The translations under genes and the position numbers were made by a program. From contig JBEGVZ010000005.1 of the NCBI GenBank assembly GCA_041178085.1, positions 1 through 21,686 on the forward strand: DNA of 21,686 nucleotides. Direction: 5' to 3'. The notes below the pieces were generated by a model. The model searched no databases. It saw nothing but the letters and a program-made list of their open reading frames with translations, and had not been told where the DNA came from. This DNA is from Pseudomonadota bacterium (GTDB lineage Bacteria > Bdellovibrionota_B > Oligoflexia > Oligoflexales > RGVZ01). Position 1 is the stretch's first letter, and the number at the start of each line of letters is the position of its first letter. Shown piece by piece: positions 1 through 21,686 of this stretch.

Positions 1-1154
1 GTACAATCTGTACTGCCACTGACTCCAACTTTGAATTTGTAACTGACTACCCCGGTTCCACCAACGGTCACGTTGAGCAGGGTGGTGTTGCTACTACCGG
101 TCGGTTGCCCAGACAAAGAAGCCGTCGGCGGCGTGGTATCCTTGACCCAACTCACAGATGTCGCTTCCGCATATTGACGGAGATTTCCGGCTGCGTCTTT
201 GCCGACAACGCACAGGCGAATGTCTCCATCCGCGATGCCGGCGATGGAGTCGGTGATTTTTGTCCCGGCTGGTATGTCCGAAGATGTGTAGCCCGCACTT
301 TGACCGCAATTTGTGCTGCTCAATGCCCCGAGCTTGTAGCGATAAGAAACCACTTCTGCCCCGCCAACCGTCACGTCCAGCGTTGTCAACTTGCTGATCC
401 CAGACGGCGCGCCGGTGATGGTTGCCGTCACTGGCATTACGAAACTAACGCTTCCGCTGTTGCTGGCTGAGAAACTGTTTCCAGCGAGATCATTCACAGT
501 CAAAAAGATATCGTAAGCGCTGCCTGGATTGAGCACTGAGACATCAAGTATCGATCCCTCGGCACCTGATTGCGTCGTGTCAATTGCATAAATGCCAGGA
601 GAATCCTGACTGCGGATCTGCCACCGATACGATGCGGCCTCATCGACAGCTGGTATTCCGATCGAATTGTTCGACACAGAAATTTCCGGGATGCTGAATA
701 CAATCTCTTTCGTCAATTTATGGATTGTAAACGGGTTTTCAAAAACGGTCCCGTTCTGCTCACTGAGGTATTCCAGGTTGATTTCAATCGGACCATCGAT
801 GACACCCGACAGGTCAACCGATCCCTGAAATGACCTGTCTGATGGATCGCAGTTGAGCACAAGGGTGAGATTCGCCTGGGCAATTGTGGCTCGCACCGAA
901 ACACTGTTGCTGATGCATTTTCCTGAGATAACCAGATTCACGGACGTGAACCGGTTGATGTAGGAGTTTTTTGCGGGCAAAACGGCTGCGACGGCTTCAA
1001 TATCCTCAGGATTTTCCAAAACAGCCATGGCTGGTCCGCGGCTGATGATACCCTTGACAGAGGCCTTGCCAAAAAAATCGCACCCACTGACAAGCATTCC
1101 TGCCACCAGCACAAGTATCAGTCCAAAATTTCCTGACCTGGGTTTCAGCCACAA
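1..1154 (-). CDS. Large Ig-like repeat lipoprotein / putative adhesin, 5' part only (continues off the left edge)
   Basis: Not in the ORF track because it has no stop in the window. Hand translation shows an open minus frame from 1211 to 1. Signal plus lipobox (..GLILVLVAGMLVSG-C), then Ig/Fn3-like segments (TVNDLAGN, LCVVGKDAAGN) and repeated units (ATITGAPSGISKLTTLDVTVGGAEVVSYRYKLG / ASLSGQPTGSSNTTLLNVTVGGTGVVSYKFKVG). Start uncertain: TTG 1154, CTG 1148 (7 nt after AGGAG) or TTG 1187. Confidence 0.88.
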   Translation of the reverse strand, partial: MWLKPRSGNFGLILVLVAGMLVSGCDFFGKASVKGIISRGPAMAVLENPEDIEAVAAVLPAKNSYINRFTSVNLVISGKCISNSVSVRATIAQANLTLVLNCDPSDRSFQGSVDLSGVIDGPIEINLEYLSEQNGTVFENPFTIHKLTKEIVFSIPEISVSNNSIGIPAVDEAASYRWQIRSQDSPGIYAIDTTQSGAEGSILDVSVLNPGSAYDIFLTVNDLAGNSFSASNSGSVSFVMPVTATITGAPSGISKLTTLDVTVGGAEVVSYRYKLGALSSTNCGQSAGYTSSDIPAGTKITDSIAGIADGDIRLCVVGKDAAGNLRQYAEATSVSWVKDTTPPTASLSGQPTGSSNTTLLNVTVGGTGVVSYKFKVGVSGSTDC

Positions 1155-1191
1155 TCTCCTGAAAAGACGTTTTTTTCGTATTCCCAAGAGA

Positions 1192-1219
1192 TCATCGGCA
1201 CTTATCCCGTTTCACCTGA
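1192..1219 (-). promoter_or_regulatory. sigma28 (FliA)-like promoter of the left adhesin gene
   Basis: Minus strand TCAG-N16-GCCGATGA; consensus TAAA-N15-GCCGATAA. The -10 matches 7/8, the -35 is imperfect. Confidence 0.6.
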
Positions 1220-1413
1220 GCTTCTGCCGGACCTGCTGCTTTAATTGAAGGGAACAGTATTCAAGGTGCTGAAATATTTGCCAAAAAAGTCCTTTTTTTT
1301 CGGCGATGAACTTACCGCGGCAGCAGGCGTAAACCACCAGCCATGTGTTCCTGGTCGAATCGACCGAAAGTGACGAAAGAAAGTTTTAATTTAAACCCGG
1401 CAAGATAAGTGCC
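1197..1413. repeat. 10-bp inverted repeat pair bracketing the intergenic region
   Basis: GGCACTTATC at 1197-1206 and GATAAGTGCC at 1404-1413; extends to 14/17 identity (1190-1206 vs 1404-1420). Confidence 0.6.
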
Positions 1414-1421
1414 CGCGATCA

Positions 1422-4400
1422 TCACGGGCAATTCGGGCCTGCCTCCCAGATTTTCCAGATAGCGCTGTAGTAAATATTGTTGTCAGCGGCTCTGTAGCAA
1501 TAGGGATACAGCGTGGTGTTCAGGTCGCAGCTACACTGCGGCGCAACATAGGAATCAGGCTCGATTCGCAGGCGATAGCGCGTCAGATCGGAAGAACTGA
1601 CCAGAAACCCACTCGGCCTGAAGGCTGAATTCTGAATGGCGTTCCACGTCACGTATTCAGCATCCCATAACAAGTTGGGGCTGTTCTCGTAAGTGACCGG
1701 TTTGCTCCAGTCAATAGCATCATAATCGAGAGGGTATCCAAGATCGTCCACTGTGGAGTGGTTTTCGACCAAGTACCATTTGCCAGTACCGTTGTTATTC
1801 TCATCAGTTTGTTCAAATGCGGCACTCCACGTACCACGGAACATTGGTATCACCGCAAATTCAAAGGACATGCCGTTCGGCGCGTAGTTGATTGTGTAAG
1901 CAGTTTGCGGGTCATTCCAGTCATAACGATACTGGCAAGATCCACTCACTTCCGAAGAACTGAAATGTCCCATCGCCGCGCCCCCCATTGAGCCGAACCA
2001 CGGCAGATTTGGAGCGAACCACATGTGCGGTTTTTGGCCTTCATTGGCTGGTATTGCCGACATAATGAACGATTTTCCTGACGGAGACTCGTAGTTGCTA
2101 AAGCCACATTCCTGAGGGCCGTTGAACAAATTATTGAGACCTGATGGCTTCAAGAAAGTGGCTTTCATAGACGTGTAATTTGCAGCTGGATAGAAGTTTT
2201 CCGGATAGCAAAACGTGTGCAGCAGGGCATTCCCAGAATGGGTCGTAGGAGCATTCGTGCCGTCATTAAAAACGACACCCGAGAAAGGCACCTGGAACCG
2301 CTTCATGATTTCGTTTTCAAAAAAGCTTACTTCTGACCTGTCAACTTGATGCCAATTCAGATCTTCTCGCGTAGCCGGGATGTTCTGTTGGTTGCCTACA
2401 TAAGCTGCAATTCTGTCAGTACCGTCGACGGTTTCTACCATCACCATGATGGTGATACCCGCAGCAACTGTCAAAGAGCTGGACGCTGTGTAACCTTCAA
2501 AAGCATGGCCGTGAACCGGAAAATAAAACTGTCCTGGAAGGGGCGAGCGCGAAATATAAGGTTGCTGGTCATCCGAGAAACCTGGCAAATATCCCGCCAC
2601 ATATAAAAACCGGCCCCCGCAGGGCTGCGCAAGACCCAGCACTTTCATTGTTTTCGCAGGTGATGGGGTGCTCGTGTTCCCGCCGCGTGTCGCTGTGGCC
2701 GTGATGGAATAAGAATGGCCTGCCGCGGGCAGGGTCGCATGACCACTCCAAGAATCATAGGCGTTCTCCACAGTCAGGATCAAATCAGTCCCGGCGTATA
2801 CTTTCACCGTGGAAGCATCCTCCGCTCCGTTGCCCGAGATCTCGACGGTCTGCAGATTCGGATTGGTACGGGCAGTGTCTGTGTAAACGTCCACTGTGGC
2901 ACTCGAATTGCCAGCGATCGAAAGGATCGTTGGTGCCACAGGGGTCCCGCTCCCACCACCGCTGGTGTTGGTGAATGTTGCGGACTCCTCTGGCGAGGCG
3001 TTGCCGGCCTCGTCGCAAACAATGGCACGAAGGTAGTTGGTAGTGGGCGCATTGATCGAAACGGAGACCCCCACTGGGGAACTTCCCGCTTTCACAACCG
3101 AACTGTCCGTGGTCGTACAATCAAGTGGCCCGACGTTGCTTCGCGTGTAGCGAATCTCCACGAAATTTCCCGCGGAAGTGTCAGACGCAGATACATTTAC
3201 CACGAAGTCAGCGGAGTATGATTGGCCGCCTTGGTCAAAAACAGGTAGCTGCGGCGCAGATAAGTCCACGATCATCGACACCATCGGACTCTGCTCACTC
3301 GAGTTGCCAGCAGCATCGGTCGCTGTCGCAGACAGACTGTAGCTGCCGGCAGAAAATGCCGCGGTCGGAGTAAAGCTCCATGTTCCCCCACTACTGGCGG
3401 TTGTGGTCCCGAGCACTCCGCCCTGATCGCGTACTGTGACTGTGACAGCAGAATCTGCAGTGCCGGAGATTGTCGGTGTGGTGTCATTTGTATATGCCGG
3501 GAACGTTGTCTTGCTGGCAACGGAGGTGATGACCGGAGCGGATGGCAAGATGACATCGACTGTCAGAGAGAATTCATCCGTCGACGCACTCTGGTTTCCC
3601 GCTTCATCGATAGCCTTGGCCTTGATTTTGTAGGTGCCGGCCGCCAGGTTTGTGGCAGGAGACCATGTCCACGTGCCAGCGCCGCTTGTGGTGACGGTCG
3701 CCAGGACCTGCGCTCCGTTCATCAGTGAGACCGTTGCTCCGGCCTCGGCAGTTCCAGTAAAGACCGGTTTTTGGTTGGAAGTCGTCGCGGGTGAAGTTGC
3801 ATCACCGGCGATGGAGGAGATGACTGGTGTTGCCGGTGCGACGCTGTCGTGGACATAATCGACCAACGGAACACATGCCGACGCTACCCCGTTTACGGCG
3901 GTGTATTTGCCCCGGATTGCCGTAGTGCTGTTTGCCGTGACAGAACCTGCATTGATCGTCAAGGTAGCTCCAGCAGTGACTGGGACTCCGCTCCCGAGTG
4001 ACACGCTGCAGCCGGCGTCACTGTAAATCCCTACTGTGCCACCAGCACCATTGGGTTTGACTTTGACCACCGGGGTTTGGTCTAGGCCTGGGCTTGATGG
4101 CTGGGTCGACACAAAAGAGAGTCTGGGTGTCCGACTGAATGTCGCAGTATTGGATGACTCTGTTTCGTTGCCGGCTACGTCGATTGCGACCATCGAAACC
4201 GTGTAATTCACACCCACTGGCAGGCCTGTGACCGCCACCGAAGTCGATCCGGATTCGACCGCTACCGGCACTCCACCACCGGCAGGCGTGAATTCCAGGC
4301 GATAGGCGACAGCGCCTTGTACCGGTTCGAGTTCAATACCCCCGATTCCGTCCACGAGTTGGGGTGGTAACTGGAACGCCGGAGGTGGAACGGTAAGTTT

Positions 4401-4808
4401 TGAGTATTTCTGGGTTGTCTCAAACATTGGCTTTGAGCCGTCCCCCAAAAAAGAAATGGTCAACGGCACCTCGCCATCTGGAAGGGCACTCAAGTCCAAG
4501 TCCGCCGAAAACGTTCCGTCGCTACCGCTGCATGAAACGGTCAAATTCACCGTCCCGCTGCTATCCGCAATGCGGATCTCGAGCGAACCCTGAATGCAAG
4601 TTCCTGTTATCCGGAAGGTAGCTGAAGTACGCTTGCTGGCATAAGTACCTTCTGGGGGTACAATCCCAGTTGCCTGCTTGATTTGTTCTTCAGACATCGT
4701 GCTGGAAATCGTCGCGCCACGCTTGATTTTTGGCTCGACCTTGCCCTCACCGGCAAGGGAGCATCCCGCCAGAACGACTCCGATAGAAGTGATTGTAATC
4801 CAGCGCAC
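1422..4808 (-). CDS. Giant Ig-like (Big/Fn3/CHB_HEX_C-like) repeat lipoprotein, putative adhesin with an unknown C-terminal domain
   Basis: ORF is open to 4898, but GTG 4808 has GGGAG 7 nt upstream, lies downstream of a perfect sigma28 promoter and gives a clean signal MRWITITSIGVVLAG-C. BapA-like Big repeats (PVFTGTAEAGATV..GTWTWSP..AIDEAGN; PTISGTADS..GTWSFTP..ATDAAGN), a P-F..Y..V..IRYT segment like CHB_HEX_C/Fn3-associated domains, and ~400 aa aromatic/Cys-rich C terminus. Confidence 0.9.
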   Translation of the reverse strand: MRWITITSIGVVLAGCSLAGEGKVEPKIKRGATISSTMSEEQIKQATGIVPPEGTYASKRTSATFRITGTCIQGSLEIRIADSSGTVNLTVSCSGSDGTFSADLDLSALPDGEVPLTISFLGDGSKPMFETTQKYSKLTVPPPAFQLPPQLVDGIGGIELEPVQGAVAYRLEFTPAGGGVPVAVESGSTSVAVTGLPVGVNYTVSMVAIDVAGNETESSNTATFSRTPRLSFVSTQPSSPGLDQTPVVKVKPNGAGGTVGIYSDAGCSVSLGSGVPVTAGATLTINAGSVTANSTTAIRGKYTAVNGVASACVPLVDYVHDSVAPATPVISSIAGDATSPATTSNQKPVFTGTAEAGATVSLMNGAQVLATVTTSGAGTWTWSPATNLAAGTYKIKAKAIDEAGNQSASTDEFSLTVDVILPSAPVITSVASKTTFPAYTNDTTPTISGTADSAVTVTVRDQGGVLGTTTASSGGTWSFTPTAAFSAGSYSLSATATDAAGNSSEQSPMVSMIVDLSAPQLPVFDQGGQSYSADFVVNVSASDTSAGNFVEIRYTRSNVGPLDCTTTDSSVVKAGSSPVGVSVSINAPTTNYLRAIVCDEAGNASPEESATFTNTSGGGSGTPVAPTILSIAGNSSATVDVYTDTARTNPNLQTVEISGNGAEDASTVKVYAGTDLILTVENAYDSWSGHATLPAAGHSYSITATATRGGNTSTPSPAKTMKVLGLAQPCGGRFLYVAGYLPGFSDDQQPYISRSPLPGQFYFPVHGHAFEGYTASSSLTVAAGITIMVMVETVDGTDRIAAYVGNQQNIPATREDLNWHQVDRSEVSFFENEIMKRFQVPFSGVVFNDGTNAPTTHSGNALLHTFCYPENFYPAANYTSMKATFLKPSGLNNLFNGPQECGFSNYESPSGKSFIMSAIPANEGQKPHMWFAPNLPWFGSMGGAAMGHFSSSEVSGSCQYRYDWNDPQTAYTINYAPNGMSFEFAVIPMFRGTWSAAFEQTDENNNGTGKWYLVENHSTVDDLGYPLDYDAIDWSKPVTYENSPNLLWDAEYVTWNAIQNSAFRPSGFLVSSSDLTRYRLRIEPDSYVAPQCSCDLNTTLYPYCYRAADNNIYYSAIWKIWEAGPNCP

Positions 4809-4828
4809 GGTCTTACTCCCATGGAAAA

Positions 4829-4855
4829 TTATCGGCCAAAGATGAGTAATCTTTA
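4829..4855 (-). promoter_or_regulatory. sigma28 (FliA) promoter
   Basis: Minus strand TAAA-GATTACTCATCTTTG(15 nt)-GCCGATAA, an exact match to the consensus TAAA-N15-GCCGATAA. Confidence 0.85.
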
Positions 4856-5081
4856 ATGCCCGAAGACTCGACTGGTCCGACAATAAATCAATTTTCATGG
4901 GTACTTGGCGGAGAGGCCGTCAACAGCTAAGACACAAGGGTTGCAGATGATGGGCGAATGGCAAGTCCAATCGGATCGGTCTTTGGCCATTACGATTTCG
5001 AGAAGTGGGTGTGGTCCCTCGCTGGTAACGCTTGCGAAGTTTGGTTATAATTTGCAGAAAACGTTATCTGGAGGGCATCCC

Positions 5082-6431
5082 TTGCGCTGCTTTAACGCAA
5101 AAAAAATCGCTTCATCTGTTGTCGGAATTGCCTTGTCCGTGGGGTGTGGCAAAAAAGACGAAAAGAGCGACGAAGGAGCCCAGGCTCCCACAGGGGCGCT
5201 GGCGATCATGCAGGCAGCTGAGACTGCACTGGTGTCTGCCTTGACAGTGCCTGGGGTAGACTCCAAGCTTGCGGGCGGCGTGGCCGGGGTCGTTTTAAAT
5301 ACCAAGGGACTGAGGACCGTTGCTGGAACTGACTACTGCGCGAATTCCAGTGGCATGCCGATTCATGCAGATGCGAGTAAGAATGATACTGGTCCAGATG
5401 GCGAGAAGTTCATGTCGCGAACCCTCGCGGAGTATCCGGGGTCGCTGTTCTACTGCAAGCTTAATAAAAACACGTACAACTTCACGACGGTTTTGGGGGC
5501 ACCAGCCCTTGCCAAGACTTTGATCTGCGGTGGCGGCGAGAATCTTGTGGCAGGTGCTGGCCCCGTCCGCGTGAGTATGAAGTCCGACAACCCTTGCGTG
5601 GTTGATCCTGATATCAAAGCGATGATTGATGCGTCATCTAATGATGGTGGCATGGATGGGACCTGGACTTATGACGTCATGATGGTCAAGCCTTCAGCTC
5701 GTGCGGCGGATGGCTGGGATTATGACGTTTATGCAGGAGATCTGTCGGACGGTTCGCAAGCGAAATTGGATTCGGCTTTTGTGCGCATGTCCTTCAAGGC
5801 AAGCGGCGCTGAAGCGGGCTTCATGTTCTACACGGATGAGCCAAACGGTTCAGGATTCGGCGGAGACACGTTTCAGTTGATGTTCAAGGTTGGATCCTCG
5901 GGACAGCTGCGATTTGAGACGCGTCGCCAGTTTGTTGAATGCACGTCGTCAACCAGCTGCAATTCCGGCAATCGAAAGTATACCCGCCACAGCCGCATGT
6001 TTGCGACTGGCTCGGTTGATTCGGAAGGTAAGTTCTCAAGTCTTTCAAATCTCTCCGCGGTTGATTCTTCTTTCGATTGGAACAGTAGCCAGGCTCTGAC
6101 CGAGGGACCCGTTAATGTTGAAATATTTACGATGAATGGTAACGCGACGTCTGGTTTCCTGACGTCTGGTTTTAATAAGTCTTCATCTGCGAGCGGTTCT
6201 GGGTTTCCGGCAACATTCAATATGTTGGCTGCCACCAGCGCGTCGGGCAATGTTTGCTACGGCGGTGACGGGACATGTGCTGGAGTGACGGCTCTCAAGC
6301 CTGCCGCTGATGCCGACATGGCTTTCTTTCTCGACCCGCGCAGTTCCTCCACGACCAAGCCATTGGCGTGGTTTAAGGCGGCGAAGCCCCTCGCATTTAC
6401 TTCGCTTACTTTTGCCGAATCCCAGGAATGA
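5082..6431 (+). CDS. Hypothetical Cys-containing lipoprotein (~449 aa)
   Basis: ORF is open from 4905; TTG 5082 has GGAGG 7 nt upstream and TATAAT at 5046-5051. Signal MRCFNAKKIASSVVGIALSVG-C then GKKD; beta-rich C-terminal half. Confidence 0.82.
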   Translation: MRCFNAKKIASSVVGIALSVGCGKKDEKSDEGAQAPTGALAIMQAAETALVSALTVPGVDSKLAGGVAGVVLNTKGLRTVAGTDYCANSSGMPIHADASKNDTGPDGEKFMSRTLAEYPGSLFYCKLNKNTYNFTTVLGAPALAKTLICGGGENLVAGAGPVRVSMKSDNPCVVDPDIKAMIDASSNDGGMDGTWTYDVMMVKPSARAADGWDYDVYAGDLSDGSQAKLDSAFVRMSFKASGAEAGFMFYTDEPNGSGFGGDTFQLMFKVGSSGQLRFETRRQFVECTSSTSCNSGNRKYTRHSRMFATGSVDSEGKFSSLSNLSAVDSSFDWNSSQALTEGPVNVEIFTMNGNATSGFLTSGFNKSSSASGSGFPATFNMLAATSASGNVCYGGDGTCAGVTALKPAADADMAFFLDPRSSSTTKPLAWFKAAKPLAFTSLTFAESQE

Positions 6432-6437
6432 TATTAG

Positions 6438-6463
6438 GCCCCCGGAAGATTTCTTCCGGGGGC
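6438..6463. terminator. GC-rich hairpin after the 5082-6431 gene (terminator or 3' stabiliser)
   Basis: GCCCCCGGAAG-ATTT-CTTCCGGGGGC, 11-bp perfect stem just after the stop; no clear U tract. Confidence 0.6.
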
Positions 6464-6522
6464 TGAATACGCCTGTAATTTTCCAAGCTACCTTGACCTA
6501 AGGTGAAAGTGGTTTTTTTTGC

Positions 6523-6550
6523 TAAAGTTCTGACCTCTACTTTCCGATAA
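6523..6550 (+). promoter_or_regulatory. sigma28-like promoter of the 6596-9221 operon
   Basis: TAAAGTTC...TCCGATAA (TAAA-N16-TCCGATAA), 45 nt upstream of the ATG. Confidence 0.72.
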
Positions 6551-6595
6551 AGTTCGATAATTTGTTACAATTCAGGAAACACCAAGAGGTTTTCC

Positions 6596-7846
6596 ATGCA
6601 AAGACGCAATGCCTTGGGCATCGCCGCGGTGGTTATTTTTTTCGCCGCGATCGACGGTCGCAAATCCAACGCAGGGTCTGATCCGACTCCGACCCCCACG
6701 CCGACACCGGTACTGCCAACGCCGACACCGTTCGTTCCCGCTCCCACACCTCCCGCGTCACGGCAGTTCATGGAATTTGCGGTCACTCCGTTTGCCAACA
6801 TGGAGCACGGCTTCCATATCTTTGAACCTGGCTACCGTGCGGTTTGCGAGGATGGTTCAGGTGTAGTGGCAACTGCTACTTTGACCGTCGATGCAGGCAT
6901 CAACGGCGAGGCGATTGCCGGCAGCGGTGCTTATCCATCCCTGATTATCAGGCCCGTCGCGCAATACATTCGAAGCGGTGCTACTTCGGGAAGTTGCAAC
7001 ATGAGCATCTGCCTCGATTCCAACGCTGCCCAGCCGCAGGCGCGGGCAAGCTGTCAGTCGACCCAGAGCGTGGTCGGCGCGGATGGTGAGCGGGCGACGT
7101 CATGGTCCGGTCAGGTCTCCTATCAGGTGAAGGGGGACACCGTCTCTGTCCAGACGGGCTCACCAGGACTTTCTGCGTGGCATCCCGTGTTTTCCTTTGC
7201 GATGCCAAACAAGGCATTTAAAGACTTCCAGTCCCCGCTGGTCGTTGATTTGAACCGCGATGGCAAGCTGGACCTGGTCAATGTCAACGCCAAAGGCAAG
7301 CCGGTGCGCTTTGACATCAAGCTTGAAGGCAAGAAAGTCCGCACGGGTTGGGTGGGAGCGAAGGATGCTCTCCTTGCCGTGGATTTGAATCATAACGGCA
7401 AGATCGATGATGCTGGTGAATTGTTCGGCGAATACTTCTCTGGCGAAGTGATGGGATCCAAGCCCTATCGCAATGGTTTTGAGGCCCTTTCATCCTATGA
7501 CAGCAACCGTGATGGCACTGTATCGGGACTTGATGGGCAATTTGCTGACTTGCTCGTATGGCAGGACCGCAACCAGGATGGCATCAGCCAGCGTAGTGAA
7601 CTGCGCAGCCTGGAGGCAACTGGCATCAAGACGATAAGCCTGGCTATGAGTTTCCCTATGGAGAACGAGGGCTTGACGAAGAAATTCGAAAAGGTCGCTG
7701 GCAATGAAGTGCGCATCCATGGTGCGATGACCTGGGTGGATGGAGCTCAAGGTCTGGTGGCTGACGTATGGTTCCAGGTTCGCGGGGAGCCCGTGGCGCT
7801 TGACGCCCACAGGAAGTGGCTGACCAGCAAAGGAGTCGTCAAATGA
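6596..7846 (+). CDS. Secreted protein: Pro/Thr linker, 4-Cys domain, C-terminal FrpC-like self-processing module (SPM, EF-hand-like Ca2+ loops), Ser-Pro variant
   Basis: RBS GAGG at 6586-6589; signal peptide; PTPTPTPTP linker. From S213-P214: SPLVVDLNRDG..FD..RTGWV..DALLAVDLNHNGKIDDAGELFGE..NGFEALSSYDSNRDG..FADLLVWQDRNQDGISQRSELRSL..GI, matching the motif order of the Neisseria FrpC SPM as recalled. Confidence 0.85.
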   Translation: MQRRNALGIAAVVIFFAAIDGRKSNAGSDPTPTPTPTPVLPTPTPFVPAPTPPASRQFMEFAVTPFANMEHGFHIFEPGYRAVCEDGSGVVATATLTVDAGINGEAIAGSGAYPSLIIRPVAQYIRSGATSGSCNMSICLDSNAAQPQARASCQSTQSVVGADGERATSWSGQVSYQVKGDTVSVQTGSPGLSAWHPVFSFAMPNKAFKDFQSPLVVDLNRDGKLDLVNVNAKGKPVRFDIKLEGKKVRTGWVGAKDALLAVDLNHNGKIDDAGELFGEYFSGEVMGSKPYRNGFEALSSYDSNRDGTVSGLDGQFADLLVWQDRNQDGISQRSELRSLEATGIKTISLAMSFPMENEGLTKKFEKVAGNEVRIHGAMTWVDGAQGLVADVWFQVRGEPVALDAHRKWLTSKGVVK

Positions 7847-8538
7847 GAAGCGCAAGCCAAAGGATCATTCTGGCAACGGCAGTGTTGGCAGGGGTTTCCC
7901 TGGTGACGGTGGCCTGCCTCAAGAGGAAGTCTGCGGGCAAGGGCGCGCGCATGCTCAGTTTGAACACGACGGTTCAGCGGCAAATTCCTGATGGCTCTGA
8001 TCCGGCACGCTTGTGTGCCTACATTCAAGAAAAAGGTTATTTCCCGTCGAACTCTTATCCGGCAGGCACAAAGGTTTTGTACTCGACTTCTTATGAGATC
8101 GTCGATGATGCGGCCGGTCAGGCTCGCGGTGTGGTTGCTGCCGATGGGACCTTCCAGCAGATTGACAATGTGACGACCCAGCTTCTGCTTTGTCCAGGAG
8201 CCGTGGGCGGCATTCAGGGTGGGCGCTGCCTCTGGAAGATCAACGGCGATGATGGCTACGCACAGCTGGCTTACGATGTTGTTTGCAACAAACGTTCACG
8301 CGGGGGATCCCAGATCCATCCGGGATATTCCACCATGAAGGCGGCTCATGTCGCCTACCAGGCAAGCACGGCAGGGGACACAGTCAGCGGCAGTGACGCG
8401 ATCGAGGTTACCTTGCAGAGCCGTGATTCCCTTGCCCGCATCCTGTTTGCAAAGGGCACGGGCCTGGTAGCTACCCTGTTTCAGGAGTCCTCCCAGCCGG
8501 CGGGTACCGCAGAAGTATTCATAGGAGCCGGGCGTTGA
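7843..8538 (+). CDS. Hypothetical lipoprotein, possibly DUF3108/TapB-like (LolA-like fold)
   Basis: ATG 7843 overlaps the upstream TGA (ATGA); AGGAG at 7831-7835; lipobox VTVA-C. N-terminal GYFP..G...Y and C-terminal FAKGTGLV motifs resemble the DUF3108-like family. Confidence 0.75.
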   Translation: MRSASQRIILATAVLAGVSLVTVACLKRKSAGKGARMLSLNTTVQRQIPDGSDPARLCAYIQEKGYFPSNSYPAGTKVLYSTSYEIVDDAAGQARGVVAADGTFQQIDNVTTQLLLCPGAVGGIQGGRCLWKINGDDGYAQLAYDVVCNKRSRGGSQIHPGYSTMKAAHVAYQASTAGDTVSGSDAIEVTLQSRDSLARILFAKGTGLVATLFQESSQPAGTAEVFIGAGR

Positions 8539-9221
8539 AAATAAGGGGAAAACGGTGCGAGGCTCTTCTGGCCGGTGTTGTATTGCTGACATCTGCTGGA
8601 TGCCTGCCCAAGAAAAGCGATGGTTTCGAAGGGGGCTCCCGTGTCCGGACGCCGCGCCCGTCGCCGACTGCAATGCCAGGTTCCGCTTTGCCACCTGAAC
8701 AAAAATGCAAGGTGGCGGAACTCAGGGGCATCCAGATCGCGGGCGGGACTTCCAACGGCTTGCAGACGGCTTTTGTCGACCAGTCGCAGATGAGCCGAAA
8801 GGTCTTGATCGATTTGTCGCTGGGTCCCTGTACGACTGCCGGTGCACCGCCAGTTAAATTGGAGACTCGTTTCGACATCGATGCCGACTGGGTGACTGCT
8901 TCAGGGGAGAAGCTCTACGACGGTTTCACCCTCCCTTACTCAGTTCTTTCAGGCGGAACAAACCTGGGTAGTGGGAGGCTTGTCCTTCGTCGGGGGCAGG
9001 ACCTTTTTGGCAATGCGGGAGAGAAATACTTCATGCTGGCCAGTGACGTCGCACTGGGAATTCCTGCAGCGACGGAAGCAGCAACTCTGGTCATTGACTT
9101 GTCATCCACCAAAATAAAATCCCGGGACCCTGCGGTCTCCGGGACTTTTCAAGTGCCTCTTTACGTACAGGCCGGTGCGGTCCAGCCGATCAAGGGCATG
9201 GTTTCCGTGCGCGGCCAATAA
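8535..9221 (+). CDS. Hypothetical lipoprotein
   Basis: TTG overlaps the upstream TGA (TTGA); AGGAG at 8523-8527; lipobox TSAG-C; Pro-rich tether then beta-rich domain with a Cys pair. Confidence 0.8.
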   Translation: MKIRGKRCEALLAGVVLLTSAGCLPKKSDGFEGGSRVRTPRPSPTAMPGSALPPEQKCKVAELRGIQIAGGTSNGLQTAFVDQSQMSRKVLIDLSLGPCTTAGAPPVKLETRFDIDADWVTASGEKLYDGFTLPYSVLSGGTNLGSGRLVLRRGQDLFGNAGEKYFMLASDVALGIPAATEAATLVIDLSSTKIKSRDPAVSGTFQVPLYVQAGAVQPIKGMVSVRGQ

Positions 9222-9238
9222 ATTCCCCAGCGCGTCGC

Positions 9239-9652
9239 TCAGTTGAACTTGCAGATCATGGATTCGCTGTACGTGCGGCCGTTCAGGTTGACCTCGTTAT
9301 TGGCGCTGCCGTCACGCTTCACGACGAGCTTCGACCAAACGCGGCTTGAGATGCTGTCGTCGAAAGACAGTTCGAGGGCGTCGTAGACATCAGCGGTGAC
9401 GTCTGCAGGGACCGTCTCAGCAAACAGGATGAACGGCTTGCTGGCGAGGTTTTCGTCAACGAGGAGTTCTTCAACGCTCTCTACGGCCCATGCCTGGTGA
9501 GCCTCAAAGCTGTATTCGCGAACGAGAGCTTGACGAGTCTGGTAGTCGATAGCCACGCGGGTCACATACTCGCGGGAATGCGGGTCTCCGCCATGGTTGG
9601 AAAATACCGTGGTGCAGGTCAAGGCGAGGGAGGCGAGGGTGCTGGCGAACAT
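9239..9652 (-). CDS. Small hypothetical, probably secreted protein
   Basis: 137 aa; GGAG 7 nt upstream; short hydrophobic N terminus; one Cys near each end (LTC..MICK), consistent with a disulfide-closed beta protein. Confidence 0.72.
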   Translation of the reverse strand: MFASTLASLALTCTTVFSNHGGDPHSREYVTRVAIDYQTRQALVREYSFEAHQAWAVESVEELLVDENLASKPFILFAETVPADVTADVYDALELSFDDSISSRVWSKLVVKRDGSANNEVNLNGRTYSESMICKFN

Positions 9653-9801
9653 AAAAAAGCTCCGTTTTTATGGATTTTAATAGAACCAACGGCGGGTTTC
9701 TAATGCTTTCTGTGATAATTTTCAAGCATAAAAATCTGATATCTTTAGGAAATGCATCCTTTACAGTGCCACATTGATTGAGACCGATCCGGGAGGGCCT
9801 C

Positions 9802-10419
9802 GTGCGCACGATCATGATCATTTTTGGCTATCAGGACGGGTGGTTGCGACCGGGTTACTCCCACACTTTCGCAACTTTTGCCAAAGTTGATTCCAGCGCC
9901 GGGCAGATGATGCTGCACGAAACCGTCGACATCAGCTGGCTTCCGGACAAGCTCCGCCCGGGTCAGCAGATCTGGGATTGGGTGCTACCGGTAAAAGGGC
10001 GAAACTTCAGCCTTAAGGAATCGTTTGAGTGTGCAGCAGCGCCGGGGCTTAAGCTCAAGACGTTTGGGCCTGTGGAAGTCAGCCCGGAACTCTACGAAGC
10101 GGCTCGCTTGAAGTCCGAGCGCCTGGCAAGCGGAAAGATCGCTTACGTGATGCTCGACAATCTTTTCCGTGGTCGGGTCATGGGCGGTCAAGAGGGCGCT
10201 GCTTCGAACTGCATTCATGCCGTGAGCGACCTTGGACTAGCAGCTCCCTTGATCTCGCACGTGACCTACGGCCATAAGGCGAGTGAGTTGGTCTTTCAAC
10301 ACTTCTCGCCCTTCGTAAACAAGGGTGCGTCTGGTTTGGTAATTGCCCAAGCCGCTGAACTGTTAAAACAGTCTTTCAGTGGTTTAGGCCTAAAGCCCTC
10401 GTTACCCGACGTAGCCTGA
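9802..10419 (+). CDS. Hypothetical protein, putative permuted papain-like (His...Asn-Cys) hydrolase
   Basis: GTG 9802 with GGAGG at 9792-9796 (ORF track starts at 9778). Motifs YSHTFATF, ISWLP and SNCIHAVSD. Confidence 0.7.
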   Translation: MRTIMIIFGYQDGWLRPGYSHTFATFAKVDSSAGQMMLHETVDISWLPDKLRPGQQIWDWVLPVKGRNFSLKESFECAAAPGLKLKTFGPVEVSPELYEAARLKSERLASGKIAYVMLDNLFRGRVMGGQEGAASNCIHAVSDLGLAAPLISHVTYGHKASELVFQHFSPFVNKGASGLVIAQAAELLKQSFSGLGLKPSLPDVA

Positions 10420-10443
10420 TTTTGCCTGATCAGTCCTGCCTAT

Positions 10444-10471
10444 TTGACCTGCCCCGGGCGGGTGCTACTCT
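10444..10471 (+). promoter_or_regulatory. sigma70-like promoter
   Basis: TTGACC-N16-TACTCT with extended -10 TG at 10463-10464, upstream of the 10517 gene. Confidence 0.4.
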
Positions 10472-10516
10472 TTTCGTACATCCACTCGCCTTTCTACCGA
10501 CCCCGGAGGTGAATTC

Positions 10517-12130
10517 ATGAAAACGCAAGTCAAACGGAGTGCAGCAGTCGCAGCGATCGCGATCGCAACAGCGGTGGCAGCGACGAACTGCGGCAAGAAA
10601 GACAGCAGCGACGATAGCGGCGATACCAGCACCGAAGCGCTGACCCTGAGCTATCCGCTAGGTCTTTCTCTTTCTGTGGCTCCTCAGACTAATTCCTCGA
10701 CTGCGCTGGCTCTGCTTGATGAGAAAGAGCCGAGCGTGAAGGTCAAGAACGAGGAAGCTGGCAAGATGATCCGTGGCGAAGCAGACAGCTGTTTTCCACC
10801 GGCTTTGGGCAAAGCAGATGGAGCGCCGTTGGACGAGAAGTGCTACGAATTTGACTCCGAGATGATCTACATCAAAAGTGGCAGCACTTTTGTCAACGGC
10901 ACGAAAGACGGGACATCTGTAACCGCAACTGGCGAAGCCTGCATGGTGACATATACGCGCAGCCAGGTGAAGCGGATCACATCCATGGTCGACCGGACCT
11001 TGGGTATGGTTCAGATGATGCTTTGCCAAGCCAAAAAAGCAGGGCAGGGCGCGCCCACCAGTGATGGCGGTTCTGTGGACTTCAAGGCGATCATGACCGC
11101 TGCAATCACAGCAGCGGGAAAAAATCCGGATCACTTGCCTTTTAACAGCGCAAAGATAACGAAGGTCGGGGATAACTTTGTCACGGAAGCCGAGATGAAG
11201 ATGCCGGCTGCGCCTGGGACCGCGCCCGGTGCAAATGATCCGACAGAAAAAATTACGCTGACACATAAACCGACCAATGCGGACAACACAGAGTTTGAGG
11301 GAAGCGTGGTCATTCGCCGTTCGAAGGAATTCGGCGGTGGCGACAAAGAGCGGATCCTGACCATCAACTACGTGCGTTCCGCAGGCCGCGTGAAATATCG
11401 TCTGCTGACTGCTGCGATGAATAAAGCAATATCTGGTTCCGCTGTGGACGCTGACGGTAAACTTGATTTGAACGTTAGCACTAATGCTGCTGGTGCGTAT
11501 CTCGATCCTGCAACGGGCAATCCCTACGCCCAGCAGAATGATGCCGTCAGTGGGATTCTGGCGGTCTCCTTCAATATGAACCCAGACAATGACACGGGTA
11601 ACTTTTCCTACTGGCAAAATCCTGGTGCTGGATATGACGAGCAGACACGAGGATTTGTCTTCAAGATGGACGCTGATTCATCCGGAAACCTTTACGGATG
11701 TTCTTCCTCCGGAGCAAATTCTGGCGGCAGTATTCGAAAGGCAATGAAGACCGGTTCCGCGATTGCTCCAGACCGTTCATACCACCCGTTCGCTTGTGGA
11801 AACGGCGCTGGCTCCGCGCAATCCCCATGCACGGATACGGAGAACAGTCCCGGGTCGGATGGGGATGGTTCCTTCTATTCACCCAGCCGGAACGGTCAGA
11901 CCATCAAGATGTACGTGCCGGCAGTCGCAGATGCCAACACGACGGGTCGCCAGTGGGCATATCGTCAGCACACCAACAATGTCGCCGTCCAGTGCTTCAA
12001 GCAAAACAGCACGGGCGTCTACGAAATCGATGGCAGCGCCATGACCAACGAGGGCACGGCCGGCTTTGAGTTGGTCGCGTCTTCCGCATCGACCCTGCCA
12101 CCACCGCCTGATTTGACCGGTGTGAAGTAA
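10517..12130 (+). CDS. Hypothetical Cys-containing lipoprotein (537 aa)
   Basis: GGAGGT RBS; signal MKTQVKRSAAVAAIAIATAVAATN-C then GKKD; strong terminator downstream. Confidence 0.87.
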   Translation: MKTQVKRSAAVAAIAIATAVAATNCGKKDSSDDSGDTSTEALTLSYPLGLSLSVAPQTNSSTALALLDEKEPSVKVKNEEAGKMIRGEADSCFPPALGKADGAPLDEKCYEFDSEMIYIKSGSTFVNGTKDGTSVTATGEACMVTYTRSQVKRITSMVDRTLGMVQMMLCQAKKAGQGAPTSDGGSVDFKAIMTAAITAAGKNPDHLPFNSAKITKVGDNFVTEAEMKMPAAPGTAPGANDPTEKITLTHKPTNADNTEFEGSVVIRRSKEFGGGDKERILTINYVRSAGRVKYRLLTAAMNKAISGSAVDADGKLDLNVSTNAAGAYLDPATGNPYAQQNDAVSGILAVSFNMNPDNDTGNFSYWQNPGAGYDEQTRGFVFKMDADSSGNLYGCSSSGANSGGSIRKAMKTGSAIAPDRSYHPFACGNGAGSAQSPCTDTENSPGSDGDGSFYSPSRNGQTIKMYVPAVADANTTGRQWAYRQHTNNVAVQCFKQNSTGVYEIDGSAMTNEGTAGFELVASSASTLPPPPDLTGVK

Positions 12131-12170
12131 GGTTTTTGCTCAAGGGTTCTCCTGGGTGACTCCAGAGAAG

Positions 12171-12207
12171 AAAGCCCCCCGGAAACGGGGGGCTTTTTAT
12201 TTTCTTT
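12171..12207. terminator. Rho-independent terminator, probably bidirectional
   Basis: AAAGCCCCCCG-GAAA-CGGGGGGCTTT followed by TTATTTTCTTT, between convergent genes. Confidence 0.9.
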
Positions 12208-12215
12208 CGTCTGAG

Positions 12216-13973
12216 TCAAAGGGCAGGGGATTTAAGCAGTATCTTTCCAGGTTCGTTCAGATCGCGGGCGACAATCTGTTCCGTTGAGACGGTAAACAGC
12301 ATTCCGTCAAACTTGAAGGCGCGTCGGATTTGTCCGGATTGTGTGATGAACACTTTTTCAGCCAACACGTCGGTACCGACATCCAGGATCATGGCACCGC
12401 CGCTGACCGGGACAAAGGCCGTCTGCATTTCCGGGTCGTACATGAAGGCTTTGTAGTCATGGTTGGCTTCCGATTGACCTTGTTTTTTGATGACAGACTT
12501 TTCCTTGAGGTCTTCCGGCTTTGAAGTGTCAAAGAGCGAGACTTTTACTTCTCCAGTTCTGCGGCCGGATTCTGTGGCTTCGACACCAACACCAAGAAGC
12601 CTGCCATCGGCAACCGGGTGGAGGTATTCGGAGAAGCCTGGAATTTTCAGCTCGCCCAAAATCTTTGGTGCTGCTGGATCTTTCAGGCTGATGGCATAGA
12701 GCGGGTCTGTTTGACGGAAAGTAACGACATAGGCCATCTCATCCACGTAGCGCACGGCCATGATGTTTTCCCCCGGGGCGATGCCAGTTACCTTGCCAGC
12801 TTCAAGGAGGGTTGCTCCCTCTTGCTTGATGATAAAAAGGTTGTTGGCACGGGCTGAAGGCATTGGCATGGGTTGTATGCTTACGGGCTCATCAGTCCAA
12901 CCGCCCATTGTGGGCTTCGCATCCGGTTTGTATTTAGAGTTGGTGGCTAGAACCAAGTAGCGCGTGCCAGCAAGGGTCACTTCGCGCATGGCAAAGTCGT
13001 CCTGCATGAAGCCGGGGGCTTTCCCACTTGCAGTGAATTGCAAGGTTCCCGACTGCGCATCGAAGCGGATCTTGTGAATTCCAGTGACGTCATTCCACGG
13101 GTTTTCTGAGAGGTAAAGGTTCTCTTCGTTCATGTAAATGCGGGAGCTTGCGGCAAGGGCGGCCACAATACTCTCCTGCTTTTCGGGGCTGTGCAGGTTC
13201 AGTGCGAGCACACGTGTCAGTCCCAGGCCTTCAGCGTCGACTTGTGGCTTGGCGACGCTGGTACATTCGACACCAGCGACTTTACCCCCTTCTGGTTTCT
13301 CCTTGCCGGTCAACTGATACTGAAAAATTGCAACGAGGTGCCCACCAGTGACGCGCGAATTGATGACCGGGTGCTCGAATTTTTTTTCAACGATCAGTGA
13401 TGGGCCAGCGTTTTCAGCGAGTGAAAAGATACTGATGGAGGAACCAGTGCGGAAATCATTTACGATAACAGCAAGGCGATCTCCGTCGATGTAAATACCT
13501 GTGATCTGCTGACCGCTCGCTTGATAGAGCTTGCCTGCGTAGGTGAGGCTTTTCCGGTGCAAGATCGTTAATTTATTCCGTCGTGCGATGACGATGTGAT
13601 GCTTGCCAACTGCCGTGAAGTCCGCTTCTGCGACTCCCCGTTCCTGCCGGTTGCCAATGATTTCGCTGTTTGCTGCTGAAGACGGCAGGCTATCGGCGGG
13701 TGTGCCGATCCTGGTAGAGGCATTCCAGGGCGTTCTGTCTTCTATATTTCTTCGCTGCTCTATGTTTGCCAGGGTGCCAAGCAGATGATTTGTGAGTTCC
13801 TCACATGATTTAAACATTTCGATCGGAGAGACAGCCAGAGTTGGCTGGTGTTGCGATTCACCAGAAAACGAGCGTTTTGCAGTTACTTGCTGGTCGCACG
13901 CACCGACTAGAAAAGCTGCTAAGGTGGCAGTAAATGCCATGGATTGACGTTTCAAAACTTTATGGTGATGCAT
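12216..13973 (-). CDS. Beta-propeller domain (Beta_propel / PF09826-type) lipoprotein
   Basis: ATG 13973 with AGGAGG 5 nt upstream; lipobox LVGA-C. Family motifs NRQERGVAEAD and GENIMAVRY..YVVTFRQTDPLYAISLKDP..PKILGELKIPGFSEYLHP. Confidence 0.9.
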   Translation of the reverse strand: MHHHKVLKRQSMAFTATLAAFLVGACDQQVTAKRSFSGESQHQPTLAVSPIEMFKSCEELTNHLLGTLANIEQRRNIEDRTPWNASTRIGTPADSLPSSAANSEIIGNRQERGVAEADFTAVGKHHIVIARRNKLTILHRKSLTYAGKLYQASGQQITGIYIDGDRLAVIVNDFRTGSSISIFSLAENAGPSLIVEKKFEHPVINSRVTGGHLVAIFQYQLTGKEKPEGGKVAGVECTSVAKPQVDAEGLGLTRVLALNLHSPEKQESIVAALAASSRIYMNEENLYLSENPWNDVTGIHKIRFDAQSGTLQFTASGKAPGFMQDDFAMREVTLAGTRYLVLATNSKYKPDAKPTMGGWTDEPVSIQPMPMPSARANNLFIIKQEGATLLEAGKVTGIAPGENIMAVRYVDEMAYVVTFRQTDPLYAISLKDPAAPKILGELKIPGFSEYLHPVADGRLLGVGVEATESGRRTGEVKVSLFDTSKPEDLKEKSVIKKQGQSEANHDYKAFMYDPEMQTAFVPVSGGAMILDVGTDVLAEKVFITQSGQIRRAFKFDGMLFTVSTEQIVARDLNEPGKILLKSPAL

Positions 13974-14155
13974 GTTGACCTCCTGAAGTGGGCACCTTTT
14001 CGGCATTGCACCGGCTGGTCAGGACTGGAACAGGCGTGAAACCGTATTCATGCGTATACGGTGCCTTGCGATGCGTCGCACCACAGTCTGAATGGATCAT
14101 TGAATACAAGTTAGCGATAATAAAATAAGTAATTACAGCTACTTGAAGGTAAGGC

Positions 14156-14183
14156 TCAAGAAAACGCTGATTTATTCCGAATA
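14156..14183 (+). promoter_or_regulatory. sigma28-like promoter of the TIGR02147 operon
   Basis: TCAAG...TCCGAATA (TCAA-N16-TCCGAATA), ending 9 nt before the ATG; no SD present. Confidence 0.5.
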
Positions 14184-14192
14184 CGTCCAAGT

Positions 14193-15092
14193 ATGAAGAA
14201 TCCGGTGCTCGAAATTTTTGGCTTCCTTGATTACCGGCGCTACCTTGCTGCGGTATACGATGGGCGCAAGGCTTCGCGTGGCTTCAGCTTCCGGGCTTTC
14301 TCGAAGCTGGCTGGTTTCAGTTCTCCGAATTTCATGAAACTTGTCATCGACGGGGAGCGTAACCTCAGTCCCCAAGCAGCAGTAAAAGTGGCGCACGGTT
14401 TAAAGCTCCAAGGACACGCCCTGGAATACTTCAAGGTACTGGTCGCGATGAACCAGACACCAGACGACTCGGAACGTGTTGCCTTGTTGTCGCGCCTGCA
14501 AGCATTAATGCCCCACGGCCGTCGTCGTGAAATCGGTGCCGAGGGTGTCCAGTATTTGAGTTCCTGGCTTTATCCTGTTATCCGCGACCTGATTGCATCG
14601 AATGATTTCCGCGAAGATCCCTATTGGATTTCTCGACGCCTGCGTGGACGCGTTGCCGCCGAAGAAGCTCGTAACGCCATCGCATTTCTTCTTCAGCATG
14701 GTTATGTGCGCCGCAATGACGCCGGTCGCCTTGAGGCAGCCGATGACGTGGTCATTTCGACAGATGAAGTGCGCAGCCTGGCCGTGCGGTCCTACCACAG
14801 GGCGATGCTGGGTGAAGCGATTGAAGCCCTCTCAAGTGTCGCGGTGGAGGAACGCGAGTATGGCGCTCTTACGGTCGCTATCCCACGCGCGGCGCTGCCT
14901 GAGTTGAAGTCGCGGATCAAGGCGTTCAGGAAGGAACTGCATACCTGGATCATGGCCCAGGCAGCGACGAATGGCGTTCAACCGGACAACGAGATAATCC
15001 AGTTAAACATCCAGATGTTTCCGCATACCGGGCAGGGATCGTCAAAAACGACTGGCTCGGAAGAGGAAGAAGCGAAAGGGGCCGTGGCATGA
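14193..15092 (+). CDS. TIGR02147 family (HTH + DUF4423) putative DNA-binding regulator
   Basis: Hallmark sequences DYRRYL..FSFRAFSKLAGFSSPNFMKLVIDGERNLS, YLSSWLYPVIRDL, VRSYHRAML..A.EAL and QLNIQMFP. Confidence 0.92.
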   Translation: MKNPVLEIFGFLDYRRYLAAVYDGRKASRGFSFRAFSKLAGFSSPNFMKLVIDGERNLSPQAAVKVAHGLKLQGHALEYFKVLVAMNQTPDDSERVALLSRLQALMPHGRRREIGAEGVQYLSSWLYPVIRDLIASNDFREDPYWISRRLRGRVAAEEARNAIAFLLQHGYVRRNDAGRLEAADDVVISTDEVRSLAVRSYHRAMLGEAIEALSSVAVEEREYGALTVAIPRAALPELKSRIKAFRKELHTWIMAQAATNGVQPDNEIIQLNIQMFPHTGQGSSKTTGSEEEEAKGAVA

Positions 15093-15700
15093 GGACCATT
15101 CTGCTTCAAGGGATGTTTTTTTTGACTTTCTTTCAAGCTTGCGCCCCGCAAGGCACGGAAGTAGGCAACGGCGCGAAGCCACCCGCAGATCAAGGAGTTG
15201 GCTCTGGCAATAACCGGTCGGATGGGGGAGTCGACAACGTCACTCCGCAAGTAGGCATGCCAAGCGGAACGGTCGTCGGTGACAAGGTTGCGGAACTCCT
15301 GTCTTCGACATGCCACTCCTTGGTGACAGCTTCACGGCCCGGGATATCAGTCACAAGGTATACTCTTAGCGGGGCGTTGCCAGTCCGGTCGGCTGTTGGG
15401 GTCGCAGAAGCGCGGGAATTGAAAGTGATAGCTGGGCCAGCGCCGCAAATGATGCTGGGTAAAGCAGAGTTGAAGCGTGGTGAACGCAACCAGGGTGATC
15501 TGGTGTGCGTTGGCGAGGAATCAATTGAGACGACTGCGGGTGAAGGCGGGATATCCATCCTGACCTTGTTATCCCGTTTGAAGTACGGCGCCATTGAGTA
15601 CTCTGTGACCATAGAACGCCACCAGTCGAGCACCACCTCCAGCCTGCAACGGGTCGAAATCCGCGGTCCAGGCAGTTTCCTTATCGAGTGGCGGAATTGA
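15089..15700 (+). CDS. Hypothetical lipoprotein coupled to TIGR02147
   Basis: ATGA overlap with the upstream stop; lipobox FFQA-C followed by GTEVGNG. Confidence 0.75.
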   Translation: MRTILLQGMFFLTFFQACAPQGTEVGNGAKPPADQGVGSGNNRSDGGVDNVTPQVGMPSGTVVGDKVAELLSSTCHSLVTASRPGISVTRYTLSGALPVRSAVGVAEARELKVIAGPAPQMMLGKAELKRGERNQGDLVCVGEESIETTAGEGGISILTLLSRLKYGAIEYSVTIERHQSSTTSSLQRVEIRGPGSFLIEWRN

Positions 15701-15792
15701 TGTTCTGGTTTTTGACATGTCTAACTCAGATGACCGTATTCACTGATGTTTATTTCGATAAACGAGCGCATTCAGGCCGCGGCAGGACGGAA

Positions 15793-15820
15793 TAAAGTTC
15801 ACCGGTGAAAATTCCGTACT
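15793..15820 (+). promoter_or_regulatory. sigma28-like promoter with a palindrome in the spacer
   Basis: TAAAGTTC...TCCGTACT (TAAA-N16; weak -10). Perfect palindrome TTCACCGGTGAA at 15798-15809. Confidence 0.45.
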
Positions 15821-15826
15821 GTCTGT

Positions 15827-16741
15827 ATGGATCAAAAACGATCGATTGCCATACCCCTCTCAGTCACTAGCTTGCTGTTTGCTTTCATTGCGGCCTGCGG
15901 TGAAAGGGGAGGAGATTCAGGACTCACGCGCACAGAAGCGCGCCTTGCAGGCCCGTCGGGTAAAGGCACGTGCTTGAAAGTGGCCAACGGTGTAGAGACG
16001 CCCCAGATGTCCGGCGTTGTCGTGGTACGGACGGCAGGGGGAGGATTATGCACGGGCACTTTTCTGGGTGACAATGCTGTTGTTACCGCTGCCCATTGCA
16101 TCGATGCAAGCCCCTCAGGGAATGTAAAGATCTGGGGGGAGATACCGCCTAAAGCCGTATTCCACGCAGGGATTGCCGGGGAGGCTGCGTTTGATCAAAC
16201 CCCTTCTCTGGACATTGCCGTGTTGTTGTTACCAGACAATTCCAGCCGTGCTTGGCGGAAGATTGCTTCCGTGCCGCCGAGAGTTGGTGATCAGCTGACG
16301 GTAGCAGGATTCGGGCGGACATCTGCCCTGAACGGTGGCCCGCCCGATGGCAAGTTAAGGTACGGGTTCAACAAGGTAGGCGCTGTTTCCGTTGAAGAAG
16401 CGATTATGGTTTACGATGCGCCCACGGAGTACAAAGGAGTTGCTGTCGGGGAGGAATCCATGGGGGCACCTGGGGATTCGGGGGGGCCGATCATAGTCGG
16501 AAATGGCTTGGTCGGACTCACCAGCGGTGGTGGACTTGATGAAAGAGCCAACCGGGTCGTCGGCGTGAACTTTTTGCTCTTTTCCGCCCCGGCCCTGAAA
16601 GCGATGGAAGCAGCCGAGGCCAGGGGGGCGCATATCAACGGCATTAACAATGTCCGCAAGGCATTGGGAGTCAAAGTCCAGGATGATACGTCCTCAGACA
16701 AAGAATCAATGGTGAGTGAAGCAGACGATTCGTCCTGTTGA
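15827..16741 (+). CDS. S1 family (trypsin-like) serine protease, lipoprotein
   Basis: Lipobox FIAA-C; catalytic motifs CTGT..VVTAAHC, LDIAVL and GDSGGP. Confidence 0.93.
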   Translation: MDQKRSIAIPLSVTSLLFAFIAACGERGGDSGLTRTEARLAGPSGKGTCLKVANGVETPQMSGVVVVRTAGGGLCTGTFLGDNAVVTAAHCIDASPSGNVKIWGEIPPKAVFHAGIAGEAAFDQTPSLDIAVLLLPDNSSRAWRKIASVPPRVGDQLTVAGFGRTSALNGGPPDGKLRYGFNKVGAVSVEEAIMVYDAPTEYKGVAVGEESMGAPGDSGGPIIVGNGLVGLTSGGGLDERANRVVGVNFLLFSAPALKAMEAAEARGAHINGINNVRKALGVKVQDDTSSDKESMVSEADDSSC

Positions 16742-16755
16742 GCAGTTAAAAAAAG

Positions 16756-18048
16756 TCACAGGTTTTTTGCCAGATCGAGCCCTTCCTGGCGGGTGGTCCA
16801 TTTACCGTTGAGCCAGGCGCGTTCGAGGGAGGCAAGTATTTCACCAACGCGCTTGCCCTGGTGGATCGATAGCGCTTCCATCACATCCTTGCCCGTGAGT
16901 GGCATGGCGGTGGTTCGCCGCGATCCGAAGCGGGTTTCTGCATCGAGTGTCGCGTTGATTTTTCGGAGGCGCTCTTCCCGGGCAGCTTCGTTGAAATGCG
17001 CGGCAAGGCCAATCCAAACCGGGTAAAGCCATTCGTGCAAGGATCCAGGGCCTGCTTCGCGGTCACAGCGGGTCACGAAGGCCAGCAAGTCTGCAATTTC
17101 GACACCGGCGCCTGCGATTGCATCAAACCCGTCACGTCCCCACATGACCGCCCGGCGTTCCCGGTTGGAAAGCTTCAGACGCATGCGTTCAGGGGTTTCC
17201 ACCGGAGAAAAATAAAGCATCATGGCAAGGCGGGCCTGCCACTTCCATTTGGCGTCAATAGAGTCCAGTGCCAGGAGTCCGGGCATGATTTTTCCCAGTG
17301 GAATTTTCGCGGGAAATCCCGGCAGCACGTGTGTCATCACCCCAGTTTGTTGCATGGCCAGGAGCGGTGCGGCGATCGCGGAACACTCAAGAAGTTGCGT
17401 CGTTTCGTGAGTGATGCGCTCGGCGCTGACAGCATCTAGCCCAGCTTGCTCGGCCTGAATGGATGTGAGGGCATCGGCGTGCGGGGTCAGGTCAAACCGA
17501 GCCCAAAATCTAAAGAATCGCAAGATGCGTAAATAGTCTTCACGAATGCGCGTGGTTGGGTCACCGACGAAAGCAAGGCGGCGCGCTTTGATGTCTTCAA
17601 GCCCACCGTAGAAGTCGTAGATCTTGCCATGGCGATCCTGGAACAGAGCGTTCATCGTGAAGTCGCGGCGGGCGGCGTCTTCTTCAAACGTGGCGCCGTC
17701 ATAGGCGACGACAGCGCGACGCCCGTCAGTGGAAACGTCGCGCCTGAGTGTGGTGATTTCGATATTTCCATGAGGCATCACCAGAGTCACCGTCCCATGG
17801 TCAATGCCGGTGGGGATGAGCTTATATCCCTTCGCCCGCAAGACATTCATGACCGCTTCAGGACGGGCTGATGTAGCGATGTCAAAGTCCTTCGCTTTAC
17901 TACCCATAACCAAATCGCGAACACAACCACCTGCAAGGCGAGCCTGAAACCCGGCTGCCTCCAGTTCTTGCAAAGTGGCAAGAGCGTCACCAAGACGGGG
18001 GTCTTCCGTTGCTGGCGTCGGCGAAGTTGTGTGCGAAGGCTTTGTCAT
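16756..18048 (-). CDS. cca: CCA tRNA nucleotidyltransferase (class II)
   Basis: GGCVRD..DFDIAT, EITTLRRDVSTDGRRAVV (flexible loop present), EDAARRDFTMNAL, RIREDYLRILRFFRF and ERITHE. No obvious HD domain. An A-adding specificity cannot be excluded from sequence alone. Confidence 0.9.
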   Translation of the reverse strand: MTKPSHTTSPTPATEDPRLGDALATLQELEAAGFQARLAGGCVRDLVMGSKAKDFDIATSARPEAVMNVLRAKGYKLIPTGIDHGTVTLVMPHGNIEITTLRRDVSTDGRRAVVAYDGATFEEDAARRDFTMNALFQDRHGKIYDFYGGLEDIKARRLAFVGDPTTRIREDYLRILRFFRFWARFDLTPHADALTSIQAEQAGLDAVSAERITHETTQLLECSAIAAPLLAMQQTGVMTHVLPGFPAKIPLGKIMPGLLALDSIDAKWKWQARLAMMLYFSPVETPERMRLKLSNRERRAVMWGRDGFDAIAGAGVEIADLLAFVTRCDREAGPGSLHEWLYPVWIGLAAHFNEAAREERLRKINATLDAETRFGSRRTTAMPLTGKDVMEALSIHQGKRVGEILASLERAWLNGKWTTRQEGLDLAKNL

Positions 18049-18081
18049 GTTCTTAGGATAGCACTAAACAGGAGGTGATCT

Positions 18082-18399
18082 GTGCGGTTTGGCTTATTCG
18101 CTTTTGCGTTGTTTTTCGCGGCGTCCCCTGTATTTGCTGGATGCCTTACGGATCAAGGCATCTATGAAGACGACTACGGTTATGCCAGGTTTCCCTTTTA
18201 CAACAATTGTGACCAACCGGTGAGCGTGTCGTTGTGTGTAAAATCCTGGCAGCCAGGATCGGATGAGCCTTCTTTCAACCCGTACTGGATGACAGTGTCA
18301 GGGGGAACCAGTAACGAGATCACAAACGGCATCTACGATCAGGTGGAAAGCTACCGCTGGACAGAGGATGGTAGCCAGTCGTGTCCGTTCTATGACTAA
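18082..18399 (+). CDS. Small secreted 4-Cys hypothetical protein
   Basis: GTG with AGGAGG RBS; signal peptide ending VFA; acidic mature part with four Cys (e.g. FYNNCDQPVSVSLC). Confidence 0.8.
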   Translation: MRFGLFAFALFFAASPVFAGCLTDQGIYEDDYGYARFPFYNNCDQPVSVSLCVKSWQPGSDEPSFNPYWMTVSGGTSNEITNGIYDQVESYRWTEDGSQSCPFYD

Positions 18400-18429
18400 G
18401 CCGGCATGTGTCTTGATCGCATTAGGACG

Positions 18430-18978
18430 TCATTGCCCTTTTGCGGTTTTCCAGTGCATGTGATCGCCCTGCTGCCACAGGGCGATGTGCTCGGGCATGG
18501 CTGGAGAGGGGCGACCCTCGCCGGCGACGGCATTGATCTCAGTCGGCCGGACGTGGCCGCCAGATTTCTTCAGAAATCTGGCCTTGATGACTCCGACGGC
18601 GCAAAGTTCACCGCCGCTTTCGAAACGATGCTCGATGTAGACATCTCGCTCATCCCAGCACGCGATCCGCGTTTTGATGACAAATCTCTGAAAAAGTCGA
18701 AGTTCCCGCCGGAAGTGCAGTGTTTCAGACAAAACCACGGGATACCAGCCGTTTCGCCTGAGCGCCGGGACGACCCCTGATCGAATGATGAAGTCTGTGC
18801 GTGCCAGGTCCTGGATCGAAAAGAAAACACCGTTGTTCATGTGCAGGTTGGTGTCTAAATCGTTTGGTAAAACGATAAAAGGCGTCGTGCAGGAATCAAG
18901 AATCCCCACCGAGCCACCGGTGTATTTCCGGAAGAAAGCGACGATGATCGTCCAGCAAAACCGGAAAAACTTGTTCAT
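18430..18978 (-). CDS. Acyl-CoA thioesterase (hotdog fold, 4HBT_2/THEM6-like)
   Basis: VLPNDLDTNLHMNNGVFFSIQDLAR..FRRELRLFQRF..WDER..YIEHRF. Confidence 0.9.
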   Translation of the reverse strand: MNKFFRFCWTIIVAFFRKYTGGSVGILDSCTTPFIVLPNDLDTNLHMNNGVFFSIQDLARTDFIIRSGVVPALRRNGWYPVVLSETLHFRRELRLFQRFVIKTRIACWDERDVYIEHRFESGGELCAVGVIKARFLKKSGGHVRPTEINAVAGEGRPSPAMPEHIALWQQGDHMHWKTAKGQ

Positions 18979-19045
18979 GATTTCATGGGCCTTTCGTTGT
19001 AGTTCCGTGTGCCTCTTGACCTGGCATCGCCTGGCACGAGAGAAT

Positions 19046-19069
19046 TTGTATATACGGATTGTATATACA
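19046..19069. promoter_or_regulatory. Tandem palindromic operator boxes upstream of the antitoxin gene
   Basis: TTGTATATAC at 19046-19055 and 19059-19068; the GTATATAC core is palindromic (TGTATATACA at 19060-19069); lies directly before the RBS. Confidence 0.7.
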
Positions 19070-19079
19070 CGAGGCGTTT

Positions 19080-19430
19080 ATGCCAAAAACCTTGATTTCG
19101 ATCCGGATCGACGACGATATCCTGAGCTGGTTTCGCGAGGTCGCACCTGACGGTTACCAGACCCGTATCTCTGAAGTCTTGCGGGACTTCAAGGAACGTC
19201 ACGAAGAGCGGTTGCAGCGCGTTACGGGGCGGGCCCAGCAGATCTTTGTCGAGCGCCACGGCGAGTGTTTCTGGCACTTGCGCAAGGATCTTGAGGTGAC
19301 TCCAGCCATGTTGCCGGTTATAAGGGCCGGACTGCGCCGTCACGGGGGCTGGGAAGGCGGCCAGCTCGCCAACGAGTTGGAACTTGGCCCCGGATGGGAC
19401 GCGCTTGAATCCCCAGGACGGGGGCTTTAA
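19080..19430 (+). CDS. BrnA-like antitoxin (RHH) fused to a small helical C-terminal domain
   Basis: ATG 19080 with GAGG at 19071-19074. KTLISIRIDDDILSWFRE..GYQTRISEVLR is the BrnA C-terminal signature; extra domain AQQIF..HGECFW..DL..LPVIRAGLRRHGG. Confidence 0.82.
   Translation: MPKTLISIRIDDDILSWFREVAPDGYQTRISEVLRDFKERHEERLQRVTGRAQQIFVERHGECFWHLRKDLEVTPAMLPVIRAGLRRHGGWEGGQLANELELGPGWDALESPGRGL
19395..19430 (+). repeat. Direct repeat, copy 1 (36 bp)
   Basis: TGGGACGCGCTTGAATCCCCAGGACGGGGGCTTTAA; 30/36 identical to 20181-20216, with a 17-bp exact core CTTGAATCCCCAGGACG. Confidence 0.85.
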
Positions 19431-19434
19431 TTTT

Positions 19435-19610
19435 TATAAACTGCTCTACCTGACTGCGCCTGGCTTCCGATCGCCGAAAAGGACCCGTCTGGTCACGGGT
19501 TTTGGGCCCGGAAGGGCCAGGCGTGGTCGTCTTAGCTAAGCAGAGCTCCAGTTTTTTCAGGCATTTGCCATGGCCGGGGGTCCAGGCGCAGTCAGGTAGA
19601 GCAGTTCATA
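19435..19610. mobile_element. MITE-like non-autonomous element with terminal inverted repeats
   Basis: TATAAACTGCTCTACCTGACTGCGCCTGG (19435-19463) vs CCAGGCGCAGTCAGGTAGAGCAGTTCATA (19582-19610): 28/29 inverted match, 25 bp perfect. TA at both ends (possible target duplication); no credible ORF inside. Confidence 0.68.
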
Positions 19611-19913
19611 TCAGGCGGACTTCTTTTTCCCTGGCCGCTTTTTTGAACTTACGGCAACAAGTGGAAAGGCCTCTGGGTTTTGCAGTGAGTTGACGTGAAG
19701 GTCGACGTCCAGACCAGGCCAGTAAAGGTGTCCAGGGTGCGGCTGTTTAACGTCATGCACATCCTTGATCGTGGCTGAGCGAAACCAGGGGAATAGTTCA
19801 AACGGTGCGAAATACTCCACTCCGTCGACCAGTAACCAGACGCCATGGTTTGAAATGCCATTCACTTCAGCGCCTGAAGTGCTTGCGCCACGCTTCTTTG
19901 ATTTCCTTTTCAT
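19611..19913 (-). CDS. DUF2442 family protein (putative antitoxin)
   Basis: EVNGISNHGVWLLVDGVEYFAPFELFPWFRSATI..HLYWPGLDVDL..SLQNPEAFPL. Confidence 0.88.
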   Translation of the reverse strand: MKRKSKKRGASTSGAEVNGISNHGVWLLVDGVEYFAPFELFPWFRSATIKDVHDVKQPHPGHLYWPGLDVDLHVNSLQNPEAFPLVAVSSKKRPGKKKSA

Positions 19914-20106
19914 GGTTCACCACTATTTTTTGGAGATCCACTAACTGCCTTCTGCTCAATCCAGTAAACGAGGCAAGGGCAACGACAGGCTCGATCCAGA
20001 ATTTCGCCTCCCCATCGGCGCAAGTCACATGGACATGCATGCGAACTTCCTCTCTGGAGAAGAAGAAAAAGCGATAAGGACCTTCGTAGAATATAGTCGG
20101 ACTCAT
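19867..20106 (-). CDS. DUF4160 family protein (putative HicA-like toxin)
   Basis: MSPTIFYEGPYRFFFFSREEVRMHVHV..GEAKFWIEP..EIKEAWRKHF; overlaps the DUF2442 gene by 47 bp. Confidence 0.9.
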   Translation of the reverse strand: MSPTIFYEGPYRFFFFSREEVRMHVHVTCADGEAKFWIEPVVALASFTGLSRRQLVDLQKIVVNHEKEIKEAWRKHFRR

Positions 20107-20180
20107 CAATGGCCTTTATGTTGCCTTTTCCATCGTGATTCTTAACACTAACCCGGAGTCAGTATCGACGCCAAGTGATT

Positions 20181-20216
20181 TGGAACTCTCTTGAATCCCC
20201 AGGACGTGGACTTTGA
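20181..20216 (+). repeat. Direct repeat, copy 2 (contains the RBS and TTG start of the ABC-F gene)
   Basis: TGGAACTCTCTTGAATCCCCAGGACGTGGACTTTGA, 786 bp from copy 1. Confidence 0.85.
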
Positions 20217-21686
20217 ACCTTCTTTCTTGCCAGGACATCACCAAATCCTTCGGGTCCAAACCCGTTCTGAACGGCGTCACGTTCAGCCTGGACGAAGGCG
20301 AGCAGATGGTCATGCTGGGCGCCAATGGCTGCGGCAAGTCGACTCTTATGAAGATCATTGCCGGCATCGAGTCGTCTGATGGTGGAGAAGTGTCTTTCCG
20401 GCGCGGGGTGAAGATCGCCTACGTGCCGCAGGAACATGATCTGTCCCCCCTTATGACTGCGCTGGAAGTCCTGACTGAAGCCGGTGACAAAGCCGGCCTG
20501 GACCATGAGGCCATGCTTCAGACGGTCCGGCGTTTCGGCGGTGTCGATGCCCTGATCGAGTCGGGGATCCGCGTTGCGGCAATGTCCGGCGGGCAGCGCA
20601 AGCGCCTGTCGATCGTTCGTGCTTTGGTGCAGCGACCCGACCTGCTTTTGCTCGATGAGCCCACCAACCACCTCGACCTGGAGGGCGTGATGTGGCTGGA
20701 AGGGCTGTTACCGCGGGCGGCATCGTCCTCGATCATCATCAGCCACGACCGCTACTTTATCGAGGCTGTGGCCTCTCGCGTGATTGAAATCGCGCGCCTT
20801 TATCCGCGCAGTGTTTTTGATTCAGAGGGCGGCTATGCGGACTTTATCGAAAAGAAGGCTGCCTGGATCGAAACCCGCGAGCGCGAAGCCGACACGATGG
20901 CCAACAAGATGCGTCGCGAGGCCGCCTGGCTTGCCCGAGGCGCCCGCGCCCGGACCACGAAGTCAAAATCACGCATCGAACGGGCCAAGGCCCTTGAAGT
21001 TCAGGTCGCCGATGCCAAGGCGGCCCTGTCAACTCGGTCTATTGAATTCGACTTCACGTCAAGCGCCCGTAAAACTAAAAAGCTGATCCATCTGGAAGGG
21101 GTCACCAAGTCGTGGGGGGCGCGCACCCTTTTTAAAGGCCTTGGTTTTACCCTTGGCCCCGGGATGCGCCTTGGCGTGGCCGGTATTAACGGCAGTGGCA
21201 AGACTAGCTTGCTGAAAATACTGACGGGCGAAACCGGCGTCGAATCTGGCAAAGTGGAACGCGCGGACCAGCTGAAGATTGCCTATTTCGACCAGGCACG
21301 TGTTGCCCTGGAGGCCGAGGGCTTCAACGAAAACTCCACCGTGAAGCAGATACTTGCCCCTGATTCCGATGGGGTGGTTTTTCGGGGACGTACGCTTCAT
21401 ATCGCGTCTTATGCGCGGACATTCCTGTTCGATGGCGAGGCACTGGCCAAACCCTACGGAAAACTTTCTGGCGGCGAGAAGGCGCGCGTTCACATCGCCA
21501 AATTCCTGCTTTTGCCCGCAGATGTTCTAATTCTTGACGAGCCCACCAACGATCTGGATTTGCCAACTCTGGAAGCGTTGGAGTCTGCCCTGATGGAATT
21601 CCCCGGGGCGATCGTGCTGGTAACGCACGACCGGTTTTTGCTTGATCGCGTGGCGACGGGAATCCTTGGCCTGCATCCAGATCCCG
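20213..21686 (+). CDS. uup: ABC-F family ATP-binding protein, Uup-like (partial, runs off the right edge)
   Basis: Not in the ORF track. TTG 20213 (AGGA at 20201-20204; in-frame stop at 20192). MNLLSCQDITKSFG..GANGCGKST, MSGGQRKR, LLLDEPTNHLD, SHDRYF, linker REAAWLARGARARTTKSKSRI, second NBD GINGSGKT, LSGGEKAR, LILDEPTNDLD, THDRF. Confidence 0.88.
   Translation, partial: MNLLSCQDITKSFGSKPVLNGVTFSLDEGEQMVMLGANGCGKSTLMKIIAGIESSDGGEVSFRRGVKIAYVPQEHDLSPLMTALEVLTEAGDKAGLDHEAMLQTVRRFGGVDALIESGIRVAAMSGGQRKRLSIVRALVQRPDLLLLDEPTNHLDLEGVMWLEGLLPRAASSSIIISHDRYFIEAVASRVIEIARLYPRSVFDSEGGYADFIEKKAAWIETREREADTMANKMRREAAWLARGARARTTKSKSRIERAKALEVQVADAKAALSTRSIEFDFTSSARKTKKLIHLEGVTKSWGARTLFKGLGFTLGPGMRLGVAGINGSGKTSLLKILTGETGVESGKVERADQLKIAYFDQARVALEAEGFNENSTVKQILAPDSDGVVFRGRTLHIASYARTFLFDGEALAKPYGKLSGGEKARVHIAKFLLLPADVLILDEPTNDLDLPTLEALESALMEFPGAIVLVTHDRFLLDRVATGILGLHPDP

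Follow-up and report, generated by a model that had tools for sequence, protein, structure and literature searches.

The SPMs (self-processing modules) that have been tested experimentally in the literature covered here all cleave an Asp-Pro bond. In FrpC of Neisseria meningitidis, for which residue roles have been assigned (PMC7078468), this Asp-Pro bond is the strained one (PMC7078468), and the mutation D414A abolishes cleavage (PMC7846742). According to an excerpt of PMC5233953, the lipoprotein FrpD binds the fragment FrpC1-414. Our literature search, with Osicka 2004 and Sadilkova 2008 outside its scope, retrieved no description of a non-Asp (Ser/Thr/Cys-type) SPM.

Here we analysed a 21,686-nt stretch of DNA (the window) from an Oligoflexales bacterium. 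A sequence-only reading of it had proposed that a Ser-Pro variant of the FrpC module is encoded in a coupled operon with two lipoproteins. The three open reading frames, the Ser codon (TCC, 7232-7234, followed by the Pro codon CCG at 7235-7237) and the ATGA and TTGA overlaps with their own SDs were all found as described, AGGAG being present 5' of both overlaps. The features are collected in Table 1.

Table 1. Features of the SPM operon (positions in the window)
Feature	Position	Strand	Description
sigma28 (FliA)-type promoter	6523..6550	+	TAAA-N16-TCCGATAA; motif match, 5' of gene 1
Gene 1	6596..7846	+	416-aa passenger-SPM protein P0001, predicted Sec-exported
Signal peptide, predicted	6596..6673	+	aa 1-26, SNA-G site, read from sequence
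Pro/Thr-rich stalk	6683..6757	+	aa 30-54; sequence, low pLDDT in model
Passenger beta-sandwich domain	6764..7222	+	aa 57-209; structure model, two likely disulfides
Gln212-Ser213-Pro214 junction	7229..7237	+	Ser213 at the FrpC Asp414 position (alignment)
SPM-fold domain	7235..7792	+	aa 214-399; four predicted Ca2+ loops, FrpC port residues
Gene 2	7843..8538	+	231-aa predicted lipoprotein (Cys25), LolA/LppX-like open beta-sheet; core partner
Gene 3	8535..9221	+	228-aa predicted lipoprotein (Cys23), TTG start; broad Oligoflexales family; accessory

The C-terminal domain of the gene 1 protein is homologous to the FrpC SPM, as the sequence-only reading had supposed in naming HHpred and Foldseek as the check. 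Residues 214-399 match it in phmmer with an E value of 5.2e-26, Pro214 falling on the first residue of 6SJW (Pro415), and the structure model of the same residues matches it in Foldseek with an E value of 6e-15. In VIA-align the two superpose with a Z score of 21.9 and an rmsd of 2.7 A over 162 aligned residues, the next match having a Z score of 3.7, and homologues carry the precomputed tag PF26745. Four predicted EF-hand-like Ca2+ sites (D218/N220/D222/D257, D263-E275, D302-D313 and D324-E335) align with those of FrpC. The equivalents of the port and fifth-calcium residues W451, L475, G477, D478, G491 and D579 are W252, L276, G278, E279, G294 and D390; all six are invariant in the 31 aligned orthologue rows, E279 being a Glu in place of Asp. 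At the cleavage position, where FrpC carries its anhydride-forming Asp, Ser213 occupies all 31 rows; Gln212 is present in 30 of them, and Ser-Pro is invariant. The proposed Asp-to-Ser replacement is therefore genuine, and a sequencing error or one-off mutation is ruled out by the invariance of the Ser in orthologues. Contigs of a close strain (four runs, one study) also span the operon, with no indel listed.

The family is far wider: with an E-value limit of 1e-10, an SPM profile matched 24,392 cluster representatives. The 96 Oligoflexia SPMs examined consist of 91 Ser-Pro and 5 Thr-Pro modules with no other form, and the Ser codons are TCN in 56 cases and AGY in 35. Among taxon-sampled SPMs from three other phyla, Ser, Thr or Cys precedes Pro in 48 of 161, a count that leaves out a single-protein scan of genome contigs whose yield was biased to ELFGNH-type modules. 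Ser-Pro is thus no peculiarity of this operon, a correction to the sequence-only reading.

The SPMs were then sorted into port classes, which were drawn up after the data had been seen. Among 343 distinct modules with Pro whose cleavage port is of the FrpC type (port-type modules, from several phyla), 331 have D, S, T or C before it (D 146, S 135, T 36 and C 14; the others are P 10, E 1 and G 1), and neither Ala nor Asn occurs there. The 209 divergent-port domains, of which 198 come from a single list of 149 proteins with several domains, carry A 73, P 47, S 32, T 20, L 15, G 8, D 3 and others 11. The residue preceding the D/S/T/C site is unconstrained, all 20 amino acids being seen. On a FastTree phylogeny of the 331 port-type domains the site changes 52 times (Cys is involved in 8 of the changes, Thr in 23 and Asp in 19; no change leads to Ala), so the restriction to D/S/T/C is not one inherited event; for 207 divergent-port domains, 45 changes of Ala were counted. 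Since hardly any other residue than these four occurs where the active site is alike, the comparison suggests that there may be a second self-cutting chemistry.

Other features of the Ser/Thr/Cys modules were compared in the same way. Port-type and divergent-port modules occur together in 34 proteins, and the port-type one leads in 33 of them (D-P 21, S-P 11, C-P 1 and T-V 1); as this holds whether it is D-P, S-P or C-P, the Ser and Cys modules fill the slot of the Asp module. The pre-Pro Cys is the sole Cys in four of the seven RTX-type Cys-Pro proteins checked (914-1594 residues). Cyanobacteria account for three of these four lone-Cys proteins, two of which belong to the same lineage, and 5 of the 14 Cys-Pro cases lie within Cys-rich segments and may be disulfides. 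The G477 equivalent is kept in 182 of 185 Ser/Thr/Cys modules versus 60 of 146 Asp modules. At the D579 equivalent, 171 of 172 Ser/Thr/Cys modules have Asp, as do 33 of 127 Asp modules; it is no argument for catalysis, since divergent-port copies share this Asp (190 of 195) and an independent-pairs test of the co-variation was not significant (median p 1 and 0.5, with five supported pairs). Beside the site, neither a His nor another base was found to be conserved across the Ser/Thr/Cys class.

We also followed the remaining parts of the gene 1 protein through its homologues, of which 54 were matched among 8000 scored candidates, 35 of them covering at least 72% of the query. The predicted signal peptide is based on the sequence and on the AxA-G cleavage site kept in orthologues; remoter homologues have a lipobox in its place, and Tat export was rejected because the RR of the n-region is lost in orthologues. 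The stalk varies in length between orthologues, and the passenger domain ends in a conserved HP-x-F-x-FAAP tail. Cys139 and Cys153 are kept in 31 of 31 aligned rows, and Cys84 and Cys134 in 27 of 31, both being lost together in the other four; the four residues thus likely behave as two disulfides, C139/C153 and C84/C134. The passenger has no Pfam, NCBIfam or Atlas family match, and a whole-protein structure search returned for it weak Ig-like matches alone (Z up to 3.7). As the sequence-only reading had stated, no RTX repeat (PF00353) is found in the protein; nor is one found in the 96%-complete genome. In place of the features of an RTX, type I-secreted protein there is an N-terminal signal-like segment.

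The coupled three-gene operon claimed earlier stands for gene 2 and falls for gene 3. Gene 2 adjoins gene 1 at 15 of 16 close loci, 15 of the 17 matches to its family have a gene 1 homologue next to them, its homologues are 46-82% identical across genera, and its lipobox Cys25 is kept in 90% or more of 34 rows. The gene 3 family, in which the lipobox Cys23 is kept in 10 of 10, occurs in 46 of 131 genomes at 67 places. A three-gene core is ruled out because gene 3 is adjacent at only 10 of these 67 places; the real unit is the two-gene core of gene 1 and gene 2, and gene 3, judged by the distribution of its homologues, is a clade-restricted add-on from a broad lipoprotein family. No homology between genes 2 and 3 was detected (hhalign probability 6%). 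The idea that gene 3 is the split-off anchor of longer lipoprotein forms was also discarded, the match to the signal/stalk region being weak (E 0.014). The overlap geometry is not kept either, the gap between the SPM gene and the next gene ranging from -4 to +62 nt in orthologues. Among Oligoflexia, 56 of 71 same-strand genes 3' of an SPM gene encode a lipobox; the same rough criterion picks 317 of 2202 ORFs genome-wide. The model of gene 2 is an open beta-sheet whose top matches, at Z 6-7.2 and so within the range of common arrangements, are LolA/LppX-like; Foldseek gave no match at E 0.001 or better, no sequence match to the LolA/LolB/LppX/LprG superfamily was obtained, and the predicted fold may be called LolA/LppX-like only weakly. 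FrpD is not among the gene 2 matches listed by sequence or structure, a missing listing not being an exclusion.

The sigma28-like promoter that had been noted is far above chance, with two matches to the box in the window versus 0.01 expected and 15 genome-wide, and a FliA gene was detected in the genome with a score over the cut-off. A CCGATA box lies 46-81 nt 5' of the start in 10 of 19 homologous loci (starts set by eye). Control of the operon by sigma28 thus appears probable from these motifs.

The reading that we prefer, with a rough probability of 0.45, is that Gln212-Ser213 undergoes an N-to-O acyl shift set off by Ca2+ and that the released passenger is held by the gene 2 lipoprotein. 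N-to-O or N-to-S acyl shifts are the mechanism of inteins, Hedgehog/Hint, SEA and GAIN domains and Ntn hydrolases. Transcription of the operon by sigma28 would take place in the motile phase, and the gene 1 protein would be exported via Sec; Ca2+ would then fold the module, straining the Gln212-Ser213-Pro214 turn. The Ser213 hydroxyl would attack the preceding carbonyl via a five-membered ring, and the resulting Gln212 ester would be hydrolysed or taken by a nearby nucleophile, leaving the passenger free and a module that begins at Ser213. At the membrane the gene 2 lipoprotein would bind the passenger, by analogy with FrpD holding FrpC1-414. The sequence comparison lends this putative shift real support through the Ser/Thr/Cys triad, the lack of Ala and Asn and the lone Cys. 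It is to be counted against it that Asp, Ser, Thr and Cys also cap turns before Pro and that no base is conserved across the class. The strained Asp-Pro bond of FrpC, moreover, lies one bond downstream of the shift site (PMC7078468), and D414A kills FrpC cleavage (PMC7846742).

This last result fits the main rival, a module that does not cleave, its catalytic Asp being missing: a stable Ca2+-folded domain of an exported or surface protein, in which Ser, Thr or Cys does no more than cap the tight turn or aid binding of the fifth calcium, and whose intact protein binds the lipoprotein. Copies with an arbitrary residue before Pro are common and still keep the fold and D579, Ser and Thr are frequent in divergent-port copies as well (52 of 209), and the gene 1 structure model contains both domains in one chain (pLDDT 80). 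We nevertheless regard it as somewhat less likely, as Ala, the commonest residue in divergent-port domains, is found in none of the 343 port-type modules. Asn, a normal capping partner of Asp, is likewise absent there; a lone Cys arose at the pre-Pro site; and Ser and Cys modules take the place behind the passenger that Asp modules have elsewhere. Cleavage might instead hit the same bond as in FrpC, Ser213-Pro214, with water or an outside nucleophile attacking the Ca2+-twisted amide while the Ser hydroxyl positions or assists, giving a clip without an anhydride. Pro214 and the fifth-calcium ligands E279 and D390 are invariant in the 31 rows, and the strain in FrpC is centred on this bond (PMC7078468); however, for the side chain of Ser to attack the carbonyl of the same residue, a four-membered ring is needed on chemical reasoning, and plain hydrolysis leaves the exclusion of Ala and Gly unexplained, which makes this route improbable. 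Whatever the chemistry, the passenger could act as an effector against other bacteria, with the downstream lipoprotein serving for immunity rather than as an anchor. The strict downstream coupling of gene 2 would agree with this, as would the AHH nuclease or LysM domain found ahead of the module in 2 of 24 scanned passengers of Ser-Pro RTX proteins. Polymorphic toxin-immunity pairs are not known to be as highly conserved across genera as this passenger and its partner, and the passenger has no enzyme match, so we consider this role improbable.

If the Ser/Thr/Cys modules do cleave, many secreted bacterial proteins, a large class, undergo a Ca2+-triggered processing reaction that has not been described. 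The modules would then also supply a genetically encoded, Ca2+-inducible ester or thioester with which proteins could be ligated or tags removed without a scar, alongside the anhydride-based NeissLock. Beyond the acyl shift itself, Ser/Thr/Cys-Pro could represent a second widespread clip-and-link chemistry, in which a Ca2+-triggered ester or thioester ligates the passenger covalently to the partner lipoprotein or a foreign surface, giving Oligoflexia a general way, during the sigma28 phase, of attaching varied cargo proteins to lipoproteins dedicated to them; this broader proposal we hold to be unlikely. The gene 1 protein, at 43 kDa, non-RTX and from an environmental bacterium, is a small and handy test case. 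If there is no cleavage, what the locus shows is still a conserved surface module of two genes, in an order that has hardly been studied.

Compared with the SPMs of N. meningitidis FrpC/FrpA and Actinobacillus ApxIVA (PDB 6SJW, 6SJX), the module has the same fold (Z 21.9), the Pro start, the four calcium loops, the Trp pair, the port residues and the place directly behind a passenger. It differs in the Ser for the anhydride-forming Asp, the Glu for D478, its C-terminal location without RTX repeats, and predicted Sec/lipoprotein export in contrast to type I secretion. Like the FrpD-FrpC pair, the operon places a lipoprotein gene beside that of the SPM protein; here, however, it lies downstream whereas that of FrpD lies upstream, the predicted fold is LolA/LppX-like with FrpD not among the matches listed, and control is apparently by sigma28 and not by iron. 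The gene 2 model, a predicted open beta-sheet, has consistent top matches (Z 6-7.2) in the LolA/LolB/LppX/LprG superfamily, but it lacks a sequence match and its Z scores fall below the level that parts relatives from common arrangements. Acyl-shift domains (inteins, Hedgehog/Hint, SEA, GAIN and Ntn hydrolases) have a fold unrelated to that of the SPM, which is set apart by its calcium trigger, the invariant next Pro and the lack of a conserved His, the GAIN motif being H-X-S/T in the excerpt of PMC13062082. What the SPMs have in common with these domains is that Ser, Thr and Cys replace one another at a single position that follows a strained turn.

The C-terminal part of the gene 1 protein belongs to the FrpC-type self-processing module (SPM) family, as the sequence-only reading had proposed: residues 214-399 match the SPM with an E value of 5e-26 in sequence and a Z score of 21.9 as a predicted structure. 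When residues were mapped onto FrpC by alignment (residue roles from the excerpted text of PMC7078468), the module was found to have lost none of the four calcium loops and to keep the Trp pair and the port residues, with Glu279 and Asp390 in place of FrpC D478 and D579. The exchange of Asp for Ser also holds, the anhydride-forming Asp414 of FrpC corresponding to Ser213. Ser213, Pro214, Glu279 and Asp390 are invariant in 31 aligned full-length rows, namely the query and 30 of its 54 matches. Since D414A abolishes FrpC processing (PMC7846742, in part) and this residue is Ser213 here, the FrpC chemistry is impossible as written in the gene 1 module. Contigs of a close strain differ from the window mostly within one part of the module, possibly a recombined patch.

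Features of the window and of the source genome, with coordinates
Feature	Position	Strand
Gene 1 (exported passenger and SPM, predicted)	6596-7846	+
Gene 2 (predicted lipoprotein)	7843-8538	+
Gene 3 (predicted lipoprotein)	8535-9221	+
Ser213 codon	7232-7234	+
sigma28 box	6523-6550	+
Second sigma28 box	4829-4855	-
ORF of the Ig-repeat protein	1422-4898	-
Perfect GC-rich inverted repeat	6439-6464	
Patch differing in a close strain	7405-7719	
TIGR02147/DUF4423 family gene	14193-15092	
Stand-alone gene 3 paralogue	G000:C104:59394-60116	

The three reading frames, their two four-base overlaps, each with its own ribosome-binding site, and the position of the Ser codon are as the sequence-only reading described them, and its sigma28-like promoter stands far above chance (2 boxes in the window versus 0.01 expected). 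The source genome (3.0 Mb, 96% complete, order Oligoflexales) carries a single SPM copy, 15 matches to the sigma28-type box, a FliA gene and eight flagellin-domain matches. Of 19 homologous genes, 10 are preceded by a CCGATA box, and for 3 the pattern used also picked up the full TAAA half-site; in Bdellovibrio the same motif is placed on 92 of 140 attack-phase promoters (PMC3627812, in excerpt). The longest frame of a 1158-aa Ig-repeat protein has the second box of the window within its opening codons, so that translation probably begins further inside the frame, where there is a lipoprotein-like signal. The inverted repeat, which lies between the gene 1 promoter and the lipoprotein gene upstream of it, likely separates the two units; it was not among the predictions of a terminator scan. 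Elsewhere in the window, a TIGR02147/DUF4423 family gene overlaps a predicted lipoprotein gene.

Genes 1 and 2 form a real conserved two-gene core, and gene 3 is accessory. Co-conservation had been expected for all three genes; it stood for gene 2 and failed for gene 3. Among 131 genomes of the class Oligoflexia, 62 contain an SPM match. The search for the gene 2 family gave 17 matches, spread over 16 genomes, and 15 of these matches adjoin a gene 1 homologue; of the other two, one is broken across contig ends and the second has three stops, with no SPM among the matches listed on its contig. Conversely, the partner adjoins 15 of the best 16 gene 1 matches. Two more distant gene 1 loci have weak partner matches (E 8e-7 and 2e-5, database size set to 300), and at six others the partner does not match the gene 2 profile; the distant homologues of gene 1 are lipoproteins in their own right. 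The gene 3 family occurs in 46 of the 131 genomes and is adjacent in 10 of 67 places, all within the window's family; the source genome also has a stand-alone paralogue, 26% identical. Six genomes of the same genus (77-100% complete) gave no match for gene 1, gene 2 or gene 3, but in the sister genus 11 of 14 genomes have a full-length gene 1. Modelled with a pLDDT of 84, the gene 2 protein resembles LolA/LppX/LprG-type sheets with Z up to 7.2, a likeness that is suggestive only.

The 96 distinct SPM domains examined in Oligoflexia are 91 Ser-Pro and 5 Thr-Pro, leaving out three more whose start could not be aligned; nearly all are C-terminal, and Ser at this site uses both Ser codon sets. A same-strand gene follows 71 of 99 Oligoflexia SPM genes, with a lipobox in 56 of these 71; applied genome-wide, the same rough rule gives 14%. 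Several other Oligoflexia passenger families (L024, L026-L030, L309-L372), some exceeding 1,000 aa, end in a Ser-Pro module and have lipoprotein families of their own directly downstream.

At an E value of 1e-10 or better, the SPM profile matches 24,392 cluster representatives. With a profile that begins at Pro and is blind to the residue before it, 401 Pseudomonadota, 151 Acidobacteriota and 151 Myxococcota genomes were sampled, and we examined 129, 24 and 11 distinct domains out of 153, 46 and 13 places; the 161 with Pro are preceded by Asp in 108, Ser in 26, Thr in 18, Cys in 4 and others in 5. A pool of 621 distinct domains comprised 343 with Pro and an FrpC-type port, 209 with Pro and a divergent port, 41 without Pro and 28 unclassified. 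Asp, Ser, Thr or Cys precedes Pro in 331 of the 343 port-type domains, and Ala or Asn in none; among the 209 divergent-port domains, Ala accounts for 73 and the same four residues together for 55. When the port columns were left out of the trees, the 331 port-type rows gave 52 changes at this site, none to Ala and 8 involving Cys, and the 207 divergent-port rows gave 45 Ala changes. Where a protein has both types, the port-type module, which may be Asp, Ser or Cys, comes first in 33 of 34.

Several variants accompany these counts. Of 7 RTX-type proteins checked, 4 have no Cys in the chain other than the one before Pro; cyanobacterial RTX proteins (L073-L075, L078, L081, L082, L084) carry Cys-Pro modules, in several without any other Cys. 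At the end of giant RTX proteins (P0094-P0242) there are often two or three SPM-fold copies in tandem; these have an E[IL]SF-type port and an arbitrary residue before Pro, and probably form a structural class that does not cleave. Pro-Pro is found in ten port-type modules (including P0098, P0106, P0142, P0149, P0162, P0169 and P0170), with Ser or Thr one position earlier in seven and Asp in one, a possible shifted-register variant. The Pseudomonadota sample (L133-L226) includes a large Asp-Pro group in which Ser stands in for G477 and Glu for D579. Gly often precedes the Asp in this group, a context that is cleaved poorly in FrpC fusions (PMC7846742, in excerpt).

Backbone carbonyls can be attacked through a five-membered ring by Asp, on its own carbonyl, and by Ser, Thr and Cys, on the preceding one. 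That the residues before Pro are those with side chains capable of this attack favours an acyl shift. From sequence, we tentatively propose (probability about 0.45) that calcium would trigger an acyl shift at Gln212-Ser213, that the passenger would then be freed or transferred, and that the gene 2 lipoprotein may retain it. The main rival, a non-cleaving calcium domain, is a lesser but serious possibility. Asp, Ser, Thr and Cys are also turn-capping residues, which counts against the acyl shift, as does the sequence comparison, in which no general base conserved across the class was found; the strain in FrpC, moreover, sits at the next bond (PMC7078468, in excerpt). Two further points weigh against it: the port classes were drawn up with the data already inspected, and a single list of related giant proteins supplied most of the divergent-port domains. 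Asp579 as a catalytic signal was rejected: the link fails its controls, because 190 of 195 divergent-port copies keep this residue as well and an independent-pairs test was not significant.

Published accounts, as far as their excerpts go, describe Asp-Pro modules. The homologue panel of PMC12538545 consists of Neisseriaceae modules whose alignment rows, in those excerpts, start with Asp-Pro, and the reviews PMC3034196 and PMC13733248 give processing as Asp-Pro only, the latter with the table wording 'Asp-Pro subtype' and no other subtype named in its excerpts. No Ser/Thr/Cys-type SPM was found in the literature searched; Osicka 2004, Sadilkova 2008, the mBio supplementary figures and the PF26745 description lay beyond its scope and could mention some. 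The operon exemplifies a large Ser/Thr/Cys class of SPM that is apparently undescribed. In the known system, the lipoprotein FrpD binds FrpC1-414 (PMC5233953). The gene 1 protein shares the SPM fold with FrpC but lacks its defining Asp-Pro, and it does not belong to the RTX proteins.
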